DNA of 64,000 bases from an uncultured Erythrobacter sp. (GTDB lineage Bacteria > Pseudomonadota > Alphaproteobacteria > Sphingomonadales > Sphingomonadaceae). The stretch lies in NCBI GenBank assembly GCA_937969505.1, contig CALBWA010000010.1:11184-75183 (forward strand), in the 5' to 3' direction. The translations under genes were made by a program, and so were the position numbers. Positions 1-64,000 of the stretch are shown here, one piece after another (position 1 is the first letter of the stretch; each line of letters opens with the position of its first letter). Under the pieces are notes generated by a model that was given only the letters and a program-made list of their open reading frames with translations, searched no databases and was not told the origin of the DNA.

Positions 1-1
1 T

Positions 2-475
2 GCCACTGGCGTCGACGGGAAACGGGAACGCATCAGCCAATTGAGCGGCGCGGATGAAGTGATCGTGGCCAAGGGACGCTTTCGCGAACACATCGCCGAG
101 ATCACCGACGATGCGCTTTGCGACATTGTGTTTGATCCCGTTGGAGGCAACACCTTTGACGAGAGCACGCGATGCGTCGCCTTTGCCGGCAAGCTGATTG
201 TGGTTGGCTTCACCAGCGGACGGATTGCGGAAATCGCGACCAACATTCCGCTAATCAAGGGTTTTTCGATCGTCGGCTTGCGAGCCGGGGAATACGCTCG
301 CCGCTTTCCAGACCGCGGCGCCGCAATCACTCATTCTATCGCCAGATTGGCTGAGGAAGGCCGGATCAGGCCGGCGATCGACCGCACCCTGCCCCTCAGC
401 CAATGGCGCGAGGGCTTCGAGGCGATGGCCAATCGCGAACTGGTTGGCAAAGTGGTGTTTTTACCCGGAAGCTGA
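2..475 (+). CDS. NADPH:quinone oxidoreductase / zeta-crystallin-like MDR family protein (5'-truncated by window edge)
   Basis: Frame is open from base 2. The C-terminus (DIVFDPVGG, GKLIVVGFTSG, KGFSIVG, GKVV) is typical of MDR quinone reductases. Confidence 0.8.
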   Translation, partial: ATGVDGKRERISQLSGADEVIVAKGRFREHIAEITDDALCDIVFDPVGGNTFDESTRCVAFAGKLIVVGFTSGRIAEIATNIPLIKGFSIVGLRAGEYARRFPDRGAAITHSIARLAEEGRIRPAIDRTLPLSQWREGFEAMANRELVGKVVFLPGS

Positions 476-477
476 AG

Positions 478-1038
478 CTATCCCAGCAGGACAAATCCGA
501 TGAAGGCGACCAGACCAACCACACTGCTGGAAATGGTCAGCTTGCGCAGAGCCTTCACTTGCAGGCCCATCACGATACCGCTGGCTACCAGCAGGAATAG
601 GACCGCGGCCAACATGCTCGCGTAGACTTTGAAGTATGTGCTGCCCTTGGCCTTGTGCAATTGCACCAACCAGCGGTGCAGGCTGGCTTCCTTGACCGCC
701 ACTTCGGCCACCATGGGGTCATCGGTCGCCTTGACGCTGACTTCGGAACGCGCTCCGGTCCATGCCAGAGCTTGATCGGCGCCCTCGCCGTTCAAAGCTT
801 CCGTGCCACTGGGAATGGCCACATCCTGTTCGAGCAAAACCTGCACGGCCAGCGAGGTCAGATCACCCTGGGTTTGATTCTCGAAAGGCTGCGAAAGCGG
901 CACTTCATAGCTACTCTCGTACCACTCGCCCTTATTGCCCCATGTGTAGAGCGCACCGGTGATGAGGAACATCAGCACAGCTGGAAACATGAAGGCGGCA
1001 AATGCCAAGTGAAGTTTGGTAAGAAGAGTGCGGCTCAC
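478..1038 (-). CDS. PepSY-associated TM helix membrane protein
   Basis: N-terminal LTKLHL..FLITG TM segment and C-terminal LVQLHKAKG followed by TM helices. Start at GTG 1038 (or 1059) is uncertain. Confidence 0.65.
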   Translation of the reverse strand: MSRTLLTKLHLAFAAFMFPAVLMFLITGALYTWGNKGEWYESSYEVPLSQPFENQTQGDLTSLAVQVLLEQDVAIPSGTEALNGEGADQALAWTGARSEVSVKATDDPMVAEVAVKEASLHRWLVQLHKAKGSTYFKVYASMLAAVLFLLVASGIVMGLQVKALRKLTISSSVVGLVAFIGFVLLG

Positions 1039-1125
1039 GATGACAATCCAGTCGTCCAAATTTTGAGAATGGTTCGCATTAATGCATTTTGACCCTCTGC
1101 CAAAGGGTTTCTCGTCAATCCCACG

Positions 1126-1151
1126 AAAAAGGACGACCCAAGCGGGTCGCC
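1126..1151 (-). terminator. Rho-independent terminator of the F0 atp operon
   Basis: Minus strand reads GGCGACCC-GCTT-GGGTCGTCC-TTTTT, just after the atpF stop. Confidence 0.75.
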
Positions 1152-1178
1152 CAATATAATTTCAACCTGAAAGACACA

Positions 1179-1754
1179 TCAGATCGAGGCGATCACCTCG
1201 TCTGCCAGCTTGGCACTTGCCTCGGCATCGACTTTTTCCGCAATCAGCTTGCGAGACGCAGCGGTTGCTGCCTTGGCCGCATTGGCCCGAACTTCCGCGA
1301 TCGCATCGCGCTCGGCAGCGGCAATCTTGTCTTCGGCCATGCGTTTGCGCCGTTCGACCATCGCCTTGCTGTCGGCTTCTGCCTTCTCAAGGATGGTGTC
1401 AGCCTCACGCTGGGCGCCCAGCAACATGGCTTCGGCATCGCGTTCTGCACTGCCGATCTTCGCGGCATACTCGTTGCGCAGATCTTCTGCCTCGGCCCGC
1501 AAAGCTTTCGCTTCGTCAAGCTGCTGCTTGATCTCAGCGATCTTGTTGTCGAGCCCGCCCGTGATCAGGCCGGGAACTTTCTTCCACACCATGATCAGGA
1601 TGAGCACCAGCATGGCGACCGATACCCACTGATAGGGTGCCAGCCACAAAGCTGTCGGATCAACAATCTTCGCCGCATCCGCGCCAACTTCAGCAGCAGC
1701 TTCGGTTGCAACCTGAGCCGCTTCGGTTGCGATAACTGTGGGCGCATTAGACAT
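1179..1754 (-). CDS. atpF: F0F1 ATP synthase subunit b
   Basis: Single TM segment (WVSVAMLVLILIMVWKKVP) followed by a coiled coil (LDNKIAEIKQQLDEA). Last gene of the F0 operon. Confidence 0.93.
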   Translation of the reverse strand: MSNAPTVIATEAAQVATEAAAEVGADAAKIVDPTALWLAPYQWVSVAMLVLILIMVWKKVPGLITGGLDNKIAEIKQQLDEAKALRAEAEDLRNEYAAKIGSAERDAEAMLLGAQREADTILEKAEADSKAMVERRKRMAEDKIAAAERDAIAEVRANAAKAATAASRKLIAEKVDAEASAKLADEVIASI

Positions 1755-2241
1755 TGGACAATGCCTCCTTCACCGCAGCCTTGGCCGCTGGCTTGGTTAC
1801 TTTGGCACCAGCCAGACGCGCCACGATGTCTTGCGTTGCTTCTGCGGCAACCGCCTCGACTTCGGTCATGGCGTCTTTCTGGGCTTCGGCAATCCGCAAT
1901 TCCGCATCGGCCAGCTTCTTGTCGAGACGCTTTTGCGCCGCGGCAATCTTCTTTTCCGACTTGGCCGCACCTTCGGCCTTCGCCTTGGCAATCACGGCTT
2001 GGGCGGCCGCACGATTTTCATTCTCGCGCTTGCGCCATGCCTCTTCCTGATCATCAGCTGCATCGCGGGCAGCCTGGGCTGCAGCGAGGTCGTCTGCGAT
2101 CTGTTTGTCACGCATGGCCACAGTATCCATGATCTTGGGCACCATCCCTCTTCCGATGAAGAAGAAGGTGATCCCGAAGAAAATCAGCACCCAGAAAATC
2201 TGACTGGTTGTGAATGCGTCGAGTTGATCAATTTGAGGCAT
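1747..2241 (-). CDS. atpG: F0F1 ATP synthase subunit b'
   Basis: MPQIDQL..SQIFW N-terminus typical of b', one TM segment and a coiled coil. Symbol follows the alphaproteobacterial b' naming (also atpF2/atpX), not the F1 gamma subunit. Confidence 0.88.
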   Translation of the reverse strand: MPQIDQLDAFTTSQIFWVLIFFGITFFFIGRGMVPKIMDTVAMRDKQIADDLAAAQAARDAADDQEEAWRKRENENRAAAQAVIAKAKAEGAAKSEKKIAAAQKRLDKKLADAELRIAEAQKDAMTEVEAVAAEATQDIVARLAGAKVTKPAAKAAVKEALSNV

Positions 2242-2267
2242 GCGATCCTGTCCGGTGCATCAATTCA

Positions 2268-2312
2268 AGAAAACAAAGAGCCCGGCGGCCAGACACAGTC
2301 CAGCAGCCGGGC
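2268..2312 (-). terminator. Hairpin with U-rich tail between atpE and atpF'
   Basis: GCCCGGC (2280-2286) pairs with GCCGGGC (2306-2312); the minus strand continues TCTTTGTTTTCTT. Confidence 0.55.
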
Positions 2313-2326
2313 CTTCGCAATATGTG

Positions 2327-2554
2327 TCAGGCGACGAAGATAAGGATCATCGCAACAACAAACGCCAGCAGGCCGAGAAGTTCGGCGGCGGCGAAGCCGA
2401 TGAACAGGCGACCCTGCTGGCCGTCTGCGGCACCTGGGTTGCGAAGCGCGCTCTCAAGGAACGAGCCGAATACGTTACCCACGCCGATGGCGGCCATACC
2501 GGCGCCGATTGCTGCAAGGCCTGCGCCTACGAGCTTGGCTGCTTCTGCTTCCAT
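2327..2554 (-). CDS. atpE: F0F1 ATP synthase subunit c
   Basis: 75 aa with two TM helices, a GxGxxxIG motif, RNP loop and the conserved Glu in FAAAELLG. Confidence 0.97.
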   Translation of the reverse strand: MEAEAAKLVGAGLAAIGAGMAAIGVGNVFGSFLESALRNPGAADGQQGRLFIGFAAAELLGLLAFVVAMILIFVA

Positions 2555-2605
2555 TAGAAAAACTCCTTTAAGTAAATTCTGTAGTGTTAATTGAACGGTC
2601 GAAAA

Positions 2606-3394
2606 TCAGTGAAGGTGCTCTGCATCGTTGATGTACAGCGATGTCAGCAGAGCGAAAACATAGGCCTGGATCCCGGCGACCAAGATTTCCAGCGCGCTGA
2701 TGCCGATCATCAGCAGGAAGCTGGGAACGCTGACCAATGCCGCGATGCCAGCGCCTGCGTTGATGCCATTGATGACAAAGCTGGAAAGCACCTTGAGCAG
2801 GACGTGACCGGCCATCATCGCCACAAACAGTCGCAAGGCGAGGCTGAACGGGCGGATGAGGAATGAGAAGAATTCAATCAGCGCAATCGCCGGCACCATC
2901 GGCAGCGGGGTGCCGTGTGGCACAAACAGGCTGAAGAACTTGAACCCGTGCTTCCAGAAACCAACGACCAGTACAATCGAGAAGCTGATCACGGCGAGCA
3001 CGCCTGTTACGGTGAAGTGGCTGGTGAAGGTGAACGGGTGCACCCCGACCACGCCCAGCGGCAGCAGGCCCAGCAGGTTTGCGAAAAGGATGAACATGAA
3101 CAGGCTGAAGATATAAGGCACATATTTGCGCCCTTCCTTGCCCACATTTGCCTCCAGCATATCGTCGATGAAGCCGGTAAAGCTTTCCACCGCCATCTGC
3201 CAGCGTCCCGGCACGAGCTGACGCTTCATGCCGCCAGCCACAAACACCCACAACAGGATGGTGGTGACCAGCATCCACATCGCAGAATTGGTGAATGCAA
3301 TATTGAAACCCGCAAGCTCCCAGCTTTCCGAACCGAAGATGGGTTCGATGGTAAACTGGTGCATCGGATCGACTTTGCCCTGTTCGGCTGCCAC
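2606..3394 (-). CDS. atpB: F0F1 ATP synthase subunit a
   Basis: Motifs RPFSLALRLF..M.AGH and LEILVAGIQAYVF. Confidence 0.97.
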   Translation of the reverse strand: MAAEQGKVDPMHQFTIEPIFGSESWELAGFNIAFTNSAMWMLVTTILLWVFVAGGMKRQLVPGRWQMAVESFTGFIDDMLEANVGKEGRKYVPYIFSLFMFILFANLLGLLPLGVVGVHPFTFTSHFTVTGVLAVISFSIVLVVGFWKHGFKFFSLFVPHGTPLPMVPAIALIEFFSFLIRPFSLALRLFVAMMAGHVLLKVLSSFVINGINAGAGIAALVSVPSFLLMIGISALEILVAGIQAYVFALLTSLYINDAEHLH

Positions 3395-3443
3395 GATCGC
3401 TTGGTCCCTAAGCCTAATTCAATGAAACGCGCCCGTCACAACC

Positions 3444-3770
3444 CTATTCAGGATCATCTGGCCGCGTGTTTGCTGCGCGAATAATGTTCCTGAAGGCAAC
3501 CACTATTCCAACGAACAGCATTACCAACAGACCCCAGGGCGAAGTACCGGCAAAATAGTCAATCGACCAACCGATAACCAAACCGCCGAGAATACCGCCA
3601 AGCAAATCCGCCAGGACCCGGTTACCACTGCGATAATTCGCATCGGTACCCTTTACCTGCGGCTGGTTGCGTTGATCTTCCCGCTCGCGTGCGGCCTTGA
3701 GCCGCTCCTCGAGCGCATCGATCCTCGCATCCTCAGCGATGGGTTCCCGTGCGGGCTTCTTATCGCTCAT
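3444..3770 (-). CDS. atpI: AtpZ/AtpI family protein
   Basis: Two TM helices with G..IDYFAGTSPWGLL; first gene of the F0 operon. Start taken at MSDKK. Confidence 0.85.
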   Translation of the reverse strand: MSDKKPAREPIAEDARIDALEERLKAAREREDQRNQPQVKGTDANYRSGNRVLADLLGGILGGLVIGWSIDYFAGTSPWGLLVMLFVGIVVAFRNIIRAANTRPDDPE

Positions 3771-3936
3771 GTCAGGCTCCTGTTCAAAGGGATGCACGAC
3801 ACGGGCGAAAGGTGCCCGCCGAGGGCGCCGCTCCCTTAGGCGGGGGGCAATTTCGAGTCAACCGGTGGTGCAGCTTTTCGCTCGGAATATTGGCCGATGC
3901 TGCCCGGCTCTGTTGATCGCGTTTACCGCATGCCGA

Positions 3937-4326
3937 TCAGGGACAGCGTGGATCGCGCAGGGGAGCAGCCGCCGTGCGGGTCTGCCAGCTGCCGTCGGGT
4001 GCCTGGTACTTTTCGCCCGCCACGGTGCGTGCAATCGCCTCACACCCTGCAGTCAGAGCGTATTCTTCCAGAGTTGCCTGGGCTGCCTGCGCACGCTGGG
4101 CATAGACCGCTCGGCGCTTGATATTGATGTCATTGACCAGGCGTTTCAGATCGGGCGTTTCTGCACCGACAATCCCCAGATATCCGTCCATCTTTTCGCC
4201 CACCTGGCCGCTGGAGCGCGCCTGCGAATAGGCGGGGTCACGTTGAGCGTAGGCTGTCCCGGCAAGGCCAGTGACCGCCAGGGCACCAATACCTGTCAGG
4301 AGAGCGAGTTTGCGAAGCTTGATCAT
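3937..4326 (-). CDS. ydbL: YdbL family (DUF1318) periplasmic protein
   Basis: Signal peptide, GQVGEKMDGYLG, INIKRRAVY and YQAPDGSW motifs; lies after ynbE. Confidence 0.85.
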   Translation of the reverse strand: MIKLRKLALLTGIGALAVTGLAGTAYAQRDPAYSQARSSGQVGEKMDGYLGIVGAETPDLKRLVNDINIKRRAVYAQRAQAAQATLEEYALTAGCEAIARTVAGEKYQAPDGSWQTRTAAAPLRDPRCP

Positions 4327-4386
4327 TGTAATTTGCCTTTTGTCACTGGGTCAGACCCCATTGCACTGGACCGGACTGGCCCGACA

Positions 4387-4569
4387 TCAGAAGATATCTG
4401 CGTTATCATCAATGGTGCTGGCTGCATCTTCAGCCAGACGATAAATCACTTCCTGCCGGATATTGATGTTCAACTCGATCACGATCGGGTCATCAGGTGC
4501 GCTCACATTAATGCACCCGGCAACCAAACCTGTAACCACCATCAATCCCAGAGCGCCGATGTGTCGCAT
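4387..4569 (-). CDS. ynbE: YnbE family lipoprotein
   Basis: Lipobox LVAGC followed by I.V.APDDPIVIELNINIRQEV. An alternative start at 4656 overlaps the ydbH stop. Confidence 0.85.
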   Translation of the reverse strand: MRHIGALGLMVVTGLVAGCINVSAPDDPIVIELNINIRQEVIYRLAEDAASTIDDNADIF

Positions 4570-4652
4570 GCCTACCCCCGTTGCGCTCCTGCGGTAAGGA
4601 GCTGCGGCGTAAACTGTGGCACTGGCGCGCGGGCCGGTCAATTGGTCTGGCG

Positions 4653-7600
4653 TCATGGCATGTTCTCGCTTTCCTGCGTCTGAATGGGTGGTTCATCTGG
4701 AATGAAATCTTCGGGTCGCACCGCCGGGGCCTGTGGCACCGTGGGCGCGGCAGTCCCCTGCCCGTCGGCCCCCACCAACCCGACATCGCGTGGGTCCTTG
4801 ATGTAGGCTGGGTCATAAAGCGACTTCATCTGGGTGATAAGCTGGTAGAATTGCGACCGGATATTGACGTTGAAGCGGATTGGCAGACGGGCAATCCGCC
4901 GGGTGATGATATTGGAGCTGGCCCCCTCACCCTGCTGCACGCCATCAAACCGGACCTTTGTGACGATTTCGCCGGTCAGCGATCCTTCCATCCCGATGCT
5001 CATCTGGCTGTAGTTGAGTGACCGCAGCGATTCGAAGGCGAAGTTGGCCATCGCGGACAAGTCTTCATAGGTCAGCTCGCCGACGTATGAGACATTGCCG
5101 CCCGGCGCACGCGAGACCAGCAGGCCGTTTTCGATCCGGCCATTGCCAGCAGCGTCGAACACAATCGGGATAGCGCCATCAAACAGGCCGGTGGCGCTGA
5201 TATTGGCAAGATCGAACTCCGACACAAATACCGCAGCATCAAGACCGATCATCTCGAAAATGTAACGCCGTTCTTCCTCGGCGCCGATCTGCATATCGAC
5301 CGGCTGCATGACCAATTGCCCGCCCATGAAAGGCCATGAGCCACCATTGACAGCAAGAAACTCGCCGCCGGTTAGAGCAAATTGCACTTCGCCATCAAGC
5401 ACTTCGATCCCCGGATTGACTGACGCGATGGAAATGGTCTGGTCAGGCGCGGTCGTAAGCGCCAGAAGGTCGGTGAATTCAACCGTGCCGCTGGCCCCGC
5501 GAACCGGGCCAAAGGCGGCCGCAAAGTCCAGCCCGTCACTCGAAAACGCGCCGCTGCTGGTAATGGTGTCACCTGCCCAGGTGATTTCACCGGCCCCGCT
5601 AACCTCTCCCTCGACCAGAGCAATCACACCCTTTGCATTGTTGGTTAGCTGCTCAGGCTGCAGCTGATCATCAAACCGCAGCCCGTCCACGTTGATATCC
5701 GCCCGGCCTGCCGAAGTTTCCAGGTTGTGAGCAACAGTGACGCGGGTGACGACGCGGTCGCTTTCGGGATTACGCAGAGTGGCAAGCGCAGTGATCTGAC
5801 TGTCGGCAAGCGACAATGTCGCATCGCGCGCAATTAGCGGCTCAAAGCGAGCTTCTGTCTGGCGATCGATCAGACGGAAAGCACCATCGCTGAGCGACAG
5901 GACGCCGTCAGTCAGTGTCCAATTGCCTTGCGCATCCATGATGTCGAGCGGGACCTGCTCCAATTGCACATCGGCATCGTCGAAGCGTCCGCCGATAATA
6001 TTACCGAAGGTTGCATCAAGCTCGCTTAGGGTGAAGCGGCTGGTAGTTCCCGCAGGACCAAGTTTCACATCAATCTCTCGCGCCACCATAACGCCGGGAT
6101 AGGCAAAACCAACGGCGCCAGTGCTCAGCGCAATGGGCGTCTCACCCAGGCTTCCGGTAAGGTCGAGGCCAGGCGTCCCCGCCGATATTTGCAGCCCTGC
6201 GTTCCCCACCGCAACAATTGCACCGCCACTTTGCGGACATAACGTCAAACCATTCTGCTCGAGCGTGAGATTGGCCAATACCAGTCGGTCAAATTGTGCC
6301 CGTGTGCATGATTGCCAGACTGACAGGCCGCTGCGTTGCGTCCAATTCCCGCTTACTGGCAGACGCAGGCGCGACACCGATCCGCCTGCCAGCGGACCGC
6401 TTGCTCGCACCTCTCCAGCAAAACCGATCGCGCCGGAATTGGCTTGCGAGATCGCCAATTCGGGAATGGCCAGAGAGCTGCCCGGAGCCGAATATTCAGC
6501 CATCGCCAGGCGCAGGGCCAGGTTGCCCGAAGCTGTCTGCTCCATCCGCCCGCGGATTTGCGGCAATCCTGCCCCACCCGACCGGATATTGCCGGTGAAG
6601 CGCGGTGTCCCGCTGCCGGCATTGCTGAACTGAATGCGTGACAGGGATAGCAATGCGTCACCGCTGCGTCCTTGGATTATGGCACTGGGAATGGTTGCAG
6701 AGACGATCTCGCCTGTCTTGCGAACCGTCAGATCAGCGGCAAAAGTGCTTCCTTGTTGCTGCGTCTTCAGATTGGTGCGGATCTTGGCGAGGATTGGCTC
6801 CAGCAGGGTCTCACTCACAGCTTCCTGCTGCCCTGTCAAAGCTTCATCCATTGATCGGCCAAGCACAAGGTCGGACCCAGCCAGATTGACCTGCACCTCC
6901 AACCGCCCGAAACCGTCCCGGCCGCGCAAATCGCCTTCGGCCGAAAGGCTGGACATGACAATTTGAGGAGATACCAGCGCGCTAGCGGACAGATCATAAC
7001 GTCCGTTGAACTGGCCATCGCGCCATTGGAAGCGCACATCGCCGTCCAGCTCTTCTACATCGTTGGCAGCAACCGCAAGCCGTCGTGAGGCGAATTCGAT
7101 TTCGGCATCAACGCCTTGCAAATCGGGACCCAAACCAATTTTGGCATCTGCATCGACTTGAGCGAGGGACAATCGGCTGTCAGCACATGCCAGATTACGC
7201 AACCTCAGCGGCCCGGAAAACACCGGCTCACCGCCATCGGTGGTCACACTGCCATAGGCAGAAACCTGTCCGCTGGTGCATCCTTCACCCTCGAATTGCG
7301 GCATGACTGCCGCCATTACGCCGTTGAAACTATCGCTAAGCTGTCCAGCACCATCGGCCTTGATCCCGAGCGGTCCATAATCGGTATCGATCCGCGCCCG
7401 CCCATCGCGCAGCACCAGATCGATATCAGGCAAGCTGGCAGGATCATCGCTTTCAGCAAAAACAATCGGGTCAAGCGCGCCAAAGCTCAATTTGTCGTTT
7501 TGGTAGGTCCCGTAAAGACGTGGATTGATAAGCTTTACCCGGCCAATGGTCGGCGTGCCAAAGCGATAGCGCAGACTAACGATAACCTGATCGACAAGCA

Positions 7601-7901
7601 GATCAGGCCTGGCCGATTCTCCCACCGCCACATTGCTGATGATTTGCTGCTGTGGTCCTATGGATTCGATATCATAAGTGGCCTCAATGCCGTAAGCATC
7701 GAGCTGCTCTGCAATCAAATTGCCGGCGATACGTTCTCTTGAAAACCAGGCGTAGAGCGACCCGGCTAGGATCACGGCCAGAACGAGCAAAGCCCCCTGC
7801 CAGCGGCGTTTTTGCATCCAGCGCCGCGTGGTCAGCGCAGCGTCCGGCTCTGTTTCATCGGCCTCGGCGTGATCGGCCAGCGGTTGATCAGGATGCGACA
7901 T
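4653..7901 (-). CDS. ydbH: YdbH family (AsmA-like) intermembrane bridge protein
   Basis: 1082 aa, N-terminal TM anchor, long beta-rich body, C-terminal PFMGG..GAIP..G.VSY..AFESLRSLNY..NVNI signature; adjacent to ynbE and ydbL. Confidence 0.85.
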   Translation of the reverse strand: MSHPDQPLADHAEADETEPDAALTTRRWMQKRRWQGALLVLAVILAGSLYAWFSRERIAGNLIAEQLDAYGIEATYDIESIGPQQQIISNVAVGESARPDLLVDQVIVSLRYRFGTPTIGRVKLINPRLYGTYQNDKLSFGALDPIVFAESDDPASLPDIDLVLRDGRARIDTDYGPLGIKADGAGQLSDSFNGVMAAVMPQFEGEGCTSGQVSAYGSVTTDGGEPVFSGPLRLRNLACADSRLSLAQVDADAKIGLGPDLQGVDAEIEFASRRLAVAANDVEELDGDVRFQWRDGQFNGRYDLSASALVSPQIVMSSLSAEGDLRGRDGFGRLEVQVNLAGSDLVLGRSMDEALTGQQEAVSETLLEPILAKIRTNLKTQQQGSTFAADLTVRKTGEIVSATIPSAIIQGRSGDALLSLSRIQFSNAGSGTPRFTGNIRSGGAGLPQIRGRMEQTASGNLALRLAMAEYSAPGSSLAIPELAISQANSGAIGFAGEVRASGPLAGGSVSRLRLPVSGNWTQRSGLSVWQSCTRAQFDRLVLANLTLEQNGLTLCPQSGGAIVAVGNAGLQISAGTPGLDLTGSLGETPIALSTGAVGFAYPGVMVAREIDVKLGPAGTTSRFTLSELDATFGNIIGGRFDDADVQLEQVPLDIMDAQGNWTLTDGVLSLSDGAFRLIDRQTEARFEPLIARDATLSLADSQITALATLRNPESDRVVTRVTVAHNLETSAGRADINVDGLRFDDQLQPEQLTNNAKGVIALVEGEVSGAGEITWAGDTITSSGAFSSDGLDFAAAFGPVRGASGTVEFTDLLALTTAPDQTISIASVNPGIEVLDGEVQFALTGGEFLAVNGGSWPFMGGQLVMQPVDMQIGAEEERRYIFEMIGLDAAVFVSEFDLANISATGLFDGAIPIVFDAAGNGRIENGLLVSRAPGGNVSYVGELTYEDLSAMANFAFESLRSLNYSQMSIGMEGSLTGEIVTKVRFDGVQQGEGASSNIITRRIARLPIRFNVNIRSQFYQLITQMKSLYDPAYIKDPRDVGLVGADGQGTAAPTVPQAPAVRPEDFIPDEPPIQTQESENMP

Positions 7902-7967
7902 GCACGGGCACTCTTGCGCCAGCGGCGAGAGAAAGGCAATGCAGTGAACGCGCCGTCGCGCTAGGGG

Positions 7968-8672
7968 TTGCAGTTGTCACAAGACAAGGAAAAACCAGCA
8001 AAACATGCAGGCCAAGGCCATCGCGCGCGCTTGCGCGAAAGGCTGCTTGGCGGCGGACCCGAAGCGCTGGCCGATTATGAGGTGCTGGAATATCTGCTGT
8101 TCGCAGGCATTCGCCAGGGTGATACCAAACCGGTTGCCAAGGCATTGCTTGCTCACTTCGGCACGCTCGCCAACGTGCTCAACGCCGATCCGGGAGCGCT
8201 CCAGCAAGTCAACGGGATTGGCGAGAGCAGCGCCGCTGCGTTAAAAAGCGTGGCGATTGCCGCGCGCCGCATGGCACGTTCGCAAGTCCGAGAAAAGCCG
8301 GTGCTGGGCAGCTGGCAAGCGCTGATCGATTACCTCTCCATCGACATGGCGCATCTCACCGTCGAGCGGGTGCGCATCTTGTATCTGGACACCCGCAACC
8401 GGCTGATTGACGATTTTCATCTTGGTGACGGCTCGATCGACGAGGCGTCCATCCACCCGCGCGAAGTGATCCGCCGGGCTATGGATGTGGGCGCATCGGC
8501 ACTGATTCTGGTGCACAATCACCCCAGCGGCAATCCCGAACCGAGCCAGGCCGATATCCAGGTCACACGCCGGATTGCAGAAGCTGGCCGTCTGCTTGGC
8601 GTGACTGTGCATGACCATGTGATCATCGGATCAGAAGGTCATGTCTCTCTGCGAGCCAAAGGCTTGATCTAG
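7968..8672 (+). CDS. radC: RadC family (JAB domain) protein
   Basis: GHRARLRERLL, a helix-hairpin-helix (VNGIGE), and the JAMM motif HNHPSG.PEPSQAD with VHDHVIIG. Confidence 0.95.
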   Translation: MQLSQDKEKPAKHAGQGHRARLRERLLGGGPEALADYEVLEYLLFAGIRQGDTKPVAKALLAHFGTLANVLNADPGALQQVNGIGESSAAALKSVAIAARRMARSQVREKPVLGSWQALIDYLSIDMAHLTVERVRILYLDTRNRLIDDFHLGDGSIDEASIHPREVIRRAMDVGASALILVHNHPSGNPEPSQADIQVTRRIAEAGRLLGVTVHDHVIIGSEGHVSLRAKGLI

Positions 8673-8687
8673 AGCCCCGTCTGGCAA

Positions 8688-11468
8688 CTAGATGTCGAAA
8701 CCCCAGCGGCGATAGGTTGCCGCCAGATCAGGCGCGCGGGCCAACGCATCGCGGATGTCTGCCCTTCCCCCCTCATCGCCCTGCTCGATCCGTATCAAAC
8801 CGCGCAGCAGAACCGATTCGCTCAATCCGGGGTTCAGGTTCAGGCCCGCCTCAATATCCGACAAGGCCGCATCCAACTGGCCGCTGCGCAAAAACATCAT
8901 TGCCCGGCTGTCGAGAATGGACGCTGCCTTGCCGCTGTTTTCAACCGCCCGCGTACAAACCGACAGACCCTCTTCCGGGTCAAGATTCCACGTCGCCATG
9001 TACCAGCATTTGTTGTTGAGCAGTTCGGACGTGTTCGGATCATCTGCCAGCAAATCATCAAACCGCAGCAGACCTGTGGCGGTATCGCCCGACAAAGCGT
9101 CGATCTCAGCGAGGATGTATTCCAGTTCCCGACGCACCTGCTCATCACCGTCTTCATACTCGGCAATGTCCCGCGCCTCTTCCAGCCTGCCAGCATTGAC
9201 CAATTCTCGCGCAAGATAGATGCCGCGCCAGGCTGTGGGGTCTAGCGCATAGGCTTCCTGCAGGTCGGCGACGCTTGCGTCCTGATCAAGCAGCTTGGCA
9301 TGCACGCTTGAACGTTGACCGTAATAGGCCGCTGTAGGCTCCAGCTCCAGAACCTTGTTCATGTCGGCCAGTGCACCGGCAAAATCGAACGTGTCATAAC
9401 GGAAGGCCGCTCGCTTGAGATAGCTGTTCGCCTCTTCCGGGTCATCCGCAATCAGGCGGGCGAACGCATTTTCCAGCGGTTCAAGCGCGCTGCGGTCGCT
9501 CTGCTGGGCATAGCGCCAGCGCCGCTGCAACCCCTGATCGGCCACCAGCTTGGTTTGTTCGCGGGCCAAAATGGCCGCAGCGCGGCGTTCTGCGCGGAAA
9601 TCATCCGGCGCAATTTCGCCGCCGCGACTGATCCGGGTTTCGGTAACGTTGATCCCACCATCCTGAAGCACCGCGTCAAAAATATACTGCGATCCGGCAA
9701 CTTGCGTGTCGATTTTGGGTGCGCCACGAAATTCGTAAAACGTACCGTCCTGCGGAAGCAGCGCGCGCATGCTGATCTCGGCAGCGTTGGCCTGGCCGAT
9801 GGCGACGGGAAGGTCGCGCCAATCTGGCCGTGAACGGTCAGGGGCAAAGGTCAGACCGGAAGCCATGGTCGAAAGCTTCATTTCCGCCCGGGTGCCATCA
9901 AACTCGAAGACCGGATCGGCGATCCCGGTGACGATCAAACTGGCCTCGCTATCATCGTTTCCTTTGACGATCTCGACATCGATCACGCTCATGCCCCGTG
10001 CGGACCGTTGGCCCATTTGCCGTCTGCGCTCATCGGTCAGCTTGTCAGCCTGGGCGTTAAGATTGGCACCGGATGGTCCCACAAAGGTCATTTCCATGGT
10101 GGCAAGTCCCGGCAAGTCGACACCAGCCGATGCGTCGACCGACAAAGCCATCTTCACGTCAGGATACCGCGGTAGCACTTGCTCGATCGGCTCCAGCTCT
10201 GCCCCGGCCGCTTTGATCGGCAGGACGTATTCAAAAGGCGGGACATTGCCTACCACCTTGATATTTGCCCCCAGCGATGTGCCGTCGAGATAATATTCCT
10301 GCCCATCGATCCTCGCCCGAACCAGCACGTGATCGAATGCGCCCGGGATAGGCAGAGAGATTGGCACGGCTCCACCCGCCGAGATGGATGCCAGAACAGG
10401 TTCGGCTTCAATCCCCAGATCGTGCAACATCGCGAGCAGGATCAGCGTCTTGGCTTTGCAATCGCCATACTTCTTGTCCCAGGTCGTCGCCACATCCTGA
10501 GGCAAGTAATTGCCGCCATCCAGCCCATTGAGCAGATAACGGATGTCTTCTTGCACCAGCTCCAGCGCGGCCACTGCGCGTTCCAGATCGGTTGCGTAAC
10601 CGGTTCGGATCTCCTCGATTTCCGCTTTCAGATCGTCCAGCTCGTCGAGCTGGCCACCGGTTTCGTAATAGGGCGCCATGATGCTGGACACTTCGGCCCA
10701 ATCCTCGAACGTACCCATTTCCAGCAAAGTGCCCCGGCGATAGCGCAAGGGTGCATCAAACGGCATGTCTTCTGCTTCCTCAAGCGGGAGCTTAACTTCA
10801 AGCCAATTGTAGCCACCCTGCTGCGTCACCGAAGACAATTCGTAATTGGGGCCCGCTTTGTACCGGACATCAAGATCATCGGGCCAGGAAGCCAGTATGC
10901 GCGCATAATCGGCAAATTTTTGCGGCTCGCGATAGAGGTAGCTGATGCTTTGAACGTCATCGCCCAGCGCCTGGTCCGATGTTGTCACTGAAAAGCGCAT
11001 GCGCAATTCATCGCCCACTTCCAACCCGGGCACCGCAAGTGTTGCGGTAAGCGAGCCGTCCAATATGCGCTGTTCCAACTGCTGCTCACGGCGCAGAACT
11101 TCCATCACTTCGCCCTGCTCGACCAGATCTATTGTCTCGCCATCGCGCTGGATGCTGATTTCGTGGACAATCAGATCGCCCTTATCGGGCAGCCATTGCG
11201 CAGTCAGCGTGCCCATGTTGGACAGATCGGACAGGCTACCGACGCGATAGATCAGATCGCTGTAATTCCAGTGCAGCCCTTCCTCGATGCGGATCTGCGT
11301 ATCGCTGACGATCTGGGTGTTGCTCAGCTCAGGCTCGATCTGGGACCGGTCAACCGGGGCAATCCATTCAGGAGCAGGCTCGTACAGGGGTTCATCCCCG
11401 GCATGCGCAATTGCCGAGCAAGACAACGCTACAATGGAAACAGCCGTACGCGAAAAATAAAATTTCAT
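8688..11468 (-). CDS. Secreted DUF3857 / transglutaminase-like / TPR protein
   Basis: Signal peptide MKFYFSRTAVSIVALSCSAIAHA, GDCKAK / FDHV / YLDGT Cys-His-Asp triad, and C-terminal TPR-like repeats. Confidence 0.8.
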   Translation of the reverse strand: MKFYFSRTAVSIVALSCSAIAHAGDEPLYEPAPEWIAPVDRSQIEPELSNTQIVSDTQIRIEEGLHWNYSDLIYRVGSLSDLSNMGTLTAQWLPDKGDLIVHEISIQRDGETIDLVEQGEVMEVLRREQQLEQRILDGSLTATLAVPGLEVGDELRMRFSVTTSDQALGDDVQSISYLYREPQKFADYARILASWPDDLDVRYKAGPNYELSSVTQQGGYNWLEVKLPLEEAEDMPFDAPLRYRRGTLLEMGTFEDWAEVSSIMAPYYETGGQLDELDDLKAEIEEIRTGYATDLERAVAALELVQEDIRYLLNGLDGGNYLPQDVATTWDKKYGDCKAKTLILLAMLHDLGIEAEPVLASISAGGAVPISLPIPGAFDHVLVRARIDGQEYYLDGTSLGANIKVVGNVPPFEYVLPIKAAGAELEPIEQVLPRYPDVKMALSVDASAGVDLPGLATMEMTFVGPSGANLNAQADKLTDERRRQMGQRSARGMSVIDVEIVKGNDDSEASLIVTGIADPVFEFDGTRAEMKLSTMASGLTFAPDRSRPDWRDLPVAIGQANAAEISMRALLPQDGTFYEFRGAPKIDTQVAGSQYIFDAVLQDGGINVTETRISRGGEIAPDDFRAERRAAAILAREQTKLVADQGLQRRWRYAQQSDRSALEPLENAFARLIADDPEEANSYLKRAAFRYDTFDFAGALADMNKVLELEPTAAYYGQRSSVHAKLLDQDASVADLQEAYALDPTAWRGIYLARELVNAGRLEEARDIAEYEDGDEQVRRELEYILAEIDALSGDTATGLLRFDDLLADDPNTSELLNNKCWYMATWNLDPEEGLSVCTRAVENSGKAASILDSRAMMFLRSGQLDAALSDIEAGLNLNPGLSESVLLRGLIRIEQGDEGGRADIRDALARAPDLAATYRRWGFDI

Positions 11469-11628
11469 ACAAAGGACCCGGATCGATTGGAATTGGTCCA
11501 AGAGTATATTGCAGGCCAATGTTGTCAAACAGGAAACAAGTGCAAAATGATACAATTGCATCAAGCAGATAGTCTGGCACTCAAAGCATATGCATAAATC
11601 GGCCAAGTGAAAACACGGCCAGCCGCCC

Positions 11629-13797
11629 TTAGCTACTCTTGCCGCCGGTTATCAGACGCACACCTGAATGGCTGGCAAAGAAATTCCACACCCAGTTCAT
11701 CACAACGGCCGCGCGATTGCGCGCACCGGTCAGGAAACCGACGTGGATAACCCCCCACAGCCACCAGGCAGGCGCGCCGGACATCTTCCATCTGCCAATA
11801 TCGGCCACCGCGGATTTCCGACCAATGGTGGCAAGGCTGCCACGATGTTTGTAGCGGAACGGTTGCGGCATGTCTTTGCCCAGTAATTCTGCCTGAACGA
11901 CTTTGGCAACGTAACCACCGGCCTGTTTTGCTGCTGGTGCCAATCCGGGAACCTGATCACCGTCCCATGCAGAGCTGGCAGCGGTGTCTCCGATAACAAA
12001 TACGTTTTCCGAGCCCTGAAGGCGCAGATATTCGTCTACGACTACCCGGCCCGAACCGTCGGCCTCGGCGCTCAGCCATTGTGCTGCCGGGGATGCAACA
12101 ACGCCTGCAGCCCATAGAACGGTTTCCGTGTCGATCCGCGCATCATCGCCAATTTGAACGTGGTCGCTGGCAATATGGGTCACTCGTGAATCCGTCCGTA
12201 TTTCGACCCCGAGACATTCAAGCGACGCAGCTGCCTTGTGCGACAGTTCTTCCGGGAATTGCGGCAATATCCGCGGTCCTGACTGGACCAGGACAACCCG
12301 CGCACTGGCCGGATCAATCGTGCGGAATTCTCGTGCCACGCTGACCCGGGCTAGCTCGGCAATTGCGCCTGCCAGTTCCACGCCGGTCGGCCCCGCCCCG
12401 ACGATAACGAAGTTCAGCAATCGCCGAATGCGATCTTCGTCGTTGCTGGCTTCGGCCTGTTCAAATGCGTTCAGGATCGCGCCGCGCACCGACACGCCAT
12501 CTTCAATGGTTTTGAGGCCTGGCGCGTGCTCGCCCCATTGATCCTTACCAAAATAGCTATGCGACGCCCCCGTTGCGATCACCAGCTTGTCAAACGAAAG
12601 GTGCTGGCCATCCTCGCCAAAAGTGACAATTTGTTCCTGCATGTCGATACCGGTCACACTACCCTTGATCACCCGGACATTGCCATCTTCCTTGAACAGG
12701 GAGCGGATTGGGACGGCGATATCGGCAGGGTTCAGCGTGCCCGAGGCGATTTGATAGAGCAGAGGCTGGAACAGGTGGTAATTGTGCTTGTCCACCAGCG
12801 TGACCCGCACGGGCAGGTTTTTCAGCCGATTGACTGCCGCAAGACCGCCAAAGCCGGCCCCCACCACTACAATGTGCGGCCAGCGATCTGGAATATCCTT
12901 GTACTGACGGTCGAACAGGACATTGCGTTCCATCCAGCTGCCAAACGCGCCATCAATCGACAATACGCCTGGCCCGCGCCCGTCATAGATCGCCAGCAAC
13001 AAAACGGGATACAGCGTGATGTCCGGGTGCGCGCCGGTAATGACCACTGCACCAATTGCCAGAAACATCGCAAAGGCCATAAGGCTGGTCATCCAGCCAA
13101 CAACCAGCATGCCAGCAAAAATTGCGATCAGCCAGTCCGGCAATCCGGCAAAGCTGCCAATGGGAAGCCATGTCGCGAGGGCAATGGAGGGCTCAAAACC
13201 GCCCACCGCTGCGATCATGGCCAGTGCCAGCCACAGTCTGATGCCAAGCATGACTATCGGGGCAACCTTTTCCCTCAAGAAGTCGCTGGCTGTTGCCAAT
13301 TGCGGAGCCATTGGCACTGCGCTGTTACGCATGCCGGACGAAAGAAAACGATCCAAAGAGAAGCCGCCTGGTCCATATAAGGCATACCAGGCCAGCATGG
13401 CGATCAGGAACAGATTGGTTGTGGTGGGTATATAATAGATTTGCGCGATCACCGTCAGCGTGCCCATCGCAATTGCTGCCGGTCTGGTCATCAGGCCCAG
13501 CACCAACAGAGCAGGCCCAATCAATTCAATCCCGATGCCCAATGCAGCCGCGGTTGTCGGCTCCATCCAGTCTACCGGATACTCCTGTGTCGCAAGCAAC
13601 ACTGCTGTGTCCCAATTGGTGAATTTCACCAGGCCAGACCGGATGAAGAATTGAGCAATCGCCAGCCGCACAAACAGGTCCGTAAACGGCCACATCAGCT
13701 CTGCACCGCCACTGTACAACTTTGCCCAGCGCCTCAGGGTCACCCGGACAAAAGGTGGATAGCGTTCTTCGAACAGGGGTTGCGCTTTTTTGTTCAT
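11629..13797 (-). CDS. DoxX-domain / type II NADH dehydrogenase fusion protein
   Basis: Residues ~30-290 are two DoxX-like membrane units (RLAIA.FF..SG..K, GPG.FSLD, GPG.LSID). The C-terminus is NDH-2-like (VVGAGFGG, FQPLLYQ, VGAGPTGVELAG, FVIGD, YKHRGSLATIGR). Confidence 0.85.
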   Translation of the reverse strand: MNKKAQPLFEERYPPFVRVTLRRWAKLYSGGAELMWPFTDLFVRLAIAQFFIRSGLVKFTNWDTAVLLATQEYPVDWMEPTTAAALGIGIELIGPALLVLGLMTRPAAIAMGTLTVIAQIYYIPTTTNLFLIAMLAWYALYGPGGFSLDRFLSSGMRNSAVPMAPQLATASDFLREKVAPIVMLGIRLWLALAMIAAVGGFEPSIALATWLPIGSFAGLPDWLIAIFAGMLVVGWMTSLMAFAMFLAIGAVVITGAHPDITLYPVLLLAIYDGRGPGVLSIDGAFGSWMERNVLFDRQYKDIPDRWPHIVVVGAGFGGLAAVNRLKNLPVRVTLVDKHNYHLFQPLLYQIASGTLNPADIAVPIRSLFKEDGNVRVIKGSVTGIDMQEQIVTFGEDGQHLSFDKLVIATGASHSYFGKDQWGEHAPGLKTIEDGVSVRGAILNAFEQAEASNDEDRIRRLLNFVIVGAGPTGVELAGAIAELARVSVAREFRTIDPASARVVLVQSGPRILPQFPEELSHKAAASLECLGVEIRTDSRVTHIASDHVQIGDDARIDTETVLWAAGVVASPAAQWLSAEADGSGRVVVDEYLRLQGSENVFVIGDTAASSAWDGDQVPGLAPAAKQAGGYVAKVVQAELLGKDMPQPFRYKHRGSLATIGRKSAVADIGRWKMSGAPAWWLWGVIHVGFLTGARNRAAVVMNWVWNFFASHSGVRLITGGKSS

Positions 13798-13945
13798 CTG
13801 CCGATCCTTACCCTAAAGTTCGTCCGGACGGCAGCTTTGTTACACTTATCCGCCAAGATCGAGACCTTGCAGGCTATACCACCCTTGCAATCGCGCTGGT
13901 CTGGCAATAGCCGCTCATCACAATTTCCCGAAGCTTGGAGTCACT

Positions 13946-15256
13946 ATGGTCCCCCGTTACGCCCGCCCCGCCATGACCGCCCTGTGGGAGCCTGAGGCGA
14001 AATACCGCATCTGGTTCGAGATCGAGGCGCATGCGACCGAAAAACTGGGCGAGCTGGGCGTGGTCCCGCAAAGCGCTGCCAAGGCGCTGTGGGATTGGTG
14101 GGCAACCGATCCGGTGATCGATGTCGAAGCGATCGACGCGATCGAGGCTGTCACCAAACATGATGTGATTGCTTTCCTGACCTGGGTTGCCGAACAAGTG
14201 GGTGACGAGGCGCGCTTCATGCATCAGGGCATGACCAGCTCTGACGTGCTCGACACCACGCTGGCGGTGCAATTGGCACGCGCGACCGACATTCTGCTGG
14301 AAGACCTCGACGGGCTGCTCGCCGCGCTCCAGCGCCGCGCACAAGAGCACAAATACACCCCCACCATCGGACGCAGCCACGGCATCCATGCCGAACCGGT
14401 CACGTTTGGCCTCAAGCTGGCCCAGGCCTATGCCGAATTTGACCGCTGCAAAACGCGCCTGATCGCTGCCCGCGAGGAAATCGCCACATGCGCGATTTCT
14501 GGCGCCGTTGGCACCTTTGCCAATATTGACCCAAGCGTGGAGGCGCATGTCGCCGAAAAGCTGGGGCTATCGGTGGAGCCAATTTCCACCCAGGTGATCC
14601 CGCGCGATCGGCACGCCATGTATTTCAGCGTTCTGGCGGTGATTGCCAGCTCAATGGAGCGGCTTGCGGTTGAAGTGCGCCATCTGCAACGGACCGAAGT
14701 GCTGGAGGCTGAAGAGTATTTCTCCCCCGGGCAGAAGGGTTCATCGGCCATGCCGCACAAACGCAACCCGATCCTGACGGAAAACCTGACTGGCCAGGCC
14801 CGCATGATCCGCAGCTATGCCCTGCCCGCGCTGGAAAATGTCGCGCTGTGGCACGAGCGCGACATTTCGCACTCGTCAGTCGAGCGCTTCATCGGGCCCG
14901 ATGCAACGATCACGCTCGATTTTGCGCTCGCTCGCCTGACCGGAGTGGTCGACAAATTGCTGATCTATCCTGAACGCATGCAGGCCAATATGGACCGGAT
15001 GGGCGGCCTCATCCATTCCCAGCGGGTGTTGCTGGCGCTGACCCAGAACGGTGTCAGCCGCGAGGATGCCTATCGTCTGGTCCAGCGCAATGCGATGAAA
15101 GTGTGGGAATCCGATGGTCGGCTGATGCTGCTCGATCTGCTCAAGCAGGATGAAGAAGTCACCGCAGCCCTCAGCAATGCCGAGCTGGAGGAGCGGTTTG
15201 ATCTGGGATACCATTTCAAGCAGGTCGATACGATATTTGACCGTGTGTTTGGCTGA
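13946..15256 (+). CDS. purB: Adenylosuccinate lyase
   Basis: TKHDVIAF, GRSHGIHAEP and the fumarate-lyase signature GSSAMPHKRNP. Confidence 0.97.
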   Translation: MVPRYARPAMTALWEPEAKYRIWFEIEAHATEKLGELGVVPQSAAKALWDWWATDPVIDVEAIDAIEAVTKHDVIAFLTWVAEQVGDEARFMHQGMTSSDVLDTTLAVQLARATDILLEDLDGLLAALQRRAQEHKYTPTIGRSHGIHAEPVTFGLKLAQAYAEFDRCKTRLIAAREEIATCAISGAVGTFANIDPSVEAHVAEKLGLSVEPISTQVIPRDRHAMYFSVLAVIASSMERLAVEVRHLQRTEVLEAEEYFSPGQKGSSAMPHKRNPILTENLTGQARMIRSYALPALENVALWHERDISHSSVERFIGPDATITLDFALARLTGVVDKLLIYPERMQANMDRMGGLIHSQRVLLALTQNGVSREDAYRLVQRNAMKVWESDGRLMLLDLLKQDEEVTAALSNAELEERFDLGYHFKQVDTIFDRVFG

Positions 15257-15282
15257 CCAAACGGGGCCGGATGCAGTCCCGC

Positions 15283-15315
15283 ATGGCACGCCGTCATCAA
15301 AAGGTGGCGTGCCAT
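15283..15315 (+). terminator. Stem-loop downstream of purB
   Basis: ATGGCACGCC pairs with GGCGTGCCAT (10-bp perfect stem); the U tail is weak. Confidence 0.5.
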
Positions 15316-15384
15316 CTCTTGGCCTGACCGGCAAAACCGCCTAGTCTGGGCAATCAGATAACAGCGTCGCAGGGGAATGACGGA

Positions 15385-15753
15385 ATGCAGGTAGTAAGAA
15401 CATTGGTCTGGGCGCTGATTTTGTTCGGCTTGCTGGCCTTCTCCTTTTTCAACTGGGACCCGGTCGAAGTCACCTTGTGGGACAATTTCGTCCTTGAAAC
15501 CAAGGTGCCAGCTCTGGTCATCATCTCCTTCCTGCTCGGCCTGACTCCGATGTATCTGATCCATCGCGGGGTCAAATGGCGCTTGAACCGGCGCATCATG
15601 TCGCTGGAGAACGCTGCCCGCTCGAGCGCGCTCTCGCGTCACGAGCCCAGCACTGCACCCGCCGCTGCTCCGGCCGCATCGCCCGTGCCCGCGCCAACAC
15701 CCACTGTTGAGCCGACCAGTAACGACGATACTCTCAACCCCACGAAAGACTGA
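15385..15753 (+). CDS. lapA: LapA-domain small membrane protein
   Basis: Two TM helices around FSFFNWDPVEVTLW and a Pro-rich tail; positioned upstream of pyrF as usual. Confidence 0.7.
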   Translation: MQVVRTLVWALILFGLLAFSFFNWDPVEVTLWDNFVLETKVPALVIISFLLGLTPMYLIHRGVKWRLNRRIMSLENAARSSALSRHEPSTAPAAAPAASPVPAPTPTVEPTSNDDTLNPTKD

Positions 15754-15760
15754 ATACCCA

Positions 15761-16438
15761 ATGAGCAACCCTGTCTATCTCGCTCTTGATGTGCCGCAAC
15801 TGGATGCGGCCAAGGCGCTGCTGGACAAGGTGAAGGCCCATATTGGCGGGGTCAAACTGGGGTTGGAATTCTTCTGCGCTCACGGTGCGCACGGCGTGCA
15901 TGAAATCGCCCACAGCGCGAACATTCCGATCTTTCTCGACCTGAAGCTGCATGACATTCCCAACACTGTTGCAGGAGCGATGCAGGCGATCCACGTGCTG
16001 GAACCGGCAATCGTGACCATCCACGCCTCCGGCGGCAGGGCGATGATGGAAGATGCCAAGGCAGCCGCAGCAGAAGGCACCAAGGTTGTCGCCGTGACCA
16101 TGCTGACCAGCATGGACGAGCGCGACCTGCAACGCACTGGCATATCCGGCACCCCACATGATCAGGTGATGCGTCTTGCCGAACTGGCCGAAGCGTCTGG
16201 ACTGGATGGCATTGTGTGTTCAGGACAGGAAGTCGCCAGCGTCCACCAGCAATGGAAGAAGGGTTTCTTTGTCGTACCCGGCCTGCGCCCTGCTGGCAGC
16301 GCGGTGGGCGACCAGAAACGCGTGGTCACGCCGCGCCAAGCGCGCGATGATGGCGCCAGCGTTCTGGTGATTGGCCGCCCGATCAGCCGCGCAGATGATC
16401 CTGCCGCTGCAGCCCGCGCGATCGAGGCAACACTCTAG
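15761..16438 (+). CDS. pyrF: Orotidine-5'-phosphate decarboxylase
   Basis: YLALD, VKLGLEF, FLDLKLHDIPNT, VVPGLRP and LVIGRPI motifs. Confidence 0.97.
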   Translation: MSNPVYLALDVPQLDAAKALLDKVKAHIGGVKLGLEFFCAHGAHGVHEIAHSANIPIFLDLKLHDIPNTVAGAMQAIHVLEPAIVTIHASGGRAMMEDAKAAAAEGTKVVAVTMLTSMDERDLQRTGISGTPHDQVMRLAELAEASGLDGIVCSGQEVASVHQQWKKGFFVVPGLRPAGSAVGDQKRVVTPRQARDDGASVLVIGRPISRADDPAAAARAIEATL

Positions 16439-16447
16439 GTTCCCATC

Positions 16448-17083
16448 ATGACCCGAACACTGATCAAGATTTGCGGGCTATCCACGCCCGAAACCGTGGA
16501 CGCAGCGGTGGATGCCGGCGCAACCCATGTGGGGCTGGTGCATTTTGAGCCAAGCCCGCGCCATATATCGTTCGAAGATGCGGCAACTCTGCGCCGCCGC
16601 GTGCCTGATCATGTGAAGGTTGTGCTGCTCACCTCCAATGCAGAGATCCCCGTGCTGGCCAGGGGGATCGAGACCGTACGGCCCGACATTGTCCAGTTCC
16701 ACGGGCGCGAGACGCCGGAATGGATTGCACTGGTGCGCAAGGAAACCGGTGTGGAGGGTTGGAAGGCGCTCGGCTTGAAGGACAAGGGCACTTTGCAGCG
16801 CAGCGCCAAATACAATGGCAAAGTGGACCGCCTGTTGTTCGATGCCCCGGCCAAGGCTTTGCCCGGCGGCAATGGCGAAACCTTTCGCTGGGACCTGCTG
16901 AACGGTCACAAACATGCGGTCGATTGGGGGCTGGCCGGCGGACTTAACCCCGGCAATGTGGCAGACGCCATCCGGGCAACCGGCACGCCTCTGGTTGATG
17001 CGTCCAGCGGTTTGGAAAGCGCACCGGGCGTGAAGGATGTGGACTTGATCCATGCCTTCTGCAAAGCGGCTCTGGAAGCCTGA
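16448..17083 (+). CDS. trpF: Phosphoribosylanthranilate isomerase
   Basis: [20 protein letters not shown] and [14 protein letters not shown] motifs. Confidence 0.96.
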
Positions 17084-17090
17084 GGTATCC

Positions 17091-18305
17091 ATGACTGAAC
17101 AACCCAATTCCTTTAAGAACCAACCGGATGAACGCGGCCATTTTGGCGAATTTGGCGGGCGTTATGTCGCCGAAACGCTGATGCCGTTGATCCTTGATCT
17201 TGAGAAAGAGTATCGCGCCGCTCAGGCTGACCCGGCCTTCAAGGCCGAGTTCGATGATCTGCTCGAACATTATGTCGGCCGCCCTTCCCCGCTTTATTTT
17301 GCAGAGCGGCTGACCGAAGCGCTGGGCGGCGCGCAAATCTGGTTCAAGCGCGACGAGTTGAATCACACCGGCGCGCACAAGATCAACAATTGCATCGGGC
17401 AGATCCTGCTCGCGATCCGCATGGGCAAAACCCGCATTATTGCCGAGACCGGCGCTGGCCAGCACGGCGTTGCCACCGCCACAGTTTGCGCGCGCTTTGG
17501 CCTGCCTTGCGTGATCTACATGGGCGCAGAAGATGTGAAGCGGCAATCGCCCAATGTCTTCCGCATGAAATTGCTGGGTGCAGAAGTTGTCCCCGTCACC
17601 AGCGGCGGCGCGACGTTGAAAGATGCCATGAACGAAGGGCTGCGCGACTGGGTCGCCAATGTGCATGACACATTCTACATCATCGGCACCGCTGCCGGAC
17701 CGCACCCTTACCCTGAACTGGTGCGCGATTTTCAAAGCGTGATTGGCAAGGAAGCGCGCGCGCAAATGCTCGCCCGCGCTGGCCGTCTGCCCGATCTGCT
17801 GATCGCCTGCATTGGTGGGGGATCAAATGCGCTGGGTCTGTTCCACCCTTTCCTAGATGATCCCGATGTAAAAATGCTGGGTGTCGAAGCAGCCGGACAT
17901 GGCCTCGATTGTGATGAGCACGCCGCCAGTCTGCTCGGCGGTGTTCCGGGCATCCTCCACGGCAACAAGACCTATCTGCTGCAGGACGAGGACGGTCAAA
18001 TCACCGAAGGCCACTCGATCAGCGCAGGTCTGGATTACCCCGGTATCGGGCCAGAGCATGCATGGCTGAAAGAATCGGGCCGGGTCGAATACACCGCTGT
18101 GACCGATGAAGAGGCGCTGGACGGGTTCCAGCTGCTGTGCCGGACCGAGGGAATTATCCCCGCGCTTGAGCCCAGCCATGCCATTGCTGCCGTTGCGAAA
18201 CGCGCCAAGGAAATGCCCGAAGATTCGATCATCTTGATGAATCTGTGCGGCCGCGGCGACAAGGACATCTTCACCGTGGCGGAGAAGCTGGGAGTGGAGA
18301 TTTGA
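17091..18305 (+). CDS. trpB: Tryptophan synthase beta chain
   Basis: [11 protein letters not shown] (PLP lysine), AETGAGQHG and [10 protein letters not shown] motifs. Confidence 0.98.
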
Positions 18306-18426
18306 AACCCCTCGCTCGTCATTGCGAGCGCAGCGAAGCAATCCAGAGCAAAGCACGACACGCCTCTGGATTGCCGCGTCGCTTCGCTCCTCGCAATGAC
18401 ACCAAATCGAAGCTGGGAGTGGAGAT
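18284..18426. repeat. 18-bp direct repeat GAAGCTGGGAGTGGAGAT at 18284-18301 and 18409-18426 (duplicated trpB 3' end)
   Basis: Both copies were read directly from the sequence and are identical over 18 nt. Confidence 0.9.
18318..18400. repeat. 83-bp REP/RPE-like palindromic element
   Basis: Outer stem GTCATTGCGAG / CTCGCAATGAC (11 bp) and inner stem GCAATCCAGA / TCTGGATTGC (10 bp). Resembles the GTCATTGCGAG-type palindromic repeats I recall from alphaproteobacteria. Confidence 0.8.
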
Positions 18427-18698
18427 GTGAGTCGTCGGCGAAATCGCTCTCGAAACAACCGAAGATCCGAGCGAAAAACTGCCGCAAGAACAATCAGAAT
18501 CTTTGGTTGGAAGCTACCCTACAAACCTCGCCTTGGCCTATTTTGGCTGACTTTCGGATTCCCTATTTTCTAGGTGTAAGATTGGCTTTCTCCGCAGCTG
18601 CAGATAAGCAGATCGACCTTAGCTATATATTGATATGGGCTGCCATGATGACGATCACATTTGCAGTCTTAGCAACATTCACAAAGTTATTGAAATGA
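18427..18698 (+). pseudogene. Small membrane protein gene split by a one-base frameshift (tentative)
   Basis: ORF 18427-18573 (Arg-rich, then hydrophobic) ends at TAG. The -1 frame continues as a hydrophobic segment to TGA 18696-18698, which overlaps the trpA ATG. Confidence 0.45.
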
Positions 18699-19468
18699 CC
18701 CGTTTCTCCTCCGCCTTTTCCGCCCCGGCGCTCGTTTGTTTCATCACCGCTGGTGATGGAGACACAGCGGCCAATCTTGACGCTTTGGTCGACGGCGGTG
18801 CCGATGTGATCGAGCTGGGCATGCCTTTCACCGATCCGATGGCCGATGGCCCCGCCATTCAGGCCGCCAATCTGCGCAGTCTGGGCGCGGGTACGACCAC
18901 CGCCGATGTTCTCCAAATCGCGACCGACTTCCGCGCTCGCCACCCTGACATGCCGCTGGTCTTGATGGGCTATGCCAATCCGATGATCCGTCGCGGGCCC
19001 GAATGGTTTGCCGATGCGGCCAAGAAGGCTGGCGTTGATGGCGTCATCTGCGTCGATATTCCGCCCGAGGAAGACGAAGAGCTTGGCCCTGCCCTGCGCG
19101 ATGCAGGGATTGCACCCATTCGCCTTGCCACGCCCACCACCGATGCCGCGCGCTTGCCGCAGGTTCTGAGCGGTTCTGAAGGCTTCGTCTATTACGTCTC
19201 GGTCGCCGGTATCACCGGCAAGCAACAGGCCGCCCAGGCCAGCATTGAAGACAATGTCGCCCGCATCAAACAATCAACCGATCTGCCCGTGGCAGTCGGC
19301 TTTGGCGTGCGAACACCGGAACAGGCCGCTGACATTGCCCGCGTCGCCGATGGTGTTGTGGTCGGCTCTGCACTGGTCGAAATTGTCGGCGAATTTGGCA
19401 AAGATGCCCCGGCCAAGCTAAGAGAGCTGACATCTGCCCTTGCCGACGCGGTCCATTCCGCGCGCTGA
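18695..19468 (+). CDS. trpA: Tryptophan synthase alpha chain
   Basis: FITAGD, IELGMPFTDPMADGP.IQ, YYVSVAGITG and VGFGV motifs. Confidence 0.98.
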   Translation: MTRFSSAFSAPALVCFITAGDGDTAANLDALVDGGADVIELGMPFTDPMADGPAIQAANLRSLGAGTTTADVLQIATDFRARHPDMPLVLMGYANPMIRRGPEWFADAAKKAGVDGVICVDIPPEEDEELGPALRDAGIAPIRLATPTTDAARLPQVLSGSEGFVYYVSVAGITGKQQAAQASIEDNVARIKQSTDLPVAVGFGVRTPEQAADIARVADGVVVGSALVEIVGEFGKDAPAKLRELTSALADAVHSAR

Positions 19469-19490
19469 TACGCATTAACAGGATGATTGC

Positions 19491-20339
19491 ATGAACTGGT
19501 TCACCCGCGTCCGCAATTCGATCGGCTGGCTGCCCAAGCGCACCAGCGAGAAGGATTTGTGGGTCAAATGCTCTTCCTGCCAGGAAATGCTGTTCGAGCA
19601 GGAGTATGAGGAAAATCTCAACGTCTGCCCGCGGTGCGAACACCATGGCCGGATCGGTGCCGATGCGCGGCTCGCGATGATCCTCGATGAAGGGTTCGAA
19701 CTGCTCCAGCAGCCCGAAGTGCGCGAAGACCCGCTGAAATTCAAAGATCAGAAGAAATACACCGAACGGTTGAAAGCCGCTCGGGCGAAAAACCCGCACC
19801 GCGATGCGTTCAGTGTCGGTTCGGGTGACATCATGGGCAATCCGGCGGTCGTCGGGGTGCAGGACTTCGGCTTTATGGGCGGATCGATGGGGATGGCCGT
19901 CGGCACAGCGTTCTGCGCCGGGGCCGAGCGGGCGCTGACCCGCAAATGCGCCTATATTGTCGTCACCGCTGCTGGTGGTGCACGGATGCAGGAAGGCATT
20001 CTCAGCCTGATGCAAATGCCCAAGGCGACCGTGATGACACGCCGACTGAAAGAGGCTGGCCTGCCCTATATCGTGGTGCTGACCGACCCGACCACGGGCG
20101 GTGTTACCGCCAGCTACGCCATGTTGGGCGATATCCAGATTGCCGAGCCGGGCGCTTTGATCGGCTTTGCCGGACAGCGGGTGATCAAGGATACGATCCG
20201 CGAGAACCTGCCCGAAGGTTTCCAGCGCGCCGAATATCTGCACAAGCACGGCATGGTCGACATGGTCGTGCCGCGCAGCGAGATGAAGGAAACACTGGCC
20301 TCGCTGCTTGAATATCTCGCCCCGCAAAAGGCAGCCTGA
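19491..20339 (+). CDS. accD: Acetyl-CoA carboxylase carboxyltransferase beta subunit
   Basis: Zn finger C-x2-C...C-x2-[16 protein letters not shown] and PTTGGVTAS motifs. Confidence 0.97.
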
Positions 20340-20346
20340 CGCCCCG

Positions 20347-21651
20347 ATGCTCGACTTCGCGCGCTCGGACGATCCGCGTGTCCAGGCCCAGCTGGACCGT
20401 TTGGCAGCGCTATCCGTGCCTGACGGGCGGCTTGGGCTGGAGACGATCCGCGCGATGATGGATCGGCTGGGCAATCCGCATCGTAAGCTCCCCCCCGCTT
20501 TTCATGTCGCCGGGACCAATGGCAAGGGCTCTGTCTGCGCTTTTCTGCGCGCCATGCTGGAAGCTGACGGCAAGCGCGTTCACGTCACCACCAGCCCGCA
20601 TCTGGTGCGCTATAACGAGCGGATACGGCTTGCCGGAGAGCTGATTTCGGATGAGGCGCTGGCAGAGCTTCTCGCCGAAGTGCTGGACGCATGCGAGGAT
20701 TTGAACCCGAGCTTTTTCGAAGTCACGATCGCGTCAGCTTTTCTCGCCTTCAGCCGCACACCGGCCGATGCTTGCGTGGTCGAGGTGGGTCTGGGCGGAC
20801 GGTTCGATGCGACCAATGTGCTGGAGCCTGAGGCTGTCGCGGTGTGTGGTATCGCCGCGTTGGGGATCGATCACGAGCGGTTCCTGCTGGCGCCGGAGGA
20901 AGGTGTGCCGAAAGAACCGATGGCGCGCATCGCGTTTGAGAAAGCGGGAATCGCGAAACGCGGTGTTCCGCTGGTGACCTTTGATTATGGCTCTCTTGAA
21001 AACGCTGCGGTTGCCGAAGTCGCTTTGAAGCATGGAGCGCAAATTTCACGACAAGACATCAGCTGGGCAGCTACATTCGAAGCGCAGATGATGGAATACC
21101 AAGACTCGGTTGGATCACTCTCTTTGCCACTTCCCGGCATGCAAGGAATGCATCAATGGGAAAATGCAGCATTGGCTACGGCAATGATCAGGCACCAAAG
21201 CCGATTACGGTTATCTCAAAACGCGTTAGCCGTGGGCATCGAAGAAGCCCGCTGGCCTGCACGAATGCAGTGCCTCGTGACCCAAGGGAAACTTCTGAAA
21301 GCTTCAGGATTCAAAGATGTCTGGCTAGACGGCGGGCACAACTACAGCGCAGGCGAGCAGATCGCGAAATACTTCGATGGCCCTCTCCACCTCGTCATCG
21401 GCATGATTGAAGGCAAGGACCCTAAGGCGATTACTGGCCCATTGGGCGACTGGGTCCGAACGCTGACCGTAGTTCCGGTGCCCGGCCATAAAAGCCATCA
21501 TGCCGAAGCCTTTGGCCCCACCGCGCGTTCTGCAGCTGGCGTTGAAGAAGCACTACTGAATCTGCCATCCGACGATTATTCCGTGCTGATCGCCGGCTCG
21601 CTTTATCTCGCGGGCGAGGTTCTGCGCCTCAATGACGAAGTGCCGCGATAG
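20347..21651 (+). CDS. folC: Folylpolyglutamate synthase / dihydrofolate synthase
   Basis: HVAGTNGKGS, TSPHLVRYNER, EVGLGGRFDATN, LDGGHN and AGSLYLAG motifs. Confidence 0.96.
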   Translation: MLDFARSDDPRVQAQLDRLAALSVPDGRLGLETIRAMMDRLGNPHRKLPPAFHVAGTNGKGSVCAFLRAMLEADGKRVHVTTSPHLVRYNERIRLAGELISDEALAELLAEVLDACEDLNPSFFEVTIASAFLAFSRTPADACVVEVGLGGRFDATNVLEPEAVAVCGIAALGIDHERFLLAPEEGVPKEPMARIAFEKAGIAKRGVPLVTFDYGSLENAAVAEVALKHGAQISRQDISWAATFEAQMMEYQDSVGSLSLPLPGMQGMHQWENAALATAMIRHQSRLRLSQNALAVGIEEARWPARMQCLVTQGKLLKASGFKDVWLDGGHNYSAGEQIAKYFDGPLHLVIGMIEGKDPKAITGPLGDWVRTLTVVPVPGHKSHHAEAFGPTARSAAGVEEALLNLPSDDYSVLIAGSLYLAGEVLRLNDEVPR

Positions 21652-21663
21652 CCAGCAATTGCC

Positions 21664-23394
21664 CTAGGCCGTCTGGACCCCCGGATCAGGGGCCAATACG
21701 CCCGATTTGGCTCCGGCACGCTTTTGCCGGTACCATTCGCCCAGACACAGGGCGACTGCAATAAATCCGATCGCCATGGTGAAGATGAAAACATCATAAT
21801 ACCCGCGATCCTCGATCATCTCGCCCAACGCGCCCCGGCCCAATGTGCCGACCAGCATGGTGAGCGATGACAATAGCGCGAACTGAACCGCGCTGTATCC
21901 CTTCGACACAATCGAGCTGAGCCAGGCAATATAGGCCGCCCCGGCGATCCCGATGGCCAGATTTTCCGCGCCGATGGTGATCATCAACCGCGCAAGCTTT
22001 TCCGACCCTCCGGGAAATTGCAGCACGGCCCAGGTGAAACCGATCGTATCGCTGACCGCTTGCATTCGCGCGCCGCCCAGGGCGAGATCGGCGTAGAGAA
22101 GATTGGTCACGGCTGCGAGAAACGCTCCCAGCGTCAGAGTGAACATTCGGCCCAGCACGGTGATCATCCAGCCACCCAGCGCAAGGCCGAGAATGATCGC
22201 GCCAACGCCAAAGAATTTGGACGCCACCGCCACTTCATTGAGCGAATATTCCAGCTCTCCCAGATAGAAAGGATAGGCAAATGTCCCCCAGATGGAATCG
22301 GTAATGCGATAGGTCAGCACCAGCGCGAGGATCAGCACCAGGCTCCATCCCATCCGGCCGACAAATTCGACCAATGGCAACACCAGCGCGCGATAAAGCT
22401 GATCCATCACCAGTCCATCGGACTTGGCTGCCACGCGATCCTGCGTGATCACATGCCGCCCCTCACGCTGTTGCTTGACCAGCCAAGCGGCGATGAAGGC
22501 GGGGATGACAATCGTGGCCAGAATGATCAGCGGGCCGAATGTGGCGGTGAATTCGGTCGGATTGGGCCGTTCTTCGGGCACCGCAGTCATCGACTGGATC
22601 ATGAAGATCAGCACCGTACCGATGGCCAGCGCCCACAGGACGCCCACCACCACCAGCGCGCGGCTGCGCACCGTGGGGTTTAATTCGCCGACTTCGTAAA
22701 GCTCTGCCGTGCCCGCTGCATGTGCCGCGTCAGAGGCGTCCTTGTCGACTTCTGCGTCGGGAGCGAAAAGCCCTGCCACGCCGATAACCAGCATCAGCCC
22801 GCCCATGAAGATATAGGTCTGCGGCCAGCCGATCTGATCTGCGATAATCAGGCCCAGCGCGCCGCCAACCAATGCGGCCAGCCGGTACCCCATTTGCGTT
22901 ACGGTGGAGAGGATATCGATGGTCGCAACATCGTCTGCCACGTCAATTCGCCAGGCGTTGATCACGATGTCCTGCGTTGCGCTGGCAAAGGCACCAATGC
23001 CGGCAAGCAGACTGAACCATGCCAGCTGGCTTTTGGGATCAAGCAGCGACATCGACACCAGAATGATGCCGAGCAGCAATTGCATCGGTGCGATCCATTG
23101 CTTGCGCTTACCCAATTTGCGCAGGACAGGAATATTCAACCTGTCTACCAGCGGGGACCACAGGAACTGGAAAGCATAGGCCAACCCGATGAGCGAAAAG
23201 ACGCCCATCGTTTCCAGATCAACCTTGGCCTCGCTCAACCAGGCATAAAGCGTGCCCAGAAACAGCGCGAAAGGCAGTCCGCTGGCAAAGCCGAACAGGG
23301 CCATGAAACCCGTCTTGCGATTGGACAGAGCCATACGCAGAACCGCCCATTTGGAGAGCGCCGGCTTGTCCTGTCCCGCTTGAGCTTCCGCCAT
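21664..23394 (-). CDS. ampG: AmpG-family muropeptide MFS transporter
   Basis: LFGFASGLPF, QFLWSPLVD, ASATQDI..NAWRI and YSAVQFALLSS motifs. Confidence 0.85.
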   Translation of the reverse strand: MAEAQAGQDKPALSKWAVLRMALSNRKTGFMALFGFASGLPFALFLGTLYAWLSEAKVDLETMGVFSLIGLAYAFQFLWSPLVDRLNIPVLRKLGKRKQWIAPMQLLLGIILVSMSLLDPKSQLAWFSLLAGIGAFASATQDIVINAWRIDVADDVATIDILSTVTQMGYRLAALVGGALGLIIADQIGWPQTYIFMGGLMLVIGVAGLFAPDAEVDKDASDAAHAAGTAELYEVGELNPTVRSRALVVVGVLWALAIGTVLIFMIQSMTAVPEERPNPTEFTATFGPLIILATIVIPAFIAAWLVKQQREGRHVITQDRVAAKSDGLVMDQLYRALVLPLVEFVGRMGWSLVLILALVLTYRITDSIWGTFAYPFYLGELEYSLNEVAVASKFFGVGAIILGLALGGWMITVLGRMFTLTLGAFLAAVTNLLYADLALGGARMQAVSDTIGFTWAVLQFPGGSEKLARLMITIGAENLAIGIAGAAYIAWLSSIVSKGYSAVQFALLSSLTMLVGTLGRGALGEMIEDRGYYDVFIFTMAIGFIAVALCLGEWYRQKRAGAKSGVLAPDPGVQTA

Positions 23395-23446
23395 TCCGCA
23401 ACGTCCTTTGAAAAAATCACTATTTCTGCGACACTAGCGGCGCTTT

Positions 23447-23480
23447 TCGTAAATAGGAATTGGTCGTGAATAGGAATTGG
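23447..23480. repeat. 17-bp tandem repeat TCGT(A/G)AATAGGAATTGG x2
   Basis: Copies at 23447-23463 and 23464-23480 differ by one base; they lie in the divergent ampG / Rieske oxygenase intergenic region. Confidence 0.85.
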
Positions 23481-23518
23481 CGATGAACAATACCGGTACG
23501 AAGCTGCAGGAGAGGAAT

Positions 23519-24658
23519 ATGGGGATAAAGCGCCCCACGCCCGGTCAGCTTGCTTTGGCAAAAACCATTGCGCGCGGCGAAGCGCGGTCCACCAAGGAAA
23601 TCTCGCGCCTGCCTGCCAGCCTCTACACCGACCCTGCCCATTTCGAGCGCGAGAAGACGGCGCTGTTCAATCGCCTGCCGCAAGTCATCGCCCCTTCAGC
23701 CCTTTTGCCCGAGCCGGGCATGGCCGTGCCCCATGATGGCACCGGCAGACCGCTGCTGATCACCCGCGACAAGCAAGGCGCGGCCCATGTCTTTCTCAAT
23801 GTGTGCCAGCATCGCGGCACGCGGCTGGTCGAGGGTGGCGACGTGCAATGCACCAGCCGGCTGGTGTGCCCCTATCACGCCTGGACATACCGGCTCGACG
23901 GGGCGCTGATTGCCCTGCCCCGGCCAGAGACGTTTCCCGATCTCGACAAGAATGCATTCGGGCTGAAGGAATTGCCCAGTCTGGAGGCCGGCGGTCTGAT
24001 CTGGTTTTCTCCAGAGGCAGAGGCGGATTTCACCCATGCCCGCCATCTGGGCGCAGATTTTGATGCCTTTGGCCTGGGCGAAAGCCATATGTTCCGGCGC
24101 AAGCTGCACACGGTCAAAGGCAATTGGAAGCTGATCATGGATGCCTTCCTGGAAAGCTATCATGTCACCCGGCTGCATGCTGACACGATTGGCCCGTTCT
24201 TCAAGGACGGGATCACCGCTGGTGACCAGATCGGGCCGCATCAGCGATCCCTGGTCGGGCGGCTGGAAGAAATGGACGGGGCGGATCTCACCGATATGGC
24301 GGCGCTGCGCAAGCTGGTTACCTTTGCCTATCAATTGCTGCCCGCAACAATCGTCATCCCCAGCCCGGACTACATCAATGTCATGGTGCTGATGCCGCAA
24401 GCGCATGATCAGACATTGGTCGAGGATTTCATGCTGATCCCGGAAGAACCGCAGACAGACAAAGCGCGCGATCACTGGGAACGCAGTTGGAAATTGCTGG
24501 ATGGCGGGGTGTTTGCAAGTGAGGATTTCCGCGCAGCAGAGCTGGGCCAGCAGGGTCTGCAAAGCGGTGCAATCGATCATCTGACGCTGGGGACACTGGA
24601 AGGCGGCATCGCCCGCTTCGACGAAATCGTGCAAGAGGCGTTGCGCAGCGCCAACTGA
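23519..24658 (+). CDS. Rieske non-heme iron oxygenase alpha subunit
   Basis: Rieske motifs CQHRG and CPYHAW, mononuclear iron site ESYH..RLH; SD AGGAGAGG upstream of 23519. Confidence 0.9.
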
Positions 24659-24675
24659 AGGCTTAGGCGCACACC

Positions 24676-25455
24676 ATGTCCGACCAGCACAAACCAGCCG
24701 CCGATCGTCCCGAGGGTGAACGCATCGCCAAACTGCTTGCCAGAGCCGGTGTTGCCAGCCGTCGCGAAGTGGAACGCATGATTGGCGATGGTCGCATCGC
24801 GATTGATGGCCTTGTGCTGGAAACACCCGCCACCATCATAAAGGATTTGCGCGGTGTTACCGTGGACGGCAAACCGGTGGGCAAGGCGCCGCCGACACAA
24901 ATGTTCGCTTTCCACAAGCCGACCGGATTGCTCACGGCAGAGCGCGACTTTACCGGCCGGGCGACGATCTACTCCGCACTGCGCAATGCCTTGCCCAAGG
25001 ATACGCCGCGCCTGATGCCGGTCGGACGGCTCGACCTTAACACCGAAGGCCTGTTGCTCCTCACCAATGATGGTGGGCTGAAACGGGCGATGGAATTGCC
25101 TTCTTCGCAGATTCCGCGGACCTATCGCGCGCGAACCTTCGGCGATGTGTCGCAGAACCAGCTTGAGGATCTGATGGACGGAATTACCATCGACGGGGTC
25201 AATTACGGCCGCATTGATGCCAATCTGGAACGCAGCACGGGCCGCAATCAATGGGTTGAAGTGACCATTACCGAAGGCAAAAACCGCGAAGTGCGCCGGG
25301 TTCTGGAACATCTGGGGCTGCAGGTCAGCCGCCTTATCCGCACAGCCTATGGCCCGTTCGAGCTTGGTGATCTTCCTCGCGGGGCCGCGGCCCCCATCCG
25401 CAAGCATGACTTGGGCCGGTTCCAAAGCCAGCTGAAAAGCGCACGGCAAGGCTGA
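24676..25455 (+). CDS. rluB: 23S rRNA pseudouridine synthase (RluB-like)
   Basis: S4 domain (RIAKLLARAGVASRRE), VGRLDLNTEGLLLLTNDG and EGKNREVRR motifs. Confidence 0.88.
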   Translation: MSDQHKPAADRPEGERIAKLLARAGVASRREVERMIGDGRIAIDGLVLETPATIIKDLRGVTVDGKPVGKAPPTQMFAFHKPTGLLTAERDFTGRATIYSALRNALPKDTPRLMPVGRLDLNTEGLLLLTNDGGLKRAMELPSSQIPRTYRARTFGDVSQNQLEDLMDGITIDGVNYGRIDANLERSTGRNQWVEVTITEGKNREVRRVLEHLGLQVSRLIRTAYGPFELGDLPRGAAAPIRKHDLGRFQSQLKSARQG

Positions 25456-25465
25456 CGGGCAGATC

Positions 25466-26032
25466 ATGCGCATTATCGCCGGACAATGGAGAGGCCGAAA
25501 GCTGGCAGCCCCCAAGGGTGACAACACCCGGCCAACTGCCGATCGGACCCGTGAAACGCTGTTCAACATGCTGGTCAGCCGCATCGGATCGTTTGAAGAA
25601 TTGCGCGTGGCCGATCTGTTTGCCGGCTCTGGAGCGCTGGGGCTGGAGGCCCTGTCTCGCGGGGCCGTGCATTGTCACTTCGTTGAGCAGGACCCTGCGG
25701 CGGTCAAAGTCATCAAGGATAACATTGCTGCTTTCGATGCTCGCCGCCAGACAGAAATTACCCCCGGTTCGGTCATGACCCTGCCGGCAGCGCGGGCGCC
25801 GACGGACCTCATTCTGCTCGATCCGCCCTATGACACAGGTGCAGCCGCGGTTGCGTTGGACCGGCTGCTCCGCTTGGGCTGGATTGGCCCGGCAACCTGG
25901 ATGGTGGCAGAGACCGGAACGAAGGAAAGCATCGAAGTCGCCGGGTTGGCGGTGGATGCAGAACGCAAGGTCGGCAAGGCCAAGCTTACATTTCTGCAGA
26001 TGGCCGGACCGGACAGCGCCACAGGCGACTGA
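25466..26032 (+). CDS. rsmD: 16S rRNA m2G966 methyltransferase
   Basis: MRIIAG.WRGRKL, TRPTADR.RETLFN, DLFAGSGALGLEALSRGA and LDPPY motifs. Confidence 0.95.
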   Translation: MRIIAGQWRGRKLAAPKGDNTRPTADRTRETLFNMLVSRIGSFEELRVADLFAGSGALGLEALSRGAVHCHFVEQDPAAVKVIKDNIAAFDARRQTEITPGSVMTLPAARAPTDLILLDPPYDTGAAAVALDRLLRLGWIGPATWMVAETGTKESIEVAGLAVDAERKVGKAKLTFLQMAGPDSATGD

Positions 26033-26057
26033 GCCATGGCGCCTGCCCTAGCTGGCT

Positions 26058-26459
26058 TTATTTCGTGTCGTCTGCGAACCCTGCATGCTTGGGCAGAGAT
26101 CGGATCTCGTTCATCCAGCCAAGCTGATCAGCGGTATGGATATGCGCGGTCGGAGCATGATCGTCCGGCTCGTCCAGAACAGCTGTCTGGATATCGACTG
26201 TGCCGGGGCTTCTGAGAAAATTGGCATAGAACAATCCCGTGCCGCACTGGATGCAGAAATATCGCTGCACGCCTTCAGACGAGGCATAGACGGCGGGCTC
26301 ACCCGTCAGGGTCAGGTCCTCCTGTTGCACCGTAATCCAGGCCACCATTGGTGCGCCCGATGTCCGCTGGCAATCGGTGCAGTGACACAGATGATGGGCC
26401 GATGGCTCTCCGGCAGCCTCAAACCGTACCGCGCCGCAATGGCATCCGCCTGTCAGCAT
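26058..26459 (-). CDS. GFA family Zn-binding protein
   Basis: GGCHCGAVRF, CHCTDCQ and RYFCIQCGT motifs. Confidence 0.9.
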   Translation of the reverse strand: MLTGGCHCGAVRFEAAGEPSAHHLCHCTDCQRTSGAPMVAWITVQQEDLTLTGEPAVYASSEGVQRYFCIQCGTGLFYANFLRSPGTVDIQTAVLDEPDDHAPTAHIHTADQLGWMNEIRSLPKHAGFADDTK

Positions 26460-26542
26460 GCTTTTCCCCTTAAATGATCAGATCACCCCTGCCCGCATTG
26501 GTGCACTCCTGTCACGCTCAAACCTGTCACGCATGAAAAGGG

Positions 26543-26575
26543 CAGCCGTACCATGGTACGACCGCCCCTCCGCGT
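26543..26575 (-). terminator. Terminator of the small secreted protein gene
   Basis: Hairpin around the palindrome CGTACCATGGTACG with flanking GGGC/GCCC pairing and TTTT on the minus strand. Confidence 0.6.
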
Positions 26576-26623
26576 CAGCAGCTTGAACGGGGCTATGCCC
26601 GTCCAGCGCGACACAGAACTCGA

Positions 26624-26899
26624 TTACATCTGGCTTGCGGGTTTGCCGGGCCAATAGTTCAGCGGCGTGTTGCCCCACTTCAGGCCGGCAGCGCGCGGAT
26701 TGATGCAGCTGTCCTGCGTATCGGACATGCACACATCCATCACCTTGTCGCCAATCTTCACCTTGGTCGCCTGGCCACGGGCGTTTTTCTCGACCACTTC
26801 GGCCTTCATCGCCTTCTTGCTGTGATCGTCTGCCATCGCTGGCGTAGTGGCGCCAAGCGCCATTGTGGTTGCTGCGGCCATCGCAATAAACATTTTCAT
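26624..26899 (-). CDS. Small secreted hypothetical protein with two Cys
   Basis: SD GGAG, signal peptide ending AMA-DDH, own promoter motif and own terminator. Confidence 0.8.
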   Translation of the reverse strand: MKMFIAMAAATTMALGATTPAMADDHSKKAMKAEVVEKNARGQATKVKIGDKVMDVCMSDTQDSCINPRAAGLKWGNTPLNYWPGKPASQM

Positions 26900-26936
26900 C
26901 GTTTAATCTCCGTGGATTAGTTCGTGTTGACTATCC

Positions 26937-26962
26937 AACGGATCGCCCCGCCGATCGGTTCC
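26937..26962 (-). promoter_or_regulatory. EcfG (sigmaT, general stress response)-type promoter
   Basis: Minus strand reads GGAAC-N17-CGTT, 37 nt upstream of the ATG at 26899. This matches the established alphaproteobacterial EcfG consensus. Confidence 0.75.
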
Positions 26963-27029
26963 GAAACAGTCAGAACCTGCAAGACAGTGCTTGCCGCATC
27001 GCGCTTCGTTCCCTACCTGTTCACATGCA

Positions 27030-29351
27030 ATGGAATCTCCCGAAACCCTTCCCAAGCCTAGCGATCCGGCATCCGGCGCGCCACCTGTGCCCGCTTATGC
27101 TGCCCGGCTGAACGATCCCCAGCGCGAGGCTGTGCTCGCGACAGAGGGTCCGGTTCTGATGCTGGCCGGGGCCGGTACGGGCAAGACCGCTGCGCTGACC
27201 GCGCGGCTCGCCCATCTGGTCGCCACAGGGCGCGCTTGGCCCAGCCAGATTTTGTGCGTGACCTTCACCAATAAGGCTGCACGTGAAATGCGCGAGCGTG
27301 TGGGTCAGCATCTGGGCGATGTGGCCGAAGGGATGCAGTGGCTTGGCACTTTCCATTCGATATGTGCCAAGATGCTGCGCCGCCATGCCGAGCTGGTTGG
27401 CCTCCAGTCCAATTACACCATCATTGATACCGATGATCAGCTGCGCCTGCTCAAACAGCTGATTGTTCAGAATGATCTGGATGAAAAGCGCTGGCCTGCC
27501 CGCCAGCTGGCCGGATTGATCGATCGGTGGAAGAACCGCGGGCTCAATCCGGGTGATCTGGATGCGGTGGAGAACGAAAGTTATGCCAATGGCCGCGGGC
27601 AGCAATTCTATCAGCTCTATCAAGACCGTTTGAAGGCGCTGAATGCCTGCGATTTCGGCGACCTGATGCTGCATATGCTAAACATTTTCCGGCGCGAGCG
27701 CGATATTCTGGAAAGCTATCAGCAGCGCTTCAAATACATACTGGTCGATGAATATCAGGACACCAATGCGGTACAATATCTGTGGCTGCGCCTGCTTGCG
27801 CAAAGCCACAAGAACATTTGCGTTGTCGGGGATGATGATCAGTCGATCTATTCCTGGCGCGGCGCAGAAGTTGCCAATATCCTGCGGTTCGAGAAGGACT
27901 TTCCCGGCGCCAAAGTGGTCAAGCTGGAGCAGAATTATCGCTCAACCCCGCATATTCTGGCCGCCGCATCGGGCCTGATCCAGTCGAACAGTGAACGCCA
28001 TGACAAGACTTTGTGGACGCAAAGTGATGGCGGCGACAAGGTCAAGATCATCGGTGTATGGGATGCACCCGAAGAGGCGCGCCGGGTGGGCGAGGCGATT
28101 GAGCGACTGGAGCATGAAGGCGCGGCGCTGGACGAGGTCGCAATCCTCGTGCGTGCCCAATATCAGACCCGCGAGTTCGAAGACCGTTTTATCCAGATCG
28201 GGATCAATTACCGCATCATCGGCGGTTTCCGCTTTTACGAGCGCGCTGAAATCCGCGATGCCCTCGCTTACCTTCGCGTCATCGCTCAACCGCAGGATGA
28301 TCTGGCGTTTGAGCGCATATACAACCAGCCCAAGCGTGGGCTTGGCGCCAAAACGCTCGAGAAAATGCATGCTCATGCCCGCCGCCATGATCTGGCGCTG
28401 GCTGCGGCGTCTCTCCAGCTGGCTGATAGCGACGAATTGCCCAAGCGCGCGGCCGGCACGATTGGCACGCTGATGCGGCAATTCCTCCATTGGCGCGAAC
28501 AGGCAGAGCTTGTCACCCCTTCCGATCTGCTGCGGATGGTGCTGGAGGAAACCGGCTATAACGATATGCTCCAGAACGAGAAAACCGCCGAAAGCGCGGG
28601 CCGTCTGGAAAACCTGTCCGAACTTGCCCGCGCGATGGAAGAGTATGAAACTCTGAGCGATTTTCTGGAGCATGTTGCCTTGGTGATGGACAATGACCGC
28701 GCTGACGAGGGTGAAAAGGTCACCATCATGACCATGCACGGGGCCAAGGGGCTGGAGTTTGATCACGTGTTCCTGCCCGGTTGGGAAGAAGGGGTATTCC
28801 CGTCCCAGCGATCACTTGATGAAGGCGGGCTTGCCAGTCTGGAGGAGGAACGCCGCCTCGCTTATGTCGGGATCACCCGTGCGCGGCGGCACTGCACCAT
28901 CCTGCATGCGGCCAATCGGCGCATCTATGGTCAATGGACCAGTTCCATTCCCAGCCGCTTTATCGAGGAACTGCCCGAAGATCATATCGATCAGGAAAGC
29001 ACGATGACGGGCGGTGCATCGCTGTGGCGGGCCAATTGGTCGGAACAGGGCGATCCCTTCGCCCATGTCGCCCAGACAAGGCCCGAACGCGCGCAATCGC
29101 GCGGACCCGGCTGGCAGCGTGCCATCGCGACCGGGTATGAAACCAAGCAGGCCCGTATTCCCGACAACAAGCGGTCAGCCGCCAGTTTCGCTGCCAAGGC
29201 GCGCAGCGATATCTCCATCGGCCAGCGCGTGTTTCATGACAAATTCGGTTACGGCATCGTAATGGATCAGGAAGGCAACAAGCTGGAGATCGAGTTCGAG
29301 AAGTCCGGCACCAAGCGTGTAATCGACAGCTTTGTGCAATTGGCCGATTGA
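27030..29351 (+). CDS. uvrD: UvrD/PcrA family DNA helicase
   Basis: AGAGTGKT, VTFTNKAA, VDEYQD, VGDDDQSIY, TMHGAKGLEF and EERRLAYVGITRA motifs. Confidence 0.95.
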   Translation: MESPETLPKPSDPASGAPPVPAYAARLNDPQREAVLATEGPVLMLAGAGTGKTAALTARLAHLVATGRAWPSQILCVTFTNKAAREMRERVGQHLGDVAEGMQWLGTFHSICAKMLRRHAELVGLQSNYTIIDTDDQLRLLKQLIVQNDLDEKRWPARQLAGLIDRWKNRGLNPGDLDAVENESYANGRGQQFYQLYQDRLKALNACDFGDLMLHMLNIFRRERDILESYQQRFKYILVDEYQDTNAVQYLWLRLLAQSHKNICVVGDDDQSIYSWRGAEVANILRFEKDFPGAKVVKLEQNYRSTPHILAAASGLIQSNSERHDKTLWTQSDGGDKVKIIGVWDAPEEARRVGEAIERLEHEGAALDEVAILVRAQYQTREFEDRFIQIGINYRIIGGFRFYERAEIRDALAYLRVIAQPQDDLAFERIYNQPKRGLGAKTLEKMHAHARRHDLALAAASLQLADSDELPKRAAGTIGTLMRQFLHWREQAELVTPSDLLRMVLEETGYNDMLQNEKTAESAGRLENLSELARAMEEYETLSDFLEHVALVMDNDRADEGEKVTIMTMHGAKGLEFDHVFLPGWEEGVFPSQRSLDEGGLASLEEERRLAYVGITRARRHCTILHAANRRIYGQWTSSIPSRFIEELPEDHIDQESTMTGGASLWRANWSEQGDPFAHVAQTRPERAQSRGPGWQRAIATGYETKQARIPDNKRSAASFAAKARSDISIGQRVFHDKFGYGIVMDQEGNKLEIEFEKSGTKRVIDSFVQLAD

Positions 29352-29452
29352 TCCAAACACATACCGCTCCACCACATACCATCCAATTGGGAGTCGACAG
29401 CTAACGCAATTCACTGCACCTTCTGCTCGAAAGCCTCGGACAGGAGTTGGTG

Positions 29453-31132
29453 ATGAGCGGACAGGATTTGGATGCAGTAATCGTCGGCGCGGGTTTTTCC
29501 GGCCTTTACATGCTCCACAAATTGCGCGGTCTGGGTTTCAGCGCACGCGTTATCGAAGCAGCGGACGACGTTGGGGGAACATGGTACTGGAACCGCTATC
29601 CCGGAGCGCGCTGCGACATTGAAAGCTGCGATTATTCCTATTGCTTCGACGAGGATTTGCAGCAGGAATGGCAATGGAGCGAACGCTACGCCTCGCAACC
29701 GGAAATCCTGCGTTACTTGCAACATGTTGCAGAGCGCTTCGACCTGAGGCGCGACATCACATTTGAAAACCGGGTTGAGCAGGCTCAATGGGACGAGGCC
29801 GCACAACTGTGGACCGTCTCGACCGACAGCGGCGAGCAATTGACAGCCCGGTTCTGTATCATGGGCACCGGTTGCCTGTCGTCCTTCAACACACCCGACA
29901 TTCCCGGCCTCGCCGACTTTGCAGGCGATACCTACACCACTGGCCAATGGCCGCATGAAGGGGTCGATTTCACCGGCAAGAAAGTGGTTATGATCGGCAC
30001 CGGGTCCAGTTCGATCCAGTCGACCCCGATCATTGCGCAGCAGGCCGAACAGCTGACAATTCTGCAGCGCACACCCAATTATGTCGTGCCCGCCCATAAC
30101 TACCCGATGCCCGATGATGAGGCGAGCGAAGTCAAGCAGAGCTATTCAAAATTGCGTGATGCAGCCCAGGAATCCTCTGTTGGATCCGGACGCACATTGC
30201 CCCGCACTCCGCATCTGGCGACAAGCCTTGATGAACAAACGTTCCTTGCGGACATGGAACGGCGCTGGGCCGTGGGTGGACTGGTTGGATTTGTCGGCGC
30301 CTATGCAGATCTCAATATGGACCCGGCAGCGGCAAACCGAGTCGGTGAATTCTTTGCAGACAAAATCCGCGCGCGGGTCGGCGATCCGGAAGTGGCCGAA
30401 AAACTGATCCCGCATGATCATTACGTCACGACAAAGCGACTGTGTGTGGACACCGGTTATTATGAAAGCTTCAACCGGGACAATGTGGATCTGGTCGATT
30501 TGCGCGCCACCCCGATCAAGACGATTGTTGCCGACGGGGTGCGCGTAGGCGACACATTGATCGAGGCAGACACGCTGGTGCTGGCGACGGGTTTCGACGC
30601 CATGACCGGATCGCTCAACCGGATCGATATTCGCGGCACAGGCGGACTGTCATTGGCAGACAAGTGGAGCGAGGGCGCATCGTCGCTGCTCGGCCTGATG
30701 AGCCACTGTTTCCCCAATCTGTTCACTATCACGGGACCGGGTAGTCCGTCCGTATTGACCAATATGGTCACCTCGATTGAGCAGCATGTCGATTACATCG
30801 CGGGTATCATGGTGCATTTGCGCGACCAAGGCGGGGTCCAGATCGAGGCCGAACAGGACGTCGAGGACGCATGGGTCACGCATAACAATACCGTTGCGCA
30901 AACGACCACCTATATGTCAGCCAACAGTTGGTACATAGGCGCTAATATTCCCGGGAAACCACGCGTTTTCCTACCCTATATTGGTGGTTATCACGCCTAT
31001 CGCGCGATTTGCCAAGACATAGCACAGAACGGCTATTGCGGGTTTCTCATCGACGGCAAGTCCCAACCTTGCGCGGTCGATTTTGATGCGCATGTCGAGA
31101 GCTTCACGCCTGAGGAATTGATGGTCGCCTGA
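29453..31132 (+). CDS. Baeyer-Villiger monooxygenase (type I)
   Basis: GAGFSG, GGTWYWNRYPGARCD, an atypical fingerprint FAGDTYTTGQWP, GTGSS, QRTP and ATGF motifs. Confidence 0.9.
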   Translation: MSGQDLDAVIVGAGFSGLYMLHKLRGLGFSARVIEAADDVGGTWYWNRYPGARCDIESCDYSYCFDEDLQQEWQWSERYASQPEILRYLQHVAERFDLRRDITFENRVEQAQWDEAAQLWTVSTDSGEQLTARFCIMGTGCLSSFNTPDIPGLADFAGDTYTTGQWPHEGVDFTGKKVVMIGTGSSSIQSTPIIAQQAEQLTILQRTPNYVVPAHNYPMPDDEASEVKQSYSKLRDAAQESSVGSGRTLPRTPHLATSLDEQTFLADMERRWAVGGLVGFVGAYADLNMDPAAANRVGEFFADKIRARVGDPEVAEKLIPHDHYVTTKRLCVDTGYYESFNRDNVDLVDLRATPIKTIVADGVRVGDTLIEADTLVLATGFDAMTGSLNRIDIRGTGGLSLADKWSEGASSLLGLMSHCFPNLFTITGPGSPSVLTNMVTSIEQHVDYIAGIMVHLRDQGGVQIEAEQDVEDAWVTHNNTVAQTTTYMSANSWYIGANIPGKPRVFLPYIGGYHAYRAICQDIAQNGYCGFLIDGKSQPCAVDFDAHVESFTPEELMVA

Positions 31133-31461
31133 CCCAGGCGAACACCCGACTTTCCTACTCGCGCGGGCTTTGCCAAAGTTAGTGCAAAGTCTCGTGTTGC
31201 TCTTTCCCATCGTCAGCCCGCGCATATTGAAAGTGTCTCCCGCACCTTTCACGCAACCCGGTCTCAGTTGCGATTTGGAAAGGTGTCAACTTCGAAAACC
31301 TCTCTCAAGTTACTCTATCACCTCAAGAATTTACGGATTCAACCGGTTGACACGGTGTCATCTGTGTCAACTTTGATTTTGCTCTGGCCTTTGGTCTGCG
31401 CGATCAAAGGTCATGTCCAAATCACGCTGGCCAGCCCGGCTCTATGTCCGGCAAACCTGCC

Positions 31462-33660
31462 TCAGGCAGCCCTTGCTTCCAGATCAAGCTGGATAAATTT
31501 GGGCGGCAATTTGTCCTCTGGCCTGATATCCGGCATCTGGTACGCGCCCTCGCCCAGAGCGGCCAAAGGCATTCCGGCCTCGGCCAGAGAATAGGGCGAC
31601 ACGCGGTGACGTGTTACCAGGCCGTTGTTCCCGTCGTTGATCAACGGAGTCTCGAAAGCGACACCCTGGCTCGATTCACCAGAGTGTACGACACTTGCAT
31701 AGGCAAGCTGGCCCCCGCCAAGGTCGAGCACGATATCAGTCCCGACCGGCACCTCGGCCAACCCATCTATCCGGGCCCCTGATTTCGAAATGTTGCGCAA
31801 CATCACATGGTAATAATGGTCTTCATGGATCAGTCCGATTTTGCGATAAGCGGTCAACCTGTCCGAGCGATAGCGCGGCGGACCGTCGGGCCGGAAATTC
31901 AGCACGCCCTGGTCAAAACGTTCCAGCAAAACGTCCTGGGCCAGTGGGCGCGAATAGATGTAACCCTGGACCAGATCGGCCCCGCGTTCGGTCACCAAAG
32001 CCAGTTCATCCATCGCCTCGACCCCTTCAGCAACGGTTTCCATATCCAGCGCGCGCGCAATGGCGATAATCGCAGAGATAATCGCCGGATTGGTGTCGCC
32101 GCTCTCTGTACAGCCTCGCACAAAGCTCTGATCGATCTTGATCTTGTTGAAGGGCGCCCGTTTCAGATAACCGAGCGAGGAATAGCCGGTTCCGAAATCA
32201 TCCAAAGCCAGACGAACGCCCATTTTCTTCAATTTGGCAAAGGTTTCATCGACCGATTCCACCTCCCCGACAAAGACACTCTCGGTCAGTTCCAACTCCA
32301 GCCGCGCCGGATCCAGTCCACTTTGCGCCAGAGCCGAAGATACGGATTTGCAGAAATCGGCAGTCATGAATTGCTTGGCTGACACGTTGACCGCGATCCC
32401 GATGCTGCTGGGCCATTTCGTCGCATCCCGGCATGCCTGATGCAATGCCCAGTCGCCCAGTTTGACAATCAGATCCGATTGTTCAGCAATATTGATGAAA
32501 ATCTCAGGCGAAATATTGTCCATGCCCGGGCGTTCCCAACGCATCAGGGCTTCAAAGCATTTGACCTCGCCATTATCCGGATTGACCAGCGGCTGATAGT
32601 TGAGCTTGAACTCGCCCGCTTCCAGCGCGTCGCTCAGATTGTCCTGAATATCTGCACCCCGCGCTGCTTCCTCACGCAGCTCGGTGGTGTAATAGCGGAA
32701 TGTGCCGCGTCCGCTGCCTTTGGCCGCATATAGCGCCAGATCAACCGCCCGGTTGAGATCGGTCGTCTCCAGTCCATCATAAGGCGCAATCGCGATGCCG
32801 ATAGACGTGCCAATGATCGCTCGGCGGCCGTTGATTGAATAGGGTTGGGAAAGCATCTGGATGATACGCCCGGCCAGATTGCCCAAATCCCCGCGATCAT
32901 CAATGTCCGGCAGGATGATCTGGAACTCGTCTCCGCCCAGACGGCCGACTTCTCCCTTGTCCTTGATCAAGGAATTCAGTCTGTCCGCCACCTGCTTCAG
33001 CAATTCATCGCCAGCTGGATGACCCATGGTGTCGTTGACTTGCTTGAACCGGTCCAGATCAAGCATCATCAGTGCGCAACTGCGGCCGGCGGCCTGATAA
33101 GAACTGAGAATCGTTTCCAGCCGCCCATTCAAGCGGCGCCTGTTTGCCAATCCAGTCAGCTCATCAAATTGGGATTGTCGATTGACGTCCTGATTTCGCC
33201 GGAATTCAAGAGTGATGTCCTCGCAATTGCCCCGATAGCCGCGAAAATTGCCATCGGCGTCGCTATACGGCTTGCCCGAAATGCGCCAATACCGAGGCGC
33301 CCTGCGCTTGCCATCGGGATTTTCATTCAGCTCGATCTGGACAATCTGATTTTCGATCTTGGCCTTGGAGACCATAAGAAACTTCAATGACCTGGTGTTG
33401 ATCTGATCATCTTCACTTTCAGCGTCGGTGAAGATGGATTTGACCGGCTGGCCCAACAGATCGGTTTCTTGGCGGTCGAGTGAAATCAGCGCACGTGACG
33501 AGAGGTAGGCCAGATTGTCATTTTCGTCCGTTGCCCAGAACAGACCGACACCCGACGCCTCAATCTGCGCGAGATAATTCGATGGCTCTATGCAGGGTGC
33601 CGACGATGACGATGCCAGCTCCGAAGTCTTGCGCTGGCGTACTCTTTTGATCAGCCCCAT
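31462..33660 (-). CDS. PAS-GGDEF-EAL-PilZ c-di-GMP signalling protein
   Basis: DELTGLANRR, DLDRFKQVND, GGDEF, EAL, DDFGTGYSSL, AEGVE, and a C-terminal PilZ-like segment with NISKSG. Confidence 0.9.
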   Translation of the reverse strand: MGLIKRVRQRKTSELASSSSAPCIEPSNYLAQIEASGVGLFWATDENDNLAYLSSRALISLDRQETDLLGQPVKSIFTDAESEDDQINTRSLKFLMVSKAKIENQIVQIELNENPDGKRRAPRYWRISGKPYSDADGNFRGYRGNCEDITLEFRRNQDVNRQSQFDELTGLANRRRLNGRLETILSSYQAAGRSCALMMLDLDRFKQVNDTMGHPAGDELLKQVADRLNSLIKDKGEVGRLGGDEFQIILPDIDDRGDLGNLAGRIIQMLSQPYSINGRRAIIGTSIGIAIAPYDGLETTDLNRAVDLALYAAKGSGRGTFRYYTTELREEAARGADIQDNLSDALEAGEFKLNYQPLVNPDNGEVKCFEALMRWERPGMDNISPEIFINIAEQSDLIVKLGDWALHQACRDATKWPSSIGIAVNVSAKQFMTADFCKSVSSALAQSGLDPARLELELTESVFVGEVESVDETFAKLKKMGVRLALDDFGTGYSSLGYLKRAPFNKIKIDQSFVRGCTESGDTNPAIISAIIAIARALDMETVAEGVEAMDELALVTERGADLVQGYIYSRPLAQDVLLERFDQGVLNFRPDGPPRYRSDRLTAYRKIGLIHEDHYYHVMLRNISKSGARIDGLAEVPVGTDIVLDLGGGQLAYASVVHSGESSQGVAFETPLINDGNNGLVTRHRVSPYSLAEAGMPLAALGEGAYQMPDIRPEDKLPPKFIQLDLEARAA

Positions 33661-33841
33661 TCTCAAATGCCTGCTCCCCAATAATGCGATCTTGTCATTT
33701 GACCGCGAGGATTGCGTGTCAGAAATGCGTCACATTTAGGAAATCATCTGACACAAAAGTATGGCCAAAGTGTTACCTTGGAAGACCGAAAGTGACTGTA
33801 TTTGCTCGCATCAGCAAAACCATGCTGAGCAAGCAATCAGG

Positions 33842-35326
33842 TCAGCCCTTGAAGCCGACGTCCAAAAAGCCCGGCTTCGGACCGTTCCATTCGCCTGCCG
33901 GAACAGGCTCGTCATCCTGATCGCGGCGGCGGTTTGACCGCGGCTTGCTTTCGCGCTTGGGCTCGTCCGATGGTTTGGCTCTGCGAGGAGCACGCTCGCG
34001 CTTGGCCTTGGGTGCCTCGGCTTCATGCTCTGCATCGTTCTGTTCCGCTGGCGCATGATCGGCATCACGCGGTTCGTCAGATTTGGCCTTGCGCGAGCGG
34101 GCAGGCTTTTTCTTGGCCCCTTCGGCTGGCTTATCGGCAGATGCGTCGCTGTCAGACTTGCCGCTTGGCTTCTTCCTGTCCTTGGCCGGATCGACCAATT
34201 CCACGCGAACATCTTCCTTGCCGAAAACCTTGATCTTGGTCTTGGTCAGCTTCTCGACATTGGCAATCGCCTCGCCATCTTCATCCGATACGAAGGTGAA
34301 GGCCCGGCCCTTGGCCCCTGCCCGCCCCGTGCGGCCAATCCGATGGACATAGTCATCGGGATGCCATGGCGTGTCATAATTGAACACGTGGCTGACGCCT
34401 TTGACGTCGAGCCCGCGCGCCGCAACATCAGATGCGACCAGAATGTTGACGTCACCCGCCTTGAACCGTTCAAGTTCGCGGATCCGGCTGGTCTGGTCCA
34501 TATCGCCATGGATTTCGCCGCTGGAAAAGCCATAGCTTTGCAGGCTCTTGTTGAGCTCGCGCACGGTGGTCTTGCGATTGGCAAAGATGATCGCCGTTTC
34601 GACATGGTCGTTCTGGAGCAACCAGCGCAGCGTTTCACGCTTCTTGCGGTTGGGAACGGGAATTTTGAACGCCGTGATGTCCTTGTTCGTCGAAGCAGCG
34701 CGACTGACCTCAATCCGCTTGGGATTGTCGAGGAATGTCTTGCCCAATTTTTCGATCGGAGGCGGCATTGTTGCCGAAAACAGCATGGTCTGCCGCGTTT
34801 CGGGAAGTTTTGAACAGATAAACTCAATGTCAGGGATGAAGCCCATGTCGAGCATCCGGTCCGCTTCGTCGATAACCAGCAATTCACACCCGTTGAGCAT
34901 GATCTTGCCACGCTCGAACAGATCCATCAGGCGGCCGGGCGTTGCAATCAGAACATCGACGCCCTCGTCCAGCGCCTTGACCTGATCACCCATCTGGACG
35001 CCGCCGATCAGCAGCGTCATCTTGAGGTCGTGATACTTGCCGTATTTCTCGAAGTTTTCTGCCACCTGGGCGGCCAGTTCACGGGTCGGCTCCAGAATCA
35101 GCGAACGTGGCATCCGTGCACGGCGGCGACCGCTTGCCAGAATGTCGATCATGGGCAAAACAAAACCGGCGGTCTTGCCTGTACCGGTCTGCGCAATGCC
35201 GAGGATGTCCTTCATCATCAGCACAGGTGGGATGGCTTCTGCCTGGATCGCAGTGGGCTCGGTATAGCCGGCTTCAGCTACGGCTTTGAGCAATTCTTCG
35301 GAAAGGCCGAGATCGGCAAATGTCAT
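33842..35326 (-). CDS. DEAD-box RNA helicase (RhlE-like)
   Basis: AQTGTGKT, PTRELA, DEAD, SAT and HRIGRTGR motifs with a charged C-terminal tail. Confidence 0.95.
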   Translation of the reverse strand: MTFADLGLSEELLKAVAEAGYTEPTAIQAEAIPPVLMMKDILGIAQTGTGKTAGFVLPMIDILASGRRRARMPRSLILEPTRELAAQVAENFEKYGKYHDLKMTLLIGGVQMGDQVKALDEGVDVLIATPGRLMDLFERGKIMLNGCELLVIDEADRMLDMGFIPDIEFICSKLPETRQTMLFSATMPPPIEKLGKTFLDNPKRIEVSRAASTNKDITAFKIPVPNRKKRETLRWLLQNDHVETAIIFANRKTTVRELNKSLQSYGFSSGEIHGDMDQTSRIRELERFKAGDVNILVASDVAARGLDVKGVSHVFNYDTPWHPDDYVHRIGRTGRAGAKGRAFTFVSDEDGEAIANVEKLTKTKIKVFGKEDVRVELVDPAKDRKKPSGKSDSDASADKPAEGAKKKPARSRKAKSDEPRDADHAPAEQNDAEHEAEAPKAKRERAPRRAKPSDEPKRESKPRSNRRRDQDDEPVPAGEWNGPKPGFLDVGFKG

Positions 35327-35519
35327 GCGGTTCAAATTGTCCGGGTTGATCGGGCGCTATGGCCTGAAATGCGCCGCCTGCAGGAAATTCCGCAACGGTC
35401 ACTCGCGCCTTTGCTGAATAGTGCCCCAAAGTCAAGAAAAGCGCCCTGCACTAACGCCTGCAACGAGCGACAATTTGCCACGTGATGCGCAATGGCGACA
35501 CCACGGGAAACCTGGCCGC

Positions 35520-36101
35520 CTATTCCTCGACCGCAACCAATTGGCGCAAACGGTCAATCTCGCACTTGGCACCGGCCCGTGACTGAAGCTTGTCACGCCC
35601 CACGCACAGTTTACCGTCTTCATTCCGCTCAAGGTAAAAGCCGGAATAGAAATCGCGCGCACGGCAGGATTTCTCGAGCATCGCACTGACGGTGCGACGA
35701 TCATTGAGATAAAGGATCAGCCGGTTTCCGCTGCCGGTCTGCACGCCGACAATGCCAGAGACTGCCAGACAATCTTCCATTTTCCGCTCGCGATACTCGC
35801 GCGGGGCAGCCTGCTGCGGCAAATCGGCAACAAGGTTTTGGCGGGCAGCCGCAGTGTGCGGGGCGATGCGGATGGTCACGCGGCGTTCAATCCGCACCTG
35901 ATTCTGCACCGGAACCTGCAAAAAGGTTTGATGACGCGATGTCTCGCTCAGTTGTTCAGGCGCGGCAACTTTACCGGCAGATCGCGGATCAAGCCTGTTG
36001 GTGACATCATGGCGGTCGGGCGCTGAGGCGGCACCATCACTCCACAGCCCTACGGGCAAGGCAAGCGCAAGCGGCGCCAGAATGGCCAAAATGCCGTGCA
36101 T
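35520..36101 (-). CDS. Secreted hypothetical protein with four Cys
   Basis: N-terminal hydrophobic signal and coding-like composition; fills the gap between flanking genes. Confidence 0.7.
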   Translation of the reverse strand: MHGILAILAPLALALPVGLWSDGAASAPDRHDVTNRLDPRSAGKVAAPEQLSETSRHQTFLQVPVQNQVRIERRVTIRIAPHTAAARQNLVADLPQQAAPREYRERKMEDCLAVSGIVGVQTGSGNRLILYLNDRRTVSAMLEKSCRARDFYSGFYLERNEDGKLCVGRDKLQSRAGAKCEIDRLRQLVAVEE

Positions 36102-36247
36102 CGGACTGCGCTTACCTCCGTTAATTCCCTGAAGGACGTTTTGTCATTTCGAGCCGTACTAGCAAGAAGAATTGAATGGTGGCTTAATTGAAATGCAGTT
36201 TTCGCCACACTGGATCAAAACCGGCCTGCTGTGCCATAGGCTGCAAC

Positions 36248-37723
36248 ATGACCACGCATGAATTGACCTTGAGCGAGCAAAGCGCGACCCGGTTTTGCGC
36301 AGCCGCACGCGAATTGCTGGGCGATCGCGGCTTCACCAGCGATGTGGACCTGATCGAACCTTGGCTGACAGATTGGCGGGGACGTTTCTCTGGCAAGGCG
36401 CTTGGGCTGGCCTCACCCGCCAATACAGAACAGGTCGCAGCCTTTGTTGATCTGTGCCGCCAACATCACGTGCCGATTGTCCCTCAAGGAGGCAACAGTG
36501 GCATGTCAGGCGGCGCGACGCCCGACAAAACCGGCAGCTCTGTACTGCTTTCGCTGCGCCGGATGGATCGGATCAGGGCTTTCGACACCGACGCACGGCA
36601 GATTGTGTGCGAGGCAGGAGTTATCCTCCAAAACCTGCATGATGCGGCCGAGCGCGAGGATCTGCGCTTTCCCCTAACGCTTGGCGGCAAGGGGTCGGCG
36701 ACGGTGGGCGGTCTGATCTCGACCAATGCCGGGGGCACGCAAGTTCTGCGGCATGGAACCATGCGCGCACAAGTCCTGGGCATCGAGGCCGTTCTGGCCG
36801 ACGGTCAGATTTTCGATGCGCTGACGTCCTTGAAGAAGGACAATCGCGGTTTCGATCTCAAGCAATTGCTGATCGGGTCGGAAGGCACGCTGGGGATCGT
36901 CACGGCTGCAACGCTCAGACTGCTGCCAGCCATCGGGGACCGGATCGTCGCCTGGGTTGGATTGTCTCACATTGCCAAGGCGCGATCCTTGCTGATGCAA
37001 TTCGAAGATGCCCTGCCCCAGGAACTGGAGGGGTTTGAAGTTGTCCCGGCACATTGCCTGTCCAGTGTTCTTGATCACATGCCCGATGCACGCGCGCCAT
37101 TATCGGATGCACATCCATGGAATGCGCTGATCGAATGCGTTGCTCCAGCTAGCGGAGCGCAAGAAGTCCGCGATAGGGTTGAAAACCAGCTGACCCAAGC
37201 CATGGAAACGGGCCTGGTCGATGATGCTATCATCGCGGCGAACGACACACAGGCCGAGCATTTGTGGCTGTTGCGCGACTCTATAGCTCCGGCAGAGCGA
37301 GCCATCGGGCCGGCAATGCAGCACGATATATCCGTCCCGGTCGCTGCAATGCCCGAATTCATAGAGGCTGCTATCCCCTCGGTTGAGGCACAATTTCCCG
37401 GTACCACCGGCGTTGCCTTTGGCCATCTGGGCGATGGCAACGTCCATTTCCACGTCCTGGCCCCCCGGGGAGCAAAGCCGGGCCAATGGGAAGACGAGAC
37501 CGGCAAATCGGTCAGCCGCTTCGTACATGATCTGGTCGTCCAGTGGGGCGGATCGATCAGCGCAGAACACGGTATCGGGCAGATGAAGCGCGATGAATTG
37601 GGCCGACTGGGTGATCCGGTTGCAGTGTCTTTGATGCAAACCATCAAAAACGCGCTGGATCCGTCGGGGATACTCAACCCCGGCAAGCTGGTTCCCCTTG
37701 CGCCCGATGGCCCGAGCGCCTAA
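36248..37723 (+). CDS. FAD-linked oxidase (D-2-hydroxyacid dehydrogenase-like)
   Basis: PQGGNSGMSGG, TVGGLISTNAGG, GSEGTLG, GHLGDGNVH and SAEHGIG motifs. Confidence 0.9.
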   Translation: MTTHELTLSEQSATRFCAAARELLGDRGFTSDVDLIEPWLTDWRGRFSGKALGLASPANTEQVAAFVDLCRQHHVPIVPQGGNSGMSGGATPDKTGSSVLLSLRRMDRIRAFDTDARQIVCEAGVILQNLHDAAEREDLRFPLTLGGKGSATVGGLISTNAGGTQVLRHGTMRAQVLGIEAVLADGQIFDALTSLKKDNRGFDLKQLLIGSEGTLGIVTAATLRLLPAIGDRIVAWVGLSHIAKARSLLMQFEDALPQELEGFEVVPAHCLSSVLDHMPDARAPLSDAHPWNALIECVAPASGAQEVRDRVENQLTQAMETGLVDDAIIAANDTQAEHLWLLRDSIAPAERAIGPAMQHDISVPVAAMPEFIEAAIPSVEAQFPGTTGVAFGHLGDGNVHFHVLAPRGAKPGQWEDETGKSVSRFVHDLVVQWGGSISAEHGIGQMKRDELGRLGDPVAVSLMQTIKNALDPSGILNPGKLVPLAPDGPSA

Positions 37724-37799
37724 AGCGCAAGCGCTTGGCCTGCTGGTAATCCAGACAGGCCGTTTTTACACTTGAATTTCATTGTTTCGGAGAGTTTCC

Positions 37800-38582
37800 A
37801 TGGCCAGCGCGCCACAAGCCAATCTGCCCCTGTTTTATAAAGACCTTCTGCCGCTAAACAGCCGCGACCACAAAGGCTGGAAGTCGAAGAACTTCACCGA
37901 CGCGACTTTCATGGCAGAAACCCATGCCATCCCCGTGACGGTGGACGAATTCGTCGATGCCCAGCGCGATTACCCGATCGTGTTCACATCGGGTGCCGAT
38001 CCGCTGCCAATCGCTTTGATGGGCCTCAACGAAGGCGTGAATGTTTTCGTCGATGACAAGAAGAAGCTTCAGGACGGTCTCTATCTGCCTGCATACGCCC
38101 GCCGCTATCCGTTCATGCTGGCTCGCCTGCAGAAGGATGCTGACGAGATGTCACTGTGCTTTGACCCGTCGGCTGGCACCGTTGGCGACCAGAAGGATGG
38201 CAGCGAGCTGTTCAACGATGAAAGTGGTCCCACTGAATACACCCAGCAGGTCCTTGATTTCTGCCAGAAGTTCGAAGAATCAGGCCAACGCACGAAGGCC
38301 TTTATTGACGAGATCAAGAAGCTTGACCTGCTGATGGATGGCGAAATCGCCATTACCCAGAACGACAATCCGGAAAAACCCTTTGTTTATCGTGGTTTCC
38401 AGATGATCGACGAGAAAAAGCTGCGTGAACTGGATGGCGACACCATCCAGCGCCTCAATTCCAACGGAATTCTGGCGATCATTCACTCGCACCTGTTCTC
38501 GCTCGGCCTGATGCGCACCATCTTCATGATGCAGCAGCAGCAGGGTAAAGTTCCCGCTTCGGCCGACGCAAACCCGGCCTGA
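37800..38582 (+). CDS. SapC family protein
   Basis: YKDLLPLN, YPIVF, LMGLNEG.N.F, YLPAYARRYPF and HLFSL motifs. Confidence 0.85.
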   Translation: MASAPQANLPLFYKDLLPLNSRDHKGWKSKNFTDATFMAETHAIPVTVDEFVDAQRDYPIVFTSGADPLPIALMGLNEGVNVFVDDKKKLQDGLYLPAYARRYPFMLARLQKDADEMSLCFDPSAGTVGDQKDGSELFNDESGPTEYTQQVLDFCQKFEESGQRTKAFIDEIKKLDLLMDGEIAITQNDNPEKPFVYRGFQMIDEKKLRELDGDTIQRLNSNGILAIIHSHLFSLGLMRTIFMMQQQQGKVPASADANPA

Positions 38583-38613
38583 ACACACAATATCTGATAG
38601 GGGCGCGTTCGGA

Positions 38614-38642
38614 CTTGAACATGGTTCCGTCCGCTCCTATTT
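38614..38642 (+). promoter_or_regulatory. RpoH (sigma32)-type promoter
   Basis: CTTGAA-N16-CCTATTT, one mismatch from the recalled rhizobial RpoH1 consensus CTTGAA-N15/16-CCTATAT. Confidence 0.55.
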
Positions 38643-38649
38643 GAACCCT

Positions 38650-38757
38650 ATCCGGCGGGTCCCTCCCCCTCAAACGCCCGCACGGACGCACACCCAATGT
38701 GGTGTGCACCCTCCCTGAACCTTGGCCACCTCGTGCATTTGCGCGAGGTGGTTTTTT
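38650..38757 (+). ncRNA. Candidate trans-acting sRNA with C-rich anti-SD motifs
   Basis: Two hairpins, CCCTCCCCCT and CCCTCCCT tracts, and terminator CCACCTCG..CGAGGTGG-TTTTTT; no SD-led ORF inside. Confidence 0.55.
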
Positions 38758-38783
38758 CTTGCCGGAAGATGGGTCCGGGCCGA

Positions 38784-39734
38784 TTACTCGGCCGCTTGGG
38801 GGAAATCGCCTTTCGACGCCAATTGCGTGGTCGCCCCGGCCAATTCGCGCACCAGCCCCGCGAGCAGATTGACCATTCCGGGCAGATTGGCACTGGGCTG
38901 TTCAAACGCAGGATCGAGATAAGTCGATCGGCAAACTTCCACCTGCATGGCATGAATACCTCGCATGGGCGCGCCATGATGATCGAGGACAAATCCGCCC
39001 GAATATGGGCGGTTATGAGCCACAACCGTCCCCCGAGAATCGAGATAATGGATCGCCCGCCCCATGATCGCGCTGCTGCAGGACGCGCCGAAACGGTCCC
39101 CCAAAACAAATTGGGCAGGTGTCTCCTGCCCGAAACGTCGCTTGAGCGGGGGCATGGAATGCAAATCTACCAGCAGGGCAGCGCCCCATTCATCTCGAAT
39201 ACGGGCCAGCTCACGTCCTAGACAAGAATGATAGGGCCGATGAATGCCTTCGATCCTTGCGTCCAGCTCTGCCCGGTCGATCGGAGCCTTCCAGATTTCG
39301 CCAGATCCGGCGAGCCGGCGTGGGATAAGGCCCAGACCGCTGCGCGAACGACGATTGGCTTGTGAATGGCGTGTGCTGATCGGCCGGTCCCCGGCGACCA
39401 TGCCCCAGTCGACATCGTCCCGGTCGCGGTTGAGATCGAGCATGGCACGAGGGGCCTTGGCCACCAACAGGGCTGCTCCGGTAAGGCGCGCGGTCTCGCT
39501 TGCCAGCGTGTCGACAAAGCGGTCTTCCAGCCGCAGCGCGCTGTATCCGGCGTCACGCATGCCCGCGATGACAGCCTCTGGGTAGGTCCGTCCGCCATGG
39601 GGCGCTGCAATGAGCACAGGAATGGTTTGGTTCACAGGTGCGGTAAATGTGAAGGCAGATTTATCACGTGCGCCGCTGATGAAACCACCGTCATAACGGC
39701 GCGAATCGGACTGGAACGGTGTGCGATCAACCAT
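38784..39734 (-). CDS. N-formylglutamate amidohydrolase family protein
   Basis: PVLIAAPHGGR.YP, LDLNR, HRPYH, LHSMP and N.PYSGG motifs; start uncertain. Confidence 0.88.
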   Translation of the reverse strand: MVDRTPFQSDSRRYDGGFISGARDKSAFTFTAPVNQTIPVLIAAPHGGRTYPEAVIAGMRDAGYSALRLEDRFVDTLASETARLTGAALLVAKAPRAMLDLNRDRDDVDWGMVAGDRPISTRHSQANRRSRSGLGLIPRRLAGSGEIWKAPIDRAELDARIEGIHRPYHSCLGRELARIRDEWGAALLVDLHSMPPLKRRFGQETPAQFVLGDRFGASCSSAIMGRAIHYLDSRGTVVAHNRPYSGGFVLDHHGAPMRGIHAMQVEVCRSTYLDPAFEQPSANLPGMVNLLAGLVRELAGATTQLASKGDFPQAAE

Positions 39735-39844
39735 ACCCGGAGGCTGCCCGCTCTCATCACTTGTGTCAAAGCATCGCCAAGAAACACGACACTTTTCAGC
39801 TGGGTGACAAAGTTTTCTTAAATTCTTCACGCTATCCGGACTGC

Positions 39845-40237
39845 ATGACAGCTGCACCCAATTTGCGAATCCTCCTCGCCGAAGATGAAGATGCCCTGCG
39901 GGCCTATCTCGAACGAGCCTTGATCAAGGCTGGTTATGATGTTGTGGCTGTGGCCAATGGTACCGATGCTGCGCCTTTGCTGGAAAGCCAATCCTTCGAC
40001 CTTCTTCTTTCGGACATTGTCATGCCTGAAATGGACGGCATCGAACTGGCCCAGCACTGCGCCGAGGTGAGCCCTGGCACGAAAGTCATGTTCATTACCG
40101 GTTTTGCGGCAGTTTCACTGCGCGCCAGCCGCGAACAACCCCAGGCCAAGGTCTTGTCCAAACCATTTCATTTGCGCGATCTCGTGCTCGAAGTGGAGCG
40201 CACTTTCGAAGGGCATGCCGAAGCCTCGCTTTCCTGA
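39845..40237 (+). CDS. cpdR: Single-domain response regulator CpdR
   Basis: RILLAEDE, LLLSDIVMPEMDGIELA, MFITGFAAV and LSKPFHLRDLV.EVE closely resemble Caulobacter CpdR as recalled. Confidence 0.88.
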   Translation: MTAAPNLRILLAEDEDALRAYLERALIKAGYDVVAVANGTDAAPLLESQSFDLLLSDIVMPEMDGIELAQHCAEVSPGTKVMFITGFAAVSLRASREQPQAKVLSKPFHLRDLVLEVERTFEGHAEASLS

Positions 40238-40316
40238 GCCAAAACCCCTTGCGCGGCCCCATCAGTGCCGCTAGAGCGCGCGCCTGCCGCAAATAAAGCG
40301 GCTTTGCCGACAGTGT

Positions 40317-40391
40317 GGGCGTATAGCTCAGTGGTAGAGCACTGTGTTGACATCGCAGGGGTCGGGAGTTCAACTCTCTCTACGCCCACCA
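40317..40391 (+). tRNA. tRNA-Val (GAC)
   Basis: Cloverleaf: acceptor GGGCGTA/TACGCCC, anticodon arm CTGTG-TTGACAT-CGCAG, T-loop TTCAACT and encoded CCA. Confidence 0.97.
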
Positions 40392-40399
40392 TCGGCACC

Positions 40400-40430
40400 A
40401 AAGGCCCGCCCTCACCCGGTGGGCCTTTTT
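40400..40430 (+). terminator. Terminator after tRNA-Val
   Basis: AAAGGCCC pairs with GGGCCTTTTT. Confidence 0.75.
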
Positions 40431-40574
40431 GCTTTTGTCAGCTTGATCGAACCGTTTTGCGCCAGTTGCGCGCGGATTGTTCGCCGCCGACTTGCACGAG
40501 ACAGCCTAAGTGCTAAAGCGCGCGCAACACTTTCTCCTCCCGTTTCAGACAGACAACAATCAAGCAGGGCAGTT

Positions 40575-41795
40575 ATGCAAAAAATTCAGGTCAAGAATCC
40601 GGTCGTCGAGCTCGATGGCGATGAAATGACGAGAATCATCTGGCAATGGATCCGCGAGCGGCTGATCCTGCCTTATCTCGACGTCGATCTTAAGTATTAT
40701 GACCTCTCGATCGAAAAGCGTGATGAAACTGACGATCAAATCACAATCGATGCCGCCAATGCGATCAAGGAACACGGTGTAGGCGTAAAGTGCGCCACCA
40801 TCACTCCCGATGAAGCGCGCGTTGAGGAATTTGACCTCAAGAAGATGTGGCGCTCACCCAATGGCACCATTCGTAACATCCTGGGCGGTGTAGTCTTCCG
40901 CGAGCCTATTGTGATCGACAACGTGCCGCGTCTGGTTCCCGGCTGGACCGATCCTATCGTAATCGGCCGCCATGCTTTCGGTGATCAATACCGCGCAACT
41001 GACACACTGATCCCGGGCGCCGGTAAGCTACGCCTCGTGTTCGAAGGCGCAGATGGAAAAAACATCGATCTGGAAGTGTTCGAGTTTGAAAGCTCGGGCG
41101 TTGCCATGGCCATGTACAACCTTGACGATTCGATACGCGACTTTGCACGCGCCTCCATGAACTACGGCCTCGACCGCAAATGGCCTGTGTATCTGTCGAC
41201 CAAGAACACCATCATGAAAAAGTACGATGGCCGGTTCAAGGATCTGTTCGAAGAAGTCTTCGAAGCCGAGTTCAAAGACAAGTTCGACGAAGCCGGTATT
41301 CACTACGAACACCGCCTGATCGACGACATGGTCGCCGCGGCCATGAAGTGGAACGGCAAATTCGTATGGGCGTGTAAGAATTATGACGGCGACGTTCAGT
41401 CCGACACTGTGGCGCAAGGCTTCGGCTCGCTCGGTCTGATGACTTCGGTTTTGATGACACCATCCGGTGACCGGGTCGAAGCAGAAGCGGCTCACGGCAC
41501 TGTCACCCGCCATTATCGCCAGCATCAGCAGGGCAAAGCGACCTCGACCAACCCGATTGCGTCGATCTTCGCATGGACGCGCGGCCTGATGTATCGCGGC
41601 AAGTTCGACGAAACGCCAGATGTGGTTCGCTTTGCTGAAACGCTCGAGCGGGTTTGCGTCGAAACGGTCGAAAAAGGCCAGATGACCAAGGATCTGGCGC
41701 TTTTGATCGGTCCAGAGCAGAACTGGCTGACCACCGAACAATTCTTCGAGGCGATTGTTACCAATCTCGAAGCGGAAATGCAGAACTGGTCATAA
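40575..41795 (+). CDS. icd: NADP-dependent isocitrate dehydrogenase
   Basis: [34 protein letters not shown] and [10 protein letters not shown] motifs. Confidence 0.97.
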
Positions 41796-41798
41796 TTT

Positions 41799-43451
41799 AT
41801 GGCAAAACGGCCTTCCGCGCGCACGTCTGGTGAACAACTGGGCCGCGCGCGGCTGGTCGTTCGGCCCGCAATGATCAAGGATGTGCGCGGCATCGCCGAG
41901 CTGGTCCGCCGCGCATACACCGAACTTCCTCCTTACAAACAAAGCGAAATTCGCGGGCAGATCAACAACTTCCCCGAAGGCTGCTTTGTCGCCATGCTGG
42001 ACGAGACCATCGTTGGCTATTGCGCATCAATGCAGTTGCCCGAGCCGGTTGTCTTTGCCGATCATGATTGGGACGAGATATCGGGCAATGGTTATGGCAG
42101 TCGTCACGATCCGACGGGCGACTGGCTCTATGGCTATGAAATGTGCGTTGACCCCAAGGTTCGCGGGGTCCGCATCGGCCGCCGTCTGTATGAAGAGCGC
42201 CGCGCACTGGCCGAAGAACGCGAGCTGACTGGCATCGTTTTTGGCGGACGTATACCCGGGTTCGGCAAGGCGAAACGGCGCAAAAACAATCGCGCGGACA
42301 CACCGCAGGAATATCTCGACCTGGTGCTCAGCGGCAAGGTCCACGACCCGGTGTTGCGCTTCCAGCTGGCCAATGGATTTGAGCCCGAGCGCATTCTTGA
42401 AGACTATTTGCCGGAGGACAAGGCATCGCATGGCCATGCGGTGATGATGGTCTGGCGCAACCCCTATGTGAACCGCGACGAGCCAGTAAAAATGCGAGTG
42501 CCCCGCGGGGTCGAAGCAGTCCGGGTCGCCACCTGTCAGCTGCAGGCGCGGGCAGTGAAGGACTACGAGGAATTCCTCGGAGCAATCGAATATTTCGTCG
42601 ATGTTGCAAGTGATTATGAGTCGGACTTCATTGTCTTTCCAGAATTGTTCACTCTGATGCTGCTGAGTTATGAGGAGAAGGAACTCTCCCCCTTGGAAGC
42701 GATCGAGCGGCTCAGCGAGTACACGCCGCGCATTCGCAAGGATATTTCCGAATTTGCGTTGCGATACAATATCAACATCATCGCCGGATCGCATCCCACG
42801 CGCATGGATGACGGCGACATTCACAATGTGGCCTATGTTTGCCTGCGTGATGGTTCAGTCCACGAGCAGGAGAAGATCCACCCCACCCCAAACGAGCGGT
42901 ATTGGTGGAATATCAAGGGCGGCGATACGATTGATGTCATTCAGACTGATTGCGGTCCGATCGGGGTGCAGATTTGCTATGATAGCGAGTTCCCGGAGCT
43001 GAGCCGCAAACTGGCGGATGAAGGCGCCCGGATCATCTTCGTGCCGTTCTGTACTGACAGCCGCCAGGGCTACTTGCGGGTCCGCTATTGCGCCCAGGCA
43101 CGGGCTATCGAAAACCAGTGCTTTGTCGTCTTGTCCGGCAATGTCGGCAATCTGCCCAATGTTGCCAATATGGATATCCAGTATGCGCAAAGCTGTATCC
43201 TGACGCCCTGCGACTTTCCCTTTGCCCGCGATGGTATCGCCGCAGAGGCGAGCGAAAATGTCGAGACTCTGACCATCAGCGACGTCAATCTGGCCGATCT
43301 GTCATGGGCCCGTGCAGAGGGCACCGTTCGCAATCTGGCTGACCGGCGGTTTGATCTCTACCAGATTGAGTGGGATGACCGGCCCAGCCATGCCGGCAAG
43401 ACCCGTCCACGGACCGAACCACTGGGACGCTCGACCGTGGGCGGTGGGTAG
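41799..43451 (+). CDS. GNAT acetyltransferase / carbon-nitrogen hydrolase fusion
   Basis: GNAT half (VDPKVRGVRIGRRL, DPVLRFQLANGF) and nitrilase half with an intact E-K-C triad (FPELF, EKIHP, ICYDSEFPE). Confidence 0.9.
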   Translation: MAKRPSARTSGEQLGRARLVVRPAMIKDVRGIAELVRRAYTELPPYKQSEIRGQINNFPEGCFVAMLDETIVGYCASMQLPEPVVFADHDWDEISGNGYGSRHDPTGDWLYGYEMCVDPKVRGVRIGRRLYEERRALAEERELTGIVFGGRIPGFGKAKRRKNNRADTPQEYLDLVLSGKVHDPVLRFQLANGFEPERILEDYLPEDKASHGHAVMMVWRNPYVNRDEPVKMRVPRGVEAVRVATCQLQARAVKDYEEFLGAIEYFVDVASDYESDFIVFPELFTLMLLSYEEKELSPLEAIERLSEYTPRIRKDISEFALRYNINIIAGSHPTRMDDGDIHNVAYVCLRDGSVHEQEKIHPTPNERYWWNIKGGDTIDVIQTDCGPIGVQICYDSEFPELSRKLADEGARIIFVPFCTDSRQGYLRVRYCAQARAIENQCFVVLSGNVGNLPNVANMDIQYAQSCILTPCDFPFARDGIAAEASENVETLTISDVNLADLSWARAEGTVRNLADRRFDLYQIEWDDRPSHAGKTRPRTEPLGRSTVGGG

Positions 43452-43520
43452 TATCCGCCCAGTTCATTGAAATCGGGAATGCTGGATGACACGAGCGCCT
43501 AGGCGCGCTACCCCATCGGT

Positions 43521-45281
43521 GTGGCTGGCGAATTAGCTCCTTCCCCAATGTTGTCTGACGCTCTGGTGATTCTGGGCGCGGCTGGCATTGTTATCCCGGT
43601 CTTCACCCGCTTCCGCATTACCCCGGTCATCGGCTTCATCCTGATTGGCATAGCCGTCGGGCCATTTGGCCTGGGCGGGATGGTCTACGAATATCCGTGG
43701 CTGGGGCATGTCACCATATCCGATCCTGACGGGCTCGACTTGTTCGCCGAGTTCGGGATCATCTTGCTGCTGTTCACCATAGGACTGGAATTGTCCTTCA
43801 AGCGCCTGTGGCAAATGCGCCGGCTCGTATTCGGGCTCGGCGCGCTGGAGCTGATGATTATCGGCACATCGCTGGCAGTGGCGCTGTCGATGATGGGACA
43901 GTTCTGGACCGGCGCGCTGGCACTTGGCTTTGCCCTCGCTTTCTCCTCTACCGCCATTGTGCTGCCCATCTCTGGTACAACTTCACCCGTTGGCCGCGCT
44001 GCCCTGTCGATGCTGCTGTTCGAAGACATCATGATCGTGCCGATCGTCTTCATCTTGGGCGCTATGGCTCCCAACGCCCAGTCGGAAGGTTGGGAAGGCC
44101 TTGTCACAACCCTTTGGCAAGGCGGGCTTGTGGTGGCTGTGTTGCTGGTGCTGGGGCGCATCGCCCTGCCCCGCCTGTTTGCACAAGCCGCGCGCACCAA
44201 GAGCCCCGAATTGTTTCTGGCTGCATCGCTGCTCGTTGTCATCGGATCGAGCCTTGCAACCGCTGCTGTTGGGCTGTCGCCAATTGTTGGCGCGCTGATT
44301 GCCGGCCTCCTGATTGCCGAAACCGAGTATCACGGCGAGGTTGAGTCGATCATGGAGCCGTTCAAGGGCCTGGCCCTTGGTATCTTCCTGATCACGGTGG
44401 GCATGAGCATTGATCTGACCACCATCTGGGACAATCTGGGGGCGATCTTTGCAGCTGTGGTCATGGTCCTGGTGTTCAAGGCATTCGTGACCGGACTGTT
44501 GCTGCGCCTGATGGGCGCGCGGCGCAGCACCTCTGCGGAAACCGGCGTGCTGATGGCAAGCCCATCGGAGACAACATTGATTGTACTGGCGGCAGCCGGT
44601 TCTGCCATGCTGATCCAGCCTGGAACCGCGCAATTCTGGCAGATTGTTACTGCTATCGGGCTGACCGTTACGCCGCTGCTTGCCCGACTGGGACGCGTTA
44701 TTGCGCGCAAGGTGGAGCCAGCCCCTGAAATTCCTGAAGGCGACCGGGGTGAAAACCGCACCATTATTATTGGGGCGGGCCGTGTTGGACGCTTGATCGC
44801 CGATATGCTGGAAAAGCATGAAAAGCCCTATGTTGCGATCGATTCCGATGCCGATCTAATCGAGTATGCCAAGCGCAAGGGTTATCGCGCCACCTTTGGC
44901 GATGCAGCGCGCGGAGACGCGCTCACCCGGTTGGGAATAGATCACGCCGACGCAGTCGTCCTGACGATGGACGAGCCTGTGCTGGCCCAGAGGCTGGTAA
45001 CCCAATTGCGAAAGTCACATCCGGACTTGCTGATTGTCGCCCGTGCACGTGACACCAGCCATGCCGCCGAATTGTATCGTGCCGGTGCAAGCCATGCCGT
45101 GCCGGAAACTCTGGAAAGCTCGCTGCAACTGTCCGAGGCCGTTCTGGTCGACATCGGGGTTGCGATGGGCCCTGTTATTGCCTCGATCCATGAAAAGCGC
45201 GACGAATTTCGTGAGCAACTGGAGCGCGAGGGAGAGCTTGATCGCAAGCCGCAACTGCGCACCAGCACAGTGGAGGGATAA
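43521..45281 (+). CDS. CPA2 cation:proton antiporter with RCK/KTN domain (KefB/KefC-like)
   Basis: AEFGIILLLFTIGLELS, multiple TM helices, and C-terminal IIIGAGRVG..GDA...ARARD. Confidence 0.88.
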   Translation: MAGELAPSPMLSDALVILGAAGIVIPVFTRFRITPVIGFILIGIAVGPFGLGGMVYEYPWLGHVTISDPDGLDLFAEFGIILLLFTIGLELSFKRLWQMRRLVFGLGALELMIIGTSLAVALSMMGQFWTGALALGFALAFSSTAIVLPISGTTSPVGRAALSMLLFEDIMIVPIVFILGAMAPNAQSEGWEGLVTTLWQGGLVVAVLLVLGRIALPRLFAQAARTKSPELFLAASLLVVIGSSLATAAVGLSPIVGALIAGLLIAETEYHGEVESIMEPFKGLALGIFLITVGMSIDLTTIWDNLGAIFAAVVMVLVFKAFVTGLLLRLMGARRSTSAETGVLMASPSETTLIVLAAAGSAMLIQPGTAQFWQIVTAIGLTVTPLLARLGRVIARKVEPAPEIPEGDRGENRTIIIGAGRVGRLIADMLEKHEKPYVAIDSDADLIEYAKRKGYRATFGDAARGDALTRLGIDHADAVVLTMDEPVLAQRLVTQLRKSHPDLLIVARARDTSHAAELYRAGASHAVPETLESSLQLSEAVLVDIGVAMGPVIASIHEKRDEFREQLEREGELDRKPQLRTSTVEG

Positions 45282-45761
45282 ATGGCACAGAACAAAGAAA
45301 CCGGTGCGCAACTGACCGCTCAATGCCCGTGCGGTGCCGCCTCACTGGCCATTGAAGCAATGCCAACGGTGCGCTTCTACTGTCACTGCACCATCTGCCA
45401 ATCGGTCTACCCCGGCGATTATGGCGATGCGACGCTGATGCGAGCTGACAAGGTGTCAGTACGAACACCCGGCACAATTACATTCACGCGCCATCTGGAC
45501 AAAGGCGGTCTGGAGCGAGGCACCTGCAGCCAATGCAATCACCCTGTGGTCGCCTTCATGAATGCACCGATGATGCCAAAATTCGCGTTTGTGCCGGCGG
45601 CAGTCCTTCCCGATCGCCCGGACAAGCCTTCATCAACGCGGCATATCTTTTACGGGACGAGAGCCCGCGACGTACACGATGCGTTGCCGAAAACCGAAGG
45701 TGATGCTGCCAGCATGATGGTTTTCACCCCATCGGTGCTCAAGGTCGCATTCGGACGCTAA
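45282..45761 (+). CDS. GFA family Zn-binding protein
   Basis: CPCGA, CHCTICQ and TCSQC motifs; starts immediately after the Kef stop. Confidence 0.8.
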   Translation: MAQNKETGAQLTAQCPCGAASLAIEAMPTVRFYCHCTICQSVYPGDYGDATLMRADKVSVRTPGTITFTRHLDKGGLERGTCSQCNHPVVAFMNAPMMPKFAFVPAAVLPDRPDKPSSTRHIFYGTRARDVHDALPKTEGDAASMMVFTPSVLKVAFGR

Positions 45762-45792
45762 TTGCTTGCAGATCTGCGGCTGATGATGTCAC

Positions 45793-48465
45793 CTAAGCCC
45801 CGACTTTAGTCCGGATTGCTGATCTGACAGCCTCCAGAGCAGCATCACCCTGGCTACCATCGGGGCCTCCGCCCTGCGCCATGTCAGCGCGGCCGCCACC
45901 GCCCTTGCCGCCCAAAGCCTCCACCCCGACCCGCACGAGATCAACCGCGCTGAACTGCTCGGTCAGATCGTCCGTGACACCAACTGCAAAGGCAGCCTTG
46001 CCATCATTGACTGCGCAAATGGCTGCAATTCCTGAGCCAAGGCGTGTCTTTGCCTCGTCGAGGAGGGGGCGCAATTCCTTGGGGTTGAGGCCGTTGATCA
46101 CCTGCCCGCTGAACGCGGTGCCATCAAGATCCTCGTCCGCTGTAGCCGCAGCCGAGCCCCCGGAACCACCGCTCAGTGCCAAGGCCTTTTGCGCCTCCGC
46201 CAATTCCTTTTCCAGCCTGCGCCGTTCATCAAGCAGAGCGGTTATGCGCGCAGGGACTTCCTCTGGCGTTGCCCGGATCGTGCTCGCCGCTTCTTTCAAA
46301 GCGTCCTCACGCCCGACCAGCCACATCCGTGCCGCTTCGCCCGTAAGCGCTTCAATCCGGCGCACACCAGAGCTGACCGCCCCTTCTGAAACGATCCGGA
46401 AAACGCCGATGTCGCCGGTGGCATTCACATGGGTACCGCCGCACAATTCGACCGAGTAATTGCGCCCGGCATCGCCAGCACGGCCCATCGACAGGACCCG
46501 CACTTCGTCGCCGTACTTCTCGCCAAACAAGGCGAGCGCGCCTGCCTCAACTGCGTCGTCTGGGCTCATCAACCGGGTTGAGACCTCGATATTGGCCTGA
46601 ATTTCTGCATTCACCTCAGCCTCGATCGCGGCAATTTCTCCCGCCGACAGTGGTTTGGGATGGGAAAAATCGAACCGCAGCCGTTCCTCTGCAACCAGCG
46701 ACCCCTTTTGCGTCACATGGTTACCCAGCTGATTGCGCAGCGCGGCGTGAACCAGATGGGTTGCCGAATGGTTCGCGCGGATCCGGTCGCGCCGTTCGGC
46801 ATCGACCTGCAGGTGCACGGTTGCACTCTTGCGCAATGTTCCAGCGGCGATCGTGCCTTTCATGGCGTGCAATTTGCCCAATGGCTTGGCAGTTTCGGTG
46901 ATATCGATTTTCAAACCGTCAGCATCGCTGATGGAGCCAGCATCACCCGTCTGCCCGCCTGATTCTCCGTAAAATGGAGTTTGGTTGGTGACCACGGTCA
47001 CTTCATCGCCAGCGCTCGCGCTGTCGACCAGCTGGCCATCCTTGTCGACAATCGCCTGGACAATCCCCTCGCCCGATGTGGCGGTATAGCCGGTAAACTC
47101 GCTTGCGCCTTCTCGCTCGGCAATGTCGAACCACACCCCGTCAGAGGCTGCCTGGCCAGAGCCCTTCCATGCAGCACGGGCCGCTGCTTTCTGGCGATCC
47201 ATCGCGCTGTCAAAGCCAGCCCGATCGACACCTATCCCGCGCGAACGCAGCGCATCCTCGGTCAAATCGTAAGGGAAGCCGTACGTGTCATAGAGCTTGA
47301 AGGCAGTCTCGCCGTCCAGTTCGCCACCATCTCCCAGATCGCTGGTGGCCGTATCAAGCAAACGCAATCCGTTCTTCAGCGTCTTGCGGAATTGGGTTTC
47401 CTCGCGCTCGAGCACTTCCTTGATGAGATCCTGGCCGCGCAACAGTTCCGGGTATGCTTGGCCCATCTCGGTCACCAATGCTGGTACCAGGCGATGCATC
47501 AAAGGCTCATCCGCGCCCAGCAAATGCGCATGCCGCATCGCCCGCCGCATGATGCGACGCAGGACATAACCGCGCCCCTCATTGGAGGGCAGCACCCCGT
47601 CCGCCATCAGGAAACCACTGGACCGCAAATGGTCCGCAATCACCCGGTGGCTGGCCGCATGCTCGCCCTCGGCCTTGACCGAGGTGAGGCTTTCCGATGC
47701 CGCAATGAGCGATTTGAAAGTGTCGGTGTCGTAATTGTCATGCACGCCCTGCATAACCGCTGCGATCCGTTCCAGCCCCATGCCAGTATCGATGGATGGT
47801 TTGGGCAAGGCTTCACGCGAACCATCCGCGCCTTGCTCAAACTGCATGAACACCAAATTCCATATCTCTACGAACCGGTCCCCGTCTTCATCCGGGCTGC
47901 CCGGTGGACCGCCGAAAATATGATCGCCATGGTCATAGAAGATTTCCGAACATGGCCCGCAAGGACCCGTGTCACCCATTGACCAGAAATTGTCGTTGGT
48001 CGGAATACGGATAATACGGTTCTCGGGCAGACCAGAAATCTTCCGCCAGAGATCAAACGCTTCGTCGTCAGTGTGATAAACAGTCGCAGTCAGGCGATCG
48101 GGTGCCAGACCCCATTCGCGGGTCAGCAGTGTCCAGGCATGCAAGATTGCCTGTTCCTTGAAGTAATCCCCGAAAGAGAAATTGCCCAACATCTCGAAAA
48201 ACGTGTGATGCCGCGCGGTATAGCCGACATTATCAAGGTCGTTGTGCTTACCCCCTGCCCTCACGCATTTCTGCGAGCTGGTGGCGCGCGGTGCAGGAGG
48301 GGTTTCAAGGCCGGTAAAGGCATTCTTGAACGGCACCATACCCGCATTGATAAACATCAAGGTCGGATCATTGTAGGGCACCAGGGGCGCGCTCTCCGCC
48401 TCGGCGTGGTCAGCCCCGGCAAAGTAATCCAGAAACGAGCGGCGGATATCATTGGTCGACGTCAT
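45793..48465 (-). CDS. alaS: Alanine--tRNA ligase
   Basis: [18 protein letters not shown], editing motifs HSATHL and ELCGGTH, and C-terminal GGKGGG. Confidence 0.98.
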
Positions 48466-48698
48466 GAACAGCAATTAGGCAATCCTGCACTGACCGACAA
48501 GGCGTGATTGGCTTTGAACAGGCCAGAACTGGTCGTGTTTATTCACGCAGCTGGGGATTGATGCGCCAGAAGCACAGATACAGCCGTAATATTGCGCCCC
48601 GATCGCATCGGTATCAGACCAGCATGCCCCCATGTCATCTGATGGAGTGAAGCCCCGTGTCTGCGCACATGAGCATTGCCTGCCCAAGACCCACAACG

Positions 48699-48745
48699 AA
48701 AAGCCGGCGCGGCTTCCCATAGGGATGCTCACGCCGGCGTTCCGT
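48699..48745 (-). terminator. Terminator downstream of recA
   Basis: GCCGGCG pairs with CGCCGGC; TTTT follows on the minus strand. Confidence 0.55.
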
Positions 48746-48779
48746 TCTTTCGGGCAGTCTCGTTATCGCCCGCTTGAGG

Positions 48780-49844
48780 TTATGCGTCAGAGTCCGCGTC
48801 CGGACCTGCCATCATCTCCTCGGCCACCTCGTCGGTGCGGCCGCGGATGGCGGCTTCCAACTTGGCGCAAATTTCGGGGTTTTCCTTCATATAGGTCTTG
48901 GCATTCTCGCGGCCCTGGCCAATCCGAATGCTGTCGTAAGAGAACCAGCTGCCTGACTTCTCGACAATGCCGGCTTTCACCCCAAGATCGATAATCTCGC
49001 CAATCTTGGAAATGCCTTCGCCATACATGATGTCGAATTCGACCTGTTTGAATGGGGGGGCAACCTTGTTCTTGACCACTTTGACACGAGTCGAATTGCC
49101 GATCACTTCATCGCGATCCTTGATCTGGCCGGTCCGGCGGATATCGAGACGAACAGAGGCGTAAAACTTGAGTGCATTACCGCCCGAAGTCACTTCCGGA
49201 TTGCCGTACATCACGCCAATTTTCATCCGCAGCTGGTTGATGAAGATCACCATGCACTTGGAACGGTTGATCGACCCAGTTAGCTTGCGCAGGCTTTGCG
49301 ACATGAGGCGAGCCTGAAGGCCAACATGGGAATCACCCATCTCACCTTCGATTTCCGCCCGCGGAACCAGAGCCGCCACCGAGTCGACCACCAGAATATC
49401 AATCGCATTCGAGCGCACCAGCGTATCGGTGATTTCAAGCGCCTGCTCGCCAGTGTCGGGCTGCGAAATAATCAGCTCATCAATGTCGACGCCCAGCTTC
49501 TTGGCATAAACGGGATCAAGCGCGTGCTCTGCATCCACGAAGGCCGCGGTACCGCCCGCCTTTTGCGCTTCGGCAATAACGTGAAGCGCCAGGGTGGTCT
49601 TGCCCGAACTTTCAGGGCCATAGACTTCGACCACGCGTCCCTTGGGAAGGCCGCCAATGCCCAGCGCAATATCCAGTCCGAGCGAGCCGGTCGAAATTGC
49701 TTCGACATTCATCGCTTCCTTCGAACCCAACTTCATGGCCGAGCCTTTGCCGAATGCCCTGTCGATCTGGGCAAGCGCGGCGTCTAGCGCCTTTTGACGA
49801 TCCACGGATTTTTCCTTTTCTACCAGCTTTAGATTCGTCGCCAT
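48780..49844 (-). CDS. recA: Recombinase RecA
   Basis: [25 protein letters not shown] and [17 protein letters not shown] motifs. Confidence 0.99.
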
Positions 49845-49932
49845 CGCACGGCCTCCTTCGCTTGCATAGGGGCATGACAGAGTTTTAAACTGCCCCCTTG
49901 TTGGAACCCTATGTATCGGGTTTGTTCCACAA

Positions 49933-49947
49933 GAACAAGAGGGGAAC
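49933..49947. promoter_or_regulatory. Alphaproteobacterial LexA (SOS) box
   Basis: GAAC-AAGAGGG-GAAC (GAAC-N7-GAAC) about 90 nt upstream of recA. Confidence 0.88.
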
Positions 49948-50048
49948 GAAAATATTTTTGGCGGCCTTTATCTGAATGTCAGAAAATCTTAGCTGATAGG
50001 CTTACTTGGGGAACTCTGCTGGCTTGAAGCAAGGCTATACGAACGATG

Positions 50049-52529
50049 CTATTGTGCTGCGTCTACCGTAGCTGCACCGCGCAACACCATCGCGACCTTG
50101 TCACCGATTTGCTGCACGCTGAATGGCTTTGGAATAAAATGCATCTTGGGAATGTCGATGTCCTTGCGCAACTGCTCCTCGGCATAGCCGGACATGAAAA
50201 GCACCGGGACATCGGGTTGCAATTCCCGGATTGCTCGCGCCATTGCCGGCCCATCCATTCCGGGCATCACCACATCGCTGACGATCAAATCGAATTTGCC
50301 GCCCTTGATGATTTCGGCGAGGCCCTCTTCACCGTCGCTGCACGCCGTGACAACATAACCTGCCCGGGCCAAGGCGCGCTGGGCAACCGCGCGGACCATA
50401 TCCTCGTCCTCCACCAGCAGGATGCTGCCCCCACCAGACCATTCGCTTGAGGCGGCAGGTGCCGCTGCAACCGGCTTGCGTGGCACCTCCCCCTGATGAA
50501 CAGGCAGATAGACCGTGAACTGGGCCCCGATCGTCCCACTATCGCCATCCTCAACATTGCTGGCGAAGATAAACCCGCCAGACTGCTTGACGATACCATA
50601 AGCGGTCGAGAGGCCCAGTCCGGTCCCCTTGCCCTGCTCTTTAGTTGTGAAGAACGGTTCAAACAGCTTGGGCAAGGCATCGGGCGGGATGCCACCACCA
50701 GTATCCTTGACAATCAGCACGGTGTAATCGGCTGCAGGCAGAATGTCGGACCGCATGTTGGCAACGTCGCGCGCGCTCAGATTGTGTGTCGAAAGAGCAA
50801 TACGCCCTGTGCCATCGCCGTTCGACTGAATGGCATCGCGCGCATTGACCGCCAGGTTCATGATGACCTGTTCCAATTGCTGCGGATCGGCGCGGACGGG
50901 ACCAAGATCGCGATCATGCTGGACGCGGTAGTCAATCTTCTCGCCAAGCAAACGTGTGATCAGGGGCCCAACCTCACTAACCACATCGGGCAGTTGCAAA
51001 ATTTCCGGGCGAAGGGTTTGCTGCCGCGAGAAGGCAAGCAATTGGCGAGTTAGCGCGGCGGCCCGGTTCGAGTTCGCCCGGATTTGCTGAATATCATCAT
51101 AATCGCTGTCGCCCGGCGTATGGCGTAGCAGCATCAGGTCGCAAGTCCCGATAACTGCGGTCAGCACATTGTTGAAGTCATGCGCCACCCCGCCAGCCAA
51201 TTGACCAACAGCCTGCATCTTCGTCGCTTGGGCAACCTGCCGTTTGAGCTGGGTTTCCTCGCTTGAGTCAGACAGGCTGAGCAGCACCGCCGCCTCGCCC
51301 AATCCGCGAACTCCGGCGAGGCCAAGAGACACCGGCTCGTCCGGGCGGCCGGTCATCCGGATCGCCATATCGCCATTGGTGGCAGGACCCCGCCCGTGGC
51401 GGCGCACGGCATCAGACAGAGCGGCCTTGTCCTCGTGGACCACCAGATCGGTCGGAAAAGCGGGCAGCCCTTTGCTCTCTCGCTCTGCCGAACGCAAGAA
51501 GGCATCATTGCAAAACAAGAAGCGCCCGTCCCGATCGGTCATTGCAAGTCCTAAGGGAAGCTGCGCCAGCAAGGCTTCCAGCTGGGCGACACCTGCCTGC
51601 GAAGAACCGTCCCAACCGCCACCAATGCCGACACCGCCATCAACCAGTAGCATCAATGATTGCGCTTCGTCGGGACCTAGCGGGCGAGCACTGTCTGGAT
51701 CATCCAGACCAATGTGGATCAGCGTTTGCGGTGTCCCGCCCCGCCCCTCGCGCGAGAAGAAAATGCGCTCGCGATCATCAGAACGCAGGAAGGAAACAAA
51801 ATCCTGGCCAACCAAAGTTGCCGAGGCATCGCCAGCAGCGCGTTCTGCAAAACCTGCGCTGACGGACTTCACAATGCCATCGGGCGTCGTGATCGCAGCT
51901 TCTATGCCCGCCCGGCTCAGCATTCTTCCAAAGGGTCCGGTGACATCATAACTGGTCAGGCTGTCAGCGATTTCCGGCATAATAGGGGTAAAGCGCCAGA
52001 TCAGGTGATCTTCACCGCGACCGGCACGCCTGGCGTTGATCGTCCAACCTTGAGCGGCCTCGTCATCAGCGCCGAAATCAGTGACTAAGGCCTCTCCATC
52101 ACGCCAGGCCTCACGCGCCAGCCGGGCCAGGACTTCGAGGTCCGAACGGTCAAACGGCAGGTTTGGCGGCGCATTGCTGACCCCAAACCAGTCGACATAA
52201 TTGCCATTGGCGCACGTCAGCCGGTTGGCTCTGTCGGTTATCGCAATGCCAACACCTGGCTGTTCGATTGCTGCAACGGTAACCGACCAGTCAGGCCCAG
52301 CAATTTGATCGCTCTGAGGGGATGCGCGCATTTTCTCGAGAGCCAGTCCAGCGGCTAGCAGGACTGCCGAGCCCAGCACAAAGGCAAGGCCGAGTGCCAT
52401 CTGCCCGCTGGCAAGCCACATGATTGTGCCGCTGGCCAGCATCGCCACCACGATCCCGCCAACCAGCAGGGTCGGACGCATGCTGTCCCCCGCCAGCGTG
52501 GGCATGCTCAATGCACCGTCACGCTTCAT
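50049..52529 (-). CDS. cckA: Hybrid histidine kinase CckA
   Basis: Two N-terminal TM helices, PAS-like regions, GGVAHDFNN H-box, FFTTKEQGKGTGLGL, a receiver domain (SDVVMPGMDG), and position directly upstream of recA. Confidence 0.9.
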   Translation of the reverse strand: MKRDGALSMPTLAGDSMRPTLLVGGIVVAMLASGTIMWLASGQMALGLAFVLGSAVLLAAGLALEKMRASPQSDQIAGPDWSVTVAAIEQPGVGIAITDRANRLTCANGNYVDWFGVSNAPPNLPFDRSDLEVLARLAREAWRDGEALVTDFGADDEAAQGWTINARRAGRGEDHLIWRFTPIMPEIADSLTSYDVTGPFGRMLSRAGIEAAITTPDGIVKSVSAGFAERAAGDASATLVGQDFVSFLRSDDRERIFFSREGRGGTPQTLIHIGLDDPDSARPLGPDEAQSLMLLVDGGVGIGGGWDGSSQAGVAQLEALLAQLPLGLAMTDRDGRFLFCNDAFLRSAERESKGLPAFPTDLVVHEDKAALSDAVRRHGRGPATNGDMAIRMTGRPDEPVSLGLAGVRGLGEAAVLLSLSDSSEETQLKRQVAQATKMQAVGQLAGGVAHDFNNVLTAVIGTCDLMLLRHTPGDSDYDDIQQIRANSNRAAALTRQLLAFSRQQTLRPEILQLPDVVSEVGPLITRLLGEKIDYRVQHDRDLGPVRADPQQLEQVIMNLAVNARDAIQSNGDGTGRIALSTHNLSARDVANMRSDILPAADYTVLIVKDTGGGIPPDALPKLFEPFFTTKEQGKGTGLGLSTAYGIVKQSGGFIFASNVEDGDSGTIGAQFTVYLPVHQGEVPRKPVAAAPAASSEWSGGGSILLVEDEDMVRAVAQRALARAGYVVTACSDGEEGLAEIIKGGKFDLIVSDVVMPGMDGPAMARAIRELQPDVPVLFMSGYAEEQLRKDIDIPKMHFIPKPFSVQQIGDKVAMVLRGAATVDAAQ

Positions 52530-53106
52530 TGGCCTCCAGACGCTTGTCGAGTCGTGCCTCCATAATCCTCAGACGCTTCGCCCGTTTGCGCGAAACGATG
52601 ATGCGCCACATCATGCTGGCAAGCAAATATCCCATGGCGGCCGACACGATAGCCAGTGTGACAAAACCGAAGGCCGTAACCCCTGCCAATTCAAAGAACT
52701 GCGCTAGGACTCCGCGATCATCGACAAATTGACCGGCCGCCTCAGCCCCCATGGCAGCGTCAATGTTCAGCATCAGTTCCCCGACCTGCTTTGCAATGAC
52801 AGCCCAGAAGGGAAAGGTGAACGGATTGGTTACGAAGGTCACCCCGACCGACAGCGGAACATTGGCCCGGGCTGGCAAGGCCAGGAAAGCTGCGAGAAAA
52901 ATCTGACCCAGCGGAACAATGAAAGCTGCGAAAAGGCCAAGGGCGACCCCGCGCGGAACGGAGCGGCGCGTGAAGCGCCACAGTTCGGGAGTCAGGAAAC
53001 GATGAGCAATCGGAGCCAGATATTTATTGCGCGCCAATTCATCCCGCTTGGGCATGAATTTGCGGAGTGTATCCGCCAGCCAGGTCTTGGATTGTCTCAG
53101 TGTCAT
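52519..53106 (-). CDS. DUF2062 membrane protein
   Basis: LWRFTRRSVPRGVALGLF and TFVTNPFT motifs. Confidence 0.85.
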   Translation of the reverse strand: MTLRQSKTWLADTLRKFMPKRDELARNKYLAPIAHRFLTPELWRFTRRSVPRGVALGLFAAFIVPLGQIFLAAFLALPARANVPLSVGVTFVTNPFTFPFWAVIAKQVGELMLNIDAAMGAEAAGQFVDDRGVLAQFFELAGVTAFGFVTLAIVSAAMGYLLASMMWRIIVSRKRAKRLRIMEARLDKRLEANEA

Positions 53107-53224
53107 GACGCAACCAGCGCCTTGCTCGCCACAGGGCGCTTGTGCAAGTCAAACCGGACAATTTTCGGCGAATTGGGCATCACAATCGATATGGGTAGCA
53201 TGCACTCCCTGACCAAGGGGTGAA

Positions 53225-53707
53225 TCAGCGATTTTCGCGCATCAATCGCGCCTTGTCGCGTTTCCAATCGCGTTCCTTGATTGATTGGCGCTTGTCATGG
53301 GCCTGCTTGCCCTTGGCCAGGGCGAGCTCAACCTTCGCTCGCCCTTGCCCGTTGAAGTAAATCGACAGCGGCACCAGCGTCATGCCCTTGCGATCAACAG
53401 CGCCGAAAAGCCGGTCAATCTCGCGCCCATGCAGCAACAATTTGCGCGGTCTGCGCGGCTCGTGATTGTTGCGATTGCCGTGACTGAATTCGGGAATGTT
53501 AGCATTGATCAGCCACACCTGACCATCGCGCACTTCGGCATAGCTTTCGGCGATGCTGGCCTCGCCTGCGCGCAGGGCCTTCACCTCGGTTCCCTGCAGG
53601 GCCAGTCCCGCCTCGAACTTGTCTTCGATGGAATAGTCGAACCGAGCCCGGCGATTTTCCGCCACGCTTCTCTGCTTGTCAAAGGTTTTGGGTTTGGGAC
53701 GGGCCAT
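53225..53707 (-). CDS. smpB: SsrA-binding protein
   Basis: [32 protein letters not shown] and IKERDW motifs. Confidence 0.97.
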
Positions 53708-53880
53708 GATGCAAGCGCCTCTACGCAATCGCGCTGCAAATGAAAAGACGCGCGGCTGCTGACGTTTCGGAAACCCGAATGCCACCAAACTTTGGCAACC
53801 CTATTGTCTAGAGAAAAAGAATAAGGCAGCATCATATTCGGCGCTCTAGGGATCGGCGCCAATGAATTTGGGGACGCGAT

Positions 53881-55869
53881 ATGATTTCATCAAAAGTTTT
53901 ATTGGCGGCAGCCAGTGCAAGCGCACTGGCCATGGGTGTGACTACCGCACTTGCGGCCCCGGCTGCGCCGGCCAGCAGCAATGCAGTTATGCAGGACATG
54001 CCCCCATTGTCCGCATATGGAGAGCTGCCCAGCATTGAAGATGCTGCAATCTCGCCATCGGGACAATTCTTTGCAGCGCTGGTTACGGTGGATGGCAAGC
54101 GCCTGCTGGTTGCCTTCGACCAGAACAACAAGCCGATCTCCTCGACAAATGTCGACACGATGAAGGTTCGCTCGTTCGAATGGGTTGGCGATGATCGTCT
54201 GTTACTCACCTACAGTATCACCGAAAATCTCGGCTATTCTTTCACGACGGACAAGCATGAATTTGACGTCGCCACCATTATTCCGATGAACAACAGTCTA
54301 AACGGCAAGGTGGTCTTTTCAAACCGCCAAGGTCTGGTCAATGCTGTTTTCGGGAATTACGGTATTCGCAAGATCGACGGACGATGGTACGGTTTTTTCG
54401 GCGCGCTTGAGCTCGCCAGGGGAACGCGCAACGAATATGTCTTCAAGCACGGTCGCCCCTACCTCTATCGCGTCGATCTTCAGGATTACACCACCAAACG
54501 GATTGCGCTGGCAGCAGACGACGGGCAGCGCAGCGACTGGCTGGTGGACGCCCGCGGCGAGGTTGCGGTCAGTTACGAGTTTGATCGCGAACGAGGCGAT
54601 TGGTTCATCCGCAATGCCGATGGAGACAAGATTGCGCAGGGGAAATCACCTGAAGGCAGAATCGGCCTGGTTGGCCTTGGCTCTGGTGGTCAATCGGTAA
54701 TCTACTCACTTGGATCGTCTGGCGAGGGATCGTCATGGCTTGAAGTGCCTCTTAGCGGTGGCACATCGAAGCCTTTTTTAGAGGATGTCGATGTCGAGCG
54801 GGTCTTTTTCGATCGGGCCACAGGATATTATACCGGCTATCTGCCCGAAGGGGATGATTCCAAACCGGTGTTTGCAAATCCTGCCCATGGCGATGCTGTC
54901 ACAAAAGTGCGCCAGGCGTTCAAGGATTACGATCTGCGGATGGTCAACTGGAGCAATGACCTTAGCAAAATGGTGGTTCGGACAACCGGCGTAAAAGACA
55001 GCGGGACATGGTTTTCGGTCGATGTCGAGAATCTCGCAGCCAAGGCATTTGGTTATGAACGCATGGCGGTCGAGCCGAGGCACGTAGGACCGTTTTCGAC
55101 GTTCGAATACACCGCCTCTGACGGAATGGAGATGGACGGCATCCTGACCCTTCCCCCGGGCCGCGAACCGACGAATCTGCCGCTGGTGATGATGCCCCAT
55201 GGCGGCCCGCACAGTTCGGACAAGGAGCGGTTCGATTGGTGGGCCCAAGCGTTTGCTTCGCGCGGCTATGCCGTGTTCCAGCCGAATTTCCGTGGCTCGA
55301 CCAATCGCGATTATGACTTTCGCCGGGCGGGCTATGGCGAGTGGGGTCGCAAGATGCAGACTGATAAATCGGATGGGTTGGCAGCGCTGGCAGAGGCCGG
55401 GATCATCGATCCCAACCGTGCGTGTATCGTCGGTGCAAGCTATGGTGGTTATGCCGCCCTAGCCGGCGTGACATTGCAGCAAGGTATCTACAAATGTGCT
55501 GTTGCGGTCGCCCCAGTATCGGACATCAGGCGAATGTATGACGAAGATTACAAGGCATCGGGCAAGCGCAAGGTCACCCGCACGGTGATGCTTGAACGGT
55601 TGGGCGATCCTGACGGATGGAACAATGTGTCACCTGAACGACATGCGGCAAACGCCGATGCACCGATCATGCTAATTCATGGCAAGGACGATACTGTCGT
55701 CCCCTTTGTTCACTCATTCAAGATGGCAGATGCTCTCAAGGATGAGGGCAAGCCCTATGAAATGATCACTCTGGAAGGCGAGGATCATTGGCTGTCGCTT
55801 TCCGAAACGCGGCACAAAATGTTGGCAGCATCAGTGGGCTTCGTACAGAAGCATAATCCTGCCGACTAA
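53881..55869 (+). CDS. Secreted S9 (prolyl oligopeptidase) family peptidase
   Basis: Signal peptide, propeller-like N-terminal region, PHGGP, nucleophile GASYGG, HGKDD and EDH motifs. Confidence 0.9.
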   Translation: MISSKVLLAAASASALAMGVTTALAAPAAPASSNAVMQDMPPLSAYGELPSIEDAAISPSGQFFAALVTVDGKRLLVAFDQNNKPISSTNVDTMKVRSFEWVGDDRLLLTYSITENLGYSFTTDKHEFDVATIIPMNNSLNGKVVFSNRQGLVNAVFGNYGIRKIDGRWYGFFGALELARGTRNEYVFKHGRPYLYRVDLQDYTTKRIALAADDGQRSDWLVDARGEVAVSYEFDRERGDWFIRNADGDKIAQGKSPEGRIGLVGLGSGGQSVIYSLGSSGEGSSWLEVPLSGGTSKPFLEDVDVERVFFDRATGYYTGYLPEGDDSKPVFANPAHGDAVTKVRQAFKDYDLRMVNWSNDLSKMVVRTTGVKDSGTWFSVDVENLAAKAFGYERMAVEPRHVGPFSTFEYTASDGMEMDGILTLPPGREPTNLPLVMMPHGGPHSSDKERFDWWAQAFASRGYAVFQPNFRGSTNRDYDFRRAGYGEWGRKMQTDKSDGLAALAEAGIIDPNRACIVGASYGGYAALAGVTLQQGIYKCAVAVAPVSDIRRMYDEDYKASGKRKVTRTVMLERLGDPDGWNNVSPERHAANADAPIMLIHGKDDTVVPFVHSFKMADALKDEGKPYEMITLEGEDHWLSLSETRHKMLAASVGFVQKHNPAD

Positions 55870-55873
55870 ACGC

Positions 55874-56755
55874 TTACACCAACCCGGCGAACTCCAACGC
55901 CTTGTCGACCGCCTCACGCGAAGGCTCGCTGGCAGCAACAATCGGCAGGCGCACGTCAGGTTCAACATAGTCCAGTACCCGGCTCAATGCGTATTTCACT
56001 GGTGCTGGGCTTGCATCGGAGAACATGGCGTAATGCAACGGGAACAGCCGGTCATTGAGCTCGCGCGCTTTGGCCAGTTCATTGGCGGCAATCGCCGCCT
56101 GAAATTCTGCGCATAGCGCTGGCGCGACATTGGCAGTGACCGATATCGCCCCCTTCCCGCCAGCTGCATTGTGCGGCAACCACAGCTCGTCATTGCCAGA
56201 CAGCTGGCAGAAGTCCTTGCTCAACCCCATTCTGTGGTCAGCCACGCGGGACAGATCGCCGCTAGCATCCTTGATCGCAATGATCCGGTCAGGATATTTG
56301 CTCGCCAGCTCTACAACGGTTTCGTCTTCAATGTCGGTAACGGTGCGGCTCGGCACATTGTAGAGCACGATTGGCAGATCGCTGTTTTCGGCCAGATAGC
56401 TGAAATGCGCGATCAGGCCAGCCTGGCTCGGCCTGTTGTAATAAGGTGCGACGCACAGTCCGGCAGATGCGCCGGCTTTTTTCGAAAAGTTCATGTGCAA
56501 CAAGGCGTTCTGGGTGTCATTTGACCCGCACCCGGCGATGATCGGCACCCGTCCGGCGGCCTGTTCAATGCAGACTTCGATGACCCGGTGGTGTTCGGCA
56601 TTGGAAAGCGTCGAAGCCTCTCCCGTCGTTCCGCAAGGCACCAGCGCCGCGCTGCCCTGCTCGATTTGCCAGTCCACCAGACGCCGAAAGGCGCTCTCAT
56701 CGAACGCTCCGTCGCGAAAAGGAGTCACCAGAGCGGGAATTGATCCGCTGAACAT
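55874..56755 (-). CDS. dapA: 4-hydroxy-tetrahydrodipicolinate synthase
   Basis: GTTGE, APYYNRP, LYNVPSRT and IKDASG motifs. Confidence 0.96.
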   Translation of the reverse strand: MFSGSIPALVTPFRDGAFDESAFRRLVDWQIEQGSAALVPCGTTGEASTLSNAEHHRVIEVCIEQAAGRVPIIAGCGSNDTQNALLHMNFSKKAGASAGLCVAPYYNRPSQAGLIAHFSYLAENSDLPIVLYNVPSRTVTDIEDETVVELASKYPDRIIAIKDASGDLSRVADHRMGLSKDFCQLSGNDELWLPHNAAGGKGAISVTANVAPALCAEFQAAIAANELAKARELNDRLFPLHYAMFSDASPAPVKYALSRVLDYVEPDVRLPIVAASEPSREAVDKALEFAGLV

Positions 56756-56859
56756 TGCAGTTTGACCTTTCTATGCCCAAATTCCGCAAGGAAATCTGGG
56801 GTTCACCCCGATGGGATATCGCACTTCATTCAGCGCCTGATAAGGAGCCCACGCATATT

Positions 56860-58818
56860 ATGTCCAGCATGGTTCGCAATTCTATGATTTTTCGTGCCTT
56901 CGTCGGCCTCCCCCTCCTTGCTTTGACGACGGCGGCACCGGCGCAAGATCCAGCCAGCTGGGACAAGGCGCGCGCGCAATTGATTGCTCAGCAGCCAACC
57001 GGAATGGCGCGGGCTGTCAGCCGGTGGGAAGATCTCATTGCCAACCGTGATCTCAGTTTTGACAGCTATGCCGGTTTTGTGCTGGCCTATCCCGATTTCC
57101 CGCAGGAAAGCATTCTGCGCACCCGGGCGGAAAACGCACTCGACCGCGAGGCTCCATCGAGCGAAGCGCTGCTGGGCTTTTTCGACGCAAACCCGCCGCT
57201 CACCAATTCCGGCAGGGCTCGCTATGCTTTGGCATTGGCGGCATTCAACCGGCCCGAAGCGCCAGATGTGGCGCGCGAGGCATGGCGTGGTGGTTCGATG
57301 AGCGGAACAGCAGAGGCCTATCTGCTTGGTCTATACGGCTCGCAATTCACCAGCGATGACCACATTGCGCGGATGGATGCATTGCTGTGGCAGGGTGATG
57401 ACGAAGCCGCGACCCGGCAGATGATCAACATCGCCCCAGGCGATCGCGATCTTTACATGGTGCGACTGGCACTGGCCCAAGGCCAAAGTCCGGGGGCCGC
57501 TGGCCTCACCGTGCCTGCCGGTGCCAGCAGTGATCCGGGTTATGTCTACAATCTGGCGCGGCATTACCGCAACAATGGCCAATTGCCCCAGGCCATCGGC
57601 CTGCTCGCCAATCGGCCCAAATTCACGCGCCTGCCGCACGATGCTGAGGATCTTGTCGGCGAGATGCTGAGGATTGCCAAGGGCGCAAGCTCTGGCCAGG
57701 CCGCCCGCATTGCCGGAACGGTCGATGATCTGTTCCCTGCTGGTGCTGACGTTAGCGAAGAAAGCTTCCGTCTGCGCGATGATTATACGTCGCTGATGTG
57801 GCTGGGCGGCACCAAGGCGCTGTGGAATCTGGATGATGGCAAGCAAGCTGCACCCTTGTTCTACCGTTATGGCGCAGCAGCCCGCACCCCGCAGACCCGG
57901 TCAAAGGGCTTCTATTGGGCTGGCCTCGCCAGCCAACGGGCCGGCGACATGGCCGAGGCCACCCGGTACTGGAACCTGGCAGCGGAATATCCCGACCGTT
58001 TCTATGGTATGCTGGCACTCGATCGCCTCGGCCGCCCGGTTCCCGCGCTCGACCAGCGTGCAACCGCAGAAATCACGCCTGAGCAACGCGCGTCCTTTAA
58101 TGCCCAACCGCTGACCAAGGCGGTGCGAGAAGTGTCGCGCGGTGTGCAATGGCGCACCGGCATCCGGTTCTTCCGCGCGATTGCCGATCAGGCGGAAACG
58201 CCAGCCGAGCACCTATTGGTTGCAGAGCTGGCCAAAGAAACCGGTCGCCGCGATTTGGCCGTCAATCTTGCCGAGGCTGCGCAGGCCCATGGGCTGGACG
58301 GGTTTACCATCATCGGCCACCCGACCCTGCAATTGCCGCAAGGATCGGACTTCACGCTGGTCCATGCAATCACCCGGCAGGAAAGCCAATTTGCCCAGAA
58401 CGCGATCAGCCACGCCAATGCGCGCGGCCTGATGCAGTTGATCCCCTCCACCGCGCGCGAAGAGGCGAACAAGGCCGGTATCACCTATATGTCAGCCAGC
58501 CTGATTGATGATGCGAGCTACAACATTCGGCTTGGCAACAATCACATACAGCGTCTGCTTGCCCGATACGATGGCAGCTATCCGTTGGCCTTTGCCGCCT
58601 ACAATGCGGGCCCGGGGAATGTGAACAAATGGCTGCGCGCCAATGGCGATCCCCGCACCGGAGCGGTGGAGTGGGTCGACTGGATTGAGCGTATCCCATT
58701 CTTTGAAACGAAAAATTACGTCCAGCGGGTGGTCGAGAACGCTGCCGTTTACGAGCAGCTTTATCCTCAACGCACGCCCTATGGGAATGCGCGCACAGCC
58801 AAAGACTTCCTGCGCTAG
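56860..58818 (+). CDS. slt: Soluble lytic transglycosylase (Slt70-like)
   Basis: Signal peptide, helical N-terminal region, ITRQESQF, ARGLMQL, AYNAGPG and IPFFETKNYV motifs. Confidence 0.9.
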   Translation: MSSMVRNSMIFRAFVGLPLLALTTAAPAQDPASWDKARAQLIAQQPTGMARAVSRWEDLIANRDLSFDSYAGFVLAYPDFPQESILRTRAENALDREAPSSEALLGFFDANPPLTNSGRARYALALAAFNRPEAPDVAREAWRGGSMSGTAEAYLLGLYGSQFTSDDHIARMDALLWQGDDEAATRQMINIAPGDRDLYMVRLALAQGQSPGAAGLTVPAGASSDPGYVYNLARHYRNNGQLPQAIGLLANRPKFTRLPHDAEDLVGEMLRIAKGASSGQAARIAGTVDDLFPAGADVSEESFRLRDDYTSLMWLGGTKALWNLDDGKQAAPLFYRYGAAARTPQTRSKGFYWAGLASQRAGDMAEATRYWNLAAEYPDRFYGMLALDRLGRPVPALDQRATAEITPEQRASFNAQPLTKAVREVSRGVQWRTGIRFFRAIADQAETPAEHLLVAELAKETGRRDLAVNLAEAAQAHGLDGFTIIGHPTLQLPQGSDFTLVHAITRQESQFAQNAISHANARGLMQLIPSTAREEANKAGITYMSASLIDDASYNIRLGNNHIQRLLARYDGSYPLAFAAYNAGPGNVNKWLRANGDPRTGAVEWVDWIERIPFFETKNYVQRVVENAAVYEQLYPQRTPYGNARTAKDFLR

Positions 58819-58830
58819 GGCATAGTTCCA

Positions 58831-59310
58831 ATGAAGCCGATGGGCGATCCGATCAGTCCGGCTGGCATGGCGGCTCTCAAGGCGCGCTATGATCATTTGC
58901 TGGGCACGGAACGGCCCGAAATTGTCGAGATCGTCAGTTGGGCTGCGGGCAATGGGGACCGCAGCGAAAACGGCGATTATCTGTACGGCCGCAAACGGAT
59001 GCGGGAGATTGACCGTGAACTCGGCCATCTATCCCGCCGGATGAAGGCTTTGCGCCTGGTTGATCCGACGGAGCAGCCCGACATGTCGCGCGTGTTCTTC
59101 GGCGCCCAGGTCGAGATTGCCGATGAGGACGACCAACGGCGCACTCTGACTTTGGTGGGCGACGATGAACAAGACGCTGGCGCTGGCCGGATTGGCTGGA
59201 ATTCCCCCCTCGCGCGCGCATTGCGCGGGGCAGAAGTGGGGGATTTGCGCGTCGTAAAGCTTCCCGAAGGCGCAAAAGAATGGGAAGTGATGGCGATCAC
59301 CTATGATTAG
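58831..59310 (+). CDS. greB: Transcription elongation factor GreB
   Basis: WAAGNGDRSENGDY, RVFFGA and SPLARAL motifs. Confidence 0.85.
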   Translation: MKPMGDPISPAGMAALKARYDHLLGTERPEIVEIVSWAAGNGDRSENGDYLYGRKRMREIDRELGHLSRRMKALRLVDPTEQPDMSRVFFGAQVEIADEDDQRRTLTLVGDDEQDAGAGRIGWNSPLARALRGAEVGDLRVVKLPEGAKEWEVMAITYD

Positions 59311-59857
59311 CATTCGCCCCGCCCTTGCCATTGTGGCAATCGCTGTCACTGGCTTCATCGCCGCCGCGACGCCTCCGGCGGTGTTTGCTCGCGACAGTCT
59401 GGGTGTCTACGCCGATTGGGCCGTCTTCAGAGATATGAATGTACCGCGCTGCTATGCAATCGCACGGGCAAACCCACCTGTGCGCGAGAGCGAAAAGCAG
59501 CGTGATTACACCCCATATATCAGCATTGGCACTTGGCCGGAACGTTCGGTCCGCAACCAGTTGCATTTACGCTTGTCGCGCAAGCTTGCGCCCAATCGGC
59601 AGATCAGACTCGCGATTGGTTCGCGGCGGTTCAATCTGACCGGCGGTGGCGGCGATGCCTGGGCCCAGAACCCGGCGATGGATGCTGCGATCATTGCCGC
59701 CATGCGGTCTGCAACCCGGTTGAGCGTAACCGCCACCGATGCCAGCGGAAAACGGTTCACCAACCGCTACACACTGGAAGGTGCTGCAACCGCAATAGAT
59801 GCGGCCACTCTGGGGTGCTCTCCGCGCAGCCTGCAACAGGCGCAATCACAAAACTAG
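59303..59857 (+). CDS. IalB (invasion-associated locus B) family periplasmic protein
   Basis: Signal peptide, Y.DW.VF...CYA, AMRSA..L.V and Y.LEG...A; upstream of rlmN as often seen in alphaproteobacteria. Confidence 0.7.
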   Translation: MISIRPALAIVAIAVTGFIAAATPPAVFARDSLGVYADWAVFRDMNVPRCYAIARANPPVRESEKQRDYTPYISIGTWPERSVRNQLHLRLSRKLAPNRQIRLAIGSRRFNLTGGGGDAWAQNPAMDAAIIAAMRSATRLSVTATDASGKRFTNRYTLEGAATAIDAATLGCSPRSLQQAQSQN

Positions 59858-59893
59858 CCAATCACGCGCCGCGCTCCTATATGGGCGCGATCC

Positions 59894-61138
59894 ATGGCCG
59901 ATACCAATCTCATGTCGATCCCCGGACAGGTGGATCCCGTTCCCGTCGCGCGTGACATAACGCCGCGCGCCGATGGACGCATTGACCTGATGGGCCTGCC
60001 AAAGGCGCGCATCCGCGAATTGTTTGAGCAGGCCGGTCTGGATGCGAAGCAGGCAAAATTGCGCTCAAAACAAGTTTTTCACTGGATCTATCACCGCGGG
60101 ATCAGCGAATTTGCCGAAATGACTGATCTGGGTAAGGCAATGCGGCCATGGTTGGCCGAACGCTTTGTCGTGGCCCGGCCCGAAGTGGTGGAAGCGCAGG
60201 TTTCCTCTGACGGAACCCGCAAATGGCTGTTGCGCACGCCCGATAGCCACGATTTCGAGATGGTGTTCATTCCTGACGCGGATCGCGGCACGCTATGCGT
60301 CTCGAGCCAGGTCGGCTGCACGCTCAACTGCCGGTTCTGCCACACTGGGACGATGCGCTTGGTGCGCAATCTGACGCCGGGCGAGATCGTCGGGCAAGTC
60401 ATGCTGGCGCGCGATGCACTTGGTGAGTGGCCCAAGGGCAAGATGGATTTCGCGGAGATTGAAGACGAAGCGGAATATACCGCCGATGGCCGTCTGCTGA
60501 CCAATATCGTGATGATGGGCATGGGAGAACCGCTCTACAATTTCGACAATGTGCGCGACGCGCTCAAACTGGTGATGGATGGCGAAGGTCTTGCCCTATC
60601 CAAGCGGCGCATCACCCTGTCCACCAGCGGCGTGGTCCCGATGATGGAGCGTTGCGGCGAGGAAATTGGCGTCAATCTGGCAGTATCACTTCATGCCGTG
60701 ACCAAGGATGTCCGCGACGAGATTGTGCCGATCAACAAGAAATACGGCATCGAACAATTGCTGCAGGCATGCGCAGACTATCCCAGCGCATCAAACGCGC
60801 GGCGGATCACCTTCGAATATGTCATGTTGAAGGACAAGAATGACAGCGACGAACACGCACATGAGCTGGTTCGCTTGCTGCGCGAGTATGACCTTCCGGC
60901 CAAGGTCAATCTGATACCGTTCAATCCATGGCCCGGGGCCACTTACGAGTGTTCTACGCCCGAGCGGATCAAAAGCTTTTCCTCAATCATTTTTGATGCC
61001 GGGATCAGCGCACCGGTGCGCACTCCGCGTGGGCGCGACATTGATGCGGCCTGCGGCCAGCTCAAGACTGCTGCGGAAAAGAAAAGCCGGGCTCAGCTCG
61101 ACAGGGAAGCAGCTCAGGTTCAAGCAGCGAATTCGTGA
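59894..61138 (+). CDS. rlmN: Dual-specificity RNA methyltransferase RlmN
   Basis: Radical SAM motif [26 protein letters not shown] and AACGQL. Confidence 0.97.
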
Positions 61139-61740
61139 CGCACGACAAAGCAACCATCGCATATTACGATGGCAACGCTCCACGCTATTCAGCCAGCATG
61201 AAGCAGGATCGTCATCGCCATCTTGATCCGTTCCTCGATCAACTCAGCGCCAATGCGGAAATTCTGGAAATTGGGTGCGGTGCCGGACAAGATGCCGCTC
61301 ATATGGTATCTCGTGGTTTCACGGTTGATGCCACAGACGGCGCACCTGCGATGGTATGTGAAGCAAACCGGCGCTTCAATTTGGATGCCAGGATAATGCG
61401 CTTCGACGAACTGACAGCCTGCGAAAGCTATGACGCGGTCTGGGCGCATGCTTGCCTGTTGCACTTACCCCGTCAAAACGTGCCTGATGTTCTTGCCCGC
61501 ATATATCGCGCCTTGAAACCTGGAGGCTGGCACTTTGCCAACTTTAAACTGGGGGATGAAGATCACCCGGATGAGGGGCGAGACCCGTTGGGCCGATGGG
61601 CCAATTTGCCTGACAAAAACTGGCTGAGGGATAAATATGCCGGGGCTGGCTTTGAACTGATTACGGAAGACGAATATGTCGGCAATGGTTCAGACGGTGT
61701 CATCCGCGATTGGTGCGCATTGACCGTCAGAAAGCTGTGA
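61135..61740 (+). CDS. Class I SAM-dependent methyltransferase
   Basis: [21 protein letters not shown] and ALKPGG motifs; GTG start overlaps the rlmN stop. Confidence 0.88.
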
Positions 61741-61982
61741 GCAAAGCGTTCACAATCGATTCTGTGTGAACTGGCAAGGCCACATCACTGCACGACCGCG
61801 AATGTGCGCCGTGAAAAAGAAAACCGGGCCCGGTTGGGCAGAGAAGCTGACGATAAAGAAAACTATGGCGCACAGCCGACCGAACTCAACTCATCGCATA
61901 TTGAGTAACTTTAATCTCTTACCTGCGAACTTCCTAGCATACCGCGCATGAAAACGGTGCGGACACGTAAAGGAAGATAAAG

Positions 61983-62420
61983 ATGAAATCATTATTGTTC
62001 GCTATTGCTGCTGCTTCAGTCAGTATTGTCGGATCACCTGCATTTGCTGCAGTTAATAGTAATTCTGCCGCAGAACATATTGTCGAAAACTCGTCATCGG
62101 TTAAAACTGGTACAGTATTCAGAATTGACAATGCTGAAAACAAGCGCAGCCATCGGGGCGCTGTCTACGGCAAGAAATTTGGCACTTACAAGGGCAAGCA
62201 TTTTTCCCGCAGCTCGCGTAAGCATCACAGCAAGCGCAGTTTCTACAAAGCCAAGAAGTTTTACAATTTCAAGCATCATAGCCGTCATTACGACGACCAC
62301 GCCGTCAAACATCATGGCCACGATCGCCATCACGACCATGATCACCATCATGATTCTCACCCGGATCGGCATCACGGCGGGCATGAGATTGCCAAGAAGT
62401 ACAAGAAGTACCGCGACTAA
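61983..62420 (+). CDS. Secreted His/Lys-rich hypothetical protein
   Basis: SD-like AAGGAAG, signal peptide ending AFA, 22 His in 145 aa, and a downstream terminator. Confidence 0.75.
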   Translation: MKSLLFAIAAASVSIVGSPAFAAVNSNSAAEHIVENSSSVKTGTVFRIDNAENKRSHRGAVYGKKFGTYKGKHFSRSSRKHHSKRSFYKAKKFYNFKHHSRHYDDHAVKHHGHDRHHDHDHHHDSHPDRHHGGHEIAKKYKKYRD

Positions 62421-62474
62421 CCGATGATCACTTGAAATGGCTATTGCCAGGGCTTGATTATCAGGCTGAAACGG

Positions 62475-62508
62475 ACGCCCACCAGGCAACTGGTGGGCGT
62501 TTGTTTTT
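62475..62508 (+). terminator. Rho-independent terminator
   Basis: ACGCCCACCAG-GCAA-CTGGTGGGCGT followed by TTGTTTTT. Confidence 0.85.
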
Positions 62509-62560
62509 CGCGGTACATCTGCTGCTTCCGACGCCTGTCGGATTCGGGAACATCAAACGC

Positions 62561-63199
62561 ATGACGTGGACCATAGATCAAATCTGCACTGGCAAAGCGG
62601 TGCCCTTCCGTGGCGAGGAAAAGAGCGCGTTCGCAAAAATGCCAGTTTGCGGTTCGCTGGATCTGGGAAGCGAAGGCCTGGCAGGAGACGAACAGGCTGA
62701 TCGCAAACATCACGGCGGGCCTGACATGGCGCTGCACCTGTATCCTGCCGATCACCATCATTTCTGGCGCGAGGAATTGGGAAATTTGGTTCTACTGGGA
62801 GAGCCCGGCGCATTTGGCAGCAATCTGGCGGTTGCGGGACTGGACGAGAGCGATGTTACTATTGGTGAGCGATTTACCCTTGGCTCATCCCTGATCGAGA
62901 TCAGTCAGCCGCGCCAGCCCTGCTGGAAGATCGAACATCGTTTTGGTATCAAGGGGATAGTAGCAAAGATCATCCAGACGGGCCGTTGCGGATGGTATTT
63001 CCGCGTCTTGGAGCCTGGCCAAATTGCAGCGGGCGATCAGTTGGAACGCGCTGAGGCAGGCCATGATGGCTGGAGCGTTTCACGCGCCTTCTTGACTCTG
63101 TTCGGACCCAATGCCTCCACCCGAGATCTGGCCGAATTGGCCGCACTTGAGCGGCTAAGCGCAGACCACAAAGCAAGAGCCCTGAAACGCGCAGGCTAA
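62561..63199 (+). CDS. MOSC domain protein (YiiM-like)
   Basis: GLAGDEQAD..HHGG.D.A, FGSNL, SQPRQPCWK and GRCGWYFRVLEPG motifs with a C-terminal 3-alpha domain. Confidence 0.9.
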   Translation: MTWTIDQICTGKAVPFRGEEKSAFAKMPVCGSLDLGSEGLAGDEQADRKHHGGPDMALHLYPADHHHFWREELGNLVLLGEPGAFGSNLAVAGLDESDVTIGERFTLGSSLIEISQPRQPCWKIEHRFGIKGIVAKIIQTGRCGWYFRVLEPGQIAAGDQLERAEAGHDGWSVSRAFLTLFGPNASTRDLAELAALERLSADHKARALKRAG

Positions 63200-63202
63200 T
63201 AT

Positions 63203-64000
63203 CTACCCCGAGAAAGCTGTCAGCTTTCCGCCCTGCGATATCATGGCGCAGCGCCCGCCAATCCATACCGTGCCATTGCCATCATCCTCGCACAGTACCA
63301 GACCATCAGCGCCGACCTTTTGCCCCTGCCCTGCGGTGTAGCTACCTTGCACAATGCCTTCGCTGAACAAGTGTACCGCAACGCCAGCGTTGAAGCTGCC
63401 CGTCACTGGGTCCTCGACAAAGCGTTCGTGCGTGTCGGCAAAAAAGGCGCGCAATTCCCAATCGCGCCGCGCGCCATCAGAGTTTGGCCCGGCAAGGCCT
63501 ATATCCGTGCCCAAGGGCGCTTTTGCAGCGGGTTCGGCCGCCAGAACATCCTGTGCTGATTTCAGCCGGAGCAATTGCCACTGGGGGCCGTTGACGACGT
63601 GAACCGCCTCGACCAGAGCGCTTTCGTCGATCCCGGTCAGCGCAATTGCACGGTCACGCTCCTGATCTGTAAGCGGTTCATGGCGAACCATTGGCGGAGC
63701 TGCAAATGCCAGGTGATCTTGCCCTCCCTCGCCCAACTTAATGTCGACCAGTCCCACTCCGCATTCCTGCACCACTCGGCCAGATCGCGACGGTGTCCCA
63801 CCCCTCTGCAACCAGGAAAAGCAGGATCCAAGCGTAGGATGCCCTGCAAAGGGAAGCTCGCCTCCGGGATAGAAAATGCGCAATCTGTAATCCGCGCCAG
63901 CTTCCGTCGGTGGCAGCACAAAAGTCGTTTCTGAAAAGCCCAGCCACTGGGTCAGCTTCAACATCTGATCCGCTGACAAATCATCCGCTCCATGAACCAC
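63203..64000 (-). CDS. PhzF family isomerase (5'-truncated by window edge)
   Basis: GFSETTF, RIFYPGGELPFAGHPTLG and EDPVTGS motifs. Confidence 0.9.
   Translation of the reverse strand: MVHGADDLSADQMLKLTQWLGFSETTFVLPPTEAGADYRLRIFYPGGELPFAGHPTLGSCFSWLQRGGTPSRSGRVVQECGVGLVDIKLGEGGQDHLAFAAPPMVRHEPLTDQERDRAIALTGIDESALVEAVHVVNGPQWQLLRLKSAQDVLAAEPAAKAPLGTDIGLAGPNSDGARRDWELRAFFADTHERFVEDPVTGSFNAGVAVHLFSEGIVQGSYTAGQGQKVGADGLVLCEDDGNGTVWIGGRCAMISQGGKLTAFSG

Follow-up and report, generated by a model that had tools for sequence, protein, structure and literature searches.

Introduction

The trpB-trpA gene pair is a textbook example of translational coupling. In Escherichia coli, the coupling of trpB-trpA (and of trpE-trpD) via overlapping stop and start codons was reportedly described by Oppenheim and Yanofsky in 1980. 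The Rickettsia palindromic elements (RPEs), said to have been described by Ogata et al. in 2000, are repeats located in frame inside host proteins. Integron arrays are composed of small, mostly orphan ORFs with a fast turnover among closely related genomes, and palindromes are sometimes located between the ORFs.

Among other palindromic repeats, the REPIN/RAYT systems (Bertels & Rainey 2011, PMC3116915; Nunvar 2010, PMC2817692) consist of two inverted REPs with a GTAG tag, which form a hairpin of ~80-90 nt and are non-autonomous and dispersed. Di Nocera, De Gregorio & Rocco (2013, PMC3733652) describe CGTC REPs as carrying a CGTC/TGTC tag and a CCA tail, as occurring mostly in head-to-head dimers and heterodimers, and as being present mostly in alpha-proteobacteria and devoid of a dedicated transposase. 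Their families CGTC-1 to CGTC-4 are characterized by an 8-9 bp stem and a 4-5 nt loop, and RPE-4 and RPE-6 are equated there with CGTC REPs.

Organization of the trpB-trpA junction

The window, i.e., the whole 64-kb stretch of DNA that was analyzed, carries an Erythrobacter-like (Sphingomonadales) operon of the order trpF-trpB-(389 bp)-trpA-accD-folC. The slot between trpB and trpA has pyrF, trpF, accD, and folC as its neighbors, and the gene order is the same as in the relative locus L001 (7.3 to 29.2 kb; L-numbers label the loci compared). An exact-protein look-up of the window TrpB gave no record; the protein is 84-99% identical to TrpB of 80 Sphingomonadales loci, and the PF00291 (PALP) and PF00290 domains are present in the homologous trpB and trpA genes, respectively, of loci L321 and L322. 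The features of the junction are summarized in Table 1.

Table 1. Features of the trpB-trpA junction, in window coordinates
Feature	Coordinates	Strand	Remarks
trpB (tryptophan synthase beta)	17091..18305	+	404 codons; stop TGA 18303-18305; ORF list
Left repeat copy	18284..18305	+	genuine trpB tail (…E K L G V E I stop); has GGGAG/GGAG
42-codon bridging frame	18302..18430	+	TTG 18302 to TGA 18428-18430; through the palindrome
CGTC-tagged REP-like head-to-head dimer	18315..18401	.	tag CGTC 18315-18318; 83-bp nested palindrome 18318-18400; GACA at right end
Right repeat copy	18409..18430	+	duplicated trpB tail; Shine-Dalgarno motif and GTGA stop/start overlap for the next ORF
Small membrane-protein gene, N-terminal part	18427..18573	+	48 codons; stop TAG 18571-18573
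Small membrane-protein gene, C-terminal part	18582..18698	+	other frame (ORF 18396-18698); TGA overlaps the trpA ATG (ATGA)
trpA (tryptophan synthase alpha)	18695..19468	+	ATG start; ORF list, homology

As had been predicted, the last codons of trpB recur exactly, with GAAGCTGGGAGTGGAGAT located at 18284-18301 and again at 18409-18426 (start-to-start spacing of 125 nt). If the stop codons are counted in, the direct repeat has a length of 22 nt and a single mismatch (…GATTTGA vs …GATGTGA). By chance, 0.10 matches at ≤3 mismatches are expected in the whole window, and the observed number was reached in no shuffle. In 30 relatives trpB also ends in this 22-mer (≤3 mismatches), which occurs a single time in each of them. 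The nested palindrome between the copies was found as described, since both its outer arms (18318-18328/18390-18400) and its inner arms (18338-18348/18364-18374) are 11/11 complementary.

The predicted 42-codon ORF bridging the palindrome was likewise recovered. Its TTG overlaps the trpB stop as TTGA, its TGA overlaps the GTG at 18427, and it is a part of the listed ORF 18245-18430; in the right repeat copy it follows the trpB frame (…KLGVEM stop). The right copy places GGGAG/GGAG and a GTGA overlap ahead of the next ORF, in agreement with the proposal that the duplication regenerates a ribosome-binding site.

The DNA following the right copy has a GC content of 45% (18427-18694; 58% for the window) and holds a small membrane-protein gene of ~90 codons, which a 1-nt frameshift near 18566-18573 divides in two, so that the stop at 18573 lies 121 nt (18574-18694) before the trpA ATG. 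The frameshift-corrected 90-aa product aligned end-to-end with a 92-aa ORF of L025 (38% identity; E = 2e-24 for a target set of one sequence). A homologue search with the corrected ORF gave no candidates, Pfam gave no match for it, and a 100-aa ORF of L048, considered as a further homologue, was rejected as showing no significant similarity. A candidate restart codon, TTG 18582, is preceded by AGGTG, and we conjecture a restart at this position; the overlaps and gaps from trpB to trpA then read -4, -4, +8, and -4. An own Shine-Dalgarno motif is not visible upstream of the trpA ATG.

The palindrome and its repeat family

Within the palindrome, a middle stem (18332-18337/18383-18388) and a loop (18349-18363) complete the two arm pairs, and the predicted RNA fold has an energy of -44.6 kcal/mol (z = -6.3). 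The GACA at 18398-18401 is the reverse complement of TGTC; the stems start with A-T, and a CCA tail (GCAATCCAG) was found. The self-stem of each unit has only 5 bp (ATTGC/GCAAT) with a loop of 12-18 nt, which essentially makes the element a single long hairpin. A canonical CGTC unit, of the type with an 8-9 bp stem and a 4-5 nt loop, was seen in locus L050.

The pattern GTCATTGCGAG-N40-70-CTCGCAATGAC revealed at least 272 distinct copies in metagenome and viral contigs. Among the copies listed, 244 of the 272 contain the inner GCAATC…GATTGC motif, and the left linker of the window, CGCAGCGAA, ranks second in frequency among the variants. GTC is preceded by C in 84/128 and by T in 37/128 copies, and GAC is followed by G or A in 116/128. 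One replicon of Novosphingobium resinovorum carries the family at no fewer than 40 sites, and the matches listed there overlap no annotated feature. The expectation that the palindrome has other copies holds for the metagenome and viral contigs and for N. resinovorum, but no second copy was found within the 64-kb window. Family copies are sparse in this group (one in the 64-kb window and few in 1.6 Mb of the relatives' flanks).

On sequence grounds, the analysis assigns the palindrome, as an ordinary and not a new element, to a CGTC/TGTC-tagged family of REP dimers that is very widespread, so that the original attribution to REP-like repeats (tagged, extragenic, and present in many copies elsewhere) proved correct. 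It shares with the CGTC REPs the outer CGTC/TGTC tag, the A-T first stem positions, the CCA/TGG inside both halves, the dimeric hairpin of unequal halves (heterodimer), the extragenic location downstream of a coding region, the occurrence mainly in alpha-proteobacteria including Sphingomonadales, and the lack of a dedicated transposase. Unlike the families CGTC-1 to CGTC-4, with which it was compared by their description in the text, its halves have a 5-bp self-stem. Also unlike the CGTC REPs, the window family is present on contigs spanning 35-72% GC, viral and GTA-like (gene transfer agent) contigs included. A literature search with the arm sequence and with translated peptides of the repeat found nothing relevant.

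The REPIN/RAYT elements resemble the window element as two inverted REPs in a hairpin of similar length, non-autonomous and dispersed, and they differ from it in their tag and in their RAYT genes, as well as in that the family is sparse in the loci analyzed here. Membership in this group was rejected, since the cognate Y1 (HUH) RAYT gene was not found near 240 copies. Among 2800 clustered ORFs located within 2 kb of these 240 copies, no transposase-like family is recurrent, and the clusters consist of structural genes of phages or GTAs and of spurious high-GC ORFs. The nearby TnpA-REP/Y1 transposase that had been anticipated is not associated with the family, either near these copies or according to PMC3733652.

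The RPE-like nature suggested earlier is retained insofar as some Rickettsia RPEs fall within the CGTC super-family. As in RPEs, a palindromic repeat is tolerated in a translated region since it leaves the reading frame open. Unlike RPEs, which are placed in frame inside host proteins, the window repeat forms its own intergenic mini-ORF, for which the phasing of stop and start matters, and membership in RPEs was rejected because trpB has its normal end (…KLGVEI stop), and the frame in which the element lies is separate from it, downstream and not inside a host gene. The palindrome was also considered as an intrinsic terminator or a known RNA family. Both options were rejected, as a scan of 17900-19600 found no terminator-like or promoter-like site and a permissive Rfam scan of 17800-19000 (best E = 0.052, far under the gathering score) and of L025 11150-12150 gave chance matches alone.

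Variability of the slot in relatives

For the comparative analysis of the junction, the trpB-trpA gap was determined in 77 Sphingomonadales loci, and TrpB was compared in 80 loci. The trpB-trpA distance ranges from -4 nt (overlap) to 1417 nt with a median of 235, while the trpA-accD distance has a median of 11. About 14 sites are empty and show the classical 4-nt overlap (…GGAGTGGAGATGTGACCCGCCTC…). The junction alignment is therefore variable and not invariant, empty alleles exist, and the cassette-capture hotspot suggested in the original prediction is strongly supported. The slots contain diverse small ORFs, mostly orphan and membrane-protein ones, as well as REPs and a DUF559 element, and up to four extra ORFs are chained between trpB and trpA. 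Within the set of 80 loci, the DUF559 (Vsr-like) endonuclease element is confined to this gap. In L001, the TrpB protein is 99% identical and the trpBA DNA 93-96% identical to those of the window, yet the slot holds an unrelated cassette of 170 aa with four predicted transmembrane helices. Slot turnover between close relatives is fast. The high trpBA identity of this pair was considered as a proof of recent recombination, the pair being an outlier (z = 3.5, MAFFT), but trpBA generally exceeds its flanks in conservation, and deviations as large occur in other pairs, which makes the outlier only suggestive.

The 61-aa cassette family is always located between trpB and trpA with 4-nt overlaps, and its dN/dS is 0.17-0.19, on account of which the slot cassettes are taken to encode real proteins. 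Most cassettes have no match in Pfam, the exceptions being DUF6980, DUF1348, and DUF559. A search of the literature on a trpB-trpA hotspot in sphingomonads found no paper.

Unbroken chains of -4/-1 overlaps from trpB to trpA are present in 34/63 occupied slots vs 91/1260 shuffles, and with -8 overlaps allowed in 39/63 vs 96/1260, i.e., in 54-62% of the occupied slots vs 7% of the shuffled gaps. At the level of sequence comparison, this shows translational-coupling chains to be under apparent selection. Bridging ORFs analogous to that of the window extend across the REPs examined in the slot, in L016, L039, L042, L048, L050, and L053. A recognizable duplicated trpB tail is present in just 2-3 of ~8 REP-containing slots; its relics precede the cassettes of L042 (34 nt) and L025 (18/24 positions in a by-eye count). 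Older, decayed versions of the window layout occur in L042 and L048, and trpA-head relics adjoin REPs in L016, L025, L021, and L008. The stretch 18302-18319 of the window was considered as such a trpA-head relic and rejected in a PWM test (-7.4 bits vs 5-19 bits for true trpA heads), which leaves an origin by fusion of two alleles unsupported for the window.

Origin of the duplicated trpB tail and alternative explanations

The original prediction explained the 18-nt repeat as a target duplication caused by the insertion of the element, i.e., by classical transposition of a REP, REPIN or MITE-like element with a staggered cut. An exact direct repeat brackets a palindromic element whose family is clearly dispersed, as such an event would leave it. 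Nevertheless, the flanking repeats of 128 other copies do not support it: the longest of them are distributed like those of a shuffled control, tandem arrays aside, and since typical copies lack a flanking duplication, the 18-nt repeat is no transposition footprint. Moreover, the repeat lies 16 nt (left) and 8 nt (right) from the palindrome and so does not abut the element. MITE or transposon membership was rejected on the same observations, as no abutting target-site duplication is present in the window and none above control in the other copies. A 20-nt flank repeat in L135, considered as a second gene-end duplication, turned out to be a tandem copy of a REP plus its flank. To our knowledge, IS200/IS605-type enzymes are the only transposases proposed for REPs, and they leave no target duplications. 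Taken together with the missing transposase noted above, this makes transposition an improbable source of the repeat.

Site-specific cassette integration, of an integron or phage att type, in which the trpB end would be an attachment core duplicated on entry and the palindrome a recombination site, would account for the slot arrays of orphan ORFs, which are diverse and sharply delimited at the start/stop overlaps, for the trpA-head and trpB-tail relics adjoining palindromes in several genomes, and for the joining of the REP-plus-tail module to different cassettes in different lineages. It is given little credence here, since no integrase is located nearby and the neighbors are the housekeeping genes pyrF, trpF, accD, and folC in the order of L001, most cassettes have neither palindrome nor repeat, the joint palindromes belong to different REP families, and stacked cassettes can abut directly (L028 and L042); homologous recombination via the conserved trpB and trpA flanks would be sufficient for the pattern. 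Membership in integron cassettes with attC was rejected, as judged by the housekeeping neighbors and by joint palindromes that are ordinary REPs of different families or absent. The slot resembles integron arrays in its small, mostly orphan ORFs, their rapid turnover between close relatives, and the palindromes sometimes placed between them. Unlike integrons, as judged by neighbor genes and joint palindromes, it has no integrase, attC consensus or attI, and its cassettes lie within an essential operon and apparently owe their expression to translational coupling.

That the 42-codon ORF is a genuine protein gene, whose peptide and not the act of translation matters, is very improbable: the frame is open with in-phase overlaps at both ends, but its sequence is one frame of a repeat family whose copies lie in all orientations and contexts, on contigs with a GC content of 35-72%, and the bridging ORFs of other loci are unrelated to it in sequence. 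The least credible option, an assembly artefact in which a repeat mis-join produced the duplicated tail and the palindrome, can be put aside. The window may come from a metagenome or short-read assembly, and 18281-18316 is the only stretch of the junction for which no exact independent contig was found, but Logan contigs of the marine metagenome X1 match 18317-18396 and 18371-18725 without difference, a single 1109-nt contig of unrelated runs (X3-X6) contains trpB end, palindrome, duplicated tail, ORF, and trpA in the same order (with CTCGCAATGACACCAAATCGAAGCTGGGAGTGGAGATGTGAG, the same junction as the right copy with 3 differences, and a different ORF behind it), and decayed versions of the layout exist in L042 and L048.

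Proposed relay of translation through the slot

We consider it likely that the whole arrangement is a hypervariable slot in which a REP dimer, a duplicated trpB tail, and a bridging frame relay translation. The classical 4-nt trpB/trpA overlap has turned into a hypervariable slot in this group. The left repeat copy completes trpB, the right copy provides the Shine-Dalgarno motif and the GTGA overlap that the small gene would have had when it abutted trpB directly, and the DNA between the copies remains open in the form of the bridging frame. Termination-reinitiation coupling needs overlaps or very short distances (PMC10666635). Ribosomes finishing trpB may accordingly reinitiate at TTG 18302, would melt the -45 kcal/mol hairpin while translating the bridging frame, and would terminate on the next start codon, by which translation could be passed down the operon. 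In the window, the last part of the relay would comprise termination at 18573, a putative reinitiation at TTG 18582, and the ATGA overlap onto trpA.

For this locus alone, the probability of an open in-phase 42-codon frame by chance is ~0.1 (a rough estimate), and the relay argument consequently rests on the comparative pattern. Of the originally proposed relay toward trpA, the coupling chains stand, being enriched in relatives, but the window ORF is frameshifted and stops short of trpA, which leaves the relay with one imperfect link.

A duplicative event at the junction, through recombination or repair, is the most likely source of the duplication. The duplication would be kept because, upon DNA entry, only duplicated shared bases spare both the trpB end and the ribosome-binding site of the next gene. 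The module composed of trpB end, REP, and duplicated tail would then be inherited and exchanged by homologous recombination, with the gene behind it being swapped. The trpB-trpA pair of E. coli is like this locus in being the same gene pair, with the same 4-nt overlap as in the empty alleles and a downstream translation dependent on upstream termination; it is unlike it in that the coupling is stretched here into a chain with up to four extra ORFs, including frames of repeat DNA.

A more far-reaching reading, which we regard as doubtful, is that the trpB/trpA overlap of Sphingomonadales is an active, integrase-free cassette-exchange site, at which small genes are captured by duplicating the trpB tail and the trpA head, with REPs at the joints. 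In that case, inserts may have to remain open, phase-correct coupling links, and the DUF559 (Vsr-like) endonuclease element might act as a starter of the exchange.

Foreign DNA, i.e., small genes, selfish palindromes, and an endonuclease gene, has been put repeatedly into exactly this overlap, and the survivors of such insertion show which arrangements are tolerated. In those with a split overlap, the bases common to both genes are present twice. The slot alleles form a natural collection from which rules of termination-reinitiation could be read, and the bridging frames would offer a way for a REP to live inside an operon without polar effects. The slot yields fast-turning small membrane proteins under purifying selection, which are tied to the expression of tryptophan synthase.

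Organization of the trpB-trpA interval

In the window, trpB and trpA are separated by 389 bp, and trpA is followed by accD and folC. Re-checking of the coordinates confirmed the anatomy given in the original prediction, i.e., the repeat, the palindrome, the 42-codon frame and the stop/start overlaps. The left copy of the 18-mer GAAGCTGGGAGTGGAGAT consists of the last trpB codons, and with the next four bases the repeat extends to 22 nt with one mismatch (GATTTGA in the left copy vs. GATGTGA in the right one). Allowing up to three mismatches, three occurrences were found in the window (two being the exact copies) against 0.10 expected, and no shuffle scored as high. The two copies enclose a nested palindrome of 83 bp, 16 nt from the left and 8 nt from the right copy, which folds as RNA at -44.6 kcal/mol (z = -6.3 versus shuffles). 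The 42-codon frame, opened by a TTG overlapping the trpB stop (TTGA), runs through the palindrome, reads the right copy in the trpB frame (…KLGVEM) and ends at a TGA overlapping the next GTG. As had been proposed, the duplicated trpB end restores a ribosome-binding site ahead of that GTG. No Shine-Dalgarno motif of its own was visible upstream of the trpA ATG, and no promoter-like or terminator-like sites were predicted in 17900-19600.

Features of the trpB-trpA region (window coordinates)
Feature	Position	Remark
trpF	16448-17083	
trpB	17091-18305	
Repeat, left copy	18284-18301	trpB end
TTG	18302	start of 42-codon frame
Palindrome stem	18318-18328/18390-18400	
Palindrome stem	18332-18337/18383-18388	
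Palindrome stem	18338-18348/18364-18374	
ORF	18396-18698	
Repeat, right copy	18409-18426	
GTG	18427	start of 48-codon ORF
TGA	18428-18430	end of 42-codon frame
TAG	18571-18573	end of 48-codon ORF
TTG	18582	candidate restart
trpA	18695-19468	
accD	19491-20339	

A hypervariable slot in Sphingomonadales

Scanning of one genome per species yielded 80 Sphingomonadales loci (L001-L080), 77 of which contained both genes. The trpB-trpA distance ranged from -4 to 1417 nt (median 235), while the median trpA-accD distance in the same survey was 11. Rather than an invariant junction devoid of an empty-site allele, the 77 relatives thus present a variable one, with the bare overlap (…GGAGTGGAGATGTGACCCGCCTC…) as the empty site in about 14 loci. 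The occupied slot usually contains a single ORF of 56-182 codons, which starts at an xTGA overlap with trpB, ends in an ATGA on trpA, typically encodes 1-4 predicted transmembrane helices and has a lower GC content than its surroundings. In BLAST clustering these ORFs were extremely diverse (47 singletons and, DUF559 excepted, families of 2-4 members), and their Pfam matches were limited to DUF6980, DUF1348 and DUF559. They are real genes all the same: a 61-aa slot family shows a dN/dS of 0.17-0.19, all of its 23 clusters are exactly 61 aa long, and in two further genomes it lies between PALP and Trp_syntA genes with 4-nt overlaps.

One comparison is with L001, a locus of an uncultured Erythrobacter (CANLZP010000002.1). 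Its TrpB is 99% identical to that of the window, yet its slot lacks a REP (repetitive extragenic palindromic element) and holds an unrelated cassette, whose 170-aa product has four predicted transmembrane helices. This difference bears out the suggested cassette-capture hotspot; judging from this pair, cassette turnover is fast. The trpB/trpA DNA is 93-96% identical (window 17091-19468 vs. L001 10001-12500), whereas identity drops to about 75-85% in the flanking pyrF, trpF and accD. This contrast, which is not unique to the pair, suggests that the trpBA flanks have recently recombined around different cassettes.

Other junctions of these loci also vary. The pyrF-trpF distance has a median of 539 nt and extremes of -1 and 2759 nt, and 24 of 74 loci have more than 100 nt between trpF and trpB; the window is compact at both junctions (9 nt, 16438-16448, and 7 nt, 17083-17091, respectively).

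Two further slot residents were distinguished. A DUF559 gene (PF04480, Vsr-like PD-(D/E)xK nuclease), with CCCTCTCCCCTTCAGGGGAGAGGGTTGGGAGAGGGG-type inverted repeats on both sides, was found by tblastn in the gap of 13 of the 77 loci (L021, L024, L032, L035, L044, L047, L055, L056, L059, L063, L074, L075 and L076, at about 11240-12080 of each locus); its BLAST cluster comprised 14 ORF entries. Outside the gap, the 1.6 Mb of flanks contained no such gene. Either the element is junction-specific, perhaps homing, or it is a slot resident of ancient standing. The other is a conserved non-coding module of about 190 nt directly upstream of trpA (CTGTCCTACAC … TTGGACAGTGTAACAC.CGGTCCATGTCTC…), present in L008, L009, L025, L035, L040 and L056, with a variant in L013, L014 and L015. 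It has no Rfam match and could be a promoter, a leader or a MITE.

Translational coupling across the slot

Each occupied slot was searched for ORFs that connect the trpB stop with the trpA start through an overlap at every junction. With only -4 or -1 junctions, such chains were found in 34 of 63 slots (91/1260, 7%, for shuffled gap interiors); admitting -8 junctions raised this to 39 of 63 (96/1260), and junctions from -8 to +10 gave 48 of 63 (142/630). Most chainless slots contain the DUF559 element or the non-coding module, and the loci with this module have no clean chain of overlapping ORFs. Where a REP occupies the slot, it is spanned by a short ORF with phase-correct overlaps at both ends, as seen in L050 (34 codons), L039 (44), L042 (37), L048 (43), L016 (54), L053 (24) and the window (42). 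The chains and bridging ORFs agree with the rule, stated in PMC10666635, that termination-reinitiation requires overlaps or very short distances. What selection preserves in the slot is coupling.

The ribosome relay toward trpA proposed for the window gains comparative support from these data. In the window it has one imperfect link, at the TAG, its junctions being -4, -4, +8 and -4. The ORF from the GTG has only 48 codons; reading on in the frame of the longer ORF gives a 90-aa protein. Because the alignment of this product with the 92-aa ORF of L025 continues end to end across the break (38% identity, E = 2e-24, one-sequence target set), the window copy of this small membrane-protein gene carries a 1-nt frameshift near 18566-18573. 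Within 18560-18585 the site adjoins a run of four T, and the Logan contig of X1, a marine metagenome run, is identical there, although not fully independent if the window was assembled from X1. Either the gene has truly become a pseudogene, or the two assemblies share a homopolymer error. Translation may restart at the TTG nine bases past the stop, which is preceded by AGGTG and whose frame would lead into the ATGA on trpA.

Identity and spread of the palindrome

The palindrome occurs just once in the 64-kb window and matches no Rfam family; elsewhere the expected further copies are plentiful. The pattern GTCATTGCGAG-N40-70-CTCGCAATGAC occurs in at least 120 contigs each of metagenome and viral collections, and among the matches listed at least 272 copies are distinct; the contigs that bear them range from 35 to 72% GC. 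The inner GCAATC…GATTGC stem is shared by 244 of the copies, and the left linker of the window, CGCAGCGAA, is the second commonest variant. In 128 family copies, GTC is preceded by C in 84 and by T in 37, GAC is followed by G or A in 116, and the inner stem usually runs on as CCAG. Among relatives, copies lie between trpA and accD in L029 and L075 and also elsewhere; at least 40 places of the family are on a single Novosphingobium resinovorum replicon. No annotated feature underlies the listed matches in any of 12 plasmid records.

These features agree with PMC3733652, where CGTC-tagged REPs are described as carrying the tag CGTC or TGTC, beginning their stems with A-T and having a CCA tail. 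Most of them form head-to-head dimers, heterodimers being frequent, and they occur mainly in alpha-proteobacteria; a supplementary file of the paper lists Erythrobacter litoralis and Novosphingobium aromaticivorans, among other genomes. Since the four families described there have stems of 8-9 bp and its own unit stem does not reach that length, the window element is best filed as a putative variant of this super-family; a canonical CGTC dimer occupies the same slot in L050. The predicted REP/RPE-like nature is thereby upheld, some CGTC-tagged REPs being the Rickettsia RPE-4 and RPE-6 according to that paper, and the repeat class to which the palindrome belongs, as an ordinary member, is known and very widespread. 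The anticipated TnpA-REP/Y1 transposase did not emerge: when 2800 ORFs lying up to 2 kb from 240 copies were clustered, no transposase recurred among them, and CGTC-tagged REPs are described in that paper as having no dedicated one.

The family is abundant in viral-classed contigs (L201-L320, IMG/VR), where its neighbours look like phage or gene transfer agent (GTA) structural genes, i.e., tail, portal and host-specificity proteins. Tandem arrays were also seen, with eight copies at a 121-nt period and near-identical 33-nt spacers (L109, 3969-5019) and three copies at a 124-nt period (L143, 1897-2223).

Origin of the duplication

A target-site duplication, as originally proposed for the repeat, is not supported. 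The longest repeats common to both 45-nt flanks of the 128 family copies had the same length distribution as the shuffled control (mode 5 nt), the sole exceptions being the window and tandem arrays (L109, L143 and L135), and the window repeat lies off the palindrome ends. In relatives the 22-mer occurs once per locus, at the true trpB end.

An assembly artefact, also raised originally, is very unlikely. The X1 run contains 71% of the sampled words of 18150-18850, and its contigs match the window over 18317-18396 and 18371-18725 with zero differences. A single 1109-nt contig of runs X3-X6 repeats the architecture. Its trpB end, with one difference in 64 nt, is followed by a palindrome of slightly greater length and then by the junction CTCGCAATGACACCAAATCGAAGCTGGGAGTGGAGATGTGAG, which shows three differences; 239 unrelated nt separate this junction from trpA. 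The sole stretch without an exact independent contig is 18281-18316. In another marine metagenome run, X21, exact 30-mers of the palindrome arms (18320-18337 and 18374-18391) reach word depths of about 2,700 and 630 and the rest of the locus is absent, so near-identical arms must sit in many other genomes of that sample.

The right copy carries GATGTGA, the commonest junction form, and the left one GATTTGA, the variant of L001. A decayed 34-nt trpB tail stands behind a REP and before the cassette in L042, and in L025 a REP and a tail relic, GAAAAACTGAGAGTGGTGCTTTGA, likewise stand before the homologue of the small gene, the relic matching the trpB tail at 18/24 positions (counted by eye). In the X3-X6 contig the same REP-plus-tail module precedes a different ORF, and trpA-head relics adjoin REPs or the DUF559 element in L016, L025, L021 and L008. 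We infer that junction sequences were duplicated repeatedly on entry of DNA into the trpB-trpA overlap. The duplications could stem from duplicative repair, or from unequal or Campbell-type recombination of alleles with a subsequent deletion. REPs would be located at the joints or would colonise dispensable DNA made there, and the REP-plus-tail module may then move by homologous recombination. In the window, the tail duplication is the only demonstrable part of this scheme; a candidate trpA-head relic at 18302-18319 failed the position-weight-matrix test.

No description of the trpB-trpA slot was found in the literature searched. What is new is where the REP sits, namely in a hypervariable slot within the Sphingomonadales trpB-trpA overlap, and how it is accommodated, slot inserts being kept as links of a translational-coupling chain.

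Follow-up and report, generated by a model that had tools for sequence, protein, structure and literature searches.

The interval between sapC and the FGase gene

The 64-kb stretch of DNA analysed here (the window) carries sapC on its + strand (37782..38582; Pfam PF07277 SapC, E 1.9e-70) and, convergent with it, a gene for an N-formylglutamate amidohydrolase (FGase) on the - strand (38784..39857; Pfam PF05013, E 4.8e-62). The FGase gene is a syntenic marker of alpha-r8 small RNA genes; sapC, the upstream neighbour on the same strand, lies outside the RNA gene and provides context. The gap between the two genes is 201 bp long and contains a putative small RNA (sRNA) element, which begins 30 nt 3' of the sapC stop codon, on the sapC strand. 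The stop codon of the convergent FGase gene, which meets the element tail-to-tail, is located 25 nt past the U-tract of the RNA.

The element opens with a candidate promoter, comprising a -35 box CTTGAA (38614..38619, +) and, 16 nt after it, a -10 box CCTATTT (38636..38642, +). The predicted transcription start, inferred from its position 7-9 nt after the -10 box, falls at 38649..38651 on the + strand. From here the RNA is predicted to fold into three hairpins. The first of these (SL1; 38651..38686, +), about 37 nt long and an extra module at the 5' end, has the arms UCCGGCGGGU and GCCCGC-A-CGGA; its 15-nt loop CCCUCCCCCUCAAAC (38661-38675, +) holds a conserved C-rich motif of its own, CCCUCA. 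The second (SL2; 38688..38707, +), GCACACC paired with GGUGUGC, corresponds to the one found ahead of the core in alpha-r8 RNAs. It is followed by the linker ACCCUCCCUGAACCUU (38708..38723, +), the putative alpha-r8 core, or anti-Shine-Dalgarno (anti-SD) seed, which places single-stranded CCCUCCCUGAACCUU between SL2 and the terminator. Within the linker, CCCUCCCU (38709-38716, +) is unpaired in both the minimum-free-energy and the centroid folds. Most of the remaining linker is also unpaired, with one fold pairing only GAA (38717-38719) with UUC after the terminator. The element closes with an intrinsic terminator (38724..38759, +), a 13-bp hairpin followed by UUUUUUCU. The hairpin itself spans 38724-38753, such that its 3' arm enters the T6 run at 38752-38757.

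The fold of the 110-nt RNA has a free energy of -52.5 kcal/mol, compared with -32.9 +/- 3.3 kcal/mol for dinucleotide shuffles (z = -6.0); the opposite (minus) strand also folds well (z = -4.1). An earlier, sequence-only reading of this interval had proposed a discrete + strand RNA gene of about 110 nt with its own promoter, C-rich anti-SD-like motifs and a terminator on the plus strand only. Every sequence feature that it listed was recovered at its position: the C-rich motifs are present in a loop and in the single-stranded linker, the terminator scan calls a terminator on the + strand only, and the predicted length is close to the one proposed.

Conservation and family assignment

A genome scan with the FGase protein as query, taking one genome per species, gave 33 loci. 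All are from Sphingomonadales and most from Erythrobacteraceae, including Erythrobacter, Qipengyuania, Aurantiacibacter, Altererythrobacter and Citromicrobium, and their FGases are 48-62% identical to that of the window. The element lies 3' of the FGase stop codon, on the opposite strand, in 30 of these 33 loci. Metagenome contigs, searched next with an FGase alignment as query, gave 80 further loci, 58 of which have the element. Over genomes and metagenomes together, the RNA directly follows the FGase stop in 88 of 113 FGase loci. At 21 intact metagenome FGase loci and three genome loci (L012, L014 and L017) the gap holds only a single plain terminator hairpin, and the RNA gene is therefore absent there.

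A covariance model (R2) was trained on the 58 metagenome copies only, excluding the window. Searched against the 64 kb, it found a single strong match, the window element at 38645-38757 (+), with 73.5 bits and E about 5e-15, the E-values being rough. The start of the match falls a few nucleotides before the base of SL1. The covariance models revealed no second copy or paralogue in the 64-kb window, the next matches scoring 13.9-15.1 bits with E between 0.1 and 1.

The predicted structure is conserved through compensatory change. RNAalifold applied to an ordinary, unfitted MAFFT alignment recovered SL2 and the terminator; 13 of the 19 pairs show compensatory changes. Small bulges in differing registers mean that SL1 needs a model-guided alignment, which leans towards the structure. 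In this model-fitted alignment of 31 sequences 92.9% of cells pair, a share that falls to 33-43% once the partners are shifted by 1-3 columns; 25 of the 31 pairs have changed on both sides. Both-sided changes were found in 8/8 pairs of the outer helix of SL1, 3/4 pairs of its inner helix and 7/7 pairs of SL2, where 97.7% of cells are paired; the terminator has 99.5% of its cells paired and compensatory changes in 7/12 pairs. Independently of any alignment, each of the 31 sequences folded singly into SL1, SL2, linker and terminator, and a hairpin with a stem of 6 bp or more holds the C-rich motif of SL1 in its loop in 77 of the 79 distinct copies, with 62 different arm sequences among them. All three hairpins show compensatory changes, and together with the conserved promoter this supports the proposal of a discrete, structured + strand RNA gene. 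The base of the terminator stem is a G-U pair in 26/31 sequences, and such frequent G-U pairs, with the U-tract and the promoter, point to the + strand as the RNA strand.

Invariant unpaired sequence is limited to two places: the SL1 loop has CCCUCA, and the linker CCCUG.ACC (CCCTG.ACC in the DNA), which is invariant in the 31-sequence alignment. Such a distribution would be expected of seed regions. A small ORF starting from the conserved loop AUG of the relatives was considered and rejected; the frame to a conserved UGA is not kept (for example in L024), and the window has no AUG at this position.

Since a conserved promoter lies upstream of SL1 and SL1 itself covaries as RNA, we predict a transcript of about 108-112 nt in which the core occupies about nt 59-68. 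At about 110 nt it would be longer than the known alpha-r8 members, which are Hfq-associated trans-acting sRNAs of about 60-80 nt, among them MmgR of Sinorhizobium meliloti (77 nt, Hfq-dependent; PMC7143759) and SuhB of Sphingopyxis granuli TFA (61 nt; PMC6563040). Given this difference, the upstream position of the promoter and the covariation of SL1, the hairpin appears to be an added 5' module.

As published, an alpha-r8 RNA ends in a Rho-independent terminator, presents the 10-mer UUUCCUCCCU unpaired behind a hairpin and is usually encoded by a single copy next to FGase (PMC12559287). All three traits are present in the window, the 10-mer as a variant, and on this ground the element is assigned as an alpha-r8 orthologue. 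The terminator is the 13-bp hairpin with T6 on the + strand, and the adjacency to FGase recurs in the same arrangement across the 88 loci described above. The 10-mer matches in position and context, single-stranded after SL2, and differs in exact sequence: the window has CACCCUCCCU, which is identical to the canonical form at 7 of 10 positions, keeps CCUCCCU and begins with CAC rather than UUU. This variant is unique among 81 copies. The exact core UUUCCUCCC is present in at least 13 of 81 homologous copies, most of which read YYUCCUCCC(U). The 3' two-thirds of the RNA (hairpin, single-stranded CCUCCCUGAAC core and terminator) and the FGase linkage correspond to what has been published as characteristic of alpha-r8.

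Rfam at its gathering thresholds reported only tRNAs, and missed suhB, in the window and in 20 Erythrobacteraceae relatives. A permissive scan of the window gave RF00519 (suhB) at 17.1 bits (E 0.37) from 38685, 3 nt before SL2, to 38766, through the U-tract. Relatives scored 26.3-37.6 bits against the same model (E 3.9e-4 to 0.3 in permissive 63-kb searches), and RF00519 (suhB/mmgR) was the sRNA-family match that recurred among them. All of these scores, like that of the window, lie below the RF00519 gathering cut-off of 41 bits, which is why the locus is unannotated. Homology thus rests on the chain that leads from the window through its relatives to RF00519, together with synteny, rather than on the Rfam threshold.

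We conclude that 38614-38759 (+) is, with a probability of roughly 0.8, a small-RNA gene and the Erythrobacteraceae orthologue of the alphaproteobacterial alpha-r8 family (MmgR/SuhB/SisA). The element is a divergent copy of an already known family and represents no new class of regulator. Its lineage-specific features, as read from the sequence comparison, appear to be the added 5' hairpin SL1 and a sigma-32-like promoter.

Three other identities were weighed against the alpha-r8 assignment. The sequence-only reading had itself raised the possibility that the RNA is derived from the sapC 3' UTR, either released by processing or simply ending the sapC mRNA, with no independent transcription. 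The shared strand and the 30-nt distance from the sapC stop fit this idea, and because the hairpin between sapC and the RNA is weak in the window (-10.5 kcal/mol) some read-through from sapC is possible or even likely; it is, however, not needed to explain the RNA. Although sapC is the upstream gene in most relatives, a different gene stands there in at least five (L009, L010, L030, L032 and L033), which nevertheless keep promoter and RNA next to FGase, and this counts against a sapC origin. So do the invariance of the -35 TTG in 81/81 copies at a fixed spacing to the -10 box, the strong terminator-like hairpin of the upstream gene that precedes the RNA in 30/81 loci, and the knowledge that alpha-r8 RNAs are independently transcribed trans-acting sRNAs (PMC12559287, PMC6563040). 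We judge a 3' UTR origin to be improbable. More improbable still is that the element is no RNA gene at all but a composite of terminator or insulator hairpins kept for termination between convergent genes. Its location, the loci at which a single terminator hairpin suffices (21 from metagenomes together with L012, L014 and L017) and the stable folding of the minus strand would all suit such a role, but termination has no need of invariant unpaired CCCUCA and CCCUG.ACC or of a conserved promoter, the G-U pairs and the U-tract fit the + strand only, and the element is homologous to experimentally detected sRNAs.

Membership of the CcsR/cuckoo or alpha-r14 (NfeR1) families, to which the sequence-only reading had likened the element, carries a similarly slight probability. 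CcsR RNAs are RpoHI/HII-dependent. The C-rich CCUCC-type motifs in loop and linker and the presence of three hairpins recall both families, and one relative (L024) has a weak match to the alpha-r14 model RF02344 at 30.4 bits (E 0.08), well short of the 58.8-bit cut-off. This is the only such match, and a permissive Rfam scan of 38500-38850 up to E 10 contained neither family. Tandem hairpins with CCUCCUCCC loops and a covariance-model match, by which CcsR/cuckoo RNAs are recognised, are likewise absent from the window; the unit is not tandemly repeated and occurs once in 64 kb. The recurring match of the relatives is instead suhB/mmgR, and the CCUCCCUGAAC core and the linkage to FGase mark alpha-r8 (PMC12559287). 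The CcsR/alpha-r14 reading is thus largely refuted, and the likeness gives way to an alpha-r8 core, terminator and FGase synteny.

The promoter and its sigma factor

Across 81 distinct copies, the base counts at the -35 box are C68 T81 T81 G81 A76 A77 a50, with TTG invariant at all 81 distinct homologous loci and the full CTTGAA present in 62. Those at the -10 box are C65 C62 Y81 A81 T62 n T75, and the spacer is always 15 or 16 nt. Choosing the spacer by best match slightly inflates these counts; the invariance of TTG and of the A is independent of that choice. The covariance-model match starts 0-2 nt after the -10 box in most homologues. In many copies the -10 box is CCCCATTT or CCCCATCT, which we take to be the classical sigma-32 form. 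The pattern CTTGAA-N15-17-CCYATNT occurs once in the 64-kb window, where 0.03 occurrences are expected.

The RpoH1 consensus from S. meliloti is CTTGAA-N15-16-CCTATAT, and Sphingomonadales have rpoH1 only (PMC4843759). CTTGAA-N16-CCTATTT of the window agrees with this consensus at 12 of 13 positions, and the promoter consensus of the family as compiled here, CTTGAA-N15/16-CCYATnT, equals it at the level of sequence. A final T in the -10 box, at -7, is absent from most alphaproteobacterial sigma-70 promoters (PMC8407463) and is kept in 75/81 copies. Going by these motifs, we put at a shade under even the chance that transcription depends on the single Sphingomonadales RpoH (sigma-32) and would hence rise in heat or proteotoxic stress. 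Such control would be specific to this lineage, since other alpha-r8 genes use different regulators. For calibration of the motif within the window, Pfam searches covering 44 of its 49 long ORFs found no heat-shock gene (groESL, dnaK, clpB, lon or other).

In alphaproteobacteria, sigma-70 has a consensus close to CTTGAC-N17-CTATAT, and the sigma-70 and sigma-32 consensus sequences overlap. The same alpha-r8 gene could therefore be served by an ordinary sigma-70 (RpoD) promoter whose consensus overlaps the motif of the 81 copies, perhaps modulated by a transcription factor, and be controlled by growth phase or nutrients rather than by heat shock. We regard this as a credible reading that falls clearly short of an even chance. 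Characterised members of the family favour it: in S. meliloti alpha-r8 transcription involves RpoD/RpoN with NtrC and AniA (PMC7143759, PMC8401924), Sphingopyxis suhB has a LysR activator (bioRxiv 10.64898/2025.12.09.693200) and sisA expression is nearly constitutive (PMC12559287). Many S. meliloti sRNAs, moreover, carry both RpoD and RpoH promoter calls (PMC7143759). Pulling the other way are a C in 36/81 copies where sigma-70 prefers T and two more conserved C residues upstream of it, which are typical of sigma-32 rather than sigma-70, as well as the final T just described (75/81; PMC8407463). Nor does the alignment of relatives show a conserved activator site upstream of the -35 box.

A dyad surrounds the -35 box, and we considered whether it might be a site for a regulator, comparable to the AniA/NtrC dyad of mmgR. 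This was rejected, as its arms covary and its sequence is unconserved; for the same reason an RNA hairpin, the terminator of the upstream gene, fits better.

Proposed function and known alpha-r8 RNAs

By analogy with characterised members, the RNA would act in trans, its terminator U-tail probably binding Hfq, and the single-stranded CCUCCCU core would pair with the G-rich Shine-Dalgarno regions of target mRNAs, so blocking their translation. The SL1 loop is probably a second seed for such pairing. Its likely regulons, again purely by analogy, would be those of carbon storage (PHB), transport (TonB-dependent receptors) and stress tolerance. An RNAduplex scan of both seeds against all candidate start regions in the window showed no enrichment at real starts and was judged uninformative.

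The sequencing runs that contain the window are DNA metagenome runs only; RNA runs contain 2 of 17 sampled words of the window. In eight of these RNA runs the contigs come from other organisms, share only 38709-38757 (the 49-nt core and terminator) and extend past the terminator, and they are uninformative as to transcription start or discreteness.

The closest relatives of the window, L034-L036 (FGase 68% identical), share with it an enlarged SL1 loop, CCCUCCCCCUCAA, and their linker core has decayed to UUCCCUGAAC. The decayed core and enlarged loop hint that seed function may be migrating from the linker to the loop in these sequences. In its fullest form the alpha-r8 reading would thus describe a remodelled Erythrobacteraceae member of the family, in which SL1 provides a second C-rich seed, conserved independently (CCCUCA; CCCUCCCCCUCAA in the sub-lineage of the window) and expression has been rewired to sigma-32. 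This combination is rather unlikely. Were it true, heat or proteotoxic stress would be coupled to the repression of SD-targeted mRNAs, an RNA that reports carbon and nitrogen status in other alphaproteobacteria would have been rewired, and the two seeds may address different sets of targets. A lineage that had given this RNA a second hairpin with a seed, and a heat-shock-type promoter, would be a plain example of the rewiring of an sRNA by module addition and promoter swap.

Assignment to alpha-r8 also has a bearing on annotation. Alpha-r8 RNAs of the three species studied so far govern carbon storage, transport and stress tolerance, and a conserved regulator of this kind has been left unannotated in marine and other genomes; the Rfam suhB threshold misses the locus in 20/20 Erythrobacteraceae scanned, whereas the model built here recovers 88 copies.

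Among known systems, CcsR1-4 of Rhodobacter and alpha-r14 resemble the window RNA in having several C-rich CCUCC-type motifs in loops and linkers. They differ in synteny, and the window element has no tandem array; they are functional analogues and not homologous. MmgR and the RF00519 family, in contrast, share with it the order of hairpin, single-stranded C-rich anti-SD core (..CCUCCCU..) and Rho-independent terminator, as well as the FGase-adjacent gene, and the Rfam model can be aligned over its whole length, SL2 through U-tract. The window RNA differs from them in SL1, the additional 5' hairpin of about 37 nt, which brings a second C-rich loop, and its SL2 is a strong, GC-rich hairpin of 7 bp where the family hairpin is described as 'weak'. 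Its promoter is sigma-32-like, unlike that of mmgR in S. meliloti, which is under NtrC/AniA control and has a conserved promoter dyad (PMC8401924).

SisA is encoded by the FGase-linked copy of Caulobacter crescentus, and has the 10-mer seed, an anti-SD signature and a large regulon that it represses (PMC12559287). This repression acts through the anti-SD seed at nt 33-45, single-stranded after a hairpin (PMC12559287), while the corresponding core of the window RNA is predicted at about nt 59-68. C. crescentus has four paralogues (SisA-D) where the 64-kb window has one copy, and the SisA-D system includes a G/A-rich sponge, CrfA.

SuhB of Sphingopyxis granuli comes from the same order as the window, Sphingomonadales, and belongs to the same family. 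In length it falls about 50 nt short of the window RNA, and so cannot contain SL1. It also differs in its LysR-type activation, with high levels at high growth rate; no conserved site equivalent to the LysR-type one was seen upstream of the -35 box in the alignment of relatives. SuhB is an Hfq-dependent repressor that binds the SD regions of thnR and phbB with Hfq (bioRxiv 10.64898/2025.12.09.693200; PMC6563040), pairs likewise with that of a TonB-dependent receptor, and is tied to stress tolerance (PMC6563040; bioRxiv 10.64898/2025.12.09.693200). By analogy, SuhB provides the best functional model for the RNA predicted here.

Promoter and apparent terminator upstream of the sRNA

A strong GC-rich hairpin (MFE of -18 kcal/mol or lower), with the -35 box CTTGAA at its apex, is present in 30 of the 81 loci compared for the alpha-r8 sRNA. 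This hairpin occupies the region upstream of the sRNA (window 38600-38642; relatives' loci L011, L013, L024-L028, L034, L040, L058 and L064). Covariation is seen between its arms, and the T-rich -10 region comes next, so that the sRNA promoter and the intrinsic terminator of the upstream gene appear to be superimposed. The window version of the dyad, CGGAC...GUCCG, is weak (-10.5 kcal/mol).

Variation and absence of the sRNA in related loci

The closest relatives of the window by N-formylglutamate amidohydrolase (FGase), L034-L036, carry their sRNA copies at about 2354-2471 on the minus strand. They retain the enlarged loop CCCUCCCCCU(C/U)AA of the extra 5' hairpin SL1, and the core of their single-stranded linker has decayed to ACUUCCCUGAAC or AUUUCCCUGAAC. 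In this sub-lineage, the linker may be giving up the anti-SD motif to the loop. The L064 copy (1779-1926, minus strand) owes its length of 148 nt to a far longer, branched hairpin that stands in place of the second hairpin, SL2, and amounts to an insertion of approximately 45 nt; this copy retains SL1, core and terminator.

The alpha-r8 gene is missing from the sapC-FGase gap in one group of loci, comprising a first set (L012, L014 and L017) and a second (L046, L072, L075, L077, L079, L086, L087, L089, L092-L094, L097-L102 and L106-L109), where sapC is followed by a single terminator hairpin and then FGase. As judged from this gap, one sub-lineage has either lost the gene or relocated it.

FGase and its neighbours

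The U-tract of the sRNA and the stop codon of the convergent FGase gene are separated by 25 nt (window 38784-38800 versus 38724-38759), and the shared hairpin lacks such a tract when read on the minus strand. Transcription of FGase may therefore continue across the sRNA gene in the antisense direction, which might be part of why the two genes stay linked. On the other side of FGase, a tRNA-Val (GAC) gene (40317-40391, plus strand) precedes the NADP-isocitrate dehydrogenase gene, icd; each of the 20 related genomes scanned has a tRNA in the equivalent place. Since the longest icd ORF (40344-41795) overlaps this tRNA and its family match begins only at residue 78, the true icd start is about 230 nt downstream of that of the longest ORF.

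The core and terminator in other organisms

Contigs from sequencing runs X23-X34 contain a 49-nt core and terminator, CCCTCCCTGAACCTTGGCCACCTCGTGCATTTGCGCGAGGTGGTTTT, identical to window 38709-38757, preceded by a hairpin, GAAGCTTCGGCTTCG, that differs from that of the window. These matches come from many unrelated runs, covering coded organisms A-D and estuary, biofilm and wastewater samples. The rare CCCUCCCU core variant of the window is thus also borne by some widespread organism.
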